64,000 nt of DNA from Gemmatimonadota bacterium (GCA_039591615.1 JBDHDH010000003.1:46670-110669), one strand, 5' to 3'. Counted from the first letter of the stretch, positions 1 through 64,000 are shown. Translations and numbers: made by a program. Notes: a model not told the origin generated them from the letters alone.

Positions 1-150
1 CTGGATTGCCCGCCGCCGGGTGGGCTGTCAGCGGTCCGTGGTCTGGAGCTTCGCCTAGTGGGCGCGAGCGAGTACACGCCGCGAGGCGATTCCGGACCGC
101 AGACGTTCAACCTCGCGACCCGGGTGACGTTCCTGAACAAGGTGAACTGA
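1..150 (+). CDS. 3' end of an upstream gene (partial), possibly a PilW/PulJ-like minor pseudopilin
   Basis: Frame 1 is open from base 1 to TGA 148-150 and reads ...GLELRLVGASEYTPRGDSGPQTFNLATRVTFLNKVN*. The stop overlaps the next ATG (TGATG). It is absent from the ORF track because it has no start in the window. The family call rests on context only. Confidence 0.4.
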   Translation: MDCPPPGGLSAVRGLELRLVGASEYTPRGDSGPQTFNLATRVTFLNKVN

Positions 151-1232
151 TGCGCGGGAACGACCGGGGTTTCGCACTGCCGATCACCATCTTCATCGTC
201 ACGCTCGTGACAATCATGCTCTCGGCGATCCTCGTCCGGGTCGCTGCCGACCGTCGGATCGCCGAGTCGACCGGCGCAAGTGTCGATGCCGTCGCCATCG
301 CACACAGCGGTCTCCAGCGTTATTTCTCGCATTACGACTCTCTCGCCGTGCGGCCCCCCGACGGTGACTCCGTGCGATTCAACGTCACGGGCGGTTACGC
401 GGACGTTGTCGCCCACTTCGTCAGGCGGCCCGCTGACTCGCTAGAGAACCAGACATACGTCGTCCGTTCCATGGGACGCGTCATCGTTCCCACACAGGGC
501 TCCGATCCCCAGGCCGTGAGGCGGGTCGCGCAGTTCGCCCAGTGGCAGACCGGAAACATCGACGACGTTCCCGGAGCGTTTACCGCGCCGAACGGCGTCC
601 GGAGAACGGCCGGTGGAGTAGTCGAGATCTTGGGGAATGACCAATGCGCCACACCGACAACTGCCAAGATCGGCCTCCGCGCCCCCAACGGACCACTTCC
701 CGATCCGCTCGCAGCTTCAACTATCCAGGGTGCGAGTCCACCACCATGCTGTCCGCATTCACAGAGCGTCTGGGAGGGTGGAAACGGAAACGACGTTGCC
801 ATTGAGACCAACATCGACTGGCTGTCTATTGTCGCTGGCGACTTCGTGCCGGACTACACCAGTCCGCAGCTCGAGAACTGGAACTGGTCATCCCAGATGA
901 TCACGGGCGACCTGACCCTCGAAGATACCTGGGGATCGGGACTGCTCATCGTGACGGGCGATCTCGAGCTCCGCGGCGTCAGCGTCGATTGGTTCGGCAT
1001 CATCCTCGTCGGCGGCGAGATTGAGTTCAACGCCGTCACCAACTTCATTCGTGGCCTCGTCGTGAGTGGGCTCGACGAGCTCCTCGCTGGTACCAACCCG
1101 CCGCGCGGCGACTTGGGCGGAACCACCATCCGCATTTGGTACGATTCGTGCCACGTCACGGACGCGCTGCGGTCGCTCACAGGGTTCTCCCCCATCGCGA
1201 ACGCGTGGGTGGACAACTGGGCGACCTACTGA
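150..1232 (+). CDS. PilX-like / pseudopilin-like exported protein, paralog 1
   Basis: ORF 6-1232 trimmed to ATG 150, which aligns with the paralog start. The N-terminus MRGNDRGFALPITIFIVTLVTIMLSAILV is a short charged leader plus hydrophobic helix, as in PilX_N-type proteins. The C-terminal part has Gly-rich beta-helix-like repeats (LLIVTGDLELRG, GIILVGGEIEF, GLVVSG) and ends NAWVDNWATY. Confidence 0.6.
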   Translation: MRGNDRGFALPITIFIVTLVTIMLSAILVRVAADRRIAESTGASVDAVAIAHSGLQRYFSHYDSLAVRPPDGDSVRFNVTGGYADVVAHFVRRPADSLENQTYVVRSMGRVIVPTQGSDPQAVRRVAQFAQWQTGNIDDVPGAFTAPNGVRRTAGGVVEILGNDQCATPTTAKIGLRAPNGPLPDPLAASTIQGASPPPCCPHSQSVWEGGNGNDVAIETNIDWLSIVAGDFVPDYTSPQLENWNWSSQMITGDLTLEDTWGSGLLIVTGDLELRGVSVDWFGIILVGGEIEFNAVTNFIRGLVVSGLDELLAGTNPPRGDLGGTTIRIWYDSCHVTDALRSLTGFSPIANAWVDNWATY

Positions 1233-1277
1233 GGCGAAGCATCATGCAGTCGTTACGTGACTGGAGAGACCGTCCTG

Positions 1278-2330
1278 ATGACGAGGCCGCATCGAGAAGC
1301 AGGCTTTGCACTGCCAATCACCGTTTTCATTGTGACGCTCGTCACTTTGATGCTGGCCGCGATCTTCGTACGCGTCGAGGCCGACCGCCGCATTGCCGAA
1401 TCGAGCGGCTCGAGCGTCGACGCGATCGCCATTGCACATAGCGGTCTTCAGCGGTATTTCGCCCACTACGATACCCTGGGCTCCCGCCCCCCCGACGGTG
1501 ACTCCCTCCGTCTAAACGTCACAGGGGGATTTGCAGACGTCGTCGCACACTTCGTCCAACGCCCAGCCGACAGCATTGCGAACCTGACGTACCTCGTTCG
1601 ATCAACGGGACGCCTCATCCAGCCCACCCAGGGTTCGGACCCCCAGGCGCAGCGTACCGTTGCTCAATTTGCCCAATGGCAAACTGGAACCCTGGATGTC
1701 GTCGCGGCGTTCACCGCAGCGAACCGCTTCGACGATCCCGACGAGGACGATCCCACACTCGACATTCGGGGAGTCGATCAGTGCGGGGTACGGCCAGCCA
1801 CGACCGGTATCCGAGTGCCCGGGTCCCCGCCATCCTATCCGCCCATCGTGACGGGTTCTCCAGCAGTGAGCGGCGGAGGAAACGGAACCGGTGTGGCGGG
1901 CGAAACCGATATCGACTGGAACGCCGTGATCGCAGGCGGCTTCCTGCCCGATTATACCGCCCTGATCAATCTCGATACCTGGTCGTCCTATTTTATTAAT
2001 GGTGATGCAACCCTCAATACGGCGTCAGGGAGCGGTCTCCTCGTCGTAACCGGGGACCTCACCCTCGGCGGAGCGGGATCGTCGTGGCGCGGCGTCATCC
2101 TCGTGGGCGGTAGGATCATCTTCAGTGGAACCCTCAACGATCTCCGTGGCGTCGTCGTTTCGGGCCTGGAGTACATGAGTGGGGGAACGCCGCCCACCGG
2201 CTATTGGGGACCCGAAGATACCACGACCCGCATTTGGTACCACTCCTGTTACGTGGACAGCGCTCTCACTGCCGTCTCCGGCTTCGCCCCCATCCCCAAC
2301 GCATGGATCGACAACTGGGCCACCTACTGA
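1278..2330 (+). CDS. PilX-like / pseudopilin-like exported protein, paralog 2
   Basis: ORF 1257-2330; ATG 1278 gives MTRPHREAGFALPITVFIVTLVTLMLAAIFV. It is collinear with paralog 1, with highly similar N- and C-terminal thirds and the same terminal motif NAWIDNWATY. Confidence 0.6.
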   Translation: MTRPHREAGFALPITVFIVTLVTLMLAAIFVRVEADRRIAESSGSSVDAIAIAHSGLQRYFAHYDTLGSRPPDGDSLRLNVTGGFADVVAHFVQRPADSIANLTYLVRSTGRLIQPTQGSDPQAQRTVAQFAQWQTGTLDVVAAFTAANRFDDPDEDDPTLDIRGVDQCGVRPATTGIRVPGSPPSYPPIVTGSPAVSGGGNGTGVAGETDIDWNAVIAGGFLPDYTALINLDTWSSYFINGDATLNTASGSGLLVVTGDLTLGGAGSSWRGVILVGGRIIFSGTLNDLRGVVVSGLEYMSGGTPPTGYWGPEDTTTRIWYHSCYVDSALTAVSGFAPIPNAWIDNWATY

Positions 2331-2552
2331 CCGTGTGAGGCCCCAGGCCCGCTCGGCCGCACCGAGCATCCCGAACCGGAACGCACATTGGTGAGTGCCC
2401 TTCTTACCTGGGCTATCCTCGAGCCCGCGCGAAACGCACCACGACACCGAACCGTCCACGTGCCACATCATCCACCCAAGGACAACCCAACACTCGCCCC
2501 ACTAGATTCGATCTACGCGCCGCGATAACATTCCGCCGACACGAAGGCCCAT

Positions 2553-3200
2553 ATGAAGAAGACGGTCGCGCTCACCCCGCTAGCGGGTGGCTTCCTGCTA
2601 CCGGTCATCCTCTCTCTCGGGATCCTGGGATGTGGACGGAGTACCCCCGGCGGCGCATCTCCGTACCGTGGGACGATCCTCCCAACACCCTGGCCCAAAG
2701 TCGATTTCAGCCTCACGGCTACCGACGGCGAGCGGTTCGATTTTCGCCGGGAGACCGAAGGCTTCGTGACGCTCTTGTTCTTTGGGTACACCTCCTGTCC
2801 CGACATCTGCCCCGTACACATGGCGAATATCGCTGCGGTATTGGGGAAGCTCCCGCCAACCATCACCAATCAGGTGAAGGTGGTGTTCGTCTCCACCGAT
2901 CCCGCGCGGGACAAGCCCGAACGCATCCGGGAGTGGCTCGACCATTTCGACGCCGATTTCATCGGGCTGCGTGGCTCGCTCGAAACGGTCAATGCCATTC
3001 AGCAAGAGATCGGCCTACCCCCTGCTGTCGCGGCGAGATCAGAAGGCGAAGAGCACACAGTCGGCCACGCCGCTCAGGTGATCGCCTACACTCGCGACGA
3101 CTCGGCCCATGTCGTCTATCCGTTCGGCACGCGCCAGACCGATTGGGCACACGACCTCCCGAAGCTGGTTGTGGAAGATTGGGAAGGTGAGATGCCATGA
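2553..3200 (+). CDS. SCO1/SenC family copper chaperone (lipoprotein)
   Basis: Lipobox LGILGC, then a thioredoxin-like fold with the CPDIC (CxxxC) motif in the context FFGYTSCPDICP typical of SCO1/SenC. Confidence 0.85.
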   Translation: MKKTVALTPLAGGFLLPVILSLGILGCGRSTPGGASPYRGTILPTPWPKVDFSLTATDGERFDFRRETEGFVTLLFFGYTSCPDICPVHMANIAAVLGKLPPTITNQVKVVFVSTDPARDKPERIREWLDHFDADFIGLRGSLETVNAIQQEIGLPPAVAARSEGEEHTVGHAAQVIAYTRDDSAHVVYPFGTRQTDWAHDLPKLVVEDWEGEMP

Positions 3201-4051
3201 CCTGGTGGTGCTCGGCACAGGGCATCCCGTGGGACTGGACCTGGCGACCCTATCCCGGCGTTTGGCTCTTCATCGGCGTGCTGGTGGCAGGCTACATCGC
3301 AGCGCTGCAGAGGTGGAGGCCAGATCCCCTCGTCGGAGACCAGGACTCACTCCAACGCGCTCACATCGCCTCGTTCTCCGCTGGCATCCTGGTGCTGTGG
3401 ATCGCCGCAGACTGGCCGGTCGGCGCGTTGGGAGCCGGCTACCTGGTGAGCCTCCACACGCTACAGTACCTGTTGTTCGCCCTCGTTGCGCCGCCGCTCC
3501 TGCTCCAGGGCATCCCTCGGTGGGTGCTGCGGGAAATTCTACGAACGCGCTGGATTGGGATGCTCGCGCGCGGGCTGAGCCGGCCTCTTCTGGCCTTTGT
3601 TGTCTTCAATGTGGCCATGCTGGGCACCCACCTTCCGGCCGTGGTGGACGGCCTAGGGGGAAGCCAGTTTGGATCCTTCGGGATGGACATGGCGTGGCTC
3701 GTCTCCGGCATCGCCTTTTGGTGGCCCGTGATGGGACTGCTCCCGGAGCCCCATCACCTCTCGTACCCTGCGAGGATCGTCTATCTGATTCTCAACGTCT
3801 TCATTCCAACGGTGCCCGCTGCCTTCCTCACCTTCGCCGACTACCCCATCTACTCGCTGTACGAGCTGGCTCCACCGGTGCATGGCATCTCCGCCACCAC
3901 CGACCAGCAGCTCGCCGGTCTCACAATGAAGGTCGTGGGCGGACTGATCATCTTCGGTACGGCGAGTGTGTTGTTCTTCCGATGGCACCGGCGGGAAGAC
4001 GACGGCACCACGCAGTCGCTGGTCATCCCGAGCCTGCGCCCGGGATCATGA
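3197..4051 (+). CDS. ctaG: Cytochrome c oxidase assembly factor CtaG-like membrane protein
   Basis: ATGA overlap with the SCO1 gene. Polytopic membrane protein (MTWWCSAQGIPWDWTWRPYPGVWLFIG...) resembling the caa3-type CtaG family (COG3336), called by recollection and by SCO1 linkage. Confidence 0.65.
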   Translation: MTWWCSAQGIPWDWTWRPYPGVWLFIGVLVAGYIAALQRWRPDPLVGDQDSLQRAHIASFSAGILVLWIAADWPVGALGAGYLVSLHTLQYLLFALVAPPLLLQGIPRWVLREILRTRWIGMLARGLSRPLLAFVVFNVAMLGTHLPAVVDGLGGSQFGSFGMDMAWLVSGIAFWWPVMGLLPEPHHLSYPARIVYLILNVFIPTVPAAFLTFADYPIYSLYELAPPVHGISATTDQQLAGLTMKVVGGLIIFGTASVLFFRWHRREDDGTTQSLVIPSLRPGS

Positions 4052-4105
4052 CGAGAGCAGACGCACATCCCAAGGTCGTGGAGGTCGCCTCGGACGCTAC
4101 GGGAA

Positions 4106-4135
4106 GCCCCGGCGAGCGGAGAACGACGCCCGGGC
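4106..4135. terminator. Candidate hairpin between convergent ctaG and pepD
   Basis: gccccggcg (4106-4114) and cgcccgggc (4127-4135) pair at 8 of 9 positions around a 12-nt loop. No U-tract. Confidence 0.25.
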
Positions 4136-4196
4136 ATCGGAGGATCAACTCTTGCCTCGCGGCCGCTGGTCTACAACGCAACCCGGCTCGACGCCC

Positions 4197-5645
4197 TCAC
4201 GCCATCTCGTCTAACACCGCCGTCAACAGCTCGTAAAAGCGGCCCACCGACGCGACGTGCACACGCTCGTCGGGCGAGTGCGGGAATTCGATCTGGGGTC
4301 CAAAGGAGATCATGTCGAGCCCCGGGACCTTCTTGCCGATGATGCCGCATTCGAGCCCGGCGTGGATTGCCTTCACGCCCGGTTTCCGTCCCAGCGCTGT
4401 TTCGTGAACCCGCTGCACGATTGCGAGCAGCGGCGACCCGAGGTCGGGTTTCCACCCGGGATAGGCCTCGTCCTCCTCGACGGCGGCGCCGGCCAGCCCG
4501 GCAGTGGCTCGGATGCGCCGGCGCAGGGCCTCGAGCGCGCTGTCCACCGACGATCGCGAGCTCATCTTCACCACCACGGTCCCGTCGCGCGTCGCCACCT
4601 TGGCCAGGTTCGTACTCGTTTCGACCAGGTCGGGGATGGCGTAGCTCATCGCCAGCACGCCGTGCGGCAGGCTGTTCAGCAACTCCAGCACCGTGCGTGA
4701 TGCGTGCTCGTCCCACGCCGTCGCCGTCTCGCCGTCCTCCATTGTGCATCGCAGATCCGGGTCGGCGGGGGCGAACTCGGCTCGGACGGCATCCATCTCC
4801 ACGCGCAGCGCCGCCCCGAACCGCTCGCGCTCCGCGCCATCCACCACGACCGTGGCCGACGCTTCGCGCGGAATGGCGTTGTGGGCGCTCCCGCCCGCAA
4901 CGCCAGCCAGCCGCACCGGCGCGATCTGCGCCGCGCTCCAGAGCGCGCGGGCCAGGAGCTGAATAGCGTTGCCGCGCTGAAGATGGATGTCCACACCGGA
5001 ATGCCCGCCGCGTAGACCGGCGAGACCGACGCGCAGCACCTGTGCGCCAGCTGGCACCGCCTCGTCCCGCACGGGCACCGCGAGCACGCTGTCCCCACCG
5101 CCCGCGCATCCCACGTACAACACACCTTCTTCTTCGGAATCGAGATTGATGAGGCGGGTACCGCGCAACATTCCGCCGTCGAGCTGAGCGGCCCCCGTGA
5201 GGCCGCTCTCCTCATCGACGGTGAAGAGCAGCTCGAGCGGTCCGTGCGCCAGATCGGTTGCCTCGGCCAGCGCGAGCATGGCCGCCACGCCGACCCCGTT
5301 GTCGGAGCCGAGCGTCGTCCCCGTCGCCTTCAAGTAATCCCCTTCGCGCCGCGGCCGGATGGGATCCCTGGTGAAGTCGTGTGCCACATCCGAGTTCTTC
5401 TCGTTCACCATGTCCAGGTGGGACTGGAGAATCGTGATCGGCGCGTCGGTGCGCCCCGGCGTTCCCGGCTTTCGGAGTACGATGTTGCCGGCGGCGTCGG
5501 TGTCGTGTGCGAGACCCGTCCGCCCGGCAACCTCGAGGACGTATTCCCGCATGCGGGCCTCGTTTTTCGAGCCGCGCGGAATCGTGAGAATGGTGTCGAA
5601 GTGGCCCCAAAGAGCCTCAGGCGCGAGATCGGCGACGAACGTCAT
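4197..5645 (-). CDS. pepD: Aminoacyl-histidine (Xaa-His) dipeptidase PepD, M20 family
   Basis: The full-length 482 aa begins MTFVADLAPEALWGHFDTILTIPRGSKNE and contains HLDMV and GTTLGSDNGVG, characteristic of PepD. Confidence 0.85.
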   Translation of the reverse strand: MTFVADLAPEALWGHFDTILTIPRGSKNEARMREYVLEVAGRTGLAHDTDAAGNIVLRKPGTPGRTDAPITILQSHLDMVNEKNSDVAHDFTRDPIRPRREGDYLKATGTTLGSDNGVGVAAMLALAEATDLAHGPLELLFTVDEESGLTGAAQLDGGMLRGTRLINLDSEEEGVLYVGCAGGGDSVLAVPVRDEAVPAGAQVLRVGLAGLRGGHSGVDIHLQRGNAIQLLARALWSAAQIAPVRLAGVAGGSAHNAIPREASATVVVDGAERERFGAALRVEMDAVRAEFAPADPDLRCTMEDGETATAWDEHASRTVLELLNSLPHGVLAMSYAIPDLVETSTNLAKVATRDGTVVVKMSSRSSVDSALEALRRRIRATAGLAGAAVEEDEAYPGWKPDLGSPLLAIVQRVHETALGRKPGVKAIHAGLECGIIGKKVPGLDMISFGPQIEFPHSPDERVHVASVGRFYELLTAVLDEMA

Positions 5646-5691
5646 GTGATATCTCCCGGTTCAGGCCGGAAAATACAGCGAACGCCTCCGT

Positions 5692-5721
5692 TTGACAGTC
5701 CTCCGGAACGGGCGCTACTAT
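5692..5721 (+). promoter_or_regulatory. Sigma70-like promoter candidate for the OPT transporter gene
   Basis: TTGACA (5692-5697), an 18-nt spacer, then TACTAT (5716-5721). It lies about 30 nt upstream of ATG 5753, which is preceded by agaggg. Confidence 0.4.
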
Positions 5722-5752
5722 GTGCCGTCTTTCTCCGACCTCCAGAGGGCTC

Positions 5753-7735
5753 ATGGCGGACAAACCGTTCCGGCCGTTCGTACCGGCCTCGGAGCAGCTT
5801 CCTGAATTGACATTCAAGGCGCTCGCGTTGGGCGTCGTCATGGCCGTGGCGCTTGGCGCCGCCAACGCGTATGTGGGCATGCGCGCCGGGCTCACCGTAG
5901 CCGCCACCTTTCCCGCCGCGGTCGTCGCGATGGCTGTCCTTCGCATCTTCCGCGGCTCGATCCTCGAGGAGAACATCGCACGTACCACCGCCTCGGTCGG
6001 CGAGGCGCTCGTGGCGGGCGCCATCTTCACGATTCCCGCGTTTCTGATCAGCGGGGCCTGGGACGAACTGCTCTACTTCCAGAGCACCGCAATCATGCTC
6101 GTGGGCGGTGTGCTGGGCGTGCTTTTCGTGATCGTGCTTCGGCGCACGCTGGTGGTCGAGGCGGACCTGCCTTTCCCCGAGAGCGTGGCGGCGAGCGAAA
6201 TCGTGAAGGCGGGCCAGGGGCACCAGACGGGTGCCTCATATCTGTTCGGCGCCATGGGCATCGCCGGTCTCTGGGAGCTCCTGAAGAACCCGAACGGCAT
6301 GCAGTTCGTCCGGGACAGCACGACCGGGTTCGTCGAATTCGGCAGCTCCACGATCAACCTCCTGCAGCAGCGGTTTGAGTACGCGGGCGGCATCCTCCTC
6401 GCCACACCGTCAGCCTCGCCGATGCTCATGGGCGTCGGGTACATCGTGGGCACGCGCATCTCGGCGGTCCTGTTCAGCGGTGCCGTGCTGGGCTGGCTCC
6501 TGTTGGTGCCCCTGGCGCTCTTCCTGAACCCGGGGCTCACCACGGCGCTCGGGCCAGACCAGACACTTTCCGACCTCGCCAACGAGGTCTGGTCGCGCCA
6601 GATCCGGCCCTTGGCCGTGGGTGCGATGATCGTGGCGGCGTTCTATACGCTGTTCAACCTGCGGCGCTCGCTGATCGCCGGCATTAGCAAAGCGCTGGGG
6701 CACATCACGCTGGGCGCGACGGCGGCTGCCGAGCGGACCGAGATCGACCTCGACTTCAAGAAGGTCTTCATCGCGATCGGGGTTGTGTCCATCGCGACCT
6801 TCTTCCTGTACCTACACTTCTCGGAATCGATCATCGGAGCCCTCGTGCTGACCGTGGTCATGGTGGTCATCGGCTTCCTGTTCGCCGCGGTCGCCGGCTA
6901 CTTGGTGGCCCTGATCGGGAGCTCGAACAATCCGATCTCCGGCCTCACGCTCAGCGCGCTGATCATCGCCGCGGTCCTGATGGTCTTCCTCGGGTTGACC
7001 GACGTGCACGGGGTCGCCGCCGTGCTCGGCATCGCCGGCGTCGTCTGCTGCGCCGCCGGGATCGCGGGCGACATGATGCAGGATCTCAAGGTCGGGCACA
7101 TTCTCGGCGGCAGCCCGTGGCGGATGCAGGCCGGCGAGCTGGTCGGTGTGGTGTTCGCCGCGGCCGTAATGACCTTCCCGCTGATCGCGCTGCACCGCGT
7201 GTACACGATCGGATCGGCTGAGCTTCCCGCGCCGCAGGCGGGGCTCATGGCACTGATGGCCAACGGCATCGTGGCCGGCGACATGGCATGGCCGCTCGTC
7301 ATCACGGGCATGTTCCTCGCCATCGGACTGATCCTGATTTCGGCGCCGGCACCCATGCTCATCGCCGTGGGGATGTACCTGCCGTTTCAGTCGACCGCCG
7401 CCATCTTCGCAGGCGGCATCGTGCGCTGGCTGTTCACCGTCCACGCCAAGCGGCGGGGCATGTCGGACGACGAACGCGCCCGGGGCGAGAACACCGGTGT
7501 CTTGCTCTCGTCCGGGTTCATCGCCGGGGAGTCCCTCATGGCGGTGATTCTTGCGCTTCTGGTGATCGGCGGAGATTTCGCCCCGTGGCTGCTGGCGTTC
7601 CAGCGGCTAACCGCCGGGATTGAGCCCAGCTTCTGGTTGAGCCTTGCTGCCTATCCGCTCGTGATCTACCTGCTCGTCTTCTTCGCAGTGCGGAAGGGTC
7701 GCGAGGGCGGGATGCCGGCCACGAAGGTCGAGTAG
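5753..7735 (+). CDS. OPT family oligopeptide transporter
   Basis: ORF 5720-7735 trimmed to ATG 5753 (MADKPFRPFVPASEQLPELTFKALALGVVM...). Large polytopic protein with the typical OPT N-terminal pattern LT.RA..LG.....GAAN.YVG...GLT. Confidence 0.85.
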   Translation: MADKPFRPFVPASEQLPELTFKALALGVVMAVALGAANAYVGMRAGLTVAATFPAAVVAMAVLRIFRGSILEENIARTTASVGEALVAGAIFTIPAFLISGAWDELLYFQSTAIMLVGGVLGVLFVIVLRRTLVVEADLPFPESVAASEIVKAGQGHQTGASYLFGAMGIAGLWELLKNPNGMQFVRDSTTGFVEFGSSTINLLQQRFEYAGGILLATPSASPMLMGVGYIVGTRISAVLFSGAVLGWLLLVPLALFLNPGLTTALGPDQTLSDLANEVWSRQIRPLAVGAMIVAAFYTLFNLRRSLIAGISKALGHITLGATAAAERTEIDLDFKKVFIAIGVVSIATFFLYLHFSESIIGALVLTVVMVVIGFLFAAVAGYLVALIGSSNNPISGLTLSALIIAAVLMVFLGLTDVHGVAAVLGIAGVVCCAAGIAGDMMQDLKVGHILGGSPWRMQAGELVGVVFAAAVMTFPLIALHRVYTIGSAELPAPQAGLMALMANGIVAGDMAWPLVITGMFLAIGLILISAPAPMLIAVGMYLPFQSTAAIFAGGIVRWLFTVHAKRRGMSDDERARGENTGVLLSSGFIAGESLMAVILALLVIGGDFAPWLLAFQRLTAGIEPSFWLSLAAYPLVIYLLVFFAVRKGREGGMPATKVE

Positions 7736-7808
7736 CAGCGGCCGATCAGGGCCCGGCCGCCTCCGCTCGGCGGGGGCAGCCCGGCCTTTCGGCGTAAGGA
7801 GACCCCTC

Positions 7809-8183
7809 GTGGGACGCCGCCGACGCGATGCCGACCTGCAGGACGTGAACCTCCTGGAGCTGGTCCCCGTACGACTCGCGGAATGGGAGGAGATCGACGG
7901 CCGCGTGCTGGTGCATCGACCGCGGCCTGCCGGGCGGGGGGTGCGAGCGGTCATGCACCGGCTCTTCTATCATCTCTCGGCGCGCCGAATCCGGCTCGAC
8001 GATGTCGGGTCGTTCACCTGGCGCGAGCTGGACGGCGAGCAGTCTGTCGAGATGATCGCGCGGAAGCTCCGGGCCGAGTTCGGGGAGCGCGTCGAGCCCG
8101 CCGAAGAGCGGCTGGGTCACATGGTACGGGTCCTGCACCGTGAGGAGCTCATCGCGTACCCGGGTTGGGATGAGGGGCCATGA
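7809..8183 (+). CDS. PqqD family protein (RiPP-recognition-element-like)
   Basis: 124 aa with a GTG start. The C-terminal half (DDVGSFTWRELDGEQSVEMIARKLRAEFGERVEPAEERLGHMVRVLHREELI) matches the PqqD winged-helix pattern. Confidence 0.6.
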   Translation: MGRRRRDADLQDVNLLELVPVRLAEWEEIDGRVLVHRPRPAGRGVRAVMHRLFYHLSARRIRLDDVGSFTWRELDGEQSVEMIARKLRAEFGERVEPAEERLGHMVRVLHREELIAYPGWDEGP

Positions 8184-8189
8184 ATTACC

Positions 8190-8228
8190 CGATCCGACGG
8201 GGATTCCAGCCGGCGTTGATTCGGATCG
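8190..8228. terminator. Candidate hairpin between convergent pqqD-like and ndh genes
   Basis: cgatccga (8190-8197) and tcggatcg (8221-8228) form a perfect 8-bp stem with a 23-nt loop, starting 7 nt after the TGA at 8181-8183. Confidence 0.3.
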
Positions 8229-8336
8229 TCATTCCAGAGGCAGGACGTACACCACCTGCTCGACGCGCCCCGGCGTGTCCAGGTTCGAGACGGCACCGCC
8301 GGCTGGCGTGTTGAGGCAGCCCACCGTTCTCGATGA

Positions 8337-9602
8337 CTAGGCGGCGGGAGCCGGCGCATCGGTGGTGATGTCCGGCTCGAAGATTCGGTTCAACGCGAGC
8401 GTGACGAGGACGCGAATCTTGTTCTTGGTGCCAACGAGCTTGAGCAGGTACGCTCCCCGGTAGATCCACCACGCCAGCGCCCCGGTGATGCGGATGCCCA
8501 GGAGATCGACGAGCGCGACACCGGCCCCCAGTGAGATGATCTTGCCCGCATGGTGGGCCTGGTACGGCTCCAAGTCCCGTCCCAGCGCATGATTCTCGAT
8601 GTTGGCCGCCGCCCGGATCCCTTGACTGATCGCGATAGGCGCCACGCGGGGATACGGCCGACCGGCACGATCGTCCTCCAGTGTTGTCACGTCCCCGACG
8701 GCATAGACGTTTTCGTAGCCTTGTACCTGCAGGAACGGATTGATCTTGATAGCGCCCCGCTCGGTGGGAACGGCAAGCTGCGCAGCCCACGGCGCTGGCG
8801 CAGTTCCCGCCGTCCAAATGAGGGTGTTCGCGGGCACCTCCGCCAAACCGTCCGCGCTCGTCGTGACGACGAGCCCAGAGCGGACGTCAGCTATCCGTGT
8901 ATGAAGGCGTACCTCGATCCCGCGCTCCCGCAGACGCGTTAGCCCAGCCCGGGCCAATTCCCCATCCCAACCGGGGAGAATGCGATCACCACCATCGGCC
9001 AGAATGACCTTGGTCGGCGGAACGCGCGGGTAGTACGGCCGCAGCGTCACGTTCCCCAACGTATGAACCTCACTGGCCACTTCAACGCCCGCAGGTCCGG
9101 CCCCAGCAACGACGAACGTCAACAGTCGTTGCCGGGCTTGCTCGTCCGTCGTCAGGGTAGCGCGCTCCAGGGCGCCAATGACACGGTCGCGGATTGCGAG
9201 GGCGTCGTCCACCGAGGTGAGGGCAAGACTGTGGTGCCGTAGATTCTCGTTGCCAAAGAAGCGCGGTTCAGCGCCGACGGCGATCACCAGATAGTCGAAT
9301 GAGAGCGTGGTCCGCGTCGTGCGTAGCACCCCTGCCGACACATCGATGTCACGTGCAGCGTCCTGCACGAACTGGAACCCGTAGCGTCCACCGAGGACGC
9401 GATAGGGGTATGTGACATGTTGCCGACCCAGCGTGCCGGCGGCAACCTCGGCAAGGAGGGGTGTAAAGGTGAAGTAGTTTCTTCGGTCGACCAATGTGAT
9501 GTGGGCCCCTCGCTCGGCAAGCTCGGAGCGAGATAAATAGGTTGCCGCGTACAAACCTCCAAAGCCACCACCCACGACGACGATTTGGAGTTTCTCGAAC
9601 AT
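8337..9602 (-). CDS. ndh: Type II NADH dehydrogenase (NDH-2), FAD/NAD(P)-binding
   Basis: ORF 8337-9722 trimmed to ATG 9602 (MFEKLQIVVVGGGFGGLYAA...). It has two Rossmann motifs, VVVGGGFGG and VVAGAGPAGVE. ATGA overlap with the upstream gene. Confidence 0.85.
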   Translation of the reverse strand: MFEKLQIVVVGGGFGGLYAATYLSRSELAERGAHITLVDRRNYFTFTPLLAEVAAGTLGRQHVTYPYRVLGGRYGFQFVQDAARDIDVSAGVLRTTRTTLSFDYLVIAVGAEPRFFGNENLRHHSLALTSVDDALAIRDRVIGALERATLTTDEQARQRLLTFVVAGAGPAGVEVASEVHTLGNVTLRPYYPRVPPTKVILADGGDRILPGWDGELARAGLTRLRERGIEVRLHTRIADVRSGLVVTTSADGLAEVPANTLIWTAGTAPAPWAAQLAVPTERGAIKINPFLQVQGYENVYAVGDVTTLEDDRAGRPYPRVAPIAISQGIRAAANIENHALGRDLEPYQAHHAGKIISLGAGVALVDLLGIRITGALAWWIYRGAYLLKLVGTKNKIRVLVTLALNRIFEPDITTDAPAPAA

Positions 9603-10099
9603 CACGAGCCGAAGGGGAAGGGAAACCGCGGCAGTAGGTCCTGATAGTAGACGACCATCGTACCGATCACGGTGACGACCGCCACCAAGAGAATGCCAAA
9701 GAACTGCGTACCGAGACACCAAACCATCGCTGCCCTGTCTTCTTGCAGGTAGCTGGGCTTGCGGCCACTCCAGTACAGGAACAGTCCGTAGACCACCAGC
9801 AGCAGCGTGGCAAACACGACCTTGAGCAGCAGCCAGCCACCGACCGGGCCATCGAAGTGGGCGATCGTGCCGAAGAACCCGTCGCGCAGCCCAGCCACCA
9901 TGGATAGCGCCACAGTGACAACGCCAGCCCAGGTATTGGCTCGGGCAAACCGGTAGATCCTGTCTTCGAAGACGCTAGTTGCGAGCCCGCGCACCAGCCA
10001 CGTGTACATGGCGATGAATGCCATCACGAGGAAGGCGATATGCAGGTGTACGAAGAGGGGATGAAGAATCCTCATGTCACAGACGGGAACCTCCATCAC
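9602..10099 (-). CDS. Small polytopic membrane protein (DUF2231-like), coupled to ndh
   Basis: Four predicted TM helices and a His-rich start (ILHPLFVHLHIAF). The stop overlaps the ndh ATG (ATGA). The true start may be ATG 10075. Confidence 0.55.
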   Translation of the reverse strand: MMEVPVCDMRILHPLFVHLHIAFLVMAFIAMYTWLVRGLATSVFEDRIYRFARANTWAGVVTVALSMVAGLRDGFFGTIAHFDGPVGGWLLLKVVFATLLLVVYGLFLYWSGRKPSYLQEDRAAMVWCLGTQFFGILLVAVVTVIGTMVVYYQDLLPRFPFPFGS

Positions 10100-10144
10100 A
10101 CCGGCGAAGTTCCCACAGCGAGATGCTCACAGGCAGGATGCGCC

Positions 10145-10576
10145 GTGTGTAACCACCGTGATGCTCCCCGGCACGGCCAGTTGGGGCTGGCCATTCTCGT
10201 GATCCTCGTCACCACGGCGTGTGGCGCCAATGACGAAGCGCCCGGAGTGGTCGTCGCAGGTGCGCACACGTTGGTGGTCCGCATGACCGACGAGATGCGC
10301 TTCGTGCCCGAACACCCCATCATCGGTGTCGGAGATACCGTGATATGGACCAACAGCGGGCGCCTACCCCACACGTCGACGGATGAACCGGGTCGGGCGG
10401 CGGTGGCGGATCATACCGTCCTGCCTCCTGGGGCCGAGCCCTGGGATTCCGGAGTGGTCGATCCCGGTGGACGGTTCCGGCACGTCTTTCGCGTGTCCGG
10501 GGACTACACCTACCTCTGTCTGCTCCACGAAGCGGCTGGCATGGTGGGACGGATCACGGTGAAAAGAGAAGAGTGA
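10145..10576 (+). CDS. Cupredoxin (plastocyanin/pseudoazurin-like) lipoprotein
   Basis: Type-1 copper ligand pattern: H (LPHTS) then YLCLLHEAAGM (C-x2-H-x4-M). ORF 10040-10576 overlaps the divergent gene, so I trim it to GTG 10145. That start gives a signal peptide with lipobox TTAC. The start is uncertain. Confidence 0.7.
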   Translation: MCNHRDAPRHGQLGLAILVILVTTACGANDEAPGVVVAGAHTLVVRMTDEMRFVPEHPIIGVGDTVIWTNSGRLPHTSTDEPGRAAVADHTVLPPGAEPWDSGVVDPGGRFRHVFRVSGDYTYLCLLHEAAGMVGRITVKREE

Positions 10577-10613
10577 GCCGGGCGCCCACCAATGACGTCT
10601 GAAGCGCCAGACT

Positions 10614-10643
10614 TTGACGGCGCGTTGAGCCCTGCAGTAATCT
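10614..10643 (+). promoter_or_regulatory. Sigma70-like promoter candidate for the M42 peptidase gene (very short leader)
   Basis: TTGACG (10614-10619), an 18-nt spacer, then TAATCT (10638-10643). ATG 10654 would lie only a few nt from the predicted start site. Confidence 0.3.
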
Positions 10644-10653
10644 TCTCCGCACC

Positions 10654-11721
10654 ATGCGACAGATTTCGCTCGATTTTCTGACACGGCTCCTGGACGCACC
10701 CGGCCCCTCGGGCTTCGAGACGCTCCCGGCACGCGTGTGGCGGGAGGAGGTCTCGAGCTTTGCCTCGGTCGTCTCCACAGACGTCTCCGGGAACTCCATC
10801 GCCGGCGTGCAGCCTGAGGGCACCCCTCGAGTCATGTTCGCAGGCCACATCGATGAGATCGGCCTGATGATCGTGCACATCGACGATGACGGATACCTCT
10901 ATTTCTCCACCATCGGCGGCTGGGATGCGCAGGTATTGGTGGGGCAGCGGGTGCTCATCGCAACCAAGGACCAACCGGTCCCTGGGGTCATCGGTCGGAG
11001 GCCAGTCCACTTGATGGCGTCCGAGGACCGAGACAAGGTCGTGAAGCCAGCAGAACTGTGGATCGACATCGGGGCGACCGATAAGAAGACGGCGTCGAAG
11101 CGCGTACGGGTGGGAGATCCCGCGGTACTGGCGTCGTCGACGCTGGAGCTTCCGGGCAAACGGCTCATCTCCCGCAGCATCGACAACCGCATCGGCGCCT
11201 TCGTCGTCGCTGAGGCCTTGCGCCTGCTGGCCCGAAGAAAACCCAAGGCCGCGGTGTTCGCGGTGGCCACGACGCAGGAGGAGATTGGTTGGAGTGGTGG
11301 CGGCGCCCGAACCAGCGCGACGGGAATCGATCCTCAGGTCGCCATCGTCGTCGATGTTACCCATGCCACCGATCATCCCGGCGCCGAAAAGAAGCAGCAC
11401 GGTGATACAAAGCTGGGTGGAGGGCCGGTCCTGTCCCGAGGCTCGGCGGTGAACCCGGTAGTGTTCGAATTGCTCGTGGAGACGGCCGAAGCGGAGAGCA
11501 TTCCCTTTGCGCTACAGGCGGCGCCTCGGGACACAGGAACCGACGCGGACGCGATTCACACGGCGCGACAGGGGATTGCGACGGGATTGGTCTCGGTCCC
11601 CAACCGATACATGCACAGCCCAAACGAGATGGTCGATTTGAAGGACCTAGAACGCGCGGCGAAGCTACTGGCGGCCTTCGCTCGCCGAGTCACCGCAAGA
11701 ACTGACTTTACGCCTCGCTAG
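10654..11721 (+). CDS. M42 family aminopeptidase (FrvX/PepA-like)
   Basis: 355 aa with MFAGHIDEIGLMI, YLYFSTIGGWD and SRSIDNRIG, characteristic of M42 glutamyl aminopeptidases. Confidence 0.85.
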   Translation: MRQISLDFLTRLLDAPGPSGFETLPARVWREEVSSFASVVSTDVSGNSIAGVQPEGTPRVMFAGHIDEIGLMIVHIDDDGYLYFSTIGGWDAQVLVGQRVLIATKDQPVPGVIGRRPVHLMASEDRDKVVKPAELWIDIGATDKKTASKRVRVGDPAVLASSTLELPGKRLISRSIDNRIGAFVVAEALRLLARRKPKAAVFAVATTQEEIGWSGGGARTSATGIDPQVAIVVDVTHATDHPGAEKKQHGDTKLGGGPVLSRGSAVNPVVFELLVETAEAESIPFALQAAPRDTGTDADAIHTARQGIATGLVSVPNRYMHSPNEMVDLKDLERAAKLLAAFARRVTARTDFTPR

Positions 11722-13375
11722 TCGGAGCCGCCTCCGCGCGAGCCAGGGCGTCGTGGACGGCGTCTCGCACCTGCCGGTCGCGATCGTTGGCGAGGTCGAG
11801 CAGAATGGCTCGTGCCGCCCCCGCACCCGACAGCCCCAGCGCCTCGATGGCCGCCAGCCTGAGGGCGACGGGCTTCCGCTTGAAGAGCGATCCCCCGGTT
11901 TCCGCCACCTTCGTCAGAACCTGAATGGCCTCGGGCGTCCCGATCCGCCCCATCGCCCGGTAGTACTCACACAGGATCCCGGTATCCTCTTCGTTTTCCA
12001 CGGCCGCGACGAGGGGCATCACCAGCGCCGTCATGCCACGTCCACTGATGCCCTGCGCCACCGCAATTCTGACCTCGGCATCGGGATCTCGAATCAGCGC
12101 ACGGAGATGGGGAGCCGCCGCAGCGGTGCCGATGCCCGCCAGGGCCACGCCCGCTGACCGTCGCACCCTCGGGTCGGTGTGTCCCGCGGCCTTCCCGAGG
12201 GCCGGAACCGCCTCCTCGACGCGCAGCTCCCCCACCAAATCGCACATGTTGCGGATCACGTACCACTGATGATGGGAGAACATGCTGATGATGACTTCGA
12301 CGCCTGATTGCATTTGTTTGAGGGCTTGGAGGTACGCCCGGCGCTCTGCGTACGTCGGCGCAGCCACCAACTTGTCCAGCAAGACCTGGGTACCACGCTT
12401 GCCAACGAACTGCATGAAATGCACGACATCTTTGGCGTAGAGCTCGTCTACGATGAGACTCGCGAACCGCTGCACCGCTTCCTGCGTCGAGATGCGTTGA
12501 AGGGCAATGGTATACGCTCGGTGGGTGTCCTCGTCCGGGGCCTTGTCGCGCTCCCGTACGAGCACCGTTGCCTCCTCGAGGGCCTCCTGAACCTGACCCC
12601 TTTCCACCATGCGCACGACCCGTTTGGCGGTCTCGTTCAGTCGCCTCATGATGTCCAGGTCTTCGGAGACACCTTCGGGCTGCGGGATGTCGATGTCATC
12701 CTCGCTCTCCGGTGCCTCCGCCGGCAACATGTCCGGCATGGGAGCACCGTCTGCGGAGAGCACGACCCCCCGCTGCCACGATTCGGGCTCCTCCGCCGCT
12801 GCCTCGGGCACCTCGGCGGCCGGCTCCGCCGGTTCCGTGCCAGACACCGCCGCGTCTTTCGCCGGCGCCGGCTGCTCCTCGGGCTGTGCCATTTCGGCAA
12901 GCTCATCCAAGACCCCCGCAGCCTTCAATGCGTCCGTCACACGAACCGCGGGCACCGAGCCACGACCCCGACGTGCCTGCTCGGCCGTCACGAGACCGAT
13001 CGTAAGCGCATTGGCATCCCGGAGCGTTCCTTCCACACCACCCGCAGCCTTCAAGTCGTCCGGACTGCGGGCCAACGCGAAGAGAAGCGTGAGGAGGTCC
13101 AGTGCTGATGCCTTATGTGCGAAGAACACGGCCGCGATCCCGTGCGTGCGCAGTTGTTGCGAAAACGCGGTGGCGAAGGGCGTTTCGGGAGGGATCGCCA
13201 CCCCCTCGATGGTGAGCGTACTGCCGTAGCGGAGTCTCACTGTCGCGCTGCGTTGCGACGTCAGCTCAACGAGGGACCGCAGGGCGGCTTTGTGGTCGTC
13301 GACGGCGTCTGGCGAGCGCCGGAGCATATCGACGCTGCGGCCAAGCAACACCGCGAACTTGTGTTCGAAGCGCAT
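11708..13375 (-). CDS. HEAT-repeat protein, paralog 2, with an acidic linker
   Basis: ORF 11708-13414 trimmed to ATG 13375 (MRFEHKFAVLLGRS...), which aligns with the paralog 1 start. It has an N-terminal shared module, a Glu/Pro/Ala-rich linker, and C-terminal HEAT/PBS-lyase-like repeats (HTDPRVRRSAGVALAGIG, DPDAEVRIAVAQG, DRDRQVRDAV). Confidence 0.7.
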   Translation of the reverse strand: MRFEHKFAVLLGRSVDMLRRSPDAVDDHKAALRSLVELTSQRSATVRLRYGSTLTIEGVAIPPETPFATAFSQQLRTHGIAAVFFAHKASALDLLTLLFALARSPDDLKAAGGVEGTLRDANALTIGLVTAEQARRGRGSVPAVRVTDALKAAGVLDELAEMAQPEEQPAPAKDAAVSGTEPAEPAAEVPEAAAEEPESWQRGVVLSADGAPMPDMLPAEAPESEDDIDIPQPEGVSEDLDIMRRLNETAKRVVRMVERGQVQEALEEATVLVRERDKAPDEDTHRAYTIALQRISTQEAVQRFASLIVDELYAKDVVHFMQFVGKRGTQVLLDKLVAAPTYAERRAYLQALKQMQSGVEVIISMFSHHQWYVIRNMCDLVGELRVEEAVPALGKAAGHTDPRVRRSAGVALAGIGTAAAAPHLRALIRDPDAEVRIAVAQGISGRGMTALVMPLVAAVENEEDTGILCEYYRAMGRIGTPEAIQVLTKVAETGGSLFKRKPVALRLAAIEALGLSGAGAARAILLDLANDRDRQVRDAVHDALARAEAAPTSEA

Positions 13376-13423
13376 GGGTTGAGGTAACTTACGATCACCC
13401 GGCCGAGGCGGCAAACCACTTCG

Positions 13424-14887
13424 TCACATTTCGGCGTCCCCCTCGTCGGCCTCGCCGCGCATATCGGCAAGGGCCATGCGGGCAGCCTCCTGCACCTCCC
13501 GATCGCGATCCCGGACCAGGGCCTCGAGAAAACCGATCGCCTTGGGGCCTCCCATTTCCCGCAGCGCGTCGATGGCGGCCAGCCGGAGCGGCTTGGGCTT
13601 CCGCCCCAGGAACCAGCGGCCGGATTGGGCGATGTTGGTCAGCGTACGGAGGGCGTCCGTCGTGCCTATACGACCCAAGGCTCGTATGTACTCGCCTGCG
13701 ACGAGCTGATCCTTCTCCTGCTCCAGCGCCGCCGTGAGGGGACGAACGAGGCCGCCGGCCTGCGGACCCTTTACGGCATTCAGAACCAGCGACCGCAGCC
13801 GTGCGTCTCCCTGGACAACGATGCGAGCGAGATGCTCCAGCGCCGCCGGGGTCGCCACCTTCGCCACGGCCACTGCGGCCGCCTGGCGCACCCGTCCGTC
13901 CTTGTGCTCTAGCCCCAGGGCGAGCTCCGGCACCACCTCACCGATGCCGAGCTCCCCAACGAGCCAAGCGGCGTTTCGGACCACATACCAGTCGGGGTGG
14001 CGCAACATGGAGACCATGAGGGAATAGCCCTCCTTCACACCTCGTAACGACGCGAACGCCTTCCGTCGCTCGTCCATCGTGGGCAGCGAGTTAATCTGAT
14101 CGACGAGCACCTTGGTGCCATCCGGACCAGCGCGGCGTAGCACTCGTGAGGCAGCGTTTCCATACCGCGAGTCGTTCAACATCCGCGTGACGCGTTGCAG
14201 GATCCCACGGGTGAGCGATCGTCTCAGCTCGATGCCGTAGCAGCGACGCACGTGGTCGCTGCGAGCTCGGTCCTCCAAGGCGATCACAGCGGACAAGGCT
14301 TGAACTGCCTCTTCGAGCCGGTCTCCGTCAAATGCGTCCCGGATCTCGGCACCGACGTCATTCAATCGCTCCAGCACGTCATCCCCATGCGGTCCCCCCG
14401 CAAGCCGCCGCATAGCGACGCCCAGCCCGGTCATTGCCGGAGCGGCTGGAGACGTGGATCCCGTGCGCCCGTTCGCGGTCGCTTCGGGCTCATCGAGTCC
14501 GCCTAGCGAAACGAATACACCAGTACCACGCCATTCGTCAGCGACGTATTCGGCCAGCTCGGCAACGTGATTCTCGTCTGGCTCCGCAGCGAGCCGTTTC
14601 AAGAAGTTGAGTACCTCCGCCGGCGGAGCACCCTGCGAGAACGAAACCGTAGTCACGCGGTGTACTTCGAGGAGTGCAGTGAGGTCGGGTATCAGAGGCA
14701 GCGCGGGTGAAACCGCACTGCCTTCCACCACCAACTCACCGTCCCGCACGGCCACCGTGACGGATCCGAGCTTGGTGAGGGCAACGAGCGCCCGCAGCAC
14801 GACTTTTCGTTGGGACACGTCAGGCGACGTACGGAACAGCTGGGCGGCGCGCGCCAGAGTCACCGCGAAATGATCAGGATTGATCAT
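13424..14887 (-). CDS. HEAT-repeat protein, paralog 1
   Basis: 487 aa. ATG 14887 lies 14 nt inside the 3' end of the upstream ABC ATPase gene. HEAT-like repeats include HKDGRVRQAAAVAVAKV and DRDREVQEAARMAL. The N-terminal module is shared with paralog 2. Confidence 0.7.
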   Translation of the reverse strand: MINPDHFAVTLARAAQLFRTSPDVSQRKVVLRALVALTKLGSVTVAVRDGELVVEGSAVSPALPLIPDLTALLEVHRVTTVSFSQGAPPAEVLNFLKRLAAEPDENHVAELAEYVADEWRGTGVFVSLGGLDEPEATANGRTGSTSPAAPAMTGLGVAMRRLAGGPHGDDVLERLNDVGAEIRDAFDGDRLEEAVQALSAVIALEDRARSDHVRRCYGIELRRSLTRGILQRVTRMLNDSRYGNAASRVLRRAGPDGTKVLVDQINSLPTMDERRKAFASLRGVKEGYSLMVSMLRHPDWYVVRNAAWLVGELGIGEVVPELALGLEHKDGRVRQAAAVAVAKVATPAALEHLARIVVQGDARLRSLVLNAVKGPQAGGLVRPLTAALEQEKDQLVAGEYIRALGRIGTTDALRTLTNIAQSGRWFLGRKPKPLRLAAIDALREMGGPKAIGFLEALVRDRDREVQEAARMALADMRGEADEGDAEM

Positions 14888-15725
14888 CGGAGAAGCGCGA
14901 AGTTACAGACCCCTCGAGGTCCCGGCAACGCTCGGCGAGCACGGTGGCGACGGCGTCGAACCGCACAGGCACTCCCGGGAAGCGGAGCGCTCGGCTGAGG
15001 CACGCCGCCGGGGGCATCTCGAGGCCGAGCGCCGCAAGGCGTGCCGCATCCAATATCAAGTCGCGACACGCCCCGTCGTAGACCACTCCGCCCTCTTCCA
15101 GAACGAGCGTGCGTTCGACGCTGTTTGCGACAAACTCGAGATCGTGCGAGACCGCGAGGACGGCGACACCACGCGCCGCCGCATCCTGGGCGACCCGGCA
15201 GACGACACCCCGTCCATCACGATCGAGCCCGAGTGTCGGTTCATCCAGAACGAGAACCTGCGATGCCTGCGCGAGGGCCGCCGCCAGAGCGACGAGTTTA
15301 CGCTGCGGCGGCGGTAGATCGTAAGGATGTGCCGACGCCAGCGCCCCCAGACGGACCTCCTCCAGGGCGCTAGCGGCGAGCGCCCTGGCATCCGACTCAT
15401 CAAGACCCCGCTGACGGGGTGCAAAAGCCACTTCATCCAACACGGTGCGCGCGAAAAGTTGCTGATCGGCGTGCTGAAACACATAGGCTACCCAGTTGGC
15501 CACTTCCTCGGGTGCCTTCCCCGCCGTGGCCTGCTCTCCAATCCATACCGTACCGCGAGTGGGATGGAGGATGGCGGCCAGGAGCTTCGTCAGCGTCGTT
15601 TTGCCGACACCGTTTCGCCCCAGGAGACCCACCGTCTCTCCCAGCCGGATGGTCAACGTCACCCCCCGCAGCACGGCGTGATCATGATAGGAGAACCAGA
15701 CGTCTTCCAGCCGGATCGCGGTCAC
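14874..15725 (-). CDS. ECF transporter ATPase subunit (EcfA'-like)
   Basis: Walker A GRNGVGKTT, Walker B VLVLDEPT and H-loop VSHD are canonical. The signature position reads LPPPQ instead of LSGGQ. ATGA overlap with the upstream ATPase gene. Confidence 0.85.
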   Translation of the reverse strand: MTAIRLEDVWFSYHDHAVLRGVTLTIRLGETVGLLGRNGVGKTTLTKLLAAILHPTRGTVWIGEQATAGKAPEEVANWVAYVFQHADQQLFARTVLDEVAFAPRQRGLDESDARALAASALEEVRLGALASAHPYDLPPPQRKLVALAAALAQASQVLVLDEPTLGLDRDGRGVVCRVAQDAAARGVAVLAVSHDLEFVANSVERTLVLEEGGVVYDGACRDLILDAARLAALGLEMPPAACLSRALRFPGVPVRFDAVATVLAERCRDLEGSVTSRFSDDQS

Positions 15726-16540
15726 AGCGAGTAGCGGGCGACGGCGGCCTCAACGGTAAGGGGGAAGGGCCCGGGACAGCCAGCGCGGTGACCGAGCGTG
15801 GCGATTGTCGTGCTCAGGCCCGACCGCACGACGTGAGCCGTGGCCAACACATCGTCCGGTGCCCCATCCGCCACCAGATGGCCGCGTTCCATGACCACGA
15901 TCCGATCGGTAACAGTGATGGCGCGATCGATGTCCGTACTGGCGAGAATCACGGTGCCCTGGTCCGCAAGTCGGGGTAACAGATCGTAAACGGCCCTCGC
16001 CCCCTCGGGGTCGAGCTCCTGGACCGGCTCGTCCAACAGACAGACGCTGGGTTCCATGGCAACCACCGCAGCCAGCATCACGCGCTGGAGCTCGCCGCCG
16101 GACAGCGACCGCGGATCCCGACCCGCCAGATGGTTGACGTCGAGGAGCGCGAGCGCTTGGACGACTGCCTGAGCAATGCGCCCACGTTCCCACCCCAGGT
16201 TGGCCGGACCGAAAGCCACCTCGTCCCACACGGTGAATGCCATTCCCGACAGCTGCGTCCATGGCGTCGGGAACAGCAACCCAATCCGCCCTGCCAATGC
16301 CGCGGTTCCCACCGGGCTCGCCGGGTCGCGCCCCAACGTGAGGACCTCCCCCTCCCGGTCGCCGCCCGTCGATCGAGGGGCCAGCCCTGCGATGGCTAGG
16401 AGCAGCGTGCTGCACCCCGCCCCGAGCTGTCCGGTCACGAGTGTCACCTCGCGGGGTCTGAACTCCGCACAGACGTCACTCAAGGCCGGTTCCAACCCGC
16501 CGGAGTAGCGGAAGGTCAGCCTGTCGAGAAGAACGCTCAT
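15722..16540 (-). CDS. ECF transporter ATPase subunit (EcfA-like) with a degenerate Walker A
   Basis: Signature LSGGELQR and Walker B LLDEP are canonical. Walker A reads GQLGAGCST (Lys replaced by Cys) and the H-loop position reads ASTD. ATGA overlaps on both sides. Confidence 0.8.
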   Translation of the reverse strand: MSVLLDRLTFRYSGGLEPALSDVCAEFRPREVTLVTGQLGAGCSTLLLAIAGLAPRSTGGDREGEVLTLGRDPASPVGTAALAGRIGLLFPTPWTQLSGMAFTVWDEVAFGPANLGWERGRIAQAVVQALALLDVNHLAGRDPRSLSGGELQRVMLAAVVAMEPSVCLLDEPVQELDPEGARAVYDLLPRLADQGTVILASTDIDRAITVTDRIVVMERGHLVADGAPDDVLATAHVVRSGLSTTIATLGHRAGCPGPFPLTVEAAVARYSL

Positions 16541-17247
16541 TTCAGCACCTGTAGTAGCACCGCAACCAGCGTGCCCACGGCCATGACCCAGCGGGCGCTG
16601 CGATCAGCCATGGTGTCAACCGGGGGGTCCAGCGGGGTGCGGCGCACGGCCCGCCCCCCGCCCCGGGACTCGAGCGCCATCGCTCGATCGTCGACTTCAG
16701 CCAATGCACCCAACACCAGCGGGACCGTCAGGGGTACGATGGCGCCTATCCGGCGGAATAGGGAGCCCCGAACGCGAAGACCCCGACATCGCTGTGCTTC
16801 GAGGATCTGGCGTCCTCGATCGCGCAAGCGCGGAACCGCCTGAAGTGTCGCGGAGAGTAGGTACGCGAAGGCGAACGGCACGCGGCGGGCGACCAGGGCG
16901 TCCACCAGCCGAGCCGGATGGATCGTGACCAGGAGCATCAGGAAACCGAGCACCATGGTCCCGATGCGGCCACCGAAGGTGAGGGCACGAAGGGGTTCAC
17001 CACCGAGCAGCCCGTGGATCAGCAGCAGGAAGCCCCAGAAGGGCGCAACGACCACCGCCGCTGGCAGGAGTATACGTGCCAAGCCCGCGGCGATGGCAAG
17101 CGTGACCAGCGCGGCTCCCAGTACGAGAGGCCCACCAGGCGCTGGCAGCACGAAGGCCAGGACCGCCACGCTCCCGACCAGGGTGAGATTGGTGAACGGA
17201 TGCGCACGATGGAGAATCCCGTGGCCGGCCTGGTATTCGACGATCAT
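16537..17247 (-). CDS. ECF transporter transmembrane (T) component, CbiQ/EcfT-like
   Basis: 236-aa polytopic protein with Arg-containing coupling-helix segments (AVPRLRDRGRQILEAQRCRGL). It sits between the S component and the ATPases, with 4-nt overlaps. Confidence 0.75.
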   Translation of the reverse strand: MIVEYQAGHGILHRAHPFTNLTLVGSVAVLAFVLPAPGGPLVLGAALVTLAIAAGLARILLPAAVVVAPFWGFLLLIHGLLGGEPLRALTFGGRIGTMVLGFLMLLVTIHPARLVDALVARRVPFAFAYLLSATLQAVPRLRDRGRQILEAQRCRGLRVRGSLFRRIGAIVPLTVPLVLGALAEVDDRAMALESRGGGRAVRRTPLDPPVDTMADRSARWVMAVGTLVAVLLQVLK

Positions 17248-17819
17248 GCCTCACCGATTGTGCGACGCGCGCCTGGGAATCGGGCCGCCATTCGCGCGGG
17301 GGCCGACACGAGGATGGTTCGCACCAGCAGGAGTGTGACCGTCTTGTCGAGGAGATCGGCGACCAGGCCGCCGAGGTAGACCGCCCAGCCTAACGTCAGC
17401 CCCATGCCACGCAACAGGGCGACGAAGACCGTGGCACCTCCTCCCGTCACTCCTCCAAAAACAAAGAACGATATGGGCCAGGACATCGACGCGGCGAGCA
17501 GTCCCAGCCCGAGTCCGGCAATCAGCGTCAGCCAAGGGCGTCGAAAGACGCCCACATGCGCGGCTAGACCTGCATAGGCCGCCACCGCGAGCTGGACGGG
17601 GAGGAACCACAGCCACGTGAAGTTGCCACTGACGACGGTGAAGACGAGCTGTGAGAAAAAGCCGGTGGCCAAGGCGGCCCAGGTTCCCACCAGGCAGGCG
17701 ACCAGTACCGTCCCAACCGTGTCGAGAAAGAGCGGAAGATGCGTCACCGCGGCAATCTGGCCCAGCGCCAGATTGATCCCGACCGCGAGCGGAATCAGCG
17801 CGAGGAGATGCGGGGACAT
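17244..17819 (-). CDS. ECF transporter substrate-specific (S) component, substrate unknown
   Basis: 191 aa with about 6 TM helices and the LDTVGTVLVACLVG motif typical of ECF S components. It is the first gene of the operon. Confidence 0.65.
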   Translation of the reverse strand: MSPHLLALIPLAVGINLALGQIAAVTHLPLFLDTVGTVLVACLVGTWAALATGFFSQLVFTVVSGNFTWLWFLPVQLAVAAYAGLAAHVGVFRRPWLTLIAGLGLGLLAASMSWPISFFVFGGVTGGGATVFVALLRGMGLTLGWAVYLGGLVADLLDKTVTLLLVRTILVSAPARMAARFPGARRTIGEA

Positions 17820-17944
17820 AGTGGCGTGTTCATGGTTAGATTTGTCATCACCTGTCGAGGCTCGATCCCAGCAGTCGACCTAAGATAGATCAAGGGAACC
17901 GCAACGAAATAGAACGGCAAGACAGCGAGACAAGATTGACAACC

Positions 17945-19225
17945 ATGAGACTCCCAGCTCAGCGGACACTAGCGGTCGTTTGCCTTGCATTCAGCGTGGC
18001 GTGTACAGCGGCGGCCCAACACGCCGATGACCGCCCCTCCACTGCCGAAGACATTCGGGACCATCTGGCGTTCCTCGCAGCGGATGTCCTCGAAGGACGA
18101 GGGGTCGGCACCGCCGGGCTCGATTCCTCCGCCGCCTACATCGCGGGTCAGTTCGCGCGGATCGGGCTCGAACCCGCTGGCACCGAGGGCTTCTTCCAGT
18201 CCTTCGTGGTCGACGAAACCGCCACCGCGGCCGCGCACGCTGGCGTCGGAAACCTACCGGTCCAGAACGTAGTGGGTGTCCTGCCAGGGAGGGGCCGGCT
18301 CGCCGGGCAGGCCGTGGTGGTCGGCGCTCATTACGATCACCTCGGCTACGGGGGGTTTGGAAGCCTCGACCCGGATAGCACCGGCGTGGTGCACAACGGC
18401 GCCGACGACAACGCCTCGGGCACGGTCGCGCTCATCGAAACGGCCCGCCTCCTCGCTCAGCGAACCGCCACAGACGTGCGGACAGTCGTCTTCGTCGCCT
18501 TCACAGCCGAGGAGCTGGGCCTGATCGGCTCATCGCACTACGTGAAACACCCCGTCGTTCCGGGGGATTCCACTCTCGCCATGATCAACTTCGACATGGT
18601 GGGCAGGCTCCGGGATGGCAAGGTGCTAGCGATGGGGACCGGATCCGCCCTAGAGTTCCCAGCCCTCCTGGAAGACGTGAATGGTCTTCATGGTCTCACC
18701 GTCAATCTGGTCGGGGATCCATGGGGGAGGAGCGATCACATCTCGTTTTACGGCGACTCTATCCCCGTTGTCCACCTGTTCACCGATAACCATGAGGATT
18801 ATCACCGCACCACCGACGACTGGCCGAAGATCAACGTAGAGGGAATCGGCCGCATCGTCGACTTCGCCGCCGACCTGGCGTGGACTCTGGCGCTGCGGGA
18901 GGCACCCCTGACCTACGTCGATGTCGGCCCACCTCCGCGGGTGGCGGGCGGGGGGTATGGGGCGTACCTGGGCACCATACCCGACATGAGCGAGTCACCC
19001 GGCGGCGTCCGCCTCACGGGTGTCCGCACCGGGAGTCCAGCGGAGGCAGCTGGCCTCCGAAAGGGCGACATCCTGATCCAACTTGGCGACCACGCAGTCG
19101 GCAACCTCTACGACATGACCAACGCCCTCCGGGCGCACAAGCCGGGGGATGGCGTGGCCATCGTCGTGCTCCGGGACGGGGAACGGTTCGAGACGTTCGC
19201 TACGCTGGGAAGGCGCGGTGGTTGA
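17945..19225 (+). CDS. Secreted M28 family peptidase with a C-terminal PDZ domain
   Basis: ORF 17936-19225; ATG 17945 gives the signal peptide MRLPAQRTLAVVCLAFSVACTAAAQ. M28 motifs GAHYDHLG, NGADDNASG and FTAEELGLIGS are present. The PDZ-like tail reads GVRTGSPAEAAGLRKGDILIQLG. Confidence 0.85.
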   Translation: MRLPAQRTLAVVCLAFSVACTAAAQHADDRPSTAEDIRDHLAFLAADVLEGRGVGTAGLDSSAAYIAGQFARIGLEPAGTEGFFQSFVVDETATAAAHAGVGNLPVQNVVGVLPGRGRLAGQAVVVGAHYDHLGYGGFGSLDPDSTGVVHNGADDNASGTVALIETARLLAQRTATDVRTVVFVAFTAEELGLIGSSHYVKHPVVPGDSTLAMINFDMVGRLRDGKVLAMGTGSALEFPALLEDVNGLHGLTVNLVGDPWGRSDHISFYGDSIPVVHLFTDNHEDYHRTTDDWPKINVEGIGRIVDFAADLAWTLALREAPLTYVDVGPPPRVAGGGYGAYLGTIPDMSESPGGVRLTGVRTGSPAEAAGLRKGDILIQLGDHAVGNLYDMTNALRAHKPGDGVAIVVLRDGERFETFATLGRRGG

Positions 19226-19679
19226 GCCCGTCTTGAACGCCGACGCTGTCGTCAGGGCCCTCCACGCCGCGTTCTGCCGAGGGGCGTCCCGTCAACAACT
19301 GCTACAGCTCGCTGCCAGTCGCATACGGGAAGCCGGCCCCCCTCATACGGGTGTCTATCTCTATATGCTGCACGCGGACGAACTGGTCCTCGAAGCCTTT
19401 GACGGACACCCTTCCGATCTGACCCGGATCCCCGTCGGGACCGGTGTGTGCGGACGCGCCGCGGCCGAGGGACGCGACATCAATGTTCCAGACGTCTCGC
19501 AAGCGGAAGGCTATCTCGCGTGCAGCGTCGACACCCGTTCCGAGCTGGTGGTTCTCATCCGGCGCCATGCCGAGATTTTGGGTGAGATCGACATCGACAG
19601 CGACCTCCCCAATGGTTTCTCCATGGTGGAAGAAGAGGCTGTCAGACAGGTGGCCGACGGGCTGGCGACACTCCTCTGA
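19218..19679 (+). CDS. GAF domain protein, free methionine-(R)-sulfoxide reductase-like (YebR/MsrC family)
   Basis: ORF 19149-19679 trimmed to GTG 19218, which overlaps the M28 stop. The motif block GTGVCGRAAAEG...VPDV...GYLACS...SELVVLI...ILGEIDIDS matches fRMsr-type GAF proteins. Confidence 0.75.
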   Translation: MVEPVLNADAVVRALHAAFCRGASRQQLLQLAASRIREAGPPHTGVYLYMLHADELVLEAFDGHPSDLTRIPVGTGVCGRAAAEGRDINVPDVSQAEGYLACSVDTRSELVVLIRRHAEILGEIDIDSDLPNGFSMVEEEAVRQVADGLATLL

Positions 19680-19695
19680 TCATTAGCCGCCACGG

Positions 19696-20541
19696 GTGTC
19701 CAACCCCACCGAAGAGACGGTCACGGTCCGGGGCGTCGAGATCTTCACACGCACGGTGGGCACCGGCCCGGACGTCGTCGTACTCCACGGCGGGCCCGGA
19801 GCCCATCATGACTATCTCCTTCCGCAATACGACGCCCTCGCGGAGGGGCGGCGGCTGCGCTACTACGACCAGCGGGGTGGTGGTCGATCGGCCGCTCCTC
19901 GCCGCCGCGTTCCCGTTGGCTGGCGTGAGCACGTCGGCGACCTCCATGCGCTCCTGGACTATTGGGATCTCTCCCCGGCGACCTTGCTGGGACATTCGTG
20001 GGGCGGCCTCTTGGCCTTGCTCTACGCGATCAATCATCGGCACCGGGTTGGCCGGCTCGCACTCGTTTCGCCAGCCCCAGCCAGCGCGGCTGAACGCCGC
20101 ACCTTCGAGCGCCGCTTCGCGCAGCGGATGCGGCACCCCACGATCCAGACGCGCCGGACACGACTGCGGCAGTCTGATCTCCGAGAACGAGATCCTGCCA
20201 CGTACGATCGGCGGATGTTCGAGCTCTCGGTGGCGGGCTACTTCGCCGACGTTGATCAGGCCCGGGATCTCACGCCCTTTCGTGTGACGAAGCGCACACA
20301 GCGAGCCGTTTGGGCTAGCCTGGGTGAATACGATCTGTCCGACGATTTGCGAGAGCTCGTCGTACCGACGCTGGTCGGGCATGGTGTGCACGATCCGATC
20401 CCGCTATCGGCGGCCCGTCGGATCGCCGGTCTCATGGATGCCCGTTTCGTGACCTTCGAGCATTCCGGGCACGCGCCCCACGTCGAGGAACGCCGACGAT
20501 TCATGGAAGTGCTCGACGGGTTTCTTCCGCCCCTATCATGA
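19696..20541 (+). CDS. Alpha/beta hydrolase, prolyl-iminopeptidase-like (S33)
   Basis: GTG start. It contains HGGPG, YDQRGGGRS and the nucleophile elbow GHSWGG, with a late HSGH. Confidence 0.8.
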   Translation: MSNPTEETVTVRGVEIFTRTVGTGPDVVVLHGGPGAHHDYLLPQYDALAEGRRLRYYDQRGGGRSAAPRRRVPVGWREHVGDLHALLDYWDLSPATLLGHSWGGLLALLYAINHRHRVGRLALVSPAPASAAERRTFERRFAQRMRHPTIQTRRTRLRQSDLRERDPATYDRRMFELSVAGYFADVDQARDLTPFRVTKRTQRAVWASLGEYDLSDDLRELVVPTLVGHGVHDPIPLSAARRIAGLMDARFVTFEHSGHAPHVEERRRFMEVLDGFLPPLS

Positions 20542-21206
20542 GCCGTTCGACCCCGTTCGACCTCACGTTTGCCGAGCTGGCCACGGCGCGCTTTCCGGTG
20601 ATTCGAGATGAAGCCGCGACGTCGCAAGCGGACCTCAGCGACCGGGCACGGTTCGCCAGGCTCCCATCAGTGCAACGAATTCTCGCCGACCTGGCCGACC
20701 CCGGCACCGTCGATGAGCGACCCGACGCCGCCGACGAGTACCTCACCAGCCTGTTCGTCGCATACCGCTTCTGGGAAGCGGGCCAGCATGTGATCGCGGT
20801 CGAACGTAGAGATTTGGAGCCACCACTGGACCCGACGCGAGTGCCGGCGCTTCCCCGAATCCCTCGCGGTGCCTGTTATCTGCAGCTCCCCGAGCACTGG
20901 ATCTGGGCCCAGATCGATCCCGCAGCCCCTCACGAGCCGGTGGATGGCGTGTTCGTGACGCGATCCGAAGCACCTGGCGAGGTCACGGTCCTCGCGGTGC
21001 TCGGACTCCGGCCGGAGCGCGGAGGGTACAGCCAACTCGCCGTGCGGGTAACGCCCGCCCAGTTCGAGGTCGTCCCTCGAGAAGTCCGCTCGCCGCCGTT
21101 CGAGCCCGTGGTGGCGGGCGGCCGGGAAGCAGGTCTCAAGTCACTCGTCTCTGTGGCTGAGCTCCTGTTGCTGGTGCAACTCGCGCTCGCTCGAGCGGGC
21201 GAGTAG
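20538..21206 (+). CDS. Hypothetical protein (222 aa)
   Basis: ATGA overlap with the upstream hydrolase gene; ends 1-16 nt before polX. I recognise no family. Confidence 0.55.
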   Translation: MSRSTPFDLTFAELATARFPVIRDEAATSQADLSDRARFARLPSVQRILADLADPGTVDERPDAADEYLTSLFVAYRFWEAGQHVIAVERRDLEPPLDPTRVPALPRIPRGACYLQLPEHWIWAQIDPAAPHEPVDGVFVTRSEAPGEVTVLAVLGLRPERGGYSQLAVRVTPAQFEVVPREVRSPPFEPVVAGGREAGLKSLVSVAELLLLVQLALARAGE

Positions 21207-21222
21207 GTTGACACCAGGACGT

Positions 21223-22950
21223 ATGGACAAGAAAGACGTCGCCAGCACGCTCGATGAGATCGCGGCCTACCTAGAACTGAAGGGTGAAGATCAGTTCCGC
21301 GTACGGGCATATCAAACGGCGGCGCGCGCCATCGCTGCCTTTCAGGGAGACCTCGAAGAAGCTCTCACCAATGGCGAGCTCGCCGAACTCAAGGGAATCG
21401 GGCGGACAACCCTCGACATCGTCGCCAACGTCTTGACCACCGGTACCTGTCCCTTGCTGGAGCGCCTGCGAGACGAGGTCCCGCATGGGCTGGTGGAGAT
21501 GCTGCGCATCCCAGGATTGGGGGTCACGAAAGTTCGGCAGATCTACGACACCCTTGGCGTCGATTCTCTAGGAGAGCTGGAGGAGGCAGCCAGGGAGGGC
21601 CGTCTCGCGAACCTGCCGCGATTCGGCCCACGCACCGCGCTGCGGATTCTGAAGGGGATCCAGTTCGTCCGACAGGTGAGTGAGTTTCGCCTTCTCCACC
21701 ATGCCCGTCAGGAGGCTCGTGCCCTCGCTCGCGTACTGGCGGAGATACCCGGCGTGCGCCGTGCTGAGATCGCCGGGAGCGTTCGGAGATGGTGCGAGAT
21801 CATTCGAGATCTCGACTTCGTGGTGGAGCTGGAGGCCCCTCCCGGCAAGCTCGTCGACCGTTTGGGCACGGTGCCCGGCGTCCGGGAATTCGTCAGCAGG
21901 ACGGACCGCACGCTCACGTTGCGATTTGCCGGCGGCACGGTAGCCGACATCTACTGGGCGCAAGTCGGAGAGCTCGGATTCCAGCTGCTCAGGGCAACCG
22001 GGGCGCAAGCGCACCTGGCAGTCCTGAAGCGGCGGGCCGCGACCCTGGGGCTCGAATGGACGGATACCGGTCTCCTGCGTGACGGCACCGTCCTCGCCAT
22101 CCCCGAGGAAACAGACGTCTATCGAGCTCTGGATTTGCCCTACATTCCACCGGAGCTGAGGGAGGGCACGGACGAAGTCGATGCGGCAATCACCGGCCGC
22201 CTCCCGACACTCATCCAGCGTGAGGACCTCCAGGGGTTTCTCCACTGTCACTCGGATTACTCGGATGGTGGAAGCACCGTCCCCGAATGGGCTGCAGCGT
22301 GTCGCGCGGCCGGATACACCTACATGGGCGTCACCGACCACAGTCAGGCCGCGGCCTATGCCGGCGGCCTCGCCGCCGAGGAGATCGCCGACCAGCATGC
22401 CGAGATCGACGCAGCCAACCGCGCCCACGCCGACTTTCGCGTCCTGAAGGGCGTCGAAGCGGACATTTTGGGGGATGGCACGCTCGATTACACAACCGCC
22501 GTCCGAGCCACCTTCGACTTCATTATCGCGTCCGTGCACACGCGATACGGAATGAACGAAGGGGAAATGACCGACCGGATTCTCTCCGCCATGGACGACC
22601 CTTCCATGGCGATCCTGGGACACCCAACGGGAAGGTTGCTCCTGTCGCGCGATCCCTACCCCATCGATCTCGATGCGGTGTTCGAGAAGGCCGCCTCGTG
22701 CGGGATCGCGCTGGAGATCAATGCCGATCCCCAACGCCTGGATCTCGACTGGCGTACCGTTCGTCGCGCTACCGACAAGGGCGTGACCATTTCGATCGGC
22801 GCCGACGCCCACAGTATCGCGGGAATGGAAAACATGGACCTGGGAATCGGGATCGCCCGCAAGGGATGGCTCACCCGCGAGCGTGTGCTCAACGCCTGGC
22901 CCCTCGAGGACTTCCTCGACTACGTCGACCGGAGGAGATCGGCCAGATGA
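21223..22950 (+). CDS. polX: DNA polymerase X family protein with a PHP domain
   Basis: ORF 21208-22950; ATG 21223 gives MDKKDVASTLDEIAAYLELKGEDQFRVRAYQTAARAI, the Pol X 8-kDa/HhH region. HhH motifs LKGIGRTT and IPGLGVTK are present. The C-terminal PHP motif reads HCHSDYSDG. Confidence 0.85.
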   Translation: MDKKDVASTLDEIAAYLELKGEDQFRVRAYQTAARAIAAFQGDLEEALTNGELAELKGIGRTTLDIVANVLTTGTCPLLERLRDEVPHGLVEMLRIPGLGVTKVRQIYDTLGVDSLGELEEAAREGRLANLPRFGPRTALRILKGIQFVRQVSEFRLLHHARQEARALARVLAEIPGVRRAEIAGSVRRWCEIIRDLDFVVELEAPPGKLVDRLGTVPGVREFVSRTDRTLTLRFAGGTVADIYWAQVGELGFQLLRATGAQAHLAVLKRRAATLGLEWTDTGLLRDGTVLAIPEETDVYRALDLPYIPPELREGTDEVDAAITGRLPTLIQREDLQGFLHCHSDYSDGGSTVPEWAAACRAAGYTYMGVTDHSQAAAYAGGLAAEEIADQHAEIDAANRAHADFRVLKGVEADILGDGTLDYTTAVRATFDFIIASVHTRYGMNEGEMTDRILSAMDDPSMAILGHPTGRLLLSRDPYPIDLDAVFEKAASCGIALEINADPQRLDLDWRTVRRATDKGVTISIGADAHSIAGMENMDLGIGIARKGWLTRERVLNAWPLEDFLDYVDRRRSAR

Positions 22951-23642
22951 CCAAGCGGGCGCAACGCCGTTCGCCGACGTCGAAACGCACTGCCCGACCC
23001 AGCGGCCGCGGGAGCGCCAAGCAGCGGATCGGGCCCATCATCGACAACCTCAAGAAACAGTACCCGAACGCGAAGTGCGCCCTGCACCACCGCAATCCCC
23101 TCGAACTCCTCATCGCCACGATTCTCAGCGCACAATGCACGGATACGCGCGTCAACATAGTGACCAAGGATCTCTTCACGAGGTACCGGACCGCGGAAGA
23201 CTACGCGAACGCTGATCCGGAGGAGTTCGCGCTGGAGATCAAATCAACGGGTTTCTTTCGCAACAAGACGAAGTCGATCCTTGGCATGGCCCGAGCCTTG
23301 GTGGACAACCACGACGGAATGGTCCCGGCCTCGATGGATGAGCTGGTGGAGATGCCAGGCGTGGGACGAAAGACCGCCAATGTCGTTCTCGGTAATGCGT
23401 TCGATGCCAACGAAGGGGTGGTGGTGGATACCCACGTGAAGCGTATCGCCAACCGGCTCCAGCTCACGAACCACGCTGACCCCGAGAAGATCGAGCGAGA
23501 TCTCGTGAGACTCGTTCCCCAACCAGAATGGACTCTGTTTTCCCACCTCCTGATCTTTCACGGTCGGCAAATCTGTCTTGCGCGGAAACCGAAATGCGAG
23601 ATCTGTCCGGTGAACACTCTGTGTCCGACATCCTCCGCGTGA
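22947..23642 (+). CDS. nth: Endonuclease III
   Basis: This is the internal part of ORF 22287-23642. ATG 22947 overlaps the polX stop (ATGA). It has the HhH-GPD motif VGRKTANVVL and the 4Fe-4S loop CLARKPKCEICPVNTLC (C-x6-C-x2-C-x5-C). Confidence 0.9.
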   Translation: MTKRAQRRSPTSKRTARPSGRGSAKQRIGPIIDNLKKQYPNAKCALHHRNPLELLIATILSAQCTDTRVNIVTKDLFTRYRTAEDYANADPEEFALEIKSTGFFRNKTKSILGMARALVDNHDGMVPASMDELVEMPGVGRKTANVVLGNAFDANEGVVVDTHVKRIANRLQLTNHADPEKIERDLVRLVPQPEWTLFSHLLIFHGRQICLARKPKCEICPVNTLCPTSSA

Positions 23643-23664
23643 GCGCTCGGCAAGCCAGCGTCCC

Positions 23665-24081
23665 ATGAAGATCGACTTCGCCGTCGCCTGTGACTACGCC
23701 GTCGTCGACCAGTACGGCAAGCTCTCCGTCATGGGCATCTTCCAGCACATCTGGGTGACACAGTTCCCCGCCGTCCATCGGCGACTGTACCTCGTCATTC
23801 GCCTGAAGGGCACCCGCACCGAGGTAGGCGAACACCCGGTGCGCATTCGCCTTCGAGACGAGGAGGGGCAGGACGTCTTGAGCGGCCACGGTAAGGTGAG
23901 CTTCTCCGAGCCTCCGGCGGGAGTACTGGAAATCGAGGCTGGAGCGGTGCTCGTGTTCGACATCCCGTTCGAACGCGCTGGACGATACCACTTTGAAATC
24001 ACCGTAGACCAGGACGTACAGACCGAAGTCCCCATCACCGTGACGCAACGTTCTAGTTCACACGAGCCTGAAGTCGCCTGA
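23665..24081 (+). CDS. Hypothetical small protein (138 aa, predicted all-beta)
   Basis: MKIDFAVACDYAVVDQYGKLSVMGIF... shows good coding character. It lies 22 nt after nth. The family is not confidently recognised. Confidence 0.55.
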   Translation: MKIDFAVACDYAVVDQYGKLSVMGIFQHIWVTQFPAVHRRLYLVIRLKGTRTEVGEHPVRIRLRDEEGQDVLSGHGKVSFSEPPAGVLEIEAGAVLVFDIPFERAGRYHFEITVDQDVQTEVPITVTQRSSSHEPEVA

Positions 24082-24529
24082 TGGCTGACGTGACGGGAGG
24101 GTAGTCGGGCATCTTTTCCGATGCCAGCGTGAGTTCTGCGAGGGCTGCGAGCAGATCGCCGCGCCGTTCGTAGATGCGGCCGAGGTTGACATGAGGAAAA
24201 TGGGGTGCTTCATAACGCGGAGCGTCGATGGCCCGATGGAACCATGAGATGGCCTCGTCCTCCCGACCCAACTGCACCAGGTACGCGCCGATATCGTTGT
24301 ACGGATTGCCAAGTGTAGGGTCCACGGCGATGGCGCGCCTGCACTCGAGAATCGCTTCGTCGTAGCGGCGCTGCACACCGTAGACCCACCCCAGGAAGGT
24401 GTGAGCCTCCGCTGTCGGCGACTCGGCGATGGACGCCTGGTACAGACCGATGGCATCATCGAGGTCCCCGACGCGTTGGCACTCATACGCGTGCTCGAAT
24501 AGCTTGAGCGCCCGCTCTCGGTCACCCAT
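24053..24529 (-). CDS. TPR repeat protein
   Basis: 158 aa of consecutive 34-residue TPR-like units, for example AIGLYQASIAESPTAEAHTFLGWVY and AILECRRAIAVDPTLGNPYNDIGAY. Confidence 0.75.
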   Translation of the reverse strand: MGDRERALKLFEHAYECQRVGDLDDAIGLYQASIAESPTAEAHTFLGWVYGVQRRYDEAILECRRAIAVDPTLGNPYNDIGAYLVQLGREDEAISWFHRAIDAPRYEAPHFPHVNLGRIYERRGDLLAALAELTLASEKMPDYPPVTSAIRRLQARVN

Positions 24530-24563
24530 ACTTCTCGGAGACTATAGCTTCCGTTCACTCCCA

Positions 24564-26489
24564 GTGGCAACGTCCCCATTCATCCGGTGGTTCCTACTAG
24601 CGGCCGCCCTCGTCCTCTTCGGCCTGAGCTTCGACCTCGGCGGCTACCCCCTGCTGGATCCCGACGAGGGGCGAAATGCGGAGGTAGCTCGGGAGATGGC
24701 TGTGACGAACGATTATGTGCTGCCACGTCTGAACGGGCTGCCCTACCTCGACAAACCGGTCCTGTATTTCGCCGCAGCGGCCCTTTCCATGGAGCTCTTC
24801 GGCCCGAACATTGTCGCTGCCCGTTTGACGTCTCTCGTCTTCACCGTATGCACTCTGATTCTCATTTGCTGGTTCGGTTCCAGACGCTTCGGTCGTGAGG
24901 CAGGCCTCGTCGCCGCCGTCGCCACCGCGACAGCCCCCCTCACCCTGGCCTACGCCCGTACGGTGATCTTCGACAGTGCACTCACGTTTTTCGTTGTCCT
25001 CGCGCTGGTGGCATTCTACGAATCGATCGAGCGGGCGACGCCACGACCGACCGGCGCGACAGGCGATGATTCGGCGAAGCGACTGTCCTGGGAAGGCACC
25101 GGAGGGGTCACGGACGGTCCGGTCTTTCCCCTTTCGAGCAACGGGCTGCGAGGGAGTGGCGAGTGGTGGCGGCTGTTGGCGTGGGGGGCACTCGCCTTCG
25201 GCGTGCTCACCAAAGGCCCAGTCGCCCTCGCGCTGCCGCTCATGGTCGTCGTGCCCTATGCCGCAGTGCGGCGGGCGTGGCGGGGACTCGCCGATCTGGT
25301 GTCCGTCCTGCTCTTCATCGCGCTGCTCGGCCCCTGGCTCCTCGCCGTGTCACGCGAGATACCCGAGTTCTTGGAATATGCCCTCGTCACGGAGACTGCC
25401 CTTCGAATCGCCACCGACGAACTGCACCGCACTGAGCCCTTCTGGTACTTCTTCGCCATCCTCCCCGCCGCGGCGCTGCCCTGGAGTGTCGTCGTACTCG
25501 GTGGCTGGCGTGAGCTCAAGTCCCTGGGCCGCGGGAAGCTCCGTGGGTCGCAACTGCTCTTTCTCATTCTCTGGATTGTCGTTCCGCTTGCATTCTTCAC
25601 CCTCTCGCAATCCAAGCGGCCGCAATATGTGCTGCCGCTCGTGCCCGCCATCGCCCTGTTTGTGGGGGTGCTCTGGACTGCGCGGCCCGACCGGCTGCCC
25701 GGTGTTCGTGCCGCCGCGATGTTCCTCGGAGTCCTTGGGATCACCCTGCTCCTCGGGCGCGGTCGCATCTCAGACATCGTCGCGGCAACCCCGCTCATTG
25801 CCGCCACGATTCCTGGAACGGCGATCGGCTTGGGCATCGCGTGTCTCGTAGCAACTGTCGGCACTTGGTTCGGTGCCGAGCGTGCCGGCCTCGCGTTGGC
25901 TAGCTTGTGCGTCCCGATGGCAGCGATTCCCCTGGTGAGCCGCTCCCTCATGGATGAGGTTGGGCGGGAGCGGTCCGCGCGGGACTTGGCGGTTGCCATC
26001 GAGCAAGTCATCACGCCCGAGACCGAGGTCGTCGGGATCCACGCCTTTCCTCTCTCTCTTCCGTTCTACTTGCGGCGAACGCTCACCCTCGCGCCATCGG
26101 ACGGGCACGAACTGACTAGTAACTACCTGGCACGGCACCTGAATCGGTGGAGACGCGTTCGAGGGACCACCCTACGGCCCCCCACGTGGTGGCGTGACGC
26201 CCTCCGGCTGTGCCAGCGTCCCCGCGTCTTCGTCGTGCAGAGCGAGGATGCGGCATCGCGGGCCCTCCTCGAGACGGCCCTCCCTCCCCTGATCGACACC
26301 GGACGGTACGCGGGGTACGGACCCTGTGGCCCCGCCAGCCTGGCCGGCCGAACGGGGCTCGATCTCCAGGCGGGACTGGCCCGTCAGCCACCGGCGATTC
26401 AGCTGAAACGGCCAACCGTGAATCGCGGCTGCCCGGCTGGGAGCGTGGGAGGTGGTGCGTGCGAGGGAAGCGGCCGACGAGGGCGATAA
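24564..26489 (+). CDS. Glycosyltransferase family 39 (ArnT/PMT-like) membrane protein
   Basis: ORF 24429-26489 trimmed to GTG 24564 to avoid the divergent TPR gene. The N-terminal motif LLDPDEGRNAEVAREM...LPRLNGLPYLDKPVLYF is typical of ArnT/GT39, with many TM helices. The start is uncertain. Confidence 0.8.
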   Translation: MATSPFIRWFLLAAALVLFGLSFDLGGYPLLDPDEGRNAEVAREMAVTNDYVLPRLNGLPYLDKPVLYFAAAALSMELFGPNIVAARLTSLVFTVCTLILICWFGSRRFGREAGLVAAVATATAPLTLAYARTVIFDSALTFFVVLALVAFYESIERATPRPTGATGDDSAKRLSWEGTGGVTDGPVFPLSSNGLRGSGEWWRLLAWGALAFGVLTKGPVALALPLMVVVPYAAVRRAWRGLADLVSVLLFIALLGPWLLAVSREIPEFLEYALVTETALRIATDELHRTEPFWYFFAILPAAALPWSVVVLGGWRELKSLGRGKLRGSQLLFLILWIVVPLAFFTLSQSKRPQYVLPLVPAIALFVGVLWTARPDRLPGVRAAAMFLGVLGITLLLGRGRISDIVAATPLIAATIPGTAIGLGIACLVATVGTWFGAERAGLALASLCVPMAAIPLVSRSLMDEVGRERSARDLAVAIEQVITPETEVVGIHAFPLSLPFYLRRTLTLAPSDGHELTSNYLARHLNRWRRVRGTTLRPPTWWRDALRLCQRPRVFVVQSEDAASRALLETALPPLIDTGRYAGYGPCGPASLAGRTGLDLQAGLARQPPAIQLKRPTVNRGCPAGSVGGGACEGSGRRGR

Positions 26490-26491
26490 TC

Positions 26492-28339
26492 GTGTGCGGC
26501 ATCTTTGGGGCGGTACGGTTCGGCAACATGCCTGTGCGGGAAGGTCATCTACTCGATGGCATGGGCGATCTCCTCCGTCATCGTGGTCCGGACGGGGCCG
26601 GCGTGCTGCGAAGCGACCAGGCCGTCCTGGGGGCCCGCCGACTCCGTGTGCGGGATCCACGAACCCTCGGAGATCAACCGTTCAGAGACCCAGCCGGCCG
26701 TTTTTGGGTCGCCTGCAACGGCGAGATCTACAACGCCGACCGACTACGTGACCGCTACCGGGAGTTCCCGTTTCGATCACGGTCGGACGTCGAACCCATC
26801 GTTCCGCTCGTGCTCCATCACGGCGTACCTGGAATCGCGCAGCTCGATGGCATGTTTGCGCTGGTCGTCTGGGACGTGTGCCAACAACGGCTGATCCTCG
26901 CCCGAGACAGGGCTGGTGAGAAACCTCTGTTCTACGGCCGCCTCCAGGACGAGATCTGGTTTGCCTCTGAGATCCAAGCCCTGCTGGGACATCCGGGCAT
27001 CTCTCAGGCGCTGGACCCCGAAGCCCTCGATGACCTTCTGACTGTCGGGTACATCCTCGAGCCGAAGACCATGTTTGCGGGGATCAAGAAGGTTCCGGCC
27101 GGCACCGTGCTGGTGATGGCGGCGGAGGGGGACGAGGTCGAGCGGTACTGGCCGCCACCGCCGGTTGAAGATCTCGCGTGCTCGGAGCCCGCCGCGACGC
27201 GCAGGCTGGATAGCCTCCTCCAGCACGCCGTGGCGAAGCAACTCGTCGCCGACGTTCCGGTCGGCATCTTTACCAGCGGCGGTGTCGACTCCTCTCTACT
27301 CGCGGCCATGGCCGCCGAGGCACTCGGACCGCAACCGCTGCGTCTGTTCTCGGTCGGCTTTCGAGCCCCGTCGTACGACGAAACAGCGCCCGCAGCCCGG
27401 GTGGCCAGGTACCTGGGCCTCAGTCATGTCGTCGTGCAAGCAGGGCCGCACGAGCTTCGGGAGGCCCTGGCTACGCTCATCGACACCATCGCGGAGCCCA
27501 TCGCCGACCCTGCCGTGCTCCCGACCTACTTGCTGGCCCGGCGGGCGCGCGATGAGGTCACCGTCGTGCTGAGCGGGGAAGGCGCCGACGAGCTGTTTGG
27601 GGGATATCCCACCTACCTCGGGCACCGGCTCGCGAACGCTTTTGCGACGCTCCCACTCCCCGTGCGAGCGGCCATCCGTGGGCTCGCCGACGCTATGCCC
27701 GTTTCCCAGCGCAAGGTCTCAACCGGATTCCTGTTGAAGCGTTTCGTGTCCGCCGCCGAGCGTGACTGGTTCGATCGTCACATCCACTGGTTCGGAACCG
27801 GGATGCCTGATTCCGCCCGACGAGAACGCTGGGTGAGCAGCCACCGCCCACTGGTGGCGGCCAGATCGGGAGACTTGCTTTCGGACGTCATGCTGCTGGA
27901 TTACCGGACGTACCTGAGGGATGGACTGCTCGTAAAGCTGGATCGAGCGGCGATGCTGGCGTCATTGGAAACCCGGGCGCCGTATCTCGACAGGGACGTC
28001 ACGCGGTTTGCGTTGGGCCTGCACTCCCGCCTCAAGGTTCGTGGATGGACGACCAAGTGGATTCTCAAGGAGGTCGCTCGGCGGTGGCTCCCCACAGCGG
28101 TCGTCAAGCGGCGAAAGCGAGGGCTCAGCGTGCCGGTCGCGGCCTGGCTCAACGGTGAGCTCCGGAGCGAGGTCGACCGCCTGCTCGATCCCCGACGGAT
28201 GGCCTGCCGGGGGGTGTTGCAGCCGCGGCTCGTTCAGCAGCTTCTTGCTGAGCACCGCAGCGGTCGCGCCGATCACGCGCGGGCGCTGTGGCCACTCGTC
28301 GTCTTCGAACTCTGGCACGAACGGTGGCTAGGAGGTTGA
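26492..28339 (+). CDS. Asparagine synthase (glutamine-hydrolysing) family amidotransferase
   Basis: This is the internal part of ORF 26210-28339. GTG 26492 gives (M)CGIFGAV, the N-terminal Cys nucleophile. The PP-loop reads FTSGGVDSS. It starts 2 nt after the GT39 stop. Confidence 0.85.
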   Translation: MCGIFGAVRFGNMPVREGHLLDGMGDLLRHRGPDGAGVLRSDQAVLGARRLRVRDPRTLGDQPFRDPAGRFWVACNGEIYNADRLRDRYREFPFRSRSDVEPIVPLVLHHGVPGIAQLDGMFALVVWDVCQQRLILARDRAGEKPLFYGRLQDEIWFASEIQALLGHPGISQALDPEALDDLLTVGYILEPKTMFAGIKKVPAGTVLVMAAEGDEVERYWPPPPVEDLACSEPAATRRLDSLLQHAVAKQLVADVPVGIFTSGGVDSSLLAAMAAEALGPQPLRLFSVGFRAPSYDETAPAARVARYLGLSHVVVQAGPHELREALATLIDTIAEPIADPAVLPTYLLARRARDEVTVVLSGEGADELFGGYPTYLGHRLANAFATLPLPVRAAIRGLADAMPVSQRKVSTGFLLKRFVSAAERDWFDRHIHWFGTGMPDSARRERWVSSHRPLVAARSGDLLSDVMLLDYRTYLRDGLLVKLDRAAMLASLETRAPYLDRDVTRFALGLHSRLKVRGWTTKWILKEVARRWLPTAVVKRRKRGLSVPVAAWLNGELRSEVDRLLDPRRMACRGVLQPRLVQQLLAEHRSGRADHARALWPLVVFELWHERWLGG

Positions 28340-28343
28340 CACG

Positions 28344-28919
28344 ATGACACGGGACGAAGCCCTGGCCCTCATGCACGAATACACCGAGTCGGATGCATTG
28401 CGAAAGCACATGTATGCGGTGGAAGCCGCAATGCGTGCCTATGCGAAACAGTACGGGGAAGACCAGGACGAATGGGGAATCGTGGGCCTGCTGCACGACT
28501 TCGACTACGAACGGCATCCCAATGATGATCATCATCCGACCGAGGGCCACCCGTCATTTGGAGTAGGCCTTCTGAGGGAGCGGGAGCTTCCCGAGCCCAT
28601 GTGCCAGGCGATCCTCGGTCATGCCAGTTACACCGGTGTCGAGAGAGAATCCCTCATGGCGAGAGCGCTCTTCGCGGTCGACGAGCTCTGTGGGTTTCTC
28701 GTCGCGTGCGCCCTGGTTCGGCCCTCCAGGAGCCTCAGAGATCTCGAGGTGAAGAGCGTCAAGAAGAAACTCAAGGACAAGGCGTTCGCCCGTGGGGTCA
28801 ACAGGGAGGAAGTCAAGCAGGGTGCCTCGGAACTGGATGTGCCTCTCGACGATCACGTGCGATTCGTCATCGAGTCGCTACGACCGGTAGAAGAGACCTT
28901 GGGCCTCGGGTCACCGTGA
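28344..28919 (+). CDS. HD domain phosphohydrolase
   Basis: GGAGG lies 8 nt upstream of ATG 28344. The HD motif reads LLHDFDYERHP, with additional His residues (HHPTEGH). Confidence 0.8.
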   Translation: MTRDEALALMHEYTESDALRKHMYAVEAAMRAYAKQYGEDQDEWGIVGLLHDFDYERHPNDDHHPTEGHPSFGVGLLRERELPEPMCQAILGHASYTGVERESLMARALFAVDELCGFLVACALVRPSRSLRDLEVKSVKKKLKDKAFARGVNREEVKQGASELDVPLDDHVRFVIESLRPVEETLGLGSP

Positions 28920-30331
28920 AGCACGCCGTTGTCCCAGCGGGTGAGCAGCGACGGACTCGGGTCCATCGGGCTCTCGACCGCGCCTGCGGCGGGCGGGCGA
29001 TACCCGGAAACCGCGTGACTTACCTGACGGACGGACCCGAGACGTTCGACACGATGCTCGGGTTGATCGACGCGGCAGCGCAGTGGATCCATTTCGAGAA
29101 CTACATCATTCGAAGCGACGCCACCGGCGAGCGCTTCGCGGAGCATCTCGCCTCGGCGGCGGGCCGCGGCGTCCAGGTGCACGTGCTATATGACCACCTC
29201 GGGAGTCGCGGCACCAAACGGTCGTATTGGAAACGTCTCACCAAAGCGGGGGTGTATGTTCGCGCCTTCAACCGACTCAACCCCTTTCGGCCGCTGAGGT
29301 CGGTGAGGCGCAACCATCGAAAGTACGTTGGTATCGACGGCGGGCGCGCCGTCGTGGGCGGCCTCTGCATCGGAGACGAGTGGTCGGGACCTCCCTACGT
29401 GCAGAGCCCGCCGTGGCGGGACACGGCCGTCCTGCTGGTGGGGCCGACGGTCCCCCTTCTCGATGCGACGTTTCTCAGGAACTGGGAAGAGAGTGGGGCA
29501 TCGCCCCCCAACCTCGAGCCCCCGGAAGTGCCAGGAGCCCCAGGGAGCGCAGCGGTGCGAGTCATCGATGGAATACCCGGCAGGCTCAGGCTGTTCAGGG
29601 CAATACAGTTCCTCGTCGCCAGCGCCGCCGACCGGCTGTGGATCACCGACGCCTATCTCGTAGCGCCCAGCCCCATCTACGCGGGCCTGATCGCCGCGGC
29701 TCGTGACGGCGTGGACGTACGATTACTAGTTCCGGGCCGCACCGATATCCCCGCCGTGCGTGCGCTGACGCGAGTGGGATACCGTGAGCTCCTGGAGGCG
29801 GGGGTGCGCATCTGGGAGTGGCACGGGCCCATGCTTCACGCCAAGACGGTCATTGCCGATGAGCTGTGGTTCAAGGTGGGCTCCAGCAACCTCAATCCGT
29901 CGAGTCTCCTCAGCAACCACGAGTTGGACGTCCTCATCGAGGATACGGTCCTACCGACGAGCGCCGCGCAACAGTTCCGACGAGACCTCAACGACTCCGT
30001 GGAGATCGTCCTGCGCGGGCGGCGTGGGCCGGAGCGTCTGGCGGCGAGGCTCCCACCCGCAGTCGTGCCGGTAGCCGTGCCACCCGCGCGTGGGCGCAGG
30101 CCTACGACGCGTCGAGAGCTCCAGCACCGAGCCGTCATGACGCTGAGTCAGGTGGCCAGGGGCGCCCGTCGGTCGATCGCGGGGGCGTTGCTCTTCGTAT
30201 CCCTGGGAGCCGGGGTGCTCTTCGTCGCCCTGCCCCGCATGATGGCGTATGCACTAGCGGCGGCGTCCTTCGGACTCGCCGCGCTGGCCGCCTGGGAGTT
30301 CCTCCGGCGCCGTGCCTACCGGGAAGAGTAG
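28916..30331 (+). CDS. Phospholipase D / cardiolipin synthase family protein with a C-terminal membrane anchor
   Basis: This is the internal part of ORF 28601-30331. GTG 28916 overlaps the HD gene stop (GTGA). Two HKD motifs are present, HRKYVGID and HAKTVIAD...GSSNLN. Two hydrophobic segments lie at the C-terminus. Confidence 0.8.
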   Translation: MKHAVVPAGEQRRTRVHRALDRACGGRAIPGNRVTYLTDGPETFDTMLGLIDAAAQWIHFENYIIRSDATGERFAEHLASAAGRGVQVHVLYDHLGSRGTKRSYWKRLTKAGVYVRAFNRLNPFRPLRSVRRNHRKYVGIDGGRAVVGGLCIGDEWSGPPYVQSPPWRDTAVLLVGPTVPLLDATFLRNWEESGASPPNLEPPEVPGAPGSAAVRVIDGIPGRLRLFRAIQFLVASAADRLWITDAYLVAPSPIYAGLIAAARDGVDVRLLVPGRTDIPAVRALTRVGYRELLEAGVRIWEWHGPMLHAKTVIADELWFKVGSSNLNPSSLLSNHELDVLIEDTVLPTSAAQQFRRDLNDSVEIVLRGRRGPERLAARLPPAVVPVAVPPARGRRPTTRRELQHRAVMTLSQVARGARRSIAGALLFVSLGAGVLFVALPRMMAYALAAASFGLAALAAWEFLRRRAYREE

Positions 30332-30347
30332 CTCAACGTTCCCGTCT
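30322..30347 (+). promoter_or_regulatory. ECF-sigma-type promoter candidate directly upstream of the ECF sigma gene
   Basis: GGAAG (30322-30326), a 16-nt spacer, then CGTCT (30343-30347), compared with the ECF consensus GGAAC-N16/17-CGTC. The -10 element ends 4 nt before GTG 30352, which implies a leaderless or near-leaderless transcript. Confidence 0.3.
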
Positions 30348-30351
30348 CCTC

Positions 30352-30918
30352 GTGCGTAAGCGTGACAGGGAGGATGAGGAGCTCGCCGCCCTCGCATCGG
30401 CAGGAGACCGCGAAGCGTTCGGGGAGCTGGTCAGGCGCTACACCGGACAGGCTCGGCGACTGGCCAGGACCATCCTGCGGAATGCCGCGGACGCGGACGA
30501 CGCGGCCCAGGACGCGTTCCTGGCGGCCCTGCGGCATCTCCCGCGATACGATCCGAACCGGCCCTTTGGGCCCTGGCTCATGCGGATCGTCGCGAACGCC
30601 GCCGCTGATAGACGAAGACGCGAGCGGGTGCGCCAGGCCCACCCGCTGTCACCCCGTCTCCCATCTCGGGAGCCTGCCCCGTCCACGAGGGCCGACGACA
30701 GCGCGTTCTGGGAGGCTCTGGAGGAAGCGCTGGCGCAGCTTCCCGAGCGGCAACGAGTCGCGGTAGTCCTGTTCGATGTCGAGGGATACTCCCATCGGGA
30801 GATCGCTGACGTACTCAACATCCCGGTGGGGACAGTTCGGTCCGACGTTTTTCACGGCCGCCGGGGACTCCGGCAGGCGTTGGCGCCGTGGAAGGATTGG
30901 ATGGAGGAAACGACATGA
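30352..30918 (+). CDS. ECF (sigma-70 family group 4) RNA polymerase sigma factor
   Basis: This is the internal part of ORF 29866-30918, starting at GTG 30352. Region 2 reads DREAFGELVRRY...DAAQDAFLAAL. Region 4 reads LPERQRVAVVLFDVEGYSHREIADVLNIPVGTVRS. Confidence 0.85.
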   Translation: MRKRDREDEELAALASAGDREAFGELVRRYTGQARRLARTILRNAADADDAAQDAFLAALRHLPRYDPNRPFGPWLMRIVANAAADRRRRERVRQAHPLSPRLPSREPAPSTRADDSAFWEALEEALAQLPERQRVAVVLFDVEGYSHREIADVLNIPVGTVRSDVFHGRRGLRQALAPWKDWMEETT

Positions 30919-31286
30919 GCGAACGCTCTGTTTTTGATCACCGACCTGATCCCGAGCTGGGGCGCGTCTTGCGAGCTCTCCTCTCCTCGAACGACGATGA
31001 CATCTTCGCCGCGCGCATCCTCGCCTCGGCGCACCGGAGCCAGGGTGAGATTCAGTGGTGGGAGGTACTCACCGCTTGGGCCCGACCCGGACTCATCGCG
31101 GCCGGGATCCTGGCAGCCGCTGCGACCGTGTGGTCGCTCAGGGCCTTGCCGGAGGGCAACAGCGGTGTTCAGCTGGGCGATCCGCTATCTGCCGCGGGCG
31201 AGCGAGCAGCGGTTCCAGCGTATCTCGTCTCGCCCGAGACGTGGGACATCGACGCCGTGATGGCGGCGTTCACAGAGAACGAATAG
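30915..31286 (+). CDS. Putative anti-sigma factor (single-pass membrane protein)
   Basis: ATG 30915 overlaps the sigma gene stop (ATGA). One TM segment (GLIAAGILAAAATVWSL). The call is by position only. Confidence 0.5.
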   Translation: MSERSVFDHRPDPELGRVLRALLSSNDDDIFAARILASAHRSQGEIQWWEVLTAWARPGLIAAGILAAAATVWSLRALPEGNSGVQLGDPLSAAGERAAVPAYLVSPETWDIDAVMAAFTENE

Positions 31287-31315
31287 CGAATCAGTCGAAG
31301 GCAAGGATAGGGACG

Positions 31316-31720
31316 ATGCTGAATCGATCGAAGCTCTTGGCCGCTGGACTGCTGGTTGGCACGTTCATTACCGGTGCCGCTGTGGGGGGAGCATTATCCG
31401 CAGCTTGGGGCGACGGCGACCGTGGCACGCCAAGAGAGCCAGCCAGACACCATGGCTATGCCGAACGACTACAGGCTGAGCTGGCGTTGTCAACCGAGCA
31501 GCGTGATTCGGTAGCTGCGATTCTCACGCGACGCGAGGAACAGATGCACGCCATCTGGCAGGGAGTCCGGCCGCGATTCGACTCGCTGCGTACCGCCATT
31601 CGAGGAGAAATCATGGCGTTGCTGAACGACGAGCAGCAAGGGAAATACCAAGCGCTCATTGAGCGGAGCGACAGTCTCCGGGCGCTGCGGAGGAACGGAG
31701 GACGACGACATGGGAGGTAG
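31316..31720 (+). CDS. Periplasmic LTXXQ-motif protein (Spy/CpxP-like)
   Basis: This is the internal part of ORF 31055-31720; ATG 31316 is preceded by aaggataggga. It has a signal/TM segment and two LTXXQ-like motifs (LSTEQRD, LNDEQQG). Confidence 0.6.
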   Translation: MLNRSKLLAAGLLVGTFITGAAVGGALSAAWGDGDRGTPREPARHHGYAERLQAELALSTEQRDSVAAILTRREEQMHAIWQGVRPRFDSLRTAIRGEIMALLNDEQQGKYQALIERSDSLRALRRNGGRRHGR

Positions 31721-32999
31721 ACGGGTTTTCGCATCCCTTTGCTGGGCGATCGCTATTATGTCGATCACTACACCAATGCGTGCACAGGTTCGCACCGTGA
31801 CGCTGGATGAAGCAGTCGCTCTGGCCCTTCAGGCAAACCCCACTGTGGTTCAGGCGAGGGGGCAGCTGAATGTCGCCGCCGCCTCACGGCGAGAGGCAAT
31901 CGGAAATTGGCTACCCACCATCAACGGTAACTCGGGGTGGAGCAGGAATTCGTCCAGCCGCTTCGACCAGGCAACGCAGCGAACGGTGGCCGGCGCTGCG
32001 ACTTCATACTCGGCGGGATTCAACGCATCGCTGCAGCTTTTTGACGGCTTCAGCCGTATCGCGGAAGGACGAGTAGCAGCCGCTGACGTCGCTAGCGCCG
32101 ACGCCGCGCTCATCAACCAACAATTCCAAGTCACGCTCCAGACGAAGCAGGTGTTTTTCACCGCTTTGGCGGCTGACGAGCTGGTTCAAGTATCCGAGAC
32201 GAGGATCCAGCGAGCCGATGAACAGATGAAGATCGCGAAGGACAAGCTCGCCGCTGGCACCGCCACTCGTTCCGACACTCTCCGGGCCCGCGTCGAGTTG
32301 GGAAATGCACAGCTCCAGCTCCTGAACGCCCAGACGCAGCGAGCAACGGCCGAGGCGGACCTGGCGCGCCTCATGGGTGTGGATGGTGGCATACGGGCTG
32401 CCGAGGAACCTGCCCTCTTCGCACCCATCGACTTGGACACCGCCCGATTGCGCGAGGCGGCGTTGGCGAATTCTCCGCTCATCGGTCGCGCGCTGGCCGA
32501 CGCCAATGCCGCCGACGCGCAGATCACCGCGACCCGCGCCCAGTATTTCCCCACGGTGACTGCATCGTACTCCAACTCGTGGGCCGGGGCCCAGCTGGAT
32601 CAGCTCAACAACACATGGTCGATGCGATTGAGCCTCCAGTGGCCATTGTTCAACGGATTCACTCGCGAGTCGAACTACGCGCGTGCCGCTGCCAATCAGG
32701 ACGCCGCTCGCGCCCAGGCCGACGACGCACGCCGACAGGTCAATGCTGATCTCACCCAGTATCTGGCAGCGTTGGCATCGTCCAGCGCCCGCGTAGAGAT
32801 CGCCGAAGCCAGCCGCGCAGCGGCGGACGAGGATCTCCGCGTTCTGCGTGAGCGATATCGTCTTGGCGCAGCAACGATACTCGATGTCCTCACGTCGCAG
32901 GTGAGCCTGGACCAGACAGAGGTGGACATGGTACAAGCACGGCTCGATTTTTTGGTCGCCAAGGCGCAGATCGAAGCGCTGATCGGGAGGGAGCTATGA
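31710..32999 (+). CDS. TolC family outer membrane efflux protein
   Basis: ORF 31659-32999 trimmed to ATG 31710, which gives the signal peptide [26 protein letters not shown]. The start [19 protein letters not shown] and the duplicated coiled-coil repeats are typical of TolC. Confidence 0.8.
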
Positions 33000-33742
33000 C
33001 GAGTGCGATCTATCCAATGGATTTTCGTACGGGAGATATCCCCACTCCCGACATCATCATTTTGACACACCGACTCACGCGAGACTACGAGCTGGGCGCT
33101 GAGGTCGTGCATGCGCTCCGGGATGTCCACCTCCAGATCCGTCAGAACGAATTCGTCGCCATCATGGGACCCTCGGGCTCAGGCAAATCCACCTTGATGA
33201 ACCTGCTGGGGTGTCTGGACACGCCGACCTCCGGCGAATACTGGCTGAACGCACAGAAGGTGAGCGAGCTCGACGACGACGAACTGGCACGCATCCGGAA
33301 CAAGGAAATCGGGTTTGTCTTTCAGACCTTCAACCTGCTGCCCAGGGCGACGGCGTTGCACAACGTCGAGCTGCCACTGATCTACGCCGGCCTGTCCGCC
33401 AAGGACCGCCGAGAGCGAGCCAGGGAGGCACTGGACAGCGTCGGTCTGGGAGACCGTATGCAGCACAAGCCCAACGAGCTCTCAGGCGGCCAGCGCCAAC
33501 GAGTCGCCATCGCACGAGCGCTCGCGAACAGGCCGAGCATTCTGCTGGCCGACGAGCCGACGGGCAACCTCGACAGCGCAACGAGTAACGAGATCATGGA
33601 GGTCTTCGAGCGCCTCCATGCAGCGGGACATACCATCATCGTCATCACCCACGAGCGCGACATCGCGGCCCACTCTCACCGGCAGATCCATCTGTTGGAC
33701 GGCCGCGTCGAGAGCGACATCCCGACAGCGAGTGTGCAATGA
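32996..33742 (+). CDS. ABC transporter ATP-binding protein, MacB/LolD type
   Basis: Walker [10 protein letters not shown], signature LSGGQRQR, Walker [13 protein letters not shown] and H-loop ITHE. ATGA overlaps on both sides. Confidence 0.9.
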
Positions 33743-35256
33743 GTACCAAGCGACTCTTACGCTTTTTCATTCCAACAGCGATCCTCGTGACCGCTGTGGG
33801 CTGCGACGAACCACCCCCACCGCCCATGTACCAGGCGGTTGCGGTCTCCACCCGCAACATCGTGGTCTCCGTGAGCGCCGCGGGCACCGTTGAGCCCGTT
33901 AGCACGGTCGACGTGAAGTCCAAGGCGTCTGGCGAGATCTTCGAGACCCAGGTGGAAACTGGTGATCAAGTGAATGTTGGTGACCTCCTGGTGCGGGTTG
34001 ACCCGCGGGTTCCCCGCAACGCGCTTCTCGAGGCGGAGGCCGATCTCGAAGTGGCGAAAGCCCAGCTGACGAACGCCGAATCGCAGCTGCGACGGGCGGT
34101 CGAGCTCTACAAGACGCAGTCCATCACCGAACAGGAGTTCGAAACGGCGAACCTACAACAAGCGACCGCGAAGGCCCAGCTGGTCCGCGCCGAGCGATCC
34201 CTCGAAGACGCTCGCATCTCCTTTGAAGACACCGAAGTGCGAGCGCCCATCAAGGGCGTGATCATCGAGAAGAACGTCGAACTCGGGACCGTGATTTCCT
34301 CCGCAACCAGGGAAGTTGGTGGCGGCACGGTGCTGTTGCAGATGGCCAACCTCGATACCGTGCAGGTCCGGACCTTGGTCGATGAGACGGATATCGGCAA
34401 GGTCCGTCCCGGTCTGGACGTCACCATCACCGTCGATGCGTATCCCAACCAGCCGTTCCGGGGCAGTGTGCTGAAGATCGAGCCTCAGGCAACCGTCGAG
34501 CAAAACGTCACCATGTTTCCGGTGTTGATCCGAATCGGAAACCCCCGTGGTTTGCTCCGGCCCGGCATGAATGCAGAGGTGGAGATTCATATCGGCTCCC
34601 GCGAAGGCGTGCTGGCGATCCCCAATGCCGCCCTGCGCACCGAGCAGGACATGTCGGCAGGCGGGGAGGTGCTCGGCCTCGATGGAGAGACGATCCGCCA
34701 GCAGTTGGCCTCCGCGCGACAGGCGCGCGACAGCGCAGACGGACGCGCCACCATGGCAGGGGCTGCGGCAGCTGAGCCTGGACGCGAGACCGTGAGCTTG
34801 CCCGGTGGCCGCATGCTCGAGCTGCCCGAGGGCGTCACGGCCGAGCAGGTACAATCGGTCTTCCGGAAGATGCGCTCTGGTGGGGGCCCCCAATCCCTGT
34901 CCGGCGACGAGCGGGAGATCATGACGAAGGTCCGGGCAGCGATGGGCCGCGCCAGACCGGCGCGGCAGACACAGGGTGGCAGCGACTACCTCTTCGGCGG
35001 GAACTACGTCGTCTTCGTCGTGCGGGATGGCGACCCTCAGGCGGTGCCCATACGCACCGGGCTCACCGACCTGGACTATTCCGAGGTCGTCTCGGGTCTC
35101 ACGGAAGCGGACACGGTGCTCATTCTGCCCAGCGCCAGCCTGGTCGCGAGCCAACGAGAGTGGCAGGATCGCATTGCCCGGGTGCGCGGCGGCGGTCTGC
35201 CGGGCGTCCAGCGACAAACGTCGTCACGCTCGAACTCCCAGGGAGGAGGCCGCTGA
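33739..35256 (+). CDS. Efflux periplasmic adaptor (MacA/HlyD family) lipoprotein with a long insertion
   Basis: Lipobox TAVGC. It has the lipoyl/hairpin region [19 protein letters not shown] and a coiled coil. An extra segment of about 100 aa precedes the membrane-proximal domain. Confidence 0.8.
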
Positions 35257-36470
35257 TGCTGATCGGCGAAATTATCCAGGTCGCCATCGGCGCGATCCGC
35301 GCCAACAAGCTCCGATCGTTCCTCACGGCGTTGGGCATCGTGATCGGCGTGGGTGCCGTGATCACCATGGTTTCGTTGGGAGACGGTGCGCGCAAGGCCG
35401 TGCAGGAACAGATCGAGTCTCTGGGAACCAATCTGCTTACCGTCTATCCCGGACAGGGCTTCCGGCACCGCGTCGCGGGGGCGGACAGGGCAGTCATCAC
35501 GTCGGATGATGCCGCAGCCCTCGAGGCGGATGGTCGTGGCTTCGCCTCCATCATCCCCGAGTTGCGGGCCAACAGGCAAGTGGAGTACGGCAACCGGAAC
35601 CTCAATGTGAGCGTCACCGGTACCGTCCCCGCCTACGTACCGGTCAATCAGTATGGGATGCAGGTAGGCCAGATGTTCAGCGTCGGTGACGACGAGTCGC
35701 GAAGGCGTGTCGCCATGCTCGGCTACGCGATCCCCAACATGCTCAGCACGACCCCCGAGATGCTGGTTGGGAAGTCCATCTCGATTGGCGGCATTCCGTT
35801 CGAGATCGTTGGCGTGCTGGCAGAAAAGGGAGCACAGGGAAGCTGGCGGAATCCCGATGAAATGATTCTGATCCCCCTCCAAACGGCGCAGTTCCGGTTA
35901 CTGGGCAGCGATCGCTTGGGTTCTATCACGGTCGAGGTCGCGAATTCGGACTCCATGGCTGTCGCGATGCTCGAGATCGAGCGAATCATGCGGCGGGAAC
36001 ACGCCATCCCGCCTGGCGCCGACAACGACTTTCAGATTCTGAGACGAGCCCAGTTCCTCGCCACGTTGGAAGACACGACCCAGACCTTCACCTGGCTGCT
36101 GGCCAGCATCGCTGCCGTGAGCCTTCTGGTTGGCGGAATCGGGATCATGAACATCATGCTGGTCTCGGTCACCGAGCGCACCCGGGAGATCGGCGTGCGG
36201 AAGGCTCTAGGAGCCACCCGCAACAACATCATGCTCCAGTTCTTGATCGAGGCTCTGGTGCTCTGCATGCTGGGTGGGGTCTTGGGCATTCTCGTGGGCT
36301 CGGGAGGAGCCATTGCGCTGTCGAGGCTGGCCAACTGGAACACGTTGCTCTCCCCGGACGCGATCGTCATCGCGTTCACGTTCAGCGCCCTCGTGGGGAT
36401 CTTCTTCGGTCTCTGGCCGGCCCGCCGCGCCGCGCGACTGGATCCGATTGAGGCGTTGCGGTACGAGTAG
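35256..36470 (+). CDS. ABC transporter permease, MacB/FtsX type
   Basis: This is the internal part of ORF 35160-36470. ATG 35256 shares one nt with the adaptor stop (TGATG). It has the MacB_PCD-type periplasmic domain plus the C-terminal FtsX motif ERTREIGVRKALGA. Confidence 0.85.
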   Translation: MLIGEIIQVAIGAIRANKLRSFLTALGIVIGVGAVITMVSLGDGARKAVQEQIESLGTNLLTVYPGQGFRHRVAGADRAVITSDDAAALEADGRGFASIIPELRANRQVEYGNRNLNVSVTGTVPAYVPVNQYGMQVGQMFSVGDDESRRRVAMLGYAIPNMLSTTPEMLVGKSISIGGIPFEIVGVLAEKGAQGSWRNPDEMILIPLQTAQFRLLGSDRLGSITVEVANSDSMAVAMLEIERIMRREHAIPPGADNDFQILRRAQFLATLEDTTQTFTWLLASIAAVSLLVGGIGIMNIMLVSVTERTREIGVRKALGATRNNIMLQFLIEALVLCMLGGVLGILVGSGGAIALSRLANWNTLLSPDAIVIAFTFSALVGIFFGLWPARRAARLDPIEALRYE

Positions 36471-36487
36471 CATGCCGGCTACCGGGT

Positions 36488-36524
36488 GTCGGGTGTTGGA
36501 GAGCTAGCGCTCCCTCGACCCGAC
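36488..36524 (+). terminator. Candidate imperfect hairpin after the efflux operon
   Basis: gtcgggt (36488-36494) pairs with acccgac (36518-36524). The inner partial stem is gagagc/gctccc around tagc. No U-tract. Confidence 0.25.
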
Positions 36525-36538
36525 GTCCCACACCTCCC

Positions 36539-37399
36539 ATGATCACCGTCCGCGTTCCCGCCTCGACCTCAAACCTCGGTGCCGGTTTCGACTGGCTGGG
36601 CCTCGCGCTCGATCTGTGGCTCGAGGCCCGAATAGTCGAAGGGGATTCGCCCGCGGCGTTCACCGGAACGCTCGCCAAACTCGATCCCGCACATGATATC
36701 GTGACGAAGATACTCGGAGAGAGCATGCCGGCGGACCATCACTTGGAGCTCTCGTCGGACATTCCGGTGAGCCGGGGGCTCGGTTCGTCCGCCGCGGCGG
36801 TCGTGGCGGGACTGGCACTGGAGCGACTCGTCGGTAAGCGGGTCCCCTCACGGGAGCAGATCTTCCAGCGTGGTGCTCGGCTGGAAGGCCACCCTGACAA
36901 CGTCGCTCCGGCAGTATACGGCGGGCTGGTGCTCGCGGGGGACCGGCCAACGCTGCTCACCTTCCACGACGATCTCGCTGTCGCCCTCGCCGTCCCGGAC
37001 ACCAGCGTGGACACCAAACGCGCGCGTGCGCTCCTCCCGGATCGGGTCGCGCGCGGCGTCGCGGTCGAGCAGGCGAAACGGGCCGCCGCGCTGGTGCAGG
37101 GGCTCGTGACCGGTAACGGTGAGCTTCTTTCGTTCGGTATGGAAGACGAACTCGCAGTGCCGTGTCGCAGGTCACTGATCACAGGGTTTGACTTGGCGGT
37201 TCGCGCTGGGACCAAGGCGGGTGCATACGGCGTCACCATCTCGGGATCCGGATCCGGGTTGGTGGCCATCGGACCGAAAGGACGAACCGAACGAATCGCG
37301 ACCACCATGGCGGAGGCGCTCACGACAGCCGGGAATCCAGCGATTCCCCTCGCGCCCCTCGTGTCAAGCAGTGGATTCTCGGTCGTCCACTCCTCGTGA
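36539..37399 (+). CDS. thrB: Homoserine kinase
   Basis: Begins MITVRVPASTSNLGAGFD and carries the GHMP kinase motif PVSRGLGSSAAAV. Confidence 0.9.
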   Translation: MITVRVPASTSNLGAGFDWLGLALDLWLEARIVEGDSPAAFTGTLAKLDPAHDIVTKILGESMPADHHLELSSDIPVSRGLGSSAAAVVAGLALERLVGKRVPSREQIFQRGARLEGHPDNVAPAVYGGLVLAGDRPTLLTFHDDLAVALAVPDTSVDTKRARALLPDRVARGVAVEQAKRAAALVQGLVTGNGELLSFGMEDELAVPCRRSLITGFDLAVRAGTKAGAYGVTISGSGSGLVAIGPKGRTERIATTMAEALTTAGNPAIPLAPLVSSSGFSVVHSS

Positions 37400-37489
37400 G
37401 CGGCTCCGGTCTAGACTATCCTACCCCACATCTCCGTCGTCGCCACCACTGGCTACATAAGTGACCCGCGGGACACGAATGACGGGTTC

Positions 37490-38007
37490 TCATTGGGCGC
37501 CGGAGCGCTGTTTCAGCCAACTGAGGCGAGTTTCGATCTATTTCGCGTGATGCCGGCAATGCACGTAATGAAAACGGACCCACTCGGGCAGATTGAGATC
37601 CCCAGCAATGGGATGGCGGACAAACACTTCCAGTTGTCGTTGCTCCGGCCAAGTATCCACCATCGTGGCGAGACGTTCGACGCCCACGCGAAACTGCGCG
37701 GCAACCAACTCCGGATCCGGGTCCTCATGCGGGCGGACCGGCTCTGGTGACTGGATACCAGTTGGAATTCGTCCGACCCCGAGCAGCAGATGTCGGACAA
37801 TGGTCTGATGGGGCTCGCTCGACGCTTCATGGTACCGCGATCGGCCCGGCGCTCGAACGCGCTGGCAACGATATCCACACCCATGGCAAGGTGCTGAAGA
37901 ATCTGACAGACGCTCCACCTCCCCGCAGGTGCCCGCTGCCAGTCGGGCCCTCGGAGCCCATTGACAGGCTCGAGTACCAGCCGTTCCAGCTGATGCCGGA
38001 CTTTCAT
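37490..38007 (-). pseudogene. DinB-family (DinB_2-like) gene disrupted by a frameshift and a premature TAG
   Basis: The N-terminus (MKVRHQLERLV...APAGRWSVCQILQHLAMG) is in the frame of ORF 37513-38007. The C-terminal part (GRIPTGIQSPEPVRP...PEWVRFHYVHCRHHAK) is in the frame of ORF 37538-37918. That frame hits TAG at 37538-37540 and then continues IETRLSWLKQRSGAQ* to 37490. Confidence 0.55.
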
Positions 38008-38029
38008 TGCTGACGGCTGCTTTTCTCTT

Positions 38030-38479
38030 TCAGTCGCCCGATCCCGTCAACGCGATGCACTCGATCTCGACGCGTGCGTTCAGTGCAAGGCCGCTTCCAG
38101 CTACCGTCGAACGTGCCGGTGGATCCTCTGGGAAGAACGTCCCGTAGACTTCATTCATCGCCGCATATTCGGTGATATCGACGAGGAAGACCGTGCACTT
38201 GACGACATGCTCGAGGGAGCTTCCGATCTGCTTCAGCGTCGTTTTGATATTCTCGATGGTCTGCCGCGTCTCCGCCGCGATCCCGCCGGACACGAGTGTG
38301 GTCGTGCCGGGCTGGATGCCGATCTGTCCCGACAGATAGATCATGTTGCCTACCCGGACGGCGGACGAGAACGGGAAGCCCTCAGGAGCACCTGGAAGCT
38401 GAATGACCTCTTTCTCCTGGGCCGCAACCGGGCCAACGGCTAGCGCGACTCCTGTCAGGGCGAGGAACAATGCCCGCAT
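38030..38479 (-). CDS. RidA/YjgF family protein with an N-terminal signal peptide
   Basis: ORF 38030-38512 trimmed to ATG 38479 (MRALFLALTGVALAVGPVAAQ). The RidA core reads FSSAVRVGNMIYLSGQIG...VVKCTVFL...PARSTV. Confidence 0.85.
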   Translation of the reverse strand: MRALFLALTGVALAVGPVAAQEKEVIQLPGAPEGFPFSSAVRVGNMIYLSGQIGIQPGTTTLVSGGIAAETRQTIENIKTTLKQIGSSLEHVVKCTVFLVDITEYAAMNEVYGTFFPEDPPARSTVAGSGLALNARVEIECIALTGSGD

Positions 38480-38607
38480 GTCTCCCCCTATCTCGCTTTG
38501 GGGCGGCAGCACTCGGCGCCGCGTTCACAGGACCCACCGTCACCACCACGTTACTCGCTTTGTGACATTCGAAATGTCTGCATCGCTGGTGATTTCGACC
38601 ACGTCCC

Positions 38608-38862
38608 TCAGGCTTGTGCCTCATCGATTGCCGTTACAATGGAGTCAAACAGGGTGGCCTTTGGAGTCAGCTCTCCTCTTTCGTCCCTGTGGATGTACCA
38701 CTGACACATTTCTGCCATCGCCATGGCCTCATCGTCGCTGAGGGTCACCGCATACGTGTTTCCCTCTTGCCGCGCACCAGCAACACGTTTTCTCAGATTG
38801 TCGGGAATCTCGGGCGTATTGCTGAGCGCCGCGAGCATTTCGGTTGTCATCTGGATCTGCAT
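38608..38862 (-). CDS. Hypothetical small protein (84 aa)
   Basis: Same strand as its neighbours, 19 nt after the upstream gene, with non-shadow-like composition (MQIQMTTEMLAALSNTPEIPDNLRKRV...). No family recognised. Confidence 0.45.
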   Translation of the reverse strand: MQIQMTTEMLAALSNTPEIPDNLRKRVAGARQEGNTYAVTLSDDEAMAMAEMCQWYIHRDERGELTPKATLFDSIVTAIDEAQA

Positions 38863-38881
38863 CGGGCACGCCCTCCGCTCG

Positions 38882-39382
38882 TTATTGCTCCATGGATCCG
38901 GTCACCGCGATTTTCCACCCGTTCCCGGTCTTGACGAACAGCCGTTCGGAGACGCCATCGGTCGTATCTCTTCCTTCAACCGCCCTGTAGGAGAACGCGC
39001 CCCACACAACGCCAGGCGCGATCCACCTGAAGGTGGGTTGCTCAGCAAGGAAGGTGTCGGGCCACTGTTCGCTCGCCCGGCGCGCTTCGGCAAACCACCT
39101 GAACCCCTGCTGAACACCTTGAGATGTGGCGACGACGAACTCAGGTGAATCCAAGTAGTGCGCCAGGTAGGCCTCCGCGTCCCGCTCGTGGATGGCTGCG
39201 AGATTGCTCTCCAAAGCCGCCATTGCTCCGGTCAGATCCTGCGCCTTCATCGCCTCGAGACTGGAGCGCCCACAGCCGGCTACGAGCAGCGAGAGAGCGG
39301 TCAGTCCCACCGTGAGGCGGGCCGCGCTGGGCACAAAGACGTGCGCGCCCCTGTTATGCGGAACCACATATCGTCTCGCCAT
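38882..39382 (-). CDS. NTF2-like (SnoaL/DUF4440-type) lipoprotein
   Basis: ORF 38882-39427 trimmed to ATG 39382, which overlaps the dipeptidase stop (ATGA). Lipobox LVAGC. The body pattern LESNLAAIHERDAEAYLAHY...W is NTF2-like. Confidence 0.6.
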   Translation of the reverse strand: MARRYVVPHNRGAHVFVPSAARLTVGLTALSLLVAGCGRSSLEAMKAQDLTGAMAALESNLAAIHERDAEAYLAHYLDSPEFVVATSQGVQQGFRWFAEARRASEQWPDTFLAEQPTFRWIAPGVVWGAFSYRAVEGRDTTDGVSERLFVKTGNGWKIAVTGSMEQ

Positions 39383-40686
39383 CAGTGCCTGGCAGTGGGT
39401 CGCTCCCAGGATGGCCCGACGTCCCACCCATCGAGGAGCTCGATCTGGGCCGTGCTCGGTGGCCGCTCCTGCTGCAGCCGAGCCGCAACGGCCTCAACCT
39501 GACGCATGACACGCAGCACGTTGAGCCCAATGACCTTCTTGGCATCCTCGTCACTCCAGCCACGGCGCAACAACACTCCGATCAGTGCCGGGAATGTGGA
39601 GACGTCCTCCAGCCCGATGGGAGGAACCTCGATCCCGTCCAAGTCGGATCCGATCCCCACGTGATCGGCACCGGCAACGTCTCGAACATGTTCGATGAGG
39701 TCAGCGACCACATCGATGTCCGGTCGTGGCATGGGGTTGAGGCGAACCCACCCGCGAACCGAATCGGCTGTGAGCACGCTATCACCTGTCACTTCAAGGA
39801 TGGATGTCCGGACCGAATCACGCACTGTATACCACTGACGACTTGGCTCGTGAATGAACGATGCCACGTAGTTCACCATCATGACCCCACCGTTCTCCTT
39901 CAGGGCCCGGGTGATGTCATCGGGAACGTTTCGCGGATGCGATGTGAAGATGCGGGGCGAAGAATGGGAGAAGATCACTGGTGCTTCGGTGATCTCCAGG
40001 ACATCCCACACGGTCGAATCCGAGACATGCGAGAGGTCCACGAGCATACCCAGGCGGTTCATTTCTCTCACGACTTCCTCACCGAACTTCGTGAGCCCCC
40101 CGTGCCTGAGCGAATCGGTCGACGCATCGGCCCAATCTGTATGTCGGGAGTGGGTCAGCGTCATGTACCGCACGCCGAGGCGGTAGAAACTGCGCAGCAC
40201 CGGGAGGGAATTCTCGATCATGTGGCCGCCCTCGAGACCCATGAGCGAAGCAACCTTGCCAGCCCGGTGGATACGTAGGATGTCATTCGCCAAGTGGGCG
40301 ATCTCGAACGCACCCGGATAGCGCTCTACCATGCGATGGACCACGTCCACCTGCTCCATCCCGGTGCGTGCAGCGTTCGCCCTCGTAAAGCTGACTGGGG
40401 TGTACACGGACCAGAACTGTCCGCCGACGAGTCCCAGTCTTAGCCGTTCGAGGTCGGTCATCATGTGAGGTTGTGGTTTGGCGATATCAAGGGAGTCGAA
40501 GCTCAATGCGTAGTTGGCACGAAGCTCCCACGGAAGGTCGTTGTGTCCATCGATGAGCGGCACCTCGCGCATCAGCCGCTTGGCCCGCTCCAGGTAGGGA
40601 TCGCCCGATTGCGCCCCCCCGTTGGAGGCCATGACGATGCTCATGGCAAGGACGGTTATGCCGCCGAGCATGACGCGGTGATTCAT
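39382..40686 (-). CDS. Membrane (renal-type) dipeptidase, M19 family, secreted
   Basis: Signal peptide followed by [14 protein letters not shown] and GGQFWSVY, characteristic of M19. Confidence 0.9.
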
Positions 40687-40913
40687 GAATCCCCTTCCTC
40701 GCAGTTATGACGAGCAGGCTTGGCCACGTACCCGCTGCACCGCAGGACCGGTAACCGCGGATACTTCGAAAACCGAGGATCGGATACAGACAGCTGACAG
40801 TACCAAAACGTCGATCCGCGGCGGCCGCTCACAACCCGACTCAGCGCACAGGACCCACAGAGCCCAACGTGCGCCGAATCGTGCCCAGCCGCAGCCGATT
40901 GCCGGTGTCGCAT
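40683..40913 (-). CDS. Small Cys-rich protein (CxxC...C...C), conserved hypothetical
   Basis: ORF 40683-40925; ATG 40913. The stop overlaps the M19 ATG (ATGA). The pattern [45 protein letters not shown] resembles a small family I recall from actinobacterial genomes. This is not verified. Confidence 0.5.
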
Positions 40914-40944
40914 CCCTTCCGACACACGGTTAAATTAACCAACT

Positions 40945-41196
40945 ATGGGCAACTTCAACTGCAGTCGCTGCAAACAACCCGGGAAGCAACTTGCCGCACC
41001 TCCCCTCCGCAGCGAATTGGGGTCCCGCATCTACGATTCGATATGCCAGACTTGTTGGGGGGAATGGCTGCAGCACCAGACAGCGATTATCAACCATTAC
41101 GGCCTCCATCCGTGGGAGCCCGAAGCGCGCAAGTTTCTCACCGAGCAAACGGAGCTATACCTCTTTGGCCAACCGAAGACCCAACCCCAGGGTTGA
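40945..41196 (+). CDS. yggX: Fe(2+)-trafficking / oxidative damage protection protein YggX
   Basis: 83 aa. The pattern CSRC...G..LAAPPLRSELGSRIYDSICQTCWGEWLQHQTAIINHYGL...ARKFL...FG follows the YggX pattern. Confidence 0.8.
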   Translation: MGNFNCSRCKQPGKQLAAPPLRSELGSRIYDSICQTCWGEWLQHQTAIINHYGLHPWEPEARKFLTEQTELYLFGQPKTQPQG

Positions 41197-41704
41197 GGCG
41201 CATATCGGTTTCGTCGTCAACGGCGAACCGACCGAAGTCTCATTTGCTCCGCACAAGACACTGCTCGAAGTCCTCCGGGAAGACCTTGACCTCACGGGCA
41301 CGAAGCACGGCTGCGAGCTCGGAGAGTGCGGCACCTGTACCGTCCTTCTCGACGGGCAGCCGGTGCTGTCTTGCCTGGTCCTCGGGATAGCCTGCGAGGG
41401 AAGGCGTATCCGCACGGTTGAAGGGATGCGGGAGGGGCCGCATCTCCATCCGCTCCAGGACGCGTTTGCCGAGCTCGGGGCGGCACAGTGCGGGTATTGC
41501 ACGCCAGGGTTGTTGCTAACGGCGGAAGCTCTCCTCGACGAGAACTCCTCCCCGAGTCGCGACGAGATCAAGAACGCGCTCTCTGGCAACCTCTGCCGGT
41601 GCACCGGCTACATCAAAATCTACGAAGCGGTCGAGCTGGCCGCCGCTCGCATGCGCGGCGAAGATGCTCGGCCGACGGCGGAGACAATATATGGGCGGCG
41701 GTGA
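41165..41704 (+). CDS. (2Fe-2S)-binding small subunit of a xanthine dehydrogenase family enzyme (HcrC-like)
   Basis: This is the internal part of ORF 40991-41704. Motifs GCELGECGTCTV, then CGYCTPG and CRCTGY. The nearest in-frame start before the domain is TTG 41165, which overlaps the yggX end by 32 nt. The start is uncertain. Confidence 0.8.
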   Translation: MANRRPNPRVEAHIGFVVNGEPTEVSFAPHKTLLEVLREDLDLTGTKHGCELGECGTCTVLLDGQPVLSCLVLGIACEGRRIRTVEGMREGPHLHPLQDAFAELGAAQCGYCTPGLLLTAEALLDENSSPSRDEIKNALSGNLCRCTGYIKIYEAVELAAARMRGEDARPTAETIYGRR

Positions 41705-44150
41705 TCGCCGGCAGGGCGGCCCCACCCGGGTTATCGGCACCCCGCAGCGCAAAGTCGATGCGGCGGCCAAGGTCACCGGCGAGACCCTCTTCTCCGATGA
41801 TCTCGTACTGCCGCGCATGTTGTACGCTAGGATTCTCCGAAGCACACAACCGCACGCGCGCATCGCTCATATCGACGCCTCGGCTGCGGAAGCGATCGAG
41901 GGCGTCAAGGCCGTGCTCACGGGGGAAGCCCTCCCGACTGCGTTCGGGATCCTCCCGGTCAGTCAGGACGAGCACACCCTCGCGGTCCACAAAGTGCGTT
42001 TCATCGGTGACCCCGTTGCCGCGGTAGCCGCCGTCACCGAGGAGATCGCCACCGAAGCGATCGACGCCATCCAGGTCGAATACGAGCCACTGGAGCCCAT
42101 CACCTCGGCCGAGGAAGCCACAGAAAAGCCAGATCCGCGAATTCACGATTACGGTCCCGCCGGGAATTTCCACAAGCTGATCGATCTGGAATTCGGCGAC
42201 GTCGATCAAGGGTTCGGGGAAGCCGGTTTGGTGCGCGAGGACTTCTTTTTCTACGAAGGTAGCACGCACCTTCCCATGGAACAGCACGCGGCCGTGGCGA
42301 GCTGGTCTCCGGACGAAAAACTCACGCTCTGGAGCTCCACGCAAACACCGCACTATGTGCACCGCGCGCTGGCCAAGGTTCTCGGGCTGCTAGCCGCTCA
42401 CATTCGTGTGGTCGCGTGTCCGAATGGTGGCGGCTTCGGCGGGAAGAGCGATCCCTTCAGCCACGAAATCGTGGTCGCGAAACTGGCGATGATGACGGGC
42501 CGGCCCGTCAAGATCACCTTGACTCGCGAAGAGGTGTTTTACTGTCACCGCGGACGGCACCCGACGCTCATGTGGGTGAAGACCGGGGTGGCGAGGGACG
42601 GGAGCATCAAGGGAATGCACTTCCGTACCCTCTTGGATGGTGGCGCCTACGGATCGTATGGCGTGGCAAGCACCTACTACACGGGGGCGCTTCAAACCGT
42701 TACGTACCACGTCGAACGATACAAATTCCAAGGTGCACGCGTCTTCACCAACAAAGCTCCCTGTGGGCCCAAGCGAGGACACGGTACCCCACAACCGCGT
42801 TTCGCCCTGGAAATCCACATCGATAAGATCGCCGAAGACCTGGGGATCGACCCCGCGGAGCTCAGACTCAAGCACCTGGTTCCGGCCGAATCGCTCACGG
42901 CCAACTACCTCAGCGTCGGATCCATGGGGTTGGGCGAGTGCATCCGTCGAGTCACCGATGGCGCGCGGTGGAAGGAGCGCTTCCGGAAGCTGCCCCTCGG
43001 CAGGGGGGTCGGTCTCGCCTGCTCGAGCTACATCACCGGCGCTGGCTTGGCCATCTACTGGAACGACATGCCCCACTCGGGCGTGCAGCTGAAGTGCGAC
43101 CGCGGTGGAGGCGTGACAGTCTTCTGCGGTTCGACGGACATCGGGCAAGGATCGGATTCGGTCCTGGCTTACGTCGTCGCCGAGATACTGGGGATCGAAC
43201 CGCTCGACCTCCGCATCGTCACCGCAGACACCGATCTGACGCCCGTCGACCTCGGCAGCTACTCCAGCCGAGTGACACTGATGACGGGAAACGCGGCGAT
43301 TCAGGCGGCAGAACGCGCACGAACCATTCTCGCCCAACATGCGGCCAAGGCTCTCGAGGTACCGGTTGATCGACTCGTGTTCGCGGACCGGCGCGTCTTC
43401 GACGCCGAAGATCCTGACAACGGAATGAGCTTCGCCGAAGCCGTCGTACGCGCCGAAGCCGCGCATGGCACGGTGGGAACAGTGGGATCGTACACCCCGC
43501 CGAATAGCGCAGGCCGGTATCGCGGAGCGGGGGTTGGCCCCTCCCCGGCCTACTCCTATAGCGCGGCGGTCGCTGAAGCGGAGGTGGATCCGGCAACCGG
43601 GATCGTGCGGATTCCCAAGATCTGGATCGCCCACGACGTAGGCCGGTGTATCAACCCCGTGAACGTGATGGGTCAGGTCGAGGGAAGCGTGTACATGGGG
43701 TTGGGTGAAGCGGTGATGGAGGAAATGGCCTACCGCAGCAACCGCAGCGTGGTCCACAAGATGCCGAGCCTCTTGGAGTACAAGAGTCCCACAACGCTCG
43801 AGATGTGTGACGTGGTGACCTACCTGGTCGAGGATCCTGATCCCGCAGGGCCATTTGGCGCGAAAGAAGTGGGCCAAGGTCCCTTGCTTCCGATACCACC
43901 TGCAATTGCAAACGCCGTGTACGACGCTGTGGGCGTTCGGGTCGATGAGGTACCCCTCACTCCGGAGAAGGTCCTCAAAGCGCTCAAGCGGAAAGCCGCT
44001 GGCCAAGAGCCCCGCGTGGGACCGACGAAGTTTCCGGAGATCCCTTGGCCCGAGCCGATTCGGGTGCCCCCGCCTTGGGAAGGCGGTGATGGGCGGGCTG
44101 TCTCGGCGACTCCCGTGACAGCCAGCGTCCCCGAGGAGCGCCAGCACTGA
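41691..44150 (+). CDS. Molybdopterin-binding large subunit of a xanthine dehydrogenase family enzyme (HcrA-like)
   Basis: ORF 41664-44150 trimmed to ATG 41691. The start IGTPQRKVDAAAKVTGETLFSDDL...ARILRS..PHARI is the a/b-hammerhead start. About 820 aa. Confidence 0.9.
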   Translation: MGGGDRRQGGPTRVIGTPQRKVDAAAKVTGETLFSDDLVLPRMLYARILRSTQPHARIAHIDASAAEAIEGVKAVLTGEALPTAFGILPVSQDEHTLAVHKVRFIGDPVAAVAAVTEEIATEAIDAIQVEYEPLEPITSAEEATEKPDPRIHDYGPAGNFHKLIDLEFGDVDQGFGEAGLVREDFFFYEGSTHLPMEQHAAVASWSPDEKLTLWSSTQTPHYVHRALAKVLGLLAAHIRVVACPNGGGFGGKSDPFSHEIVVAKLAMMTGRPVKITLTREEVFYCHRGRHPTLMWVKTGVARDGSIKGMHFRTLLDGGAYGSYGVASTYYTGALQTVTYHVERYKFQGARVFTNKAPCGPKRGHGTPQPRFALEIHIDKIAEDLGIDPAELRLKHLVPAESLTANYLSVGSMGLGECIRRVTDGARWKERFRKLPLGRGVGLACSSYITGAGLAIYWNDMPHSGVQLKCDRGGGVTVFCGSTDIGQGSDSVLAYVVAEILGIEPLDLRIVTADTDLTPVDLGSYSSRVTLMTGNAAIQAAERARTILAQHAAKALEVPVDRLVFADRRVFDAEDPDNGMSFAEAVVRAEAAHGTVGTVGSYTPPNSAGRYRGAGVGPSPAYSYSAAVAEAEVDPATGIVRIPKIWIAHDVGRCINPVNVMGQVEGSVYMGLGEAVMEEMAYRSNRSVVHKMPSLLEYKSPTTLEMCDVVTYLVEDPDPAGPFGAKEVGQGPLLPIPPAIANAVYDAVGVRVDEVPLTPEKVLKALKRKAAGQEPRVGPTKFPEIPWPEPIRVPPPWEGGDGRAVSATPVTASVPEERQH

Positions 44151-44152
44151 TC

Positions 44153-45142
44153 ATGCTCCGGCTTCCCCCGTTTCTGTACCTCCAACCCAAGACACTCCGC
44201 GACGCATTGCGGATGAAGCAGGATGCCGGGCCAAACGGCATGTACGTCGCGGGGGGAACCGATCTCTATCCAAACATGAAGCGTCGCCACCAGGAGCCCA
44301 AGACCGTGATCTCCCTCGCGGAGATCCACGCGTTGCGCAGGGTCACCGGAGGGACGAAGGGCTCGGCGCTCTCGGTTGGCGCGGGTGTCACGCTGACGGA
44401 GCTCAAAGGCCACCGGAAAATTCGGGACCGCTACCCTGTGATCTCCCGTACGGCAGAGCTCATCAGCACGCCCATTCTCCAAAACATGGGGACCCTCGGC
44501 GGGAACCTCTGTCTCGACACACGCTGCAACTACTACAATCAGTCGTACGAGTGGCGGAAGGCAATCCACTTCTGCATGAAGAAGGACGGCGACATCTGCT
44601 GGGTAGCCCCATCCAGCCCCCGCTGTTGGGCCATCTGCTCTAGCGACCTCGCGCCTGTCGCGGTGGCGATAGGAGCTGAACTGACCCTCGCCGGCCCGGA
44701 CGCTGAACGCGTGCTGCCCTCACAGCGCTTCTTCCACGACGACGGGATCACCTACCTCACGAAGCACCCCGACGAGATCCTCACCGACGTCCGGCTGCCG
44801 GCCGCCAACGCCTGGGATGCCGTCTACTGGAAACTGCGACGGCGGGACGCGTTCGACTTCCCGGTGCTTGGCGTGGCTGCCTACGTGCACTGGGATGGAT
44901 CTCGGGTCGCCGACGCGCGCATCGTGCTGGGCGCAGTCGCGAGTTACCCCTTTGAGATTGCTGAAGCCGCAGAGGCGGTCGTGGGCACCGAACTCGAAGA
45001 CGATGCCATCAGGGCCGCCGCAGATGCCGCCTTCAAGCCGTCCAAGCCAATGGACAATGCCGACTTCGGGTTGGCTTGGCGGAAACACATGACTCGGGAA
45101 TACGTAAAGGGCGCGCTCGAAGAGCTGCGGAAGCGGCGGTAA
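44153..45142 (+). CDS. FAD-binding medium subunit with a Cys-rich insertion (HcrB-like)
   Basis: FAD-binding motif AGGTDLYP. It carries an inserted loop, GNLCLDTRCNYYNQSYEWRKAIHFCMKKDGDICWVAPSSPRCWAIC. Confidence 0.85.
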   Translation: MLRLPPFLYLQPKTLRDALRMKQDAGPNGMYVAGGTDLYPNMKRRHQEPKTVISLAEIHALRRVTGGTKGSALSVGAGVTLTELKGHRKIRDRYPVISRTAELISTPILQNMGTLGGNLCLDTRCNYYNQSYEWRKAIHFCMKKDGDICWVAPSSPRCWAICSSDLAPVAVAIGAELTLAGPDAERVLPSQRFFHDDGITYLTKHPDEILTDVRLPAANAWDAVYWKLRRRDAFDFPVLGVAAYVHWDGSRVADARIVLGAVASYPFEIAEAAEAVVGTELEDDAIRAAADAAFKPSKPMDNADFGLAWRKHMTREYVKGALEELRKRR

Positions 45143-45584
45143 TCTCCGGGGAGCGCATTCCCGACCGCGAGTCATCGCTGCCCGGCCGGCGTTTTGGACC
45201 CCACCGGGCCGTCTACCTCGGCGGCGGAATCCACTCGGCCCGCTTCTCAATCGGGGGACGAAGGCCAACCCGGTCCTCGGGCGCGTGGTTGAGCGCTCAC
45301 CGGTCGAGTTCGGTCACAAGCCGGCGGAGAGGCTCGCTTCCTGTCAGCAAGTGCCCATCCGGCGACTCACGGACGCCGCGCGGCTGCACTCGGCATGGCG
45401 GCGAGTCACCTACCGTACGAACACGCCAATGCGCCGAAAAGGCGGCGATGGGGCCATCGAGGTGCCGGATACCCTCGTGTGGCAGCAGGTTGTGCGAGAT
45501 GTCTCGTCGCCGTAGCCTGTCACGAATCAGAGCAAATGGAAATCATCGCCCCGTCCTTTCACACCGTTCGCCTCGGAGCAGGGC

Positions 45585-45668
45585 ATGGGTTCGCTACGAG
45601 ACAAGATCGCGGTAGTCGCGGGCGCCACCCGCGGTGCCGGCAGAGGGATCGCGTCCGCTCTGCGCGAA
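45585..45668 (+). pseudogene. 5' remnant of a short-chain dehydrogenase (SDR) gene
   Basis: MGSLRDKIAVVAGATRGAGRGIASALREA is a canonical SDR N-terminal Rossmann start (TGxxxGxG-like). No SDR sequence follows. It runs in frame into the next small gene. Confidence 0.4.
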
Positions 45669-45710
45669 GCCGTCGAGGGATCGACTAGTCCTCCGGAGAG
45701 CGGGTGCGAG

Positions 45711-46022
45711 ATGAGCCAACGGAAGCCCGAATTGGAGGTAGATCTCACCGTGCCACAGATAAGCGTGCAACGTGCCGATGACAGCACATTCCATGTGACG
45801 GTTGCGGGTCCGTCCACGACCACTCACGACGTCACCGTGGATCCGTCGTATCATCAACGCCTCGCCGGCAATCGGTGCCCACCCGAAGTGTTGGTCGAGC
45901 GATCGTTCGAGTTTCTTCTGGAGCGGGAGCCCAACACGGCCATTCTGCGCCGTTTTGACCTCACCGTGATCGGTCAGTACTTCCCCGAATACGAGCGAGA
46001 GATTCGCAAGCGGCTCCCATGA
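45711..46022 (+). CDS. Conserved hypothetical small protein (103 aa)
   Basis: ATG 45711 is preceded by ggagagcggg. The C-terminal pattern VLVERSFEFLLEREPNTAILRRFDLTVIGQYFPEYEREI resembles a small family I recall seeing in high-GC genomes. Unverified. Confidence 0.55.
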   Translation: MSQRKPELEVDLTVPQISVQRADDSTFHVTVAGPSTTTHDVTVDPSYHQRLAGNRCPPEVLVERSFEFLLEREPNTAILRRFDLTVIGQYFPEYEREIRKRLP

Positions 46023-46173
46023 GGCCGCATCGTACTCGCTCCTTCGGGACTCCGGATCCGAGCAGCATGGGTTACTACGTGGTGACTTGCTTGGCATCAC
46101 CCGTGCTGTCAGTCACCACCTTGATCCACCTAGGCAGCGCCGGAGACAGTAGCAAGGGGATATCGCTGCACCC

Positions 46174-46575
46174 GTGAAGAGAGAACACTTCTGCACTGTC
46201 TGCTGCAAGCGGAAGCGTCGCGAACGCGGCTTGCTTCCGGCCACCAGCCGGTACGTGAGCAAGCGCATTCGATACGTACACAGCGAGAGTAGGCGTGTCG
46301 GCCAGCCTTTTCTGATTGTGTCGGGCGAGTACGGGCTCGTGGGACCGATGGATCCCATACCGTGGTACAATCACACCCTCCAGCCGGATGAGGTGGACGC
46401 GCTCGTACCGACCGTTGCGGAGCAGCTCGTGGCACGAGGAGTATCCACGCTCATCTTTTACGCTCGGCCGAGCAGTACTCTTGGCTGGCAGCCTTATTAC
46501 TCGCTCTTGGAGCGGGCCTGTGTACATGAGGGAATACCGATGGAGGTAAGATTACTGGGGTCCGAATTCATCTGA
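46174..46575 (+). CDS. Hypothetical protein, possibly DUF6884-like
   Basis: GTG start. The pattern CTVCCKRKR...ATSRYVS...FLIVSGEYGLVGPMDPIPWYNHTL resembles the DUF6884 pattern (C-S-x-x-K ... SAKYGL ... PYD.TL) as I remember it. The opposite-strand ORF 46075-46527 is judged a shadow. Confidence 0.5.
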   Translation: MKREHFCTVCCKRKRRERGLLPATSRYVSKRIRYVHSESRRVGQPFLIVSGEYGLVGPMDPIPWYNHTLQPDEVDALVPTVAEQLVARGVSTLIFYARPSSTLGWQPYYSLLERACVHEGIPMEVRLLGSEFI

Positions 46576-46941
46576 CCACGTTTCACGAGCCTCATCGTGA
46601 CGGAAGCGCCGGCGGCATCGTAGCGCACCAACACTCCAAGTCGCGAGGCAACTGATGGCTTGGCGAACTGTAACCGAAGGCTTCGAGGCAGATCTCTACA
46701 AGGTCCCCACGCCGAAGTTCTTTTACACCGAGCAAGGAGATCGCGGGCGGCTGAACCTCAGTACGGGAGATGGGCAGACGCTTCCCCGTGACGCAGAGCG
46801 GCCATATCGCCGAGATCCAGTACGCTGGAAAGACTCTGTTGGAAGGCACATTCCGGCCGGATTGAGCCCATCTATGACCGGATGAGTTGCTCCCGTTGAA
46901 ACTCAATCAAGTCTCGTCTCGTACCATCCGAGGACGTCGGC

Positions 46942-47418
46942 ATGCCGGCAACGTGGACTTGCTCTGAGGAGTACCGCCCACGCCGGACTACCTTCCACGA
47001 CGTTCGTGAGCTCGAGGGGTGGCGACTGAAAGTCTTCTCTATCGTGTATGGCACTGGCGTGATGGAGTGGACGGTGTACGACGACGTATGGCCCTTGATC
47101 CGATCAGCCTTGCCTCAGCCGGCCGTAACGCCGTGTCGACCAGGGGTGGGCTTCTTCATCGCGCACACCGGCCGGGGCGTGCATTACGCCGTGCTCGGTT
47201 GGTGGGACAACGAGAACGAACTTCCGATCCGACTGTTTGTGAGGGAGTTCGGCGATAACACGGAATGGCGCGCCGGTACGGGGGCCGAGTCGGTCTGTGT
47301 GTGGGACATCCAGGTCATTGCCCACGAGCGCGACGTATATGTCGCACAGGTCCTATCCAAGCCGGACCAGCCGGATCTCGAAGGTTACCTGTATCGCCAC
47401 TTCGAGGTGAGCGGATGA
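46942..47418 (+). CDS. Hypothetical protein (158 aa)
   Basis: Good coding character (RLKVFSIVYGTGVMEWTVYDD...GVGFFIAHTGRGVHYAVLGWWDNENEL...CVWDIQVIAHERDVYV). Family not identified. Confidence 0.55.
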   Translation: MPATWTCSEEYRPRRTTFHDVRELEGWRLKVFSIVYGTGVMEWTVYDDVWPLIRSALPQPAVTPCRPGVGFFIAHTGRGVHYAVLGWWDNENELPIRLFVREFGDNTEWRAGTGAESVCVWDIQVIAHERDVYVAQVLSKPDQPDLEGYLYRHFEVSG

Positions 47419-47491
47419 TCATGGCCCTACGCGCTGTAGGATGCGGCATTCTCACACTCGGTTCTCAGGTTTCTTCCGTCCGAGGTAGAAC

Positions 47492-47743
47492 GTGACGTCC
47501 AAGTCGAAGTGGGAAACGGTAGGCACCTACGGGTCGCTATACGAAGCCGAGATCGCGGCCGGCCGGCTCGAGGATTCGGGCATCCCGTCACGTCTGGACA
47601 AGCGCGGGGCCGTCGGCTTGTTTGGGCCTGGGTTCGAAGGTAAAACGGTCCGGGGTGTAGCGATTCTCGTGCCCACAGACCGGTTGGCGGACGCCCAGCG
47701 GGCCCTCGACCTCGCGGGACCGGAGGACTCCCTCGACTCATGA
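47492..47743 (+). CDS. DUF2007-like small protein
   Basis: GTG start. The pattern WETVGTYGSLYEAEIAAGRLEDSGIPSRL...VAILVPTDRLADAQRAL follows the DUF2007 pattern. Confidence 0.55.
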   Translation: MTSKSKWETVGTYGSLYEAEIAAGRLEDSGIPSRLDKRGAVGLFGPGFEGKTVRGVAILVPTDRLADAQRALDLAGPEDSLDS

Positions 47744-47791
47744 ATCGAGGGGGGCTGCGGCGCGGCAGCTTCAGCCTCCATACCATGTGGC

Positions 47792-48670
47792 GTGAATCCT
47801 GAGTCCACAGAGCTGCCCCCTGAAGGCGCGTTCCCGGTCGACGGCGCAAAGCTGCATTACACCATCACCGGTAAAGGTCCGGTGACGCTCGTCGTGATCC
47901 CCGGCGGTCCGGGCTTCGGGTTCGGATACCTGCATCGCGAGCTTACCGAGCTGCTGGGCGATTCATATCAGCTGTTGTTCTACGATCAGCGAGGCAGCGG
48001 TCACTCGACGGGTGTCGAAGACACCACTCGTCTGACCATGGCCACGTTCGTCGACGATCTCGATCAGGTTCGGCGGGCAGCCGGGCTCCACCGGCTCAAT
48101 CTCCTCGGGCATTCGTTTGGTGGTCTCCTCGCCATGCAGTATGCTATCGCCCATCCAGGCCGCGTCGCGTCACTCGTGCTCGTAGACTCCGATCCGGCCA
48201 GTCGAGAGCGCTGGAGTCGCTTCAGGACGGTCGTCCACAAGCGCAGGACCGAGGATGAGGCTCGACAGCTGTCGGAGATCAAGGCCATTCCGGGCTGGGA
48301 GCTCCGTTCCGAGCTCGCCGAGCGCTTCTTCCGTATCTCCCTGCGGCCCTACTTCGGCAACCCCGCACTCGCCGAGAGACTCACCTTTGAGTTCGACGAG
48401 CACGTACTACGCAACAATGCGGTCACTGCGGGATGCATCCGCTCAGACCTCGGCCAGTGGGATATTCACGATCAGCTCGCACGCATTACGGCTCCGACCC
48501 TGATCATTGCGGGTGACTCGGGGATCTTCTCCGTCGACGATAGCGAGGCTGTCCGGCGGCGGATCCCCAACGCGAAGCTGGAGATCCTCGAAGGCGTGGG
48601 ACATTTGCCGTACGTGGAAGCTCCGGAGAAGTTCGCGTCCGCCGTGCGGACTTTTCTTCCAACCTATTGA
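47792..48670 (+). CDS. Alpha/beta hydrolase, prolyl-iminopeptidase-like (S33), second copy
   Basis: Contains PGGPG, YDQRGSGHS and the nucleophile elbow GHSFGG, with a late GVGH. It is similar in architecture to the gene at 19696-20541. Confidence 0.85.
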   Translation: MNPESTELPPEGAFPVDGAKLHYTITGKGPVTLVVIPGGPGFGFGYLHRELTELLGDSYQLLFYDQRGSGHSTGVEDTTRLTMATFVDDLDQVRRAAGLHRLNLLGHSFGGLLAMQYAIAHPGRVASLVLVDSDPASRERWSRFRTVVHKRRTEDEARQLSEIKAIPGWELRSELAERFFRISLRPYFGNPALAERLTFEFDEHVLRNNAVTAGCIRSDLGQWDIHDQLARITAPTLIIAGDSGIFSVDDSEAVRRRIPNAKLEILEGVGHLPYVEAPEKFASAVRTFLPTY

Positions 48671-48819
48671 TGCTGACGGGACTCAAGCTCTGGCGGTCTC
48701 GGTGGATCTACTCATGGATGTCGCCTGGCTCGACGACCGAGTTGGTGTCGACGGGGGGCGGCACACCGATCAGGACGGAGAATCCCTCGACTGGCCGGTT
48801 CCGTAGGGCATCTCCGCTT

Positions 48820-49821
48820 CTAGTCCTCCGGTCCGCCCTCGGAGGGTTCCTCGGCTTCTTTTGCCGGTGGTGTCATCCCCTTTGCGCCCGCTAGGCCGAT
48901 GATACCCGGGAGGTTCAGGGAGTCTGCCAGACCAGACGGCACGACCATCAGGGACCCCCGCTTCACGATGCTCTCGTAGAGCATGTTCATCGCGCGAAGA
49001 TTGAGCGCCACGGGGTTCTTTCCGTACGTCTCGGACGCTTCGATGAATTTGGAGGCGATTTCGGTCTCGGCCGTGCCGAGGATAATGCGTGCCTGCCTCT
49101 CCCGCTCCGCCTGCGCTTGGCGCGACATCGCCTCTTCCAGCGCCTTGGGAATGATCACATCTCGGATCTCCACCGACTGTACCTGAATTCCCCAATCGTG
49201 CATCTTGCGGTCCAGGGTCTCCTGGAGACCACGGCCGAGCTCTTTACGGGACTGAATCAACTCCGCCAGATCGTGCTTGCCGATGGCATCCCGAAGCGCG
49301 GTTTGTGCGGCAAGAATAACGGCTTGCTCGTAGTTCTGAACCTCGAGTGCTGCGCGCTCCGCGTCGTAGACGATCCAGAAGGCAATGGCATCGACGTTCA
49401 CGGGGACCGTGTCCTTCGTGAGGCATGATTCGGCCCCGAAATCGGTGGTACGGATGCGCTGATCGATGTGATACGAAATCCGATCGAGCACCGGAATCAC
49501 CGTGAAGAAGCCCGGTCCTCGCAGACCGCGATATCGACCGAGGCGAAGCACGACGGCCTTCTCCCATTGATCCGCGTACTTGACAGAAGATCCAACGAAC
49601 AGGCCGGCAATGGCAGACACGATTGGGACAACAACCGGCAAGAACAGCTCCCCCCCAATGGGTGCGAGAGCCCCGACAGCTGCAACGATCGCGGCAGTTC
49701 CAAACCCCGACAGAACAGCTACCACCGGGTAGCGGGTATCGTTCGGTGAACTGCTCACGGCAACCCCCCTGCGTGCCGGAGGCCCCTGCTTGTAGGCGGG
49801 AACAGGTAGGAATCCTTCCAT
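48820..49821 (-). CDS. SPFH/Band 7 (stomatin-like) membrane protein
   Basis: N-terminal TM region followed by EKAVVLRLGRY...VDAIAFWIV...IQVQSVEIRDVIIP and a QAEAERERQARI coiled coil. Confidence 0.9.
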   Translation of the reverse strand: MEGFLPVPAYKQGPPARRGVAVSSSPNDTRYPVVAVLSGFGTAAIVAAVGALAPIGGELFLPVVVPIVSAIAGLFVGSSVKYADQWEKAVVLRLGRYRGLRGPGFFTVIPVLDRISYHIDQRIRTTDFGAESCLTKDTVPVNVDAIAFWIVYDAERAALEVQNYEQAVILAAQTALRDAIGKHDLAELIQSRKELGRGLQETLDRKMHDWGIQVQSVEIRDVIIPKALEEAMSRQAQAERERQARIILGTAETEIASKFIEASETYGKNPVALNLRAMNMLYESIVKRGSLMVVPSGLADSLNLPGIIGLAGAKGMTPPAKEAEEPSEGGPED

Positions 49822-49843
49822 TCAACGGCCCCCATTCTTCGCG

Positions 49844-50263
49844 TCAGTTATCTCGGCGCGCCGCCCGCAAATCGGCGAGCGCCTCCATCACATCATCCAA
49901 CGTAAGTCCAAGTGCCTCCGCCTGCGATATCAGGTCGCGACATAGGCGCTCCAATTGCGAGCGACGCTCCATTGCCGAGCGATCGGGCTGAGTGAGGCTC
50001 ACAAAGGTCCCCTGGCCCGGTTTGCGCCTGAGCACACCTAGGAGCTCGAGCTCTTGGTAGGCACGGGCGACCATGTTGGGATGCGCGCTCAGATCAATGG
50101 CGAGCTGGCGGACAGTGGGCAATCGGGCGCCCGTCTCGAGCGTTCCGGTCACAACCTCCAGCCATATTCGGTTGGCGATCTGGCGATACAGCGGCTCATC
50201 GCTGCTGGGCTCTAGATAGACCGCGAGTCGCCGCCAGAGGTCTGCGTTTTCTAGTTCGGACAC
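49844..50263 (-). CDS. GntR family transcriptional regulator (short YtrA-like type)
   Basis: The winged HTH PLYRQIANRI...GARLPTVRQLAIDLSAHPNMVARAYQELELLGVL is followed by a short C-terminal helical tail. It lies 22 nt upstream of the SPFH gene. Confidence 0.85.
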   Translation of the reverse strand: MSELENADLWRRLAVYLEPSSDEPLYRQIANRIWLEVVTGTLETGARLPTVRQLAIDLSAHPNMVARAYQELELLGVLRRKPGQGTFVSLTQPDRSAMERRSQLERLCRDLISQAEALGLTLDDVMEALADLRAARRDN

Positions 50264-50664
50264 AGATCAACGGAATCCTTTCTCGACGAAGAATATCCAG
50301 ACCGGTGAGACCGGACTAGTGCCCCAAGGTCTCCGCATTTGGGGCGGTCGGCGAACTCCGGAGGGACACCATCGGCGGGTCACCACTGGACCATTACAGG
50401 CTGCCCTCGCCGAAGCCCGAGCCCCGGGGCACAGCCTGCAGGAGGGACGTCGGCCCTTGACTTCCATGGGCCGCCAGAACACGCCAACAGCGTTCGCTGC
50501 GGGGCGGGAAGTGGCGGCTGACGCCGACGACTATATTCCCTACTCGTCACCCGAGAGTCCGGAGCCAACCGGCGCGCAGGAAGCGCGATATCTCGGGTGG
50601 ATGTTGTCTGCGTTCGAAGACAGGGACGTCCTCGACGCCCATCAGGATCCCCGATGAGACGACC

Positions 50665-51024
50665 ATGAGCACAGCCGGCGGGCCGAGCGGAATCGAGTTC
50701 AACGCGTTCGTGGCGGGCATCGCTGCTACGGCGGCGGCGACCCTCAAGCAGATCGAAGACCTCTATCGCGCTAGTGCGGGCAGAGCTTCAGAGGAGGCTG
50801 GGCTCCAGGAAGAGCGCCAGTCTCCGGCAGCAGGCGCAGAAAGCGCTCGCAAGGGCCTTGGTGCCGCTCGACAGCTCATCGATACGCTGGTGATGTTGGA
50901 TGTGAAGACCGAAGGCAACTTGACGTCCGATGAGCAGCGGTTATTGCGAGACATACTCACAGAGTTGCGTATGACCTACGTGCGCGTGTCGGACTTGGTG
51001 AGCGGCGGTCGAACATCACCATGA
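50665..51024 (+). CDS. DUF1844 domain protein
   Basis: The pattern FNAFVAGIAATAAATL...ARQLIDTLVMLDVKTEGNLTSDEQRLLRDILTELRMTYV matches the DUF1844 pattern. Confidence 0.6.
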   Translation: MSTAGGPSGIEFNAFVAGIAATAAATLKQIEDLYRASAGRASEEAGLQEERQSPAAGAESARKGLGAARQLIDTLVMLDVKTEGNLTSDEQRLLRDILTELRMTYVRVSDLVSGGRTSP

Positions 51025-51110
51025 CCGCTATGCAGTCTGGAAGTTGCCACGCGCCCGTGACGCGGGGCGCCTTGCTCATTCCCGTTCCCCTCTGTCATGC
51101 GTGAGCCTCC

Positions 51111-51425
51111 GTGTTTTCACTGCTCGTCATTCTCCTCGCGCTCGCCCTCGTGGTTGTGGCTCTGTCGAGTCGGGGATGGCGGCACCCCTATCCGCGCCAC
51201 ATTTCGTACGGTCCAGTCATGATTGAGTTCTCGAAGGTAGATCGGGTCTGCTACTTCATCGCAGCAGTTTCGGTAGTCATCGGCGTCATCTCGGGAATCG
51301 TCCTCATCTGGGGGCCCAACGCGGAACAGTTTGGGAGGATACGGGCCACGGCTGGCCTCATGTTCGTCGGAGCTGCGCTCGTACTCGTGCTGAACAGGCT
51401 GATGCGAGGCCGCGGTAGCCCCTGA
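51111..51425 (+). CDS. Small membrane protein (about 3 TM helices)
   Basis: GTG start with three hydrophobic stretches (LLVILLALALVVVAL, YFIAAVSVVIGVISGIVLIW, LMFVGAALVLVL). No family recognised. Confidence 0.45.
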   Translation: MFSLLVILLALALVVVALSSRGWRHPYPRHISYGPVMIEFSKVDRVCYFIAAVSVVIGVISGIVLIWGPNAEQFGRIRATAGLMFVGAALVLVLNRLMRGRGSP

Positions 51426-51466
51426 CCCCAAGGCGCTACATCGGGCGCACTCGTTTGGAAGGAGGT

Positions 51467-51488
51467 GATCCTGGTCGTCGCCAGGATC
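51467..51488. terminator. Perfect 8-bp hairpin in the convergent gap (candidate bidirectional terminator)
   Basis: gatcctgg (51467-51474), loop tcgtcg, ccaggatc (51481-51488). On the + strand a tttt run follows 8 nt later. It lies 42 nt after the stop at 51425. Confidence 0.4.
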
Positions 51489-51581
51489 GTGGACGGTTTT
51501 GAGGTACTCCTCGCCCTGATCTGGCTGGGCTTGGCCTGGTGTAGGCAGAGGCCGCGACTCCTCGACCGCCGGTCTTCGCAG

Positions 51582-52622
51582 TCATCTCCCGCGGTCGATC
51601 TCCACCTGCTCGATTCCGGCGACGATCAACGTCCACTGAAGATCCATCTGCTGCCGCACCGGCATGGCTTGGAGACCCACCGTCGCGGCCTCCTCCCGAA
51701 CCTCGTCAGGCTTGAGTTCGCCTGCCAGGTCGCTCCGCCATCTGGCAATGCGGGTCTTCCACTCTTCGGCGACGGGGTCCGGCGGTCCCAACTCTTCGCC
51801 TACCCCCGGTGTGATGAAGAGAGGCATCTCCGACACGACTGTGAGAGGATCGCCGTTCAGCGCCCGGATCGTTTCCATGGAGCTTGGGCGAAACCGGCTG
51901 GCGGTTTCCTCGTCTCCAAGCTGAGAGAAATGACGACGCATGTATCCTGAATCCGGGCGCGTAGTGAACCCACGTTCGAGCCGGAAGAATCCCTTCTCGC
52001 CGTGGCGCTCGACGTCGTGCAAACGATAGCCCAGGTCGGTCACGCGCGTGCGGCACACGGTCTTGAGATGATCGATGCGATCTCGCCAGGCCTGTTCGAC
52101 CAGGAACCATGGCCCTGCTGCGAACGCCATCCCGTGCAACGTTGCATGCAGCGTGAACGGTCCATCGGCTCGATGCCACCAGTTGAACAGGGCTCGGTTC
52201 TCGGGTCGTGCTGCCAGGTCCGCACCATTTCTGGGAAATCCGAACTCGATGTCATCTCCCGGTAGCTCGCGAACCACCTGCACGAGATAAGTCGCGAGAT
52301 CGAATGCCGGATCGTCGTCATCATACCACGTCCGATTACGAACCTCGCCATCGGGGTTAACGTGCGGAACAATCCACCACTCGTATCGCGAGCGCAGCGG
52401 ATCACCGGGAGCCAGCCGGCCGAGGTATGCGGCGAGATGCCGCAGGAACAGGGGACCTACCGGCTCGTCGGCGTGACATCCCCCGATCAGGCTCACTCGG
52501 ATACTCCCGGTGCCGACCCGGAATCCGCGCACGGGCCTCGCCTCTCGTGATCGCCCCAGGATCGTGCCATCTTCTGGACGCACCCGATCCGTCGAAATGA
52601 TCTGCTCGAACCGCTCCAGCAT
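51582..52622 (-). CDS. M14 family zinc carboxypeptidase-like protein
   Basis: ORF 51582-52808 trimmed to ATG 52622 (MLERFEQI...). It contains GGCHADEPVG (HxxE zinc ligands), VPHVNPDG and HATLHG. Confidence 0.8.
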   Translation of the reverse strand: MLERFEQIISTDRVRPEDGTILGRSREARPVRGFRVGTGSIRVSLIGGCHADEPVGPLFLRHLAAYLGRLAPGDPLRSRYEWWIVPHVNPDGEVRNRTWYDDDDPAFDLATYLVQVVRELPGDDIEFGFPRNGADLAARPENRALFNWWHRADGPFTLHATLHGMAFAAGPWFLVEQAWRDRIDHLKTVCRTRVTDLGYRLHDVERHGEKGFFRLERGFTTRPDSGYMRRHFSQLGDEETASRFRPSSMETIRALNGDPLTVVSEMPLFITPGVGEELGPPDPVAEEWKTRIARWRSDLAGELKPDEVREEAATVGLQAMPVRQQMDLQWTLIVAGIEQVEIDRGR

Positions 52623-52989
52623 GGTGGTGACAGGATAGCCACGTGATGAGCAACCGTGCAAACTGCCTCGGCTACGGGACCGCGCGGTGCAGCACCGAGG
52701 ATTCCAATGCCGGCTCTCGCGCAACAGCACCCATCGCTCCGTTTGCGCCCGGCGTCTTACCGCTCGGCCTAGACGATACACCAGGAGATGTCTCGGACTG
52801 GTCGCCAAGCGAGTTCCCAGGCAGAGTCAGGCACTTGGCGATGCCTCGCCGTGCTCCGGGCGACAGTCCCCATTCTTTGCGTGGCAGCTCTCGGCACGTT
52901 AATCCGCTAGACATCGGTCTCGACATGGTGGGCTTTCTGTGCACCAGACGCCACGATCGATCGCAAGATATCGACCGGGGCGATACCTT

Positions 52990-53664
52990 ATGACGCAACC
53001 ATCTCGCGACTTTTACTCGATACTGAGCGTGCAGTACGCCGAGCGAATCCGCCAGCTCGTTCCGAAATATGACGCGATGGTCGAGTGTATCCTTCGACTC
53101 GTGGCGCTCCGCAGACCGTGTCGGATACTGGATATCGGTGCGGGTACCGGACTAGTGATGGCTCATTTGCTCACGGACTTGCCCGATGCGACCGTAACGG
53201 CGCTGGAGCCATGCACCGCAATGGCCTCCGCGGCCCGCGCTGTCCTGAGTTCTTTCGGCGAGCGCGCAGCCATTGTCGAAACTGATGTCCACGATTTTAC
53301 GCCGGACGTATCGTTCGAAGTCATTGTATCCAACCTAGTTCTCCATAACTTCGAGCTCGACGAAAAGGCAAACCTCCTGAGACGCATACGCGCGTGGCTA
53401 AGCGAGAACGGAGCGTTCGTTTGGGGCGACTTCGTCCGCCATGAGAACGCTCAACTCGACGATTACTTTACCAGTTATCGCGTGGGTTTTGCCCATGCGG
53501 CGGGGTGTCCGACACCAATCATCGAGGCCAACTTCGGGAAGGAAGGAACCGTAGACCGGCCGTTGACTACCCCGGAGACGATCGACTTGATCTTGGGATC
53601 TGGCTTTCAGTCGTGTGATATCGTCTGGGCGCACGACACCTTCGCGGTATTCTTTTCGGCGTGA
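52990..53664 (+). CDS. Class I SAM-dependent methyltransferase
   Basis: ORF 52939-53664 trimmed to ATG 52990. Motif I reads ILDIGAGTGL. Post-I and motif II-like elements (VTALEP, VSNLVLHN) are present. Confidence 0.8.
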   Translation: MTQPSRDFYSILSVQYAERIRQLVPKYDAMVECILRLVALRRPCRILDIGAGTGLVMAHLLTDLPDATVTALEPCTAMASAARAVLSSFGERAAIVETDVHDFTPDVSFEVIVSNLVLHNFELDEKANLLRRIRAWLSENGAFVWGDFVRHENAQLDDYFTSYRVGFAHAAGCPTPIIEANFGKEGTVDRPLTTPETIDLILGSGFQSCDIVWAHDTFAVFFSA

Positions 53665-53997
53665 GGGAAGGGTGAAGGGCTACCCCTGGGTGGATACCCC
53701 GGCGCTGTGCACTCGGTCCTTCGTTACGCACGCCGCCTTTGAATGGGTCACGTTGAACAAGGGCGAACACCGGCAGCTGGCACCGTCATCATTGTGTGAG
53801 CGGAGCCGGGTCCCGGCGGCTCTGCGGATCGGGAAAGCCCGATGAGTGCCCAGTCAGGGCGGATCCGACGGCGCAGAATGTTGTATATGAGAGGACTCCT
53901 GCTCGCACAACGGGTGCCGCGGTGCTGTCGGGAGGATCGTTGCTGAGCACGGCTGTGGCTAGACTGATTCTGAGACCTGCCTCAACCTGACGACCGG

Positions 53998-55167
53998 ATG
54001 ATGCCACGACTCCTGCTTGCCCTACTGCTCTTAACTGCTGCAGCCCCCATCACGTCCTGCCGGGGGCCGGTGCCGGATCAAGAACGGATTACGGCTCGCA
54101 GTGTTCAGTCGGCGGCCGCTCAATTGCCGGTAGTCGACTCGAGTTTCGTCCGGCTCATCGAAGAACTGTCGGAACCAGCGGGCTACTTCGATACAGACAA
54201 CCTCATCTCCAACGAGAGATCCTATCTCCACGTCCTTGGTGCGATACGGCGACAGGATGTCCGGGGGGGCGCATATATCGGAGTTGGGCCAGACCAGAAT
54301 TTCTCCTACATCGCCGAAGTGCGTCCCGACATTGCTTTCATAATCGACATCCGTCGCGACAATCTACTCCAGCATCTCTGGTTCAAGGCGCTGTTCGAGC
54401 TCGCCGACAACCGCGTCGAGTACCTGTCGATCATGTTCGGAAAACGCACACCGAAGCGGGGCCGGTGGGAGCAGGCCACCATCGAGGAGCTCGTCGAGTA
54501 CATCGATGCCACCGCCTCTCGGACCGAGATCATCGAAGCAAACCGAGATGTGGTCAAGAAAACGGTGCAGAGTTTTGGTCTCGCGCTCTCCGAGGAGGAT
54601 CTGCACACCATCGAGCGCATCCATGCGAGCTTTTTCGGCTCCGGGCTGGATCTCCGCTTCACCAGCCACCGCCGGCCGCCCCGTGCATACTACCCGCGTT
54701 ACCGTGAGTTGCTGCTGGAAAGCGACCTCACGGACCAGAAGAGTAATTACTTAGCCACGGAACGCAGGTTCCGCGTCGTGAAGTCACTACAAGAGGGGAA
54801 TAGGATCGTTCCGGTCGTCGGGGACCTCGCAGGGCCGCACGCGCTGAGAGCCATCGGTCGATACCTCGCCGCGCAGGAGCAGACGGTCTCGGCCATCTAC
54901 ACCTCGAACGTCGAGTTCTACCTCATGCGCAACGGCACCTTCGACAGCTTTGCCAACAACGTGCAATACCTCCCGCATAACGCCCGGAGCTTGATCATCC
55001 GGAGTTATTTCGGGGGCTGGTACCGTCGCCAACATCCCCAGGCTGTGGCAGGATATTTCAGCAGCCAGCTCCTGCAACATGTGCAAAGCTTCCTGGCCGC
55101 ACAGGGCGAGGGCGGATACGTCTCGTACTTCGATCTGGTGACACGGAACGCTCTGGACCTTCGGTGA
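53998..55167 (+). CDS. Conserved hypothetical exported protein (389 aa)
   Basis: The signal peptide MMPRLLLALLLLTAAAPITSC may be a lipoprotein signal. There is a strongly protein-like block, YIGVGPDQNFSYIAEVRPDIAFIIDIRRDNLLQHLWFKALFE. I cannot name the family. Confidence 0.7.
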   Translation: MMPRLLLALLLLTAAAPITSCRGPVPDQERITARSVQSAAAQLPVVDSSFVRLIEELSEPAGYFDTDNLISNERSYLHVLGAIRRQDVRGGAYIGVGPDQNFSYIAEVRPDIAFIIDIRRDNLLQHLWFKALFELADNRVEYLSIMFGKRTPKRGRWEQATIEELVEYIDATASRTEIIEANRDVVKKTVQSFGLALSEEDLHTIERIHASFFGSGLDLRFTSHRRPPRAYYPRYRELLLESDLTDQKSNYLATERRFRVVKSLQEGNRIVPVVGDLAGPHALRAIGRYLAAQEQTVSAIYTSNVEFYLMRNGTFDSFANNVQYLPHNARSLIIRSYFGGWYRRQHPQAVAGYFSSQLLQHVQSFLAAQGEGGYVSYFDLVTRNALDLR

Positions 55168-55232
55168 AAACGAGCGCTGCGACGGGGCACCCTCCCAACC
55201 AACGCACCGACCGCCGCGTCTCGAGGTGTCAG

Positions 55233-55682
55233 CTATGTCGCGGAAGCGGGATCCTCCACCGTCACCTCCACCGCGATATCGATCCCCTGCCGGAGACTCT
55301 GCGTGACCATGCAGAAGTCCTCGAAGACCTCGAGACATCGACCGATGCGTTGCTTAGCCTCCGGTACAACCTGGGGTACCAGCTCCACGCGAATGCCACC
55401 GATACGCAGGCGACCCTCCTCGTTTCGAACGATGGAGCCGGTCACCCTCGCTTCCATACCCGCGATATCCACCCGAGCTTTTTTCAGGCAGAACAGCAGA
55501 CTCGCGCTCAGGCAATGGGCGATGGCAGCCCCCAGCACTCTCGCGGCGTTCGGTCCACGACCCTCCCCCAACGGTGTCGGCTCATCCATCGTCAGCTGGG
55601 CCCCGCCGAGCCCGTCGAAGCTGACAGCAAACCGGTAGCGTTCTTGCTGCTTGAGAGTCAGCGCGAATTGTCGTTCGTCCAT
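55233..55682 (-). CDS. OsmC family protein
   Basis: 149 aa with the two conserved Cys contexts AHCLSASL and EDFCMVTQS. Confidence 0.85.
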   Translation of the reverse strand: MDERQFALTLKQQERYRFAVSFDGLGGAQLTMDEPTPLGEGRGPNAARVLGAAIAHCLSASLLFCLKKARVDIAGMEARVTGSIVRNEEGRLRIGGIRVELVPQVVPEAKQRIGRCLEVFEDFCMVTQSLRQGIDIAVEVTVEDPASAT

Positions 55683-55988
55683 CGCAATGACCCCTTTCTC
55701 ACTGCTCCAGCCGCGCGCTGGAACCTCACCATCGAGATATGAAGTTCCTTGGAGGTGGCGGTGATGATGTCTTCAGGTGAAGCATCGGCGAGTCGTGGAC
55801 TGGCGGGCCGGTGCGCTGGGTGGCAGCTTGGGGGCGACCAGCACCACGCCTGAACTGAGAACCTCGGACGGTGGCATTGGCATGCAGCGACTCGAAACCT
55901 GGGCTCTTCTCACCCTCGACACCGTCACCGTTGAGGTCTGCGGGTTGTTCCCTACTCAGCACCTCCCCACGTCTCCCAAATCCCCTCA

Positions 55989-56705
55989 GTGACGGCTGTC
56001 GAGGTGCTGGCGGCAAGCGCCATCGTCGCCATCGGCGCCGTCGTCCAGGGCTCCATCGGTTTTGGGCTCGGTCTGATTGGAGCACCGCTTCTCGCACTGA
56101 TCGACGCGCGACTCGTGCCCGGCCCGCTGCTTTCAGCGGCCGCGGTCCTCACCTTGCTGCTCACGCGCCGAGACTGGCACGGTATCTCGTTCCCGGATCT
56201 ACGATGGTCTCTCTCGGGCTACGTGGTGGGGATTCTCGTGGCAGCAGCGGTAGTCATCGCGCTCCCTCCGGATCGCTTGTCCCTCACCTTCGGGGCGGTG
56301 GTCATCCTGGCGGTGGTACTCACGGCGTCCGGCCTCCATCTCGCACCAGGTCCGAAGGTTCTCGTCGGCGCCGGAGTGCTCTCGGGATTCATGGGGACCA
56401 CCGCGTCTATCGGCGGACCCGCCATTGCCCTCGTGTATCAACGGGCTTCCGGTCCACGCATCCGAGGGACCCTGTCGGCATATTTCGTGATCGGGATACT
56501 GCTGTCCATCTCGGGGCTCACGTTGATTGGCCGGTTTGGCAGAATCGAGCTCGTTCTCGCCTTGTCGCTCATCCCAGGCGTGCTCGTCGGCTTCGCGCTT
56601 TCTCACCGCACCGCCCGATTACTCGATCGCGGGTACATGCGTGTGGGGGTGCTCGTGGTGTCCGCAGCTGCGGGCACCGTCGTGATCCTCAAACACCTCC
56701 TGTAA
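55989..56705 (+). CDS. TauE/SafE (DUF81) family anion exporter, paralog 1
   Basis: GTG start, 238 aa, polytopic. Contains GAVVQGSIGFGLGLIGAPLL and GFMGTTASIGGP. Confidence 0.8.
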   Translation: MTAVEVLAASAIVAIGAVVQGSIGFGLGLIGAPLLALIDARLVPGPLLSAAAVLTLLLTRRDWHGISFPDLRWSLSGYVVGILVAAAVVIALPPDRLSLTFGAVVILAVVLTASGLHLAPGPKVLVGAGVLSGFMGTTASIGGPAIALVYQRASGPRIRGTLSAYFVIGILLSISGLTLIGRFGRIELVLALSLIPGVLVGFALSHRTARLLDRGYMRVGVLVVSAAAGTVVILKHLL

Positions 56706-56724
56706 GACACCCGGTGGACCTACT

Positions 56725-57441
56725 GTGACGTCGCTCGAACTGGCTCTTGCGAGCGCCGCGGTGATGACCGGTGCGCTCGTTCAGGGATCCGTAGGATTTG
56801 GGCTCGGGCTCGTCGCGGCGCCCTTGCTTCTGCTCATCGACTCTCAATTCATTCCGGGACCATTGCTCACCGCCTCAGCGGTGTTGACGCTGTTTCTCAC
56901 CCACCGGGAATGGCGATCCGTCAGTTTCAGTGACCTCAAGTGGGCGCTTTCTGGTCGCGTCGTCGGCGTCATCGTAGCGGCGACGGTGCTGGTGGTGACC
57001 CCTGTCGAATACATCTCGATAGCCTTCGGTGCGCTGGTCCTGGCGGCCGTGGCATTGAGCGCGTCGGGGCTTCACCTCGCCCCGCGGCCCTCTTACCTCG
57101 TCGCGGCTGGCATGCTGTCCGGCTTCATGGGAACCACGGTCTCCGTCGGAGGGCCGCCCATCGCTCTGATCTATCAGCGGGAATCTGGACCGCGAATCCG
57201 GGGAACCTTGTCCGCGTATTTCACCGTCGGTGTCGCGCTCTCCCTCGTCGCCCTCCGAATCGTTGGTCGGTACGGAAGATCGGAACTCGTGATGGCTCTC
57301 GGTTTGCTTCCCGGGATCCTCCTAGGCTTTTGGCTTTCCCAACACACCGCCGGCGTCCTGGACAAGGGATACACACGGGTTGCCGTGCTGGTGGTCTCGG
57401 CGGCGGCTGCGGTGGTCGCGATTCTCAGGCAGTTGTTCTAG
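56725..57441 (+). CDS. TauE/SafE (DUF81) family anion exporter, paralog 2
   Basis: GTG start, also exactly 238 aa. It is collinear without gaps with paralog 1, at roughly 60% identity by eye. Confidence 0.8.
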   Translation: MTSLELALASAAVMTGALVQGSVGFGLGLVAAPLLLLIDSQFIPGPLLTASAVLTLFLTHREWRSVSFSDLKWALSGRVVGVIVAATVLVVTPVEYISIAFGALVLAAVALSASGLHLAPRPSYLVAAGMLSGFMGTTVSVGGPPIALIYQRESGPRIRGTLSAYFTVGVALSLVALRIVGRYGRSELVMALGLLPGILLGFWLSQHTAGVLDKGYTRVAVLVVSAAAAVVAILRQLF

Positions 57442-57749
57442 TTGTCCTGGGAAAACCCACAGGACAGTCGGTCGCCTGTGGCAATGCGCAATCGATGATG
57501 GAAGGGAACCGACCGATCGCCAATTCACCGAGTCCAGTCGGCTAGAACTCTTCCCGCTGGAACCGCCACAAGCGCGTGCTATCGGATGAGCCGGTCAAGG
57601 CATTGGTGATCCAGGCTCCGGCAGGAGAGGCCGACCCCATCGCTCGGTTTTTCAACCAGCGCCCAGTCGAGCCGGAATAGGCGTTCGCGCTTCGATCTCG
57701 CGGATTCCACCTCTCCCAACCCGCCTCCCACCGGAGTGAGAGGGTGAGG

Positions 57750-58145
57750 TCAATCCACGATCACCGCACTATTCTTGCAACCAGTGCAGTGAACTTCACG
57801 GGTCGTGACATGCTCATGCGACTCGTAGGGACCGAGCAGCAACATCCCACGGCAGCGAGGGCAGGCCGCGTCGGATTCTGGACGTGTCAGCATCTGTTGA
57901 ATCGTTCGCGTTTCTTCCCACGAGAACTGCGATGACGGTGGGAAGCGGCGCTCATTGCTGTCGCGGCGATCGGTGGGGGTCCTGCGGTCGCGACCGCTCC
58001 GTCGCTCGTTGGCGACCGGCAGGGCGAGGACGCGTCGTTCACCACGCCGCCGTTCTCTACCGCAGCGGCGCTCGCCGAAGCGGCGGTCGACGAGGAAGCG
58101 ACGCACACTCTCGTCGGGATCGGGACTGGCTCGGTTGACCATCAT
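57750..58145 (-). CDS. Arg-rich (D/E)RR-repeat protein with a C-terminal zinc ribbon
   Basis: 131 aa. Eight (D/E)RR units lie within about 50 residues (VDRR, GERR, RERRR, GERR, NERR, RDRR, TDRR, NERR). The C-terminal part reads CPRC-x22-CTGC. Confidence 0.6.
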   Translation of the reverse strand: MMVNRASPDPDESVRRFLVDRRFGERRCGRERRRGERRVLALPVANERRSGRDRRTPTDRRDSNERRFPPSSQFSWEETRTIQQMLTRPESDAACPRCRGMLLLGPYESHEHVTTREVHCTGCKNSAVIVD

Positions 58146-58230
58146 AATCGTACCTGCATTGGTTTTACCGCTCGGAACCCAATCCCGCTAGACGTGGGAT
58201 TTCTGCTCTGCCCTTGACAATCCCCGGAAC

Positions 58231-59508
58231 TCAGGGCTCGCGGACGACGGCTCCTCCTTTCATGACGAACTGCACCCTCCTCAGTGCCGAAATGTCCTTT
58301 ATCGGATCGCCCGCCACAGCGATGAGGTCCGCCAGCAATCCCTCCCGCACAGCACCCCTATCCGCGAGCCGCAGCAGCCTCGCATTTCCGGAAGTAGCCG
58401 CCGTCACTGCCTGCAGTGCATCCACGCCGAATTCCACCATCAGTTGCAGCTCGCGGACATTGTCGCCGTGAGGGAAGACGCCGACATCACCCCCGAAGCA
58501 GATGGAAACGCCCGCAGCAAGCGCCGCTTGCAAGCTCTCACGCTTCGCACGGACGCGCTCCGGTTCCGGGTCCACTCCCTTCCGCCAACCCCGGTACTGC
58601 TCGATTGCCTCGCCCGCCGCGATGGTGGGACACAGCGCAACGCCCCGCTCAGCCATGAGCGTGAAAACCTCAGGTGTCCCTCCGTCTCCGTGTTCGATCG
58701 TCACAACGCCCGCGAGTGTGGCCCGTCGCATGCCCTCCGGCGAGCTCGCATGGGCCACCACGTTGCGACCGCTACTGACCGCCACACGGACGATCAAGTT
58801 CAGCTCATCTTGTGTGAACGTCGGCCTGGCGGTTCCGTCCGGCCCCCAGCGATAGTCGGCGTAGACCTTGATCCAGTCCGCCCCGCGTCCGATCTGGTCC
58901 CGAACGACGCGTATGAGCTCGTCGTGGCCGTCCGCGATCTCGGCCCCTTTGGGCAGATCCCACTCTGGTGCCCCCCAAGGACCATAGCTACCGGTGGCCA
59001 CAATCGCTTTGGTGGTGATCAACAGTCGTGGCCCAAGAATCACGTTCTCATCAATGGCTCGCTTGAGCCCAACGTCGGCGTAGCCCGCCCCCTCCGTTCC
59101 GAGATCGCGAACCGTCGTGATGCCGCTCAGGAGCGTTGCGCGAGCAGCAACGGTCGCGCGGGCTACTCTGAGCGCCAACGGCTCGTTCAACACCTGGTCG
59201 CTCCACGCCTTCTCACTGTAGGGGTGAAGGAGGAGATGCGAGTGCCCCTCGATGAGGCCTGGTAGGAGCGTCACATTGCCGAGATCGATCACGCGGTCAC
59301 CCGCCCGTGGGGGAATGCTATCAGCCGGTCCCGCTGCAGCAATCCGATCTCCCACGACGACGACCTCCCACCCCGTGTGCAGCCGGGGTGACACGCCGTC
59401 GAAGACGCGGTCGGCTCGGAGCACCACCGTTCGTGATTGCGCAGACACCATCGACGGAACCACAACTCCCGCCACCGCGAGCGCAGGCAAGCACCTCAGC
59501 ATTCTCAT
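58231..59508 (-). CDS. Secreted amidohydrolase family protein (metal-dependent, Xaa-Pro dipeptidase / imidazolonepropionase-like)
   Basis: Signal peptide followed by LLPGLIEGHSHL (HxH metal site). Later His/Asp ligands include VAHA and FGGD. Confidence 0.85.
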   Translation of the reverse strand: MRMLRCLPALAVAGVVVPSMVSAQSRTVVLRADRVFDGVSPRLHTGWEVVVVGDRIAAAGPADSIPPRAGDRVIDLGNVTLLPGLIEGHSHLLLHPYSEKAWSDQVLNEPLALRVARATVAARATLLSGITTVRDLGTEGAGYADVGLKRAIDENVILGPRLLITTKAIVATGSYGPWGAPEWDLPKGAEIADGHDELIRVVRDQIGRGADWIKVYADYRWGPDGTARPTFTQDELNLIVRVAVSSGRNVVAHASSPEGMRRATLAGVVTIEHGDGGTPEVFTLMAERGVALCPTIAAGEAIEQYRGWRKGVDPEPERVRAKRESLQAALAAGVSICFGGDVGVFPHGDNVRELQLMVEFGVDALQAVTAATSGNARLLRLADRGAVREGLLADLIAVAGDPIKDISALRRVQFVMKGGAVVREP

Positions 59509-59931
59509 ATCATCTTCTCCGACGAATGCGTCGCCTCAACGAAGATCGGTCACCGGACCGGGATCGATAACCGGTGAACCCGCGGCTCCGTCGAGCCGGA
59601 GCAGCGTGAAGACAAACGGCGACTCGTACGCGGCGTCCGGCATGCGGTCCTCGAGATCCAGATTCTCAATGTCCCAGATCCCGTTACCGTTCAAGGGCCA
59701 CTAGTGACCCTCGTACCGTCGATCTGGATCCTCGCCGGGCACGTTCCGCAAATGACGAGTCGGCACCCTTCCATTCAGAAGTCGCCATACGATATGATCA
59801 GGCTGGCGATGTCCGAACGCAACTGACGAGCGGGTCTCGCGCTTCCCGCCGCCGAGTGACATTTTTCCCCGTGGGATTGTTGCGCCAATGAGAATCTCAA
59901 CGCCGTCACCTTCCTCGCAGGAGAGTTCACC

Positions 59932-60405
59932 ATGACACGCCGTTTGCCAACAGTGCTTGCCGTGGGGGTGATATTCGCAAGTTCTGCCTGCCAACCTCCG
60001 CAACCTGAAGTGCTCTCCGAAGCCGACAGGGAAGCAATTCGAGCCGTCTCCCAACAATGGACGGAGCGCATACTGGCCAGGGACTTTGCGGGACTGGCAG
60101 CGCTCTACAGTGAAGATGCCGTGTTCATGCCCCCCAACGAGCCGGCGGTGGACGGGCGGGCCAACATCCAGGCTTGGATGGAATCGTTTCCCCCCGTTAC
60201 CGCCATGGACCTGCAAATCGTTGAAATCGAGGGACGTGGTGATCTCGCTTATGTGTGGGGAAGCTACACCCTGACCGTCGCCATGCCGGGTGCAGAGCCG
60301 GTAGAGGACACGGGAAAGTTCATCGAGATCCGTCGCAGAGCACCGGACGGCACGTGGCCCTTGGCGCGGGACATCTTCAACTCCGACATTCCCGTACCCG
60401 AGTGA
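59932..60405 (+). CDS. NTF2-like (DUF4440/SnoaL-type) lipoprotein, second copy
   Basis: Lipobox ASSAC. The body pattern EAIRAVSQQWTERILARDFAGLAALYSEDAVFMPPN...W...ARDIFNSD is typical of DUF4440. Confidence 0.7.
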   Translation: MTRRLPTVLAVGVIFASSACQPPQPEVLSEADREAIRAVSQQWTERILARDFAGLAALYSEDAVFMPPNEPAVDGRANIQAWMESFPPVTAMDLQIVEIEGRGDLAYVWGSYTLTVAMPGAEPVEDTGKFIEIRRRAPDGTWPLARDIFNSDIPVPE

Positions 60406-60710
60406 AGCCCACGCTCGGTCCCCTTATGGGCGCTGGATGATTCGCGAGTCGGTTCACAGGAAAAAGGAAGGGGCACGGCTCCGAATTCCTAGGTGTGACG
60501 GGGCGACGTGCGAGGCGTTGGACGGAGCCGGGGACACCGCGGCTTACCGGCGCGACTGCTGCACGAGTGGCCGCGATTGACACGATGGGAGTGGCCCGCT
60601 ACGCTTCGCCAGCGCAGGGGCGCGTCGGTGCGCCAAGCCAGTGAACGCGGACACGAGGGGACCGGGGAACGTCTCGGTCTCCTCGTCGACTTCACGGAAA
60701 CTCTGAGGAT

Positions 60711-61412
60711 GTGCAAATGAAATCTCTCGCCACGCCAATCCTCGCTTCAGCTTGCACGCTGCTGGCAGCTTGCAACGCTGGCGGCGGCACCAGTCTCAGT
60801 GACGTCAAGGATAGCACGAGCTACGCCATCGGCATGAATATGGGGACCGGCTTGAAGCGATCGCAGGCCGAAGTCGACTTGGCCACCCTCATCCAGGGGC
60901 TCACGGACATCGTAGAAGAAAGGGAGCCGCGACTCTCACCCCAGGATGCTGACGTCCTGCTGCGGGAACTGACCGCGAAGTTGGAGACTGACGCGGCGGA
61001 GAGGCGCGTGGCCGAGGGCGGCAAGAACAAAGAGGAAGGCGACACCTATCGCGCGGAGAACGCGGCTCGCAAAAATGTCGAGACGACGGCGAGCGGCTTG
61101 CAGTACGAAGTGTTGACGCAAGGGGACGGCGTCACGCCCAAGGCCGCGGATCGCGTACGCGTCCACTACCGCGGAACGCTGATCGACGGCTCGGAGTTCG
61201 ACAGTTCATACAAGTCGGGTCAGCCCGTGACCTTCACCCTGAACCGCGTGATCCCCGGCTGGACAGAGGCGCTCCAGCTGATGCCGGTGGGAAGCAAATA
61301 CCGTCTCGTTATACCTCCGGAGCTCGGGTATGGCGAACGCGGATCGCCGCCGGCGATCCCGTCCAATGCCACCCTGATCTTCGAAGTGGAGCTACTGGGG
61401 ATAGAGCAGTAA
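60711..61412 (+). CDS. FKBP-type peptidyl-prolyl isomerase (FkpA/Mip-like) lipoprotein
   Basis: Lipobox LLAAC, an N-terminal dimerisation helix region, and the FKBP core VHYRGTLIDGSEFDSSY...VIPGWTEAL..MPVGSKYRLVIPPELGYG. The start is GTG 60711 or ATG 60717. Confidence 0.9.
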   Translation: MQMKSLATPILASACTLLAACNAGGGTSLSDVKDSTSYAIGMNMGTGLKRSQAEVDLATLIQGLTDIVEEREPRLSPQDADVLLRELTAKLETDAAERRVAEGGKNKEEGDTYRAENAARKNVETTASGLQYEVLTQGDGVTPKAADRVRVHYRGTLIDGSEFDSSYKSGQPVTFTLNRVIPGWTEALQLMPVGSKYRLVIPPELGYGERGSPPAIPSNATLIFEVELLGIEQ

Positions 61413-61524
61413 CGCCTTTGCCAAATCCTTACGATTGAGTGGGCGGCTCAGGGAAACTCTGGGCCGCTCTGCTTTGTATCCTACGACGTTCACCCTGTCA
61501 GTCTCTTGCCATGAGTTCCGGATC

Positions 61525-62586
61525 ATGAAACCAGTAGCTCGGGCGACGGCCGTTTTGCTACTCGGCATCCTTGGCGTGGTAAGCCCGGCCGTCGCACAGG
61601 AGAGCCCATCGCTCCGGTTGCAGCGGGAGGCTCAAGAGGCTCTCGCCCATGCGATCGACGCCATGGGTGGTCAGGATGCCCTCGGCCTCCTCCGACACGC
61701 TCGCATCGAACTGTCCAGTCGGTTGCTGACCGAAGGCCAAGGGCTCAGACCCGACACACCGCGTAGCGAACAACCAGCCGGCCGTGTGCTGATTCAGCTA
61801 GCTGGTTCACAGGCTTCGTACCAAACGTTCAACGGGGAGGATCCAAACTTCCGCGTGGTTACGGGCGACGCTGAAGGTATATGGGTCCACTTCGCCGCGG
61901 GCAACACCGTGGCGTCGGTGGAGCCAGCAGCGGCCACGCTGGCGGAGTCGCCTTCATCCCGAATGCTGGCCCCGGGTATAACGTCTACGTGACGTACGAC
62001 GACGGTATTCTCGTACTGGAGACGCCGCAGTCGCCTCAGGTAAGCCGAGATGTGATCCGCACGATTCACGAGCGTCACCCAAATCAGCGGATTCGCTGGG
62101 CCGTGCCGACACATCATCACTTCGACCACTCGGGCGGGCTTTTCCGGTACATAGAGGATGGTGCAACCGTCGTGACCACGGAAGGCAATGCCGACTTCGT
62201 GCGACGAGTGGCGCAAGCGCCCAGAACGATCGGTCGTCTGGACCGCCGAGCTGCGCCGGCGCCTCGCATCGAAGTATTTGCCGAGCGACGAGCGTTCGGT
62301 GAAGGGACACGTAGGGTCGAATTGATCGACGTTGGGCCCAACCCTCACGCGGACGAGATCTTGATAGCTTTCCCAGAACTCAAGACCCTGTTCGTGGCAG
62401 ACCTCTACGGCTTTCAAGGTACCGTGGTGCCGGCCAACCAGAATGCACTAGCGTTTGCCGAACGACTGGACGAACTCAACCTGGAATTCGACACCGTTAT
62501 TTCGGTTCACGGCCAGCGCGACTGCGGAACAGTTCTGGGAATCGATTCGTCTGGGTCGGGACCAGAACCAAGCGAGCGAAGAGTAG
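61525..62586 (+). pseudogene. MBL-fold metallo-hydrolase disrupted by two frameshifts
   Basis: The signal peptide and N-terminal part (MKPVARATAVLLLGILGVVSPAVAQ...) are in the frame of ORF 61435-1992. The catalytic core (VLETP...VPTHHHFDHSGG...VISVHGQ) is in the frame of ORF 61881-62765. A plausible C-terminus (ATAEQFWESIRLGRDQNQASEE*, TAG 62584-62586) is back in the first frame. Confidence 0.55.
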
Positions 62587-62661
62587 CTATCGCCAGCGAG
62601 ACGAAAGCGCCCGGCGTCTTGGCCGGGCGCCGCTCGGTTCACCCTCACTGCGTATTGGCAA

Positions 62662-63297
62662 CTAGCCACTGGCACCGGCTCCGGCAGGCGCACCTTGCCA
62701 TTCCGCGACGACCTCCTCTGTCGTGCGGAGCTGCCGGTTGGGATCCGTCGCGTACCAGGCCTTGAAGTACTCGATCCCCGCCCGGTGCGCCTCTTCGGTG
62801 AACGCCTCGAGCGCGTCGATCACCCACACGAGCTCATACCCGCGCTGAAAGGCGTCGCCCGACGTATGTCGGGCACAGCAGTCAGTGTGCAGCCCGGTGA
62901 CGTACAACCGCTCGATACCCCGCTTCCGGAGCTCGGTGTCAATGTCGCTACTGACGAAGGGGCTGTAGGTTCGCTTCTCGATCACCAAGTCGCCCGGGTG
63001 CGGCGCGAGCTCCGGCACGATGTCCGCCCACTTTGTCCCCTTCATCGCGTGAGGCGGCCATTTGCGCAGCTCGCTGTCATCCTTTGTGTGCGCATCGGTT
63101 GCGTATACCACCGTGACGCCAGCCCGTCGGGCAGTAACGATCAACTTCTTCAGCCGCGGAATGATGCGCTGCGCCCGCTCCTGATACTCCGCACCGCCCG
63201 CATCGGCGATGACGCCCCCTGGATGTACGAAGTCACTGGCGAGGTCGATGACGACCAAGGCGCTGGTCGCCGGTCGAAAGGTCCGTTTGTCCGACAT
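62662..63297 (-). CDS. Isochorismatase family cysteine hydrolase
   Basis: ORF 62662-63402 trimmed to ATG 63297, preceded by gggagcggaag. Catalytic contexts are ALVVIDLASDF, a conserved Lys region, and YVTGLHTDCCARHT. Confidence 0.85.
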   Translation of the reverse strand: MSDKRTFRPATSALVVIDLASDFVHPGGVIADAGGAEYQERAQRIIPRLKKLIVTARRAGVTVVYATDAHTKDDSELRKWPPHAMKGTKWADIVPELAPHPGDLVIEKRTYSPFVSSDIDTELRKRGIERLYVTGLHTDCCARHTSGDAFQRGYELVWVIDALEAFTEEAHRAGIEYFKAWYATDPNRQLRTTEEVVAEWQGAPAGAGASG

Positions 63298-63808
63298 CTT
63301 CCGCTCCCTTCGTGAAGGGTGTCGCTGGGGGGAGGCCGAAGGCAACCCCTTGGCCTGCCGGGGTTCGCAAACCGCTCCGCCAGGTATGCCACCGGATACC
63401 ACTTCAAAGATACCGCAGCCGTGGCCGGCAAGGTCCGACAGATCTTCATCTCAACGCCTCCCAGAAAACCCAACCCCTGTACGGTTTCCTCAATGCGGAA
63501 CCTGTGGCCGAAAGGCGGAATGCCCGTATCCGGTGCACCGATCCCAAGGAGGTGTAGACTGACACGGCGTTATTATAGTCTCAAACGCAGGCCGCGCCGA
63601 GGCAACCATGGGTCCCGCAACCCAACTCGCGCAATGGAGTGGCGAAATACATCTTTGCTAGCAGCAGGTGCACAAGAGAGCCGCGTTATGACGTCCTCCA
63701 ATCCGGCGGCGGGTGCTGTCAGTCTTACCCGACGATGCAAAACAAGATCGAGACTACTGCTCAGCCCAAACCCTATTCCTCACCCAGCTCGAATTCGGAG
63801 ATCCACGA

Positions 63809-64000
63809 ATGACATACCTGACTCGTATCGCTGTCTTGCTTTCGGTGGGAGCGGTCCTCGGGACGCCAGCCGCAGCCCAGGCATTCCCTACCGACGATCC
63901 GGTGCTGCGCCATATGTGGGACGAGGGCATGGAACGGTCGCAGGCGTACGGCCTAGCGCAAACGCTGCTCGACTCCATCGGCCCACGACTCACCGGAACA
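63809..64000 (+). CDS. Secreted M28-like peptidase, 5' partial
   Basis: Not in the ORF track because it runs off the window. ATG 63809, preceded by ggag, gives MTYLTRIAVLLSVGAVLGTPAAAQAFPTDDPVLRHMWDEGMERSQAYGLAQTLLDSIGPRLTGT. The signal peptide plus L.D.IGPRLTG is typical of the N-terminus of M28 aminopeptidases. Confidence 0.6.
   Translation, partial: MTYLTRIAVLLSVGAVLGTPAAAQAFPTDDPVLRHMWDEGMERSQAYGLAQTLLDSIGPRLTGT

Follow-up and report, generated by a model that had tools for sequence, protein, structure and literature searches.

The ATPase pair of a predicted ECF-type ABC importer from a Gemmatimonadota bacterium contains one consensus ATP site and one degenerate ATP site, and comparison with homologous sequences indicates that this asymmetry is a real feature of the ECF motor. 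The genes lie in a 64,000-nucleotide stretch of DNA (GCA_039591615.1, JBDHDH010000003.1:46670-110669; the window), from the first letter of which all positions are counted. An ABC ATP site is composed of the Walker A motif and H-loop of one nucleotide-binding domain (NBD) and the signature motif of the other. Here, the Walker A Lys, Q-loop Gln and H-loop His of one ATPase (A1) and the signature of its partner (A2) have been replaced, and these four defects belong to a single composite site. The opposite composite site, comprised of the Lys, Gln, Asp-Glu and His of A2 and the LSGGE of A1, is fully consensus. The motor probably works only as a heterodimer, with catalysis at just one of its two ATP sites and the degenerate side serving as a fixed hinge.

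A predicted ECF-type importer operon

The operon is encoded on the minus strand in the order S-T-A1-A2, and the stop and start codons overlap by 4 nt at the S/T and A1/A2 junctions. A preliminary description of the window had placed the ATPase reading frames at 15722-16540 (A1) and 14874-15725 (A2); both are present on the minus strand, and the same products of 272 and 283 amino acids were recovered from three JGI contigs whose genes had been called independently.

The first gene (17244-17819, minus strand) encodes the S component, a putative substrate-binding membrane subunit of 191 amino acids that has multiple hydrophobic segments and matches the NCBIfam model ECF_S_CD3073 (E=3e-28). As its score of 98.6 bits lies below the equivalog cut-off of 180 bits, it is considered a related protein and not an equivalog. 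The second gene (16537-17247, minus strand) encodes the T component, an EcfT/CbiQ protein of 236 amino acids (Pfam CbiQ, E=9.5e-18) with two xRG coupling-helix motifs, QRCRG around residues 153-155 and ESRG around residues 194-196. Across 72 aligned T sequences the first motif is conserved; in the second the Arg is kept, but some common variants have another residue in place of the Gly. The T gene was found at all 67 orthologous loci examined for gene content, and the S gene is located upstream, inside the operon, at 64 of them. A Pfam scan of eight products from the operon and its flanks detected no solute-binding-protein domain, and a riboswitch was sought as a clue to the substrate, with no Rfam match in 10000-21000 at E values up to 0.1.

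The assignment to the ECF family made in the preliminary description is borne out by the adjoining CbiQ/EcfT gene with its two xRG motifs, by the S-like gene, and by the ATPases themselves, which are nearest to EcfA/EcfA' by sequence. The top NCBIfam and PDB matches of both are ECF ATPases: A1 is matched best by ECF_ATPase_2 and ECF_ATPase_1 and, in the PDB, by EcfA1 (9kym_A/4huq_B), and A2 by ECF_ATPase_2 (E=8e-55) and EcfA2 (4mki_B and 4huq_A). The predicted fold of A1 also supports the assignment. The top fold matches of its AF2 model (pLDDT 96) are full-length CbiO/EcfA chains (TM 0.82-0.86), which align over approximately 280 columns with the C-terminal helices included; other NBDs align over approximately 230-250. 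Both ATPases fall outside the housekeeping group II EcfA/EcfA' equivalogs (TIGR04520 and TIGR04521), for which the cut-offs are 330 and 315 bits; A1 reaches 142 and 141 bits, and A2 186 and 171. The presence of the S gene in the operon suggests that the module is dedicated and unshared. The gene content indicates that the operon encodes a Gemmatimonadota ABC importer of the dedicated (group-I-style) ECF type, putatively for the uptake of a micronutrient.

Composition of the two ATP sites

The motif positions were set by residue-by-residue alignment to solved EcfA/EcfA' chains, and conservation in the A1 family was assessed over 120 homologue clusters (90% identity). The A1 Walker A motif (GQLGAGCST, 16406-16432) aligns under GHNGSGKST of L. 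brevis EcfA, which places Cys43 at the position of the catalytic Lys; inspection of the DNA found its codon to be TGC (16412-16414). Position 43 is occupied by Cys in 77 clusters, Ala in 27, Thr in eight, Ser in five, Gly in two and Arg in one, and by Lys in none. The remainder of the P-loop is retained, with Gly37 and Gly42 present in 120/120 clusters, Ser44 in 116/120 and Thr45 in 117/120. At the Q-loop, FPTP aligns under FQNP, so that Gln is replaced by Pro91 (16268-16270); this position is Pro in 95 clusters, Ser in 16 and Ala in nine, and is never Gln. The replacement motif, PTPWTQ, is itself conserved. At the H-loop, ASTD aligns under ITHD and His is replaced by Thr202 (15935-15937), a position at which Thr was found in 85 clusters, Ser in 22, and Ala in five, with other residues in the rest and His in none.

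The other motifs of A1 are intact. Its LSGGE signature (16091-16105), which forms part of the consensus site, is canonical; LSGG is present in 120/120 clusters and LSGGE in 76 of the 79 orthologue sequences. Walker B (LLDEP, 16025-16039) is also canonical and keeps Asp170 and Glu171, conserved in 120/120 and 116/120 clusters, respectively. Retention of the Walker B Glu is unusual for a degenerate site. Tyr12 (16505-16507), at the adenine-stacking position of the A-loop, is invariant in 79/79 orthologues and in the A1 family alignment, and the D-loop is kept across homologue clusters and orthologous operons.

A2 has the complementary composition. Its Walker A motif (GRNGVGKTT, 15594-15620), which contains Lys42, conforms to GxxGxGK[ST]T in 79/79 sequences; the Q-loop Gln84 (FQHA, 15474-15476) lies in an FQ that is present in 78/79, with one gap; Walker B (VLDEP, 15237-15251), with Asp161 and Glu162, is xLDEP in 77/79, the rest being gaps; and the H-loop His194 (VSHD, 15144-15146) is His in 76/79, with one Gln and two gaps. 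The sequence that aligns under the LSGGQ signature of EcfA2 is LPPPQ, encoded by CTA CCG CCG CCG CAG (15303-15317). Among the orthologues this derived signature has the consensus Y-D-L-P-[PA]-[AP]-x-R-K-L, with the first Pro (P138) present in 87%.

The preliminary description had reported Lys-to-Cys43 and ASTD changes in A1 alongside a canonical signature and Walker B, and LPPPQ in A2 alongside canonical Walker A, Walker B and H-loop motifs; each of these agrees with the alignments and, for Cys43 and LPPPQ, with the DNA. The loss of the Q-loop Gln is a further deviation. It falls in the composite site to which the earlier deviations had been assigned, so that the geometry proposed there holds with four defects instead of three. 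A Lys or a signature elsewhere in the proteins could have replaced those missing, and both were sought: A1 contains no Lys in any of its 272 residues, and no SGG occurs anywhere in the 283 residues of A2. No conserved basic substitute for Lys43 was found in the A1 motif columns.

Conservation of the degenerate site

Approximately 575 candidate loci were identified in the clade, and at least 78 species-level genomes were examined. The orthologue set consists of 78 operons from Gemmatimonadota species genomes, with motif counts taken over 79 sequences, and the order S-T-A1-A2 recurs in these operons. A2 lacks LSGGQ in 78/78 operons and keeps its Lys, Gln and Asp-Glu in all ungapped sequences, and its His with one exception; in the A1 family, Lys, Gln and His are absent from positions 43, 91 and 202 in 120/120 clusters. 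The co-variation of the Lys, His and signature changes, which the preliminary description had proposed to follow, is complete in the Gemmatimonadota clade, where these states and that of the Q-loop are fixed together. The mean pairwise identity of the orthologue sets is 0.53 for A1 vs 0.51 for A2. As the degenerate site is fixed in 120 clusters and 78 operons, and as A1 and A2 diverge equally fast, it is a conserved feature and not a product of decay.

Graded degeneration in fused ECF ATPases

The nearest relatives outside the clade are fused two-domain ECF ATPases of Archaea, Firmicutes and Chloroflexi, examples of which are found in Halomarina (WP_254546729.1), Oribacterium (WP_090816176.1) and Kouleothrix (HNP87567.1), with a further example in Gemmatimonadales (MDX2262007.1). 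The YkoD type is one example of such fused (‘duplicated’) two-NBD ATPases of dedicated ECF systems. They were sampled as the best 150 matches to A1, a non-random set for which the statistics ignore phylogeny. In 115/141, the N-terminal NBD is the counterpart of A1 and the C-terminal NBD that of A2.

The same composite site deviates in the fused ATPases as in A1/A2. The C-terminal signature is non-consensus in 117/141, and of the 106 proteins with exactly one non-consensus signature, 41 deviate at the facing Q-loop, H-loop, Walker B or Lys of the N-terminal NBD. Deviations in catalytic motifs number 62 in the NBD that faces the deviant signature vs one in the other. The co-variation extends to this wider clade, in which deviations of the Lys, Gln, Asp-Glu and His positions become more frequent as the facing signature becomes more severely altered (4/152, 20/78 and 29/52; Fisher p = 6e-17, with kinship ignored). 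Just 5/141 have a missing or altered Walker A Lys; the fused proteins are single polypeptides that mostly retain it, whereas in the A1/A2 clade the site is divided between two chains and the Lys, Gln, His and signature are all gone. The A1/A2 clade is the extreme end of a graded series that runs through the fused ECF ATPases. Judging by the frequency of the deviations, the signature would have degenerated first, followed by the Q-loop and H-loop, with the Lys lost last. On the evidence of database sequences, the degenerate site is a widespread trait of ECF-type ATPases and is not peculiar to this locus.

Comparison with known ABC systems

The closest structurally characterised systems are the group II EcfA-EcfA'-EcfT modules of L. 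brevis (4huq/4hzu/4rfs), L. delbrueckii (5jsz/8bms) and T. maritima (4hlu). Their ATPases are homologous to those described here (A1 to EcfA1, A2 to EcfA2), and they share the NBD fold with C-terminal helices, as seen in the A1 model, and a T component of the CbiQ type that carries two xRG motifs. In the group II models, however, both sites conform to the consensus and neither is dispensable, whereas here one site lacks the Lys, Gln, His and signature; the group II module is also shared, whereas the S gene here lies in the operon of a dedicated system. The chloroplast ECF-like ATPases ABCI10/11 have been described as fully canonical.

The closest parallel to the A1 substitution is found in the fungal PDR exporters Pdr5/Cdr1, in which the Walker A Lys of the deviant site (NBS1) is likewise replaced by Cys, the partner NBD has a deviant signature (LNVEQ), the D-loop is kept and the deviant motifs are conserved. 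Nucleotide is still bound at that site, without being hydrolysed. Its Walker B Glu is replaced, whereas Glu171 of A1 is retained, and as Pdr5/Cdr1 are eukaryotic full-length ABCG-type exporters with a non-homologous membrane part, the likeness is one of analogy only. The heterodimeric type IV exporters TM287/288, TmrAB, TAP1/2 and CFTR also combine one consensus with one degenerate site by coherent substitutions; these, however, have a different membrane fold, retain the Lys of Walker A, hold ATP tightly in the degenerate site, and typically have an altered Walker B Glu and H-loop. Among importers, one site without the Lys and with a deviant signature has been noted in the fused NBDs of the B. 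subtilis type II importers RbsA and NupO (PMC11466899). These belong to a different, non-ECF family (CUT2), operate with solute-binding proteins and carry the degenerate Walker A motif in the second NBD.

The preliminary description had regarded such asymmetry as undescribed for ECF-type importers. A full-text literature search, with most subscription journals outside it, agrees with this: it returned nothing that links ECF transporters or EcfA to degenerate, asymmetric or non-canonical sites, and no relevant paper on duplicated or fused ECF ATPases or on CD3073. One general review treats both ECF transporters and degenerate sites, but separately. The claim is narrowed by the precedent of RbsA and NupO among other importers and by the breadth of the trait in ECF-type ATPases.

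Proposed mechanism and alternative explanations

In the proposed mechanism, the active site would be formed by Lys42, Gln84, Asp161-Glu162 and His194 of A2 and closed by the LSGGE and D-loop of A1. The opposite site, comprised of the P-loop, Q-loop and H-loop of A1 and the signature of A2, is predicted to be unable to hydrolyse ATP, as its Lys, Gln, His and Ser-Gly-Gly have been lost. ATP binding and hydrolysis at the consensus site would close and reopen the NBD dimer; this motion would shift both coupling helices of EcfT, so that the S component is released and re-docked (toppling), with the degenerate side as the fixed hinge. The hinge would need no ATP to hold it together, as ECF NBDs are joined by a C-terminal four-helix bundle (PMC4245157). 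We infer the loss of catalysis from the textbook roles of the residues concerned, and single-site drive and nucleotide retention are likewise deductions. A motor with one site contradicts the sole case examined experimentally, and might depend on compensatory features. In the group II module of L. delbrueckii, a single Walker B Glu-to-Gln substitution, in either subunit, ends both ATPase activity and transport (PMC10368641).

It is somewhat likelier that the A1 pocket still holds nucleotide, without turning it over, than that it does not; retention is favoured by the Tyr12, P-loop Gly and Ser-Thr, and Walker B Asp-Glu that A1 keeps. It is possible, though doubtful, that the pocket is instead empty, and that a single-site motor works with a pure protein-protein hinge on that side, the P-loop, Tyr12 and Walker B being kept for folding and cross-talk. 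ATP is usually bound far more weakly once the Walker A Lys is gone, and the pocket may be empty for this reason; the Lys is missing throughout the family, and A1 is entirely Lys-free. The Pro/Ala-rich motif that replaces the A2 signature cannot clamp a gamma-phosphate, and dimerisation of ECF NBDs through their C-terminal helices is independent of nucleotide. However, a scaffold would not obviously need an invariant Tyr12 or the near-invariant P-loop Gly, Ser and Thr and Walker B Asp, and nucleotide is still bound at the Lys-to-Cys deviant sites of Cdr1/Pdr5.

The genes downstream of A2 raise the question of whether the pocket has been put to another use. A HEAT-repeat protein of 487 amino acids (HEAT1; Pfam HEAT_2; 13424-14887, minus strand) is encoded by a lineage-restricted gene that overlaps the end of A2 by 14 nt, and a HEAT gene directly follows A2 at 56/67 loci; HEAT1 appears to be co-transcribed with A2, and the arrangement is often syntenic. 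A paralogue (HEAT2; Pfam HEAT_2; 11708-13414, minus strand), of 568 amino acids by longest ORF, shares 38% identity with HEAT1 over 311 amino acids. The AF2 model of HEAT1 (pLDDT 85) comprises a solenoid preceded by an alpha/beta domain at the N-terminus, and a Foldseek search of the PDB with it gave generic HEAT/ARM and designed-repeat matches and no functional lead. The dead pocket could, although this is rather unlikely, be more than a hinge and have taken on a regulatory or docking role, either as a nucleotide sensor of energy charge or for the HEAT protein; if so, a cytoplasmic partner would gate, or receive the cargo of, a five-component ECF system, which would also be a natural case of ECF toppling on only one ATP hydrolysed per cycle. 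The related proposal that the pocket or the A1 surface gates uptake by sensing a cytoplasmic ligand or redox state through Cys43, or by HEAT docking, is improbable. It would account for Cys being the majority residue at position 43, for the linked HEAT gene and for the conservation of the replacement motifs (PTPWTQ in A1, YDLP[PA][AP] in A2), but 11/67 loci have the degenerate site without a HEAT gene and the HEAT model resembles only generic repeat proteins. As Ala, Thr, Ser or Gly takes the place of Cys43 in 42/120 clusters, thiol chemistry is dispensable, and a redox-active Cys is unlikely to have been the purpose of the change.

It is very improbable that both sites are competent, with other residues, such as an Arg of A1 or A2, standing in for the Lys, Gln and His. 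A1 does keep Asp170, Glu171 and the P-loop backbone, and Arg is common at A1 position 38 (51/120). That position is unconserved, however, and is Gln in this A1; the motif columns offer no conserved basic replacement, and four independent catalytic elements, the facing signature included, have gone together. Decay of A1 into a non-functional gene, or an assembly artefact, as the loss of three hallmark catalytic residues might suggest, has a negligible likelihood and was rejected on conservation, equal A1/A2 divergence and its reappearance across independent samples. The reading frame is unbroken and translationally coupled, the fold is predicted confidently, LSGGE, Walker B, the D-loop and the A-loop are kept in the 120 clusters and 78 operons, and the same protein occurs on seven contigs, the three of which that were read come from three different samples.

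Implications

Asymmetric ATP sites have been treated as mainly a feature of exporters, a working assumption that these observations correct. They also address the unsettled question of how many ATP molecules are used per ECF transport cycle and whether the two sites are used sequentially. The clade, together with its fused intermediates, provides a comparative system for single-site drive, for bound but non-hydrolysed nucleotide and for the order of degeneration.

One composite ATP site of the ECF motor is degenerate

The two ATPases of the ECF transporter operon in the window, A1 (15722-16540, minus strand, 272 aa) and A2 (14874-15725, minus strand, 283 aa), were compared with solved ECF ATPases in residue-level alignments. 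In A1, the Walker A sequence GQLGAGCST falls under GHNGSGKST, which replaces the lysine with Cys43; the Q-loop FPTPWTQ falls under FQNPDNQ, which replaces the glutamine with Pro91; and the H-loop ASTDID falls under ITHDID, which replaces the histidine with Thr202. The A1 signature (LSGGE under LSGGQ) and Walker B (LLDEP) are intact. A2 is canonical at Walker A (GRNGVGKTT), the Q-loop (FQHA), Walker B (VLDEP) and the H-loop (VSHD), and its LPPPQ aligns precisely under LSGGQ. The preliminary description had read A1 as lacking the Walker A lysine (as Cys43) and a consensus H-loop while keeping a canonical signature and Walker B, and A2 as canonical at Walker A, Walker B and the H-loop but with LPPPQ as its signature; the alignment agrees on each point. 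The codons are clear (TGC for Cys43; CTA CCG CCG CCG CAG for LPPPQ). A lysine or a canonical signature elsewhere was sought over the whole of both proteins; there is no lysine anywhere in A1 and no SGG anywhere in A2, and therefore no shifted alignment rescues either motif. A1 has 21 arginines to its 0 lysines, and the family median is one lysine per protein.

For each ATP site of an ABC dimer, one nucleotide-binding domain (NBD) supplies Walker A, Walker B, the Q-loop and the H-loop, and its partner supplies the signature and D-loop (PMC3971661). By this geometry, all four deviations lie in a single composite site, and the second site is consensus throughout. The earlier proposal that the deviations share a site is thereby upheld and extended, as Pro91 of the Q-loop had not been listed. 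Of the side chains that hydrolysis normally requires, the degenerate site retains only the Walker B Asp-Glu.

Operon context and ECF assignment

The operon is closely packed on the minus strand in the order S-T-A1-A2-HEAT1-HEAT2. The putative substrate-binding subunit S (17244-17819, 191 aa) matches the NCBIfam model ‘CD3073 family putative ECF transporter S component’ (E=3e-28, under the equivalog cut-off), and T, the EcfT subunit (16537-17247, 236 aa), matches Pfam CbiQ (E=9.5e-18). For A1 and A2, both ECF ATPase subunits, the top NCBIfam models are two ECF ATPase equivalogs, with scores well under cut-off. The AlphaFold model of A1 (pLDDT 96, pTM 0.92) superposes along its entire length, down to the C-terminal helices, on CbiO and EcfA/EcfA' chains (TM 0.82-0.86). 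T carries two xRG motifs: across 72 aligned T sequences QRCRG is conserved, and ESRG keeps its arginine, with a residue other than glycine in some common variants. The same products were called independently on three metagenome contigs that bear an identical A1. No Rfam family, riboswitches included, was detectable between 10000 and 21000.

The S/T, T/A1 and A1/A2 junctions are 4-nt overlaps, and the A2 stop overlaps by 14 nt with HEAT1 (13424-14887, 487 aa), which encodes a HEAT-repeat protein and is followed by its paralogue HEAT2 (11708-13414; 38% identity). Both are co-transcribed with the ECF genes. In the AF2 model of HEAT1, residues 1-128 form an N-terminal alpha/beta domain, and a disordered linker leads from it to a HEAT solenoid; the model's fold matches were generic repeat proteins only. 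The HEAT1 family is small (53 matches, nearly all named ones from Gemmatimonadota). The HEAT-repeat gene is lineage-restricted and lies directly after A2 in 56 of 67 orthologous loci; it is missing from 11 loci where the degenerate site is still present, and so is not required for that site. Peptidase genes occupy both flanks of the operon (17936-19225 and 10654-11721, both plus strand): one, transcribed divergently, encodes an M28 peptidase with a PDZ domain, and the other, convergent and overlapping HEAT2 at its end, an M42 glutamyl aminopeptidase.

Conservation in Gemmatimonadota

With A1 as query, 1015 protein matches were obtained at E up to 1e-10, and residues were counted in the 120 top clusters (48-100% identity). 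The Walker A lysine position holds C in 77, A in 27, T in 8, S in 5, G in 2 and R in 1, and never K; the Q-loop position holds P (95), S (16) or A (9), and never Q; the H-loop position holds T (85), S (22), A (5) and others, and never H. The LSGG signature is present in 120/120, as are the Walker B Asp and the P-loop residues G37 and G42, with S44 in 116 and T45 in 117. The adenine-stacking A-loop residue Tyr12 is invariant among the orthologues (79/79). Glu171, the catalytic Walker B residue, is kept in 116/120 although K, Q and H are gone; the usual pattern in the degenerate sites of exporters is the opposite.

With each GTDB species represented by one genome, a scan gave at least 575 candidate loci, the best 80 of which are all from Gemmatimonadota, and both ATPases could be extracted from 78 of these. 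The gene order S-T-A1-A2 is kept, with T upstream in 67/67 assessable loci and S in 64/67. Among the A2 orthologues of the 78 loci, no ungapped sequence has lost K, Q or D-E, and a single one lacks H; LSGGQ is never present, and the signature position shows the derived consensus Y-D-L-P-[PA]-[AP]-x-R-K-L. Decay of A1 was rejected, given the fixed non-K/Q/H states, the universal LSGG and the equal divergence of the two orthologue sets (mean pairwise identity 0.53 for A1 vs 0.51 for A2). The one-site degeneracy is a conserved design.

Conservation extends to the replacement motifs, with L-P-T-P-W-T-Q in the Q-loop region of A1 (16256-16285, residues 86-95; W94 in 105/120) and Y-D-L-P-[PA]-[AP]-x-R-K in A2 (15297-15323, residues 135-143). 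At the level of sequence, these motifs hint that selection, and not free drift, has shaped a new interface here. One sub-clade carries an additional ABC ATPase, which shares 32-34% identity with A1 or A2 and is encoded on the same strand as S, some 1.5-2 kb upstream (at about 0-900 in locus coordinates in L025, L026, L029, L030, L035, L040, L043, L045, L047, L049, L053, L054, L064, L067 and L072).

Co-variation in fused relatives

When representatives at 50% identity were searched exhaustively with HMMER, the closest relatives outside the clade proved to be fused proteins with two NBDs (about 520-600 aa), including those of Halomarina pelagica (WP_254546729.1), Oribacterium (WP_090816176.1), Kouleothrix (HNP87567.1) and a Lys-less one from Gemmatimonadales (MDX2262007.1). 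Ten such proteins were scanned, and ECF ATPase models were the best NCBIfam matches, with both halves matched. Motifs were extracted from one alignment of all 288 NBDs in the top 150 matches to A1. A1 is the counterpart of the N-terminal NBD, and A2 of the C-terminal NBD, in 115/141 fused proteins.

Exactly one signature is non-consensus in 106/141, and in these proteins 62 Lys/Gln/Asp-Glu/His deviations lie in the partner NBD, within the composite site that the deviant signature faces, vs 1 in the NBD that carries this signature. The co-variation to be expected of a shared site is thus borne out in the fused proteins. Counted per composite site, the deviating fraction is larger the more severe the facing signature: catalytic motifs deviate at 4/152 sites facing a canonical signature, 20/78 facing a mild one (xS.G[QE]) and 29/52 facing a severe one (severe vs canonical, Fisher p = 6e-17 among the top 150 A1 matches, a statistic that ignores phylogeny). 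Catalysis may remain possible with a mild signature such as LSRGQ. Loss of the lysine is the rarest step (5 deviations, 130 non-canonical sites), which puts the Gemmatimonadota clade at the extreme end of a graded series.

The fused ATPases P0121-P0267, from diverse phyla, have mostly non-consensus C-terminal signatures (LSRGQ, LSKGE, LTKGE, LGLSE, LELSD, LPPAL and others). Of the 106 proteins with a single non-consensus signature, 41 also deviate at the Q-loop, H-loop, Walker B or Lys of the facing N-terminal NBD, and in P0129 (Halomarina) Walker B even reads QQ. The motif comparisons suggest that site degeneracy is widespread among dedicated ECF systems.

A proposed mechanism

ATP would be hydrolyzed solely at the site formed by the A2 P-loop and A1 LSGGE, and closure and opening there would drive the EcfT coupling helices, whose motion would in turn release the S component and let it dock again, as in the published cycle of group II ECF modules (PMC10368641). 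As a C-terminal four-helix bundle keeps ECF NBDs together (PMC4245157), the degenerate side could act as a hinge without ATP as glue.

The chances that the A1 pocket still holds nucleotide are about even or slightly better. Tyr12, the P-loop Gly/Ser/Thr and the Walker B Asp are kept, position 43 carries only small residues, and Cdr1/Pdr5, with a Walker A Cys and a deviant partner signature like those of A1/A2, still bind nucleotide at that site. However, the Walker A lysine is absent, and a Pro/Ala motif occupies the position of the signature's gamma-phosphate clamp.

Relation to known transporters

Degenerate sites are textbook knowledge for heterodimeric exporters. The type II importers RbsA and NupO of B. 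subtilis also have them, in fused NBDs that, like A1, have lost the Walker A lysine (PMC11466899); it is therefore not true in general that importers lack this feature. The best-studied ECF module needs both sites (PMC10368641), whereas the motor in the window has one consensus and one degenerate site. Full-text searches, in a collection with few of the subscription journals, found no paper describing degenerate, asymmetric or non-canonical sites in ECF or EcfA proteins, in agreement with the preliminary description, and nothing relevant on CD3073 or on duplicated ATPases. ECF reviews are silent on degenerate sites (‘degenerate’ occurs zero times in PMC4245157), and chloroplast ECF-like ATPases are described as canonical. 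The degenerate site is a real and conserved element in the architecture of ECF motors, shared by a large subset of them and apparently undescribed so far; a well-known principle explains it.
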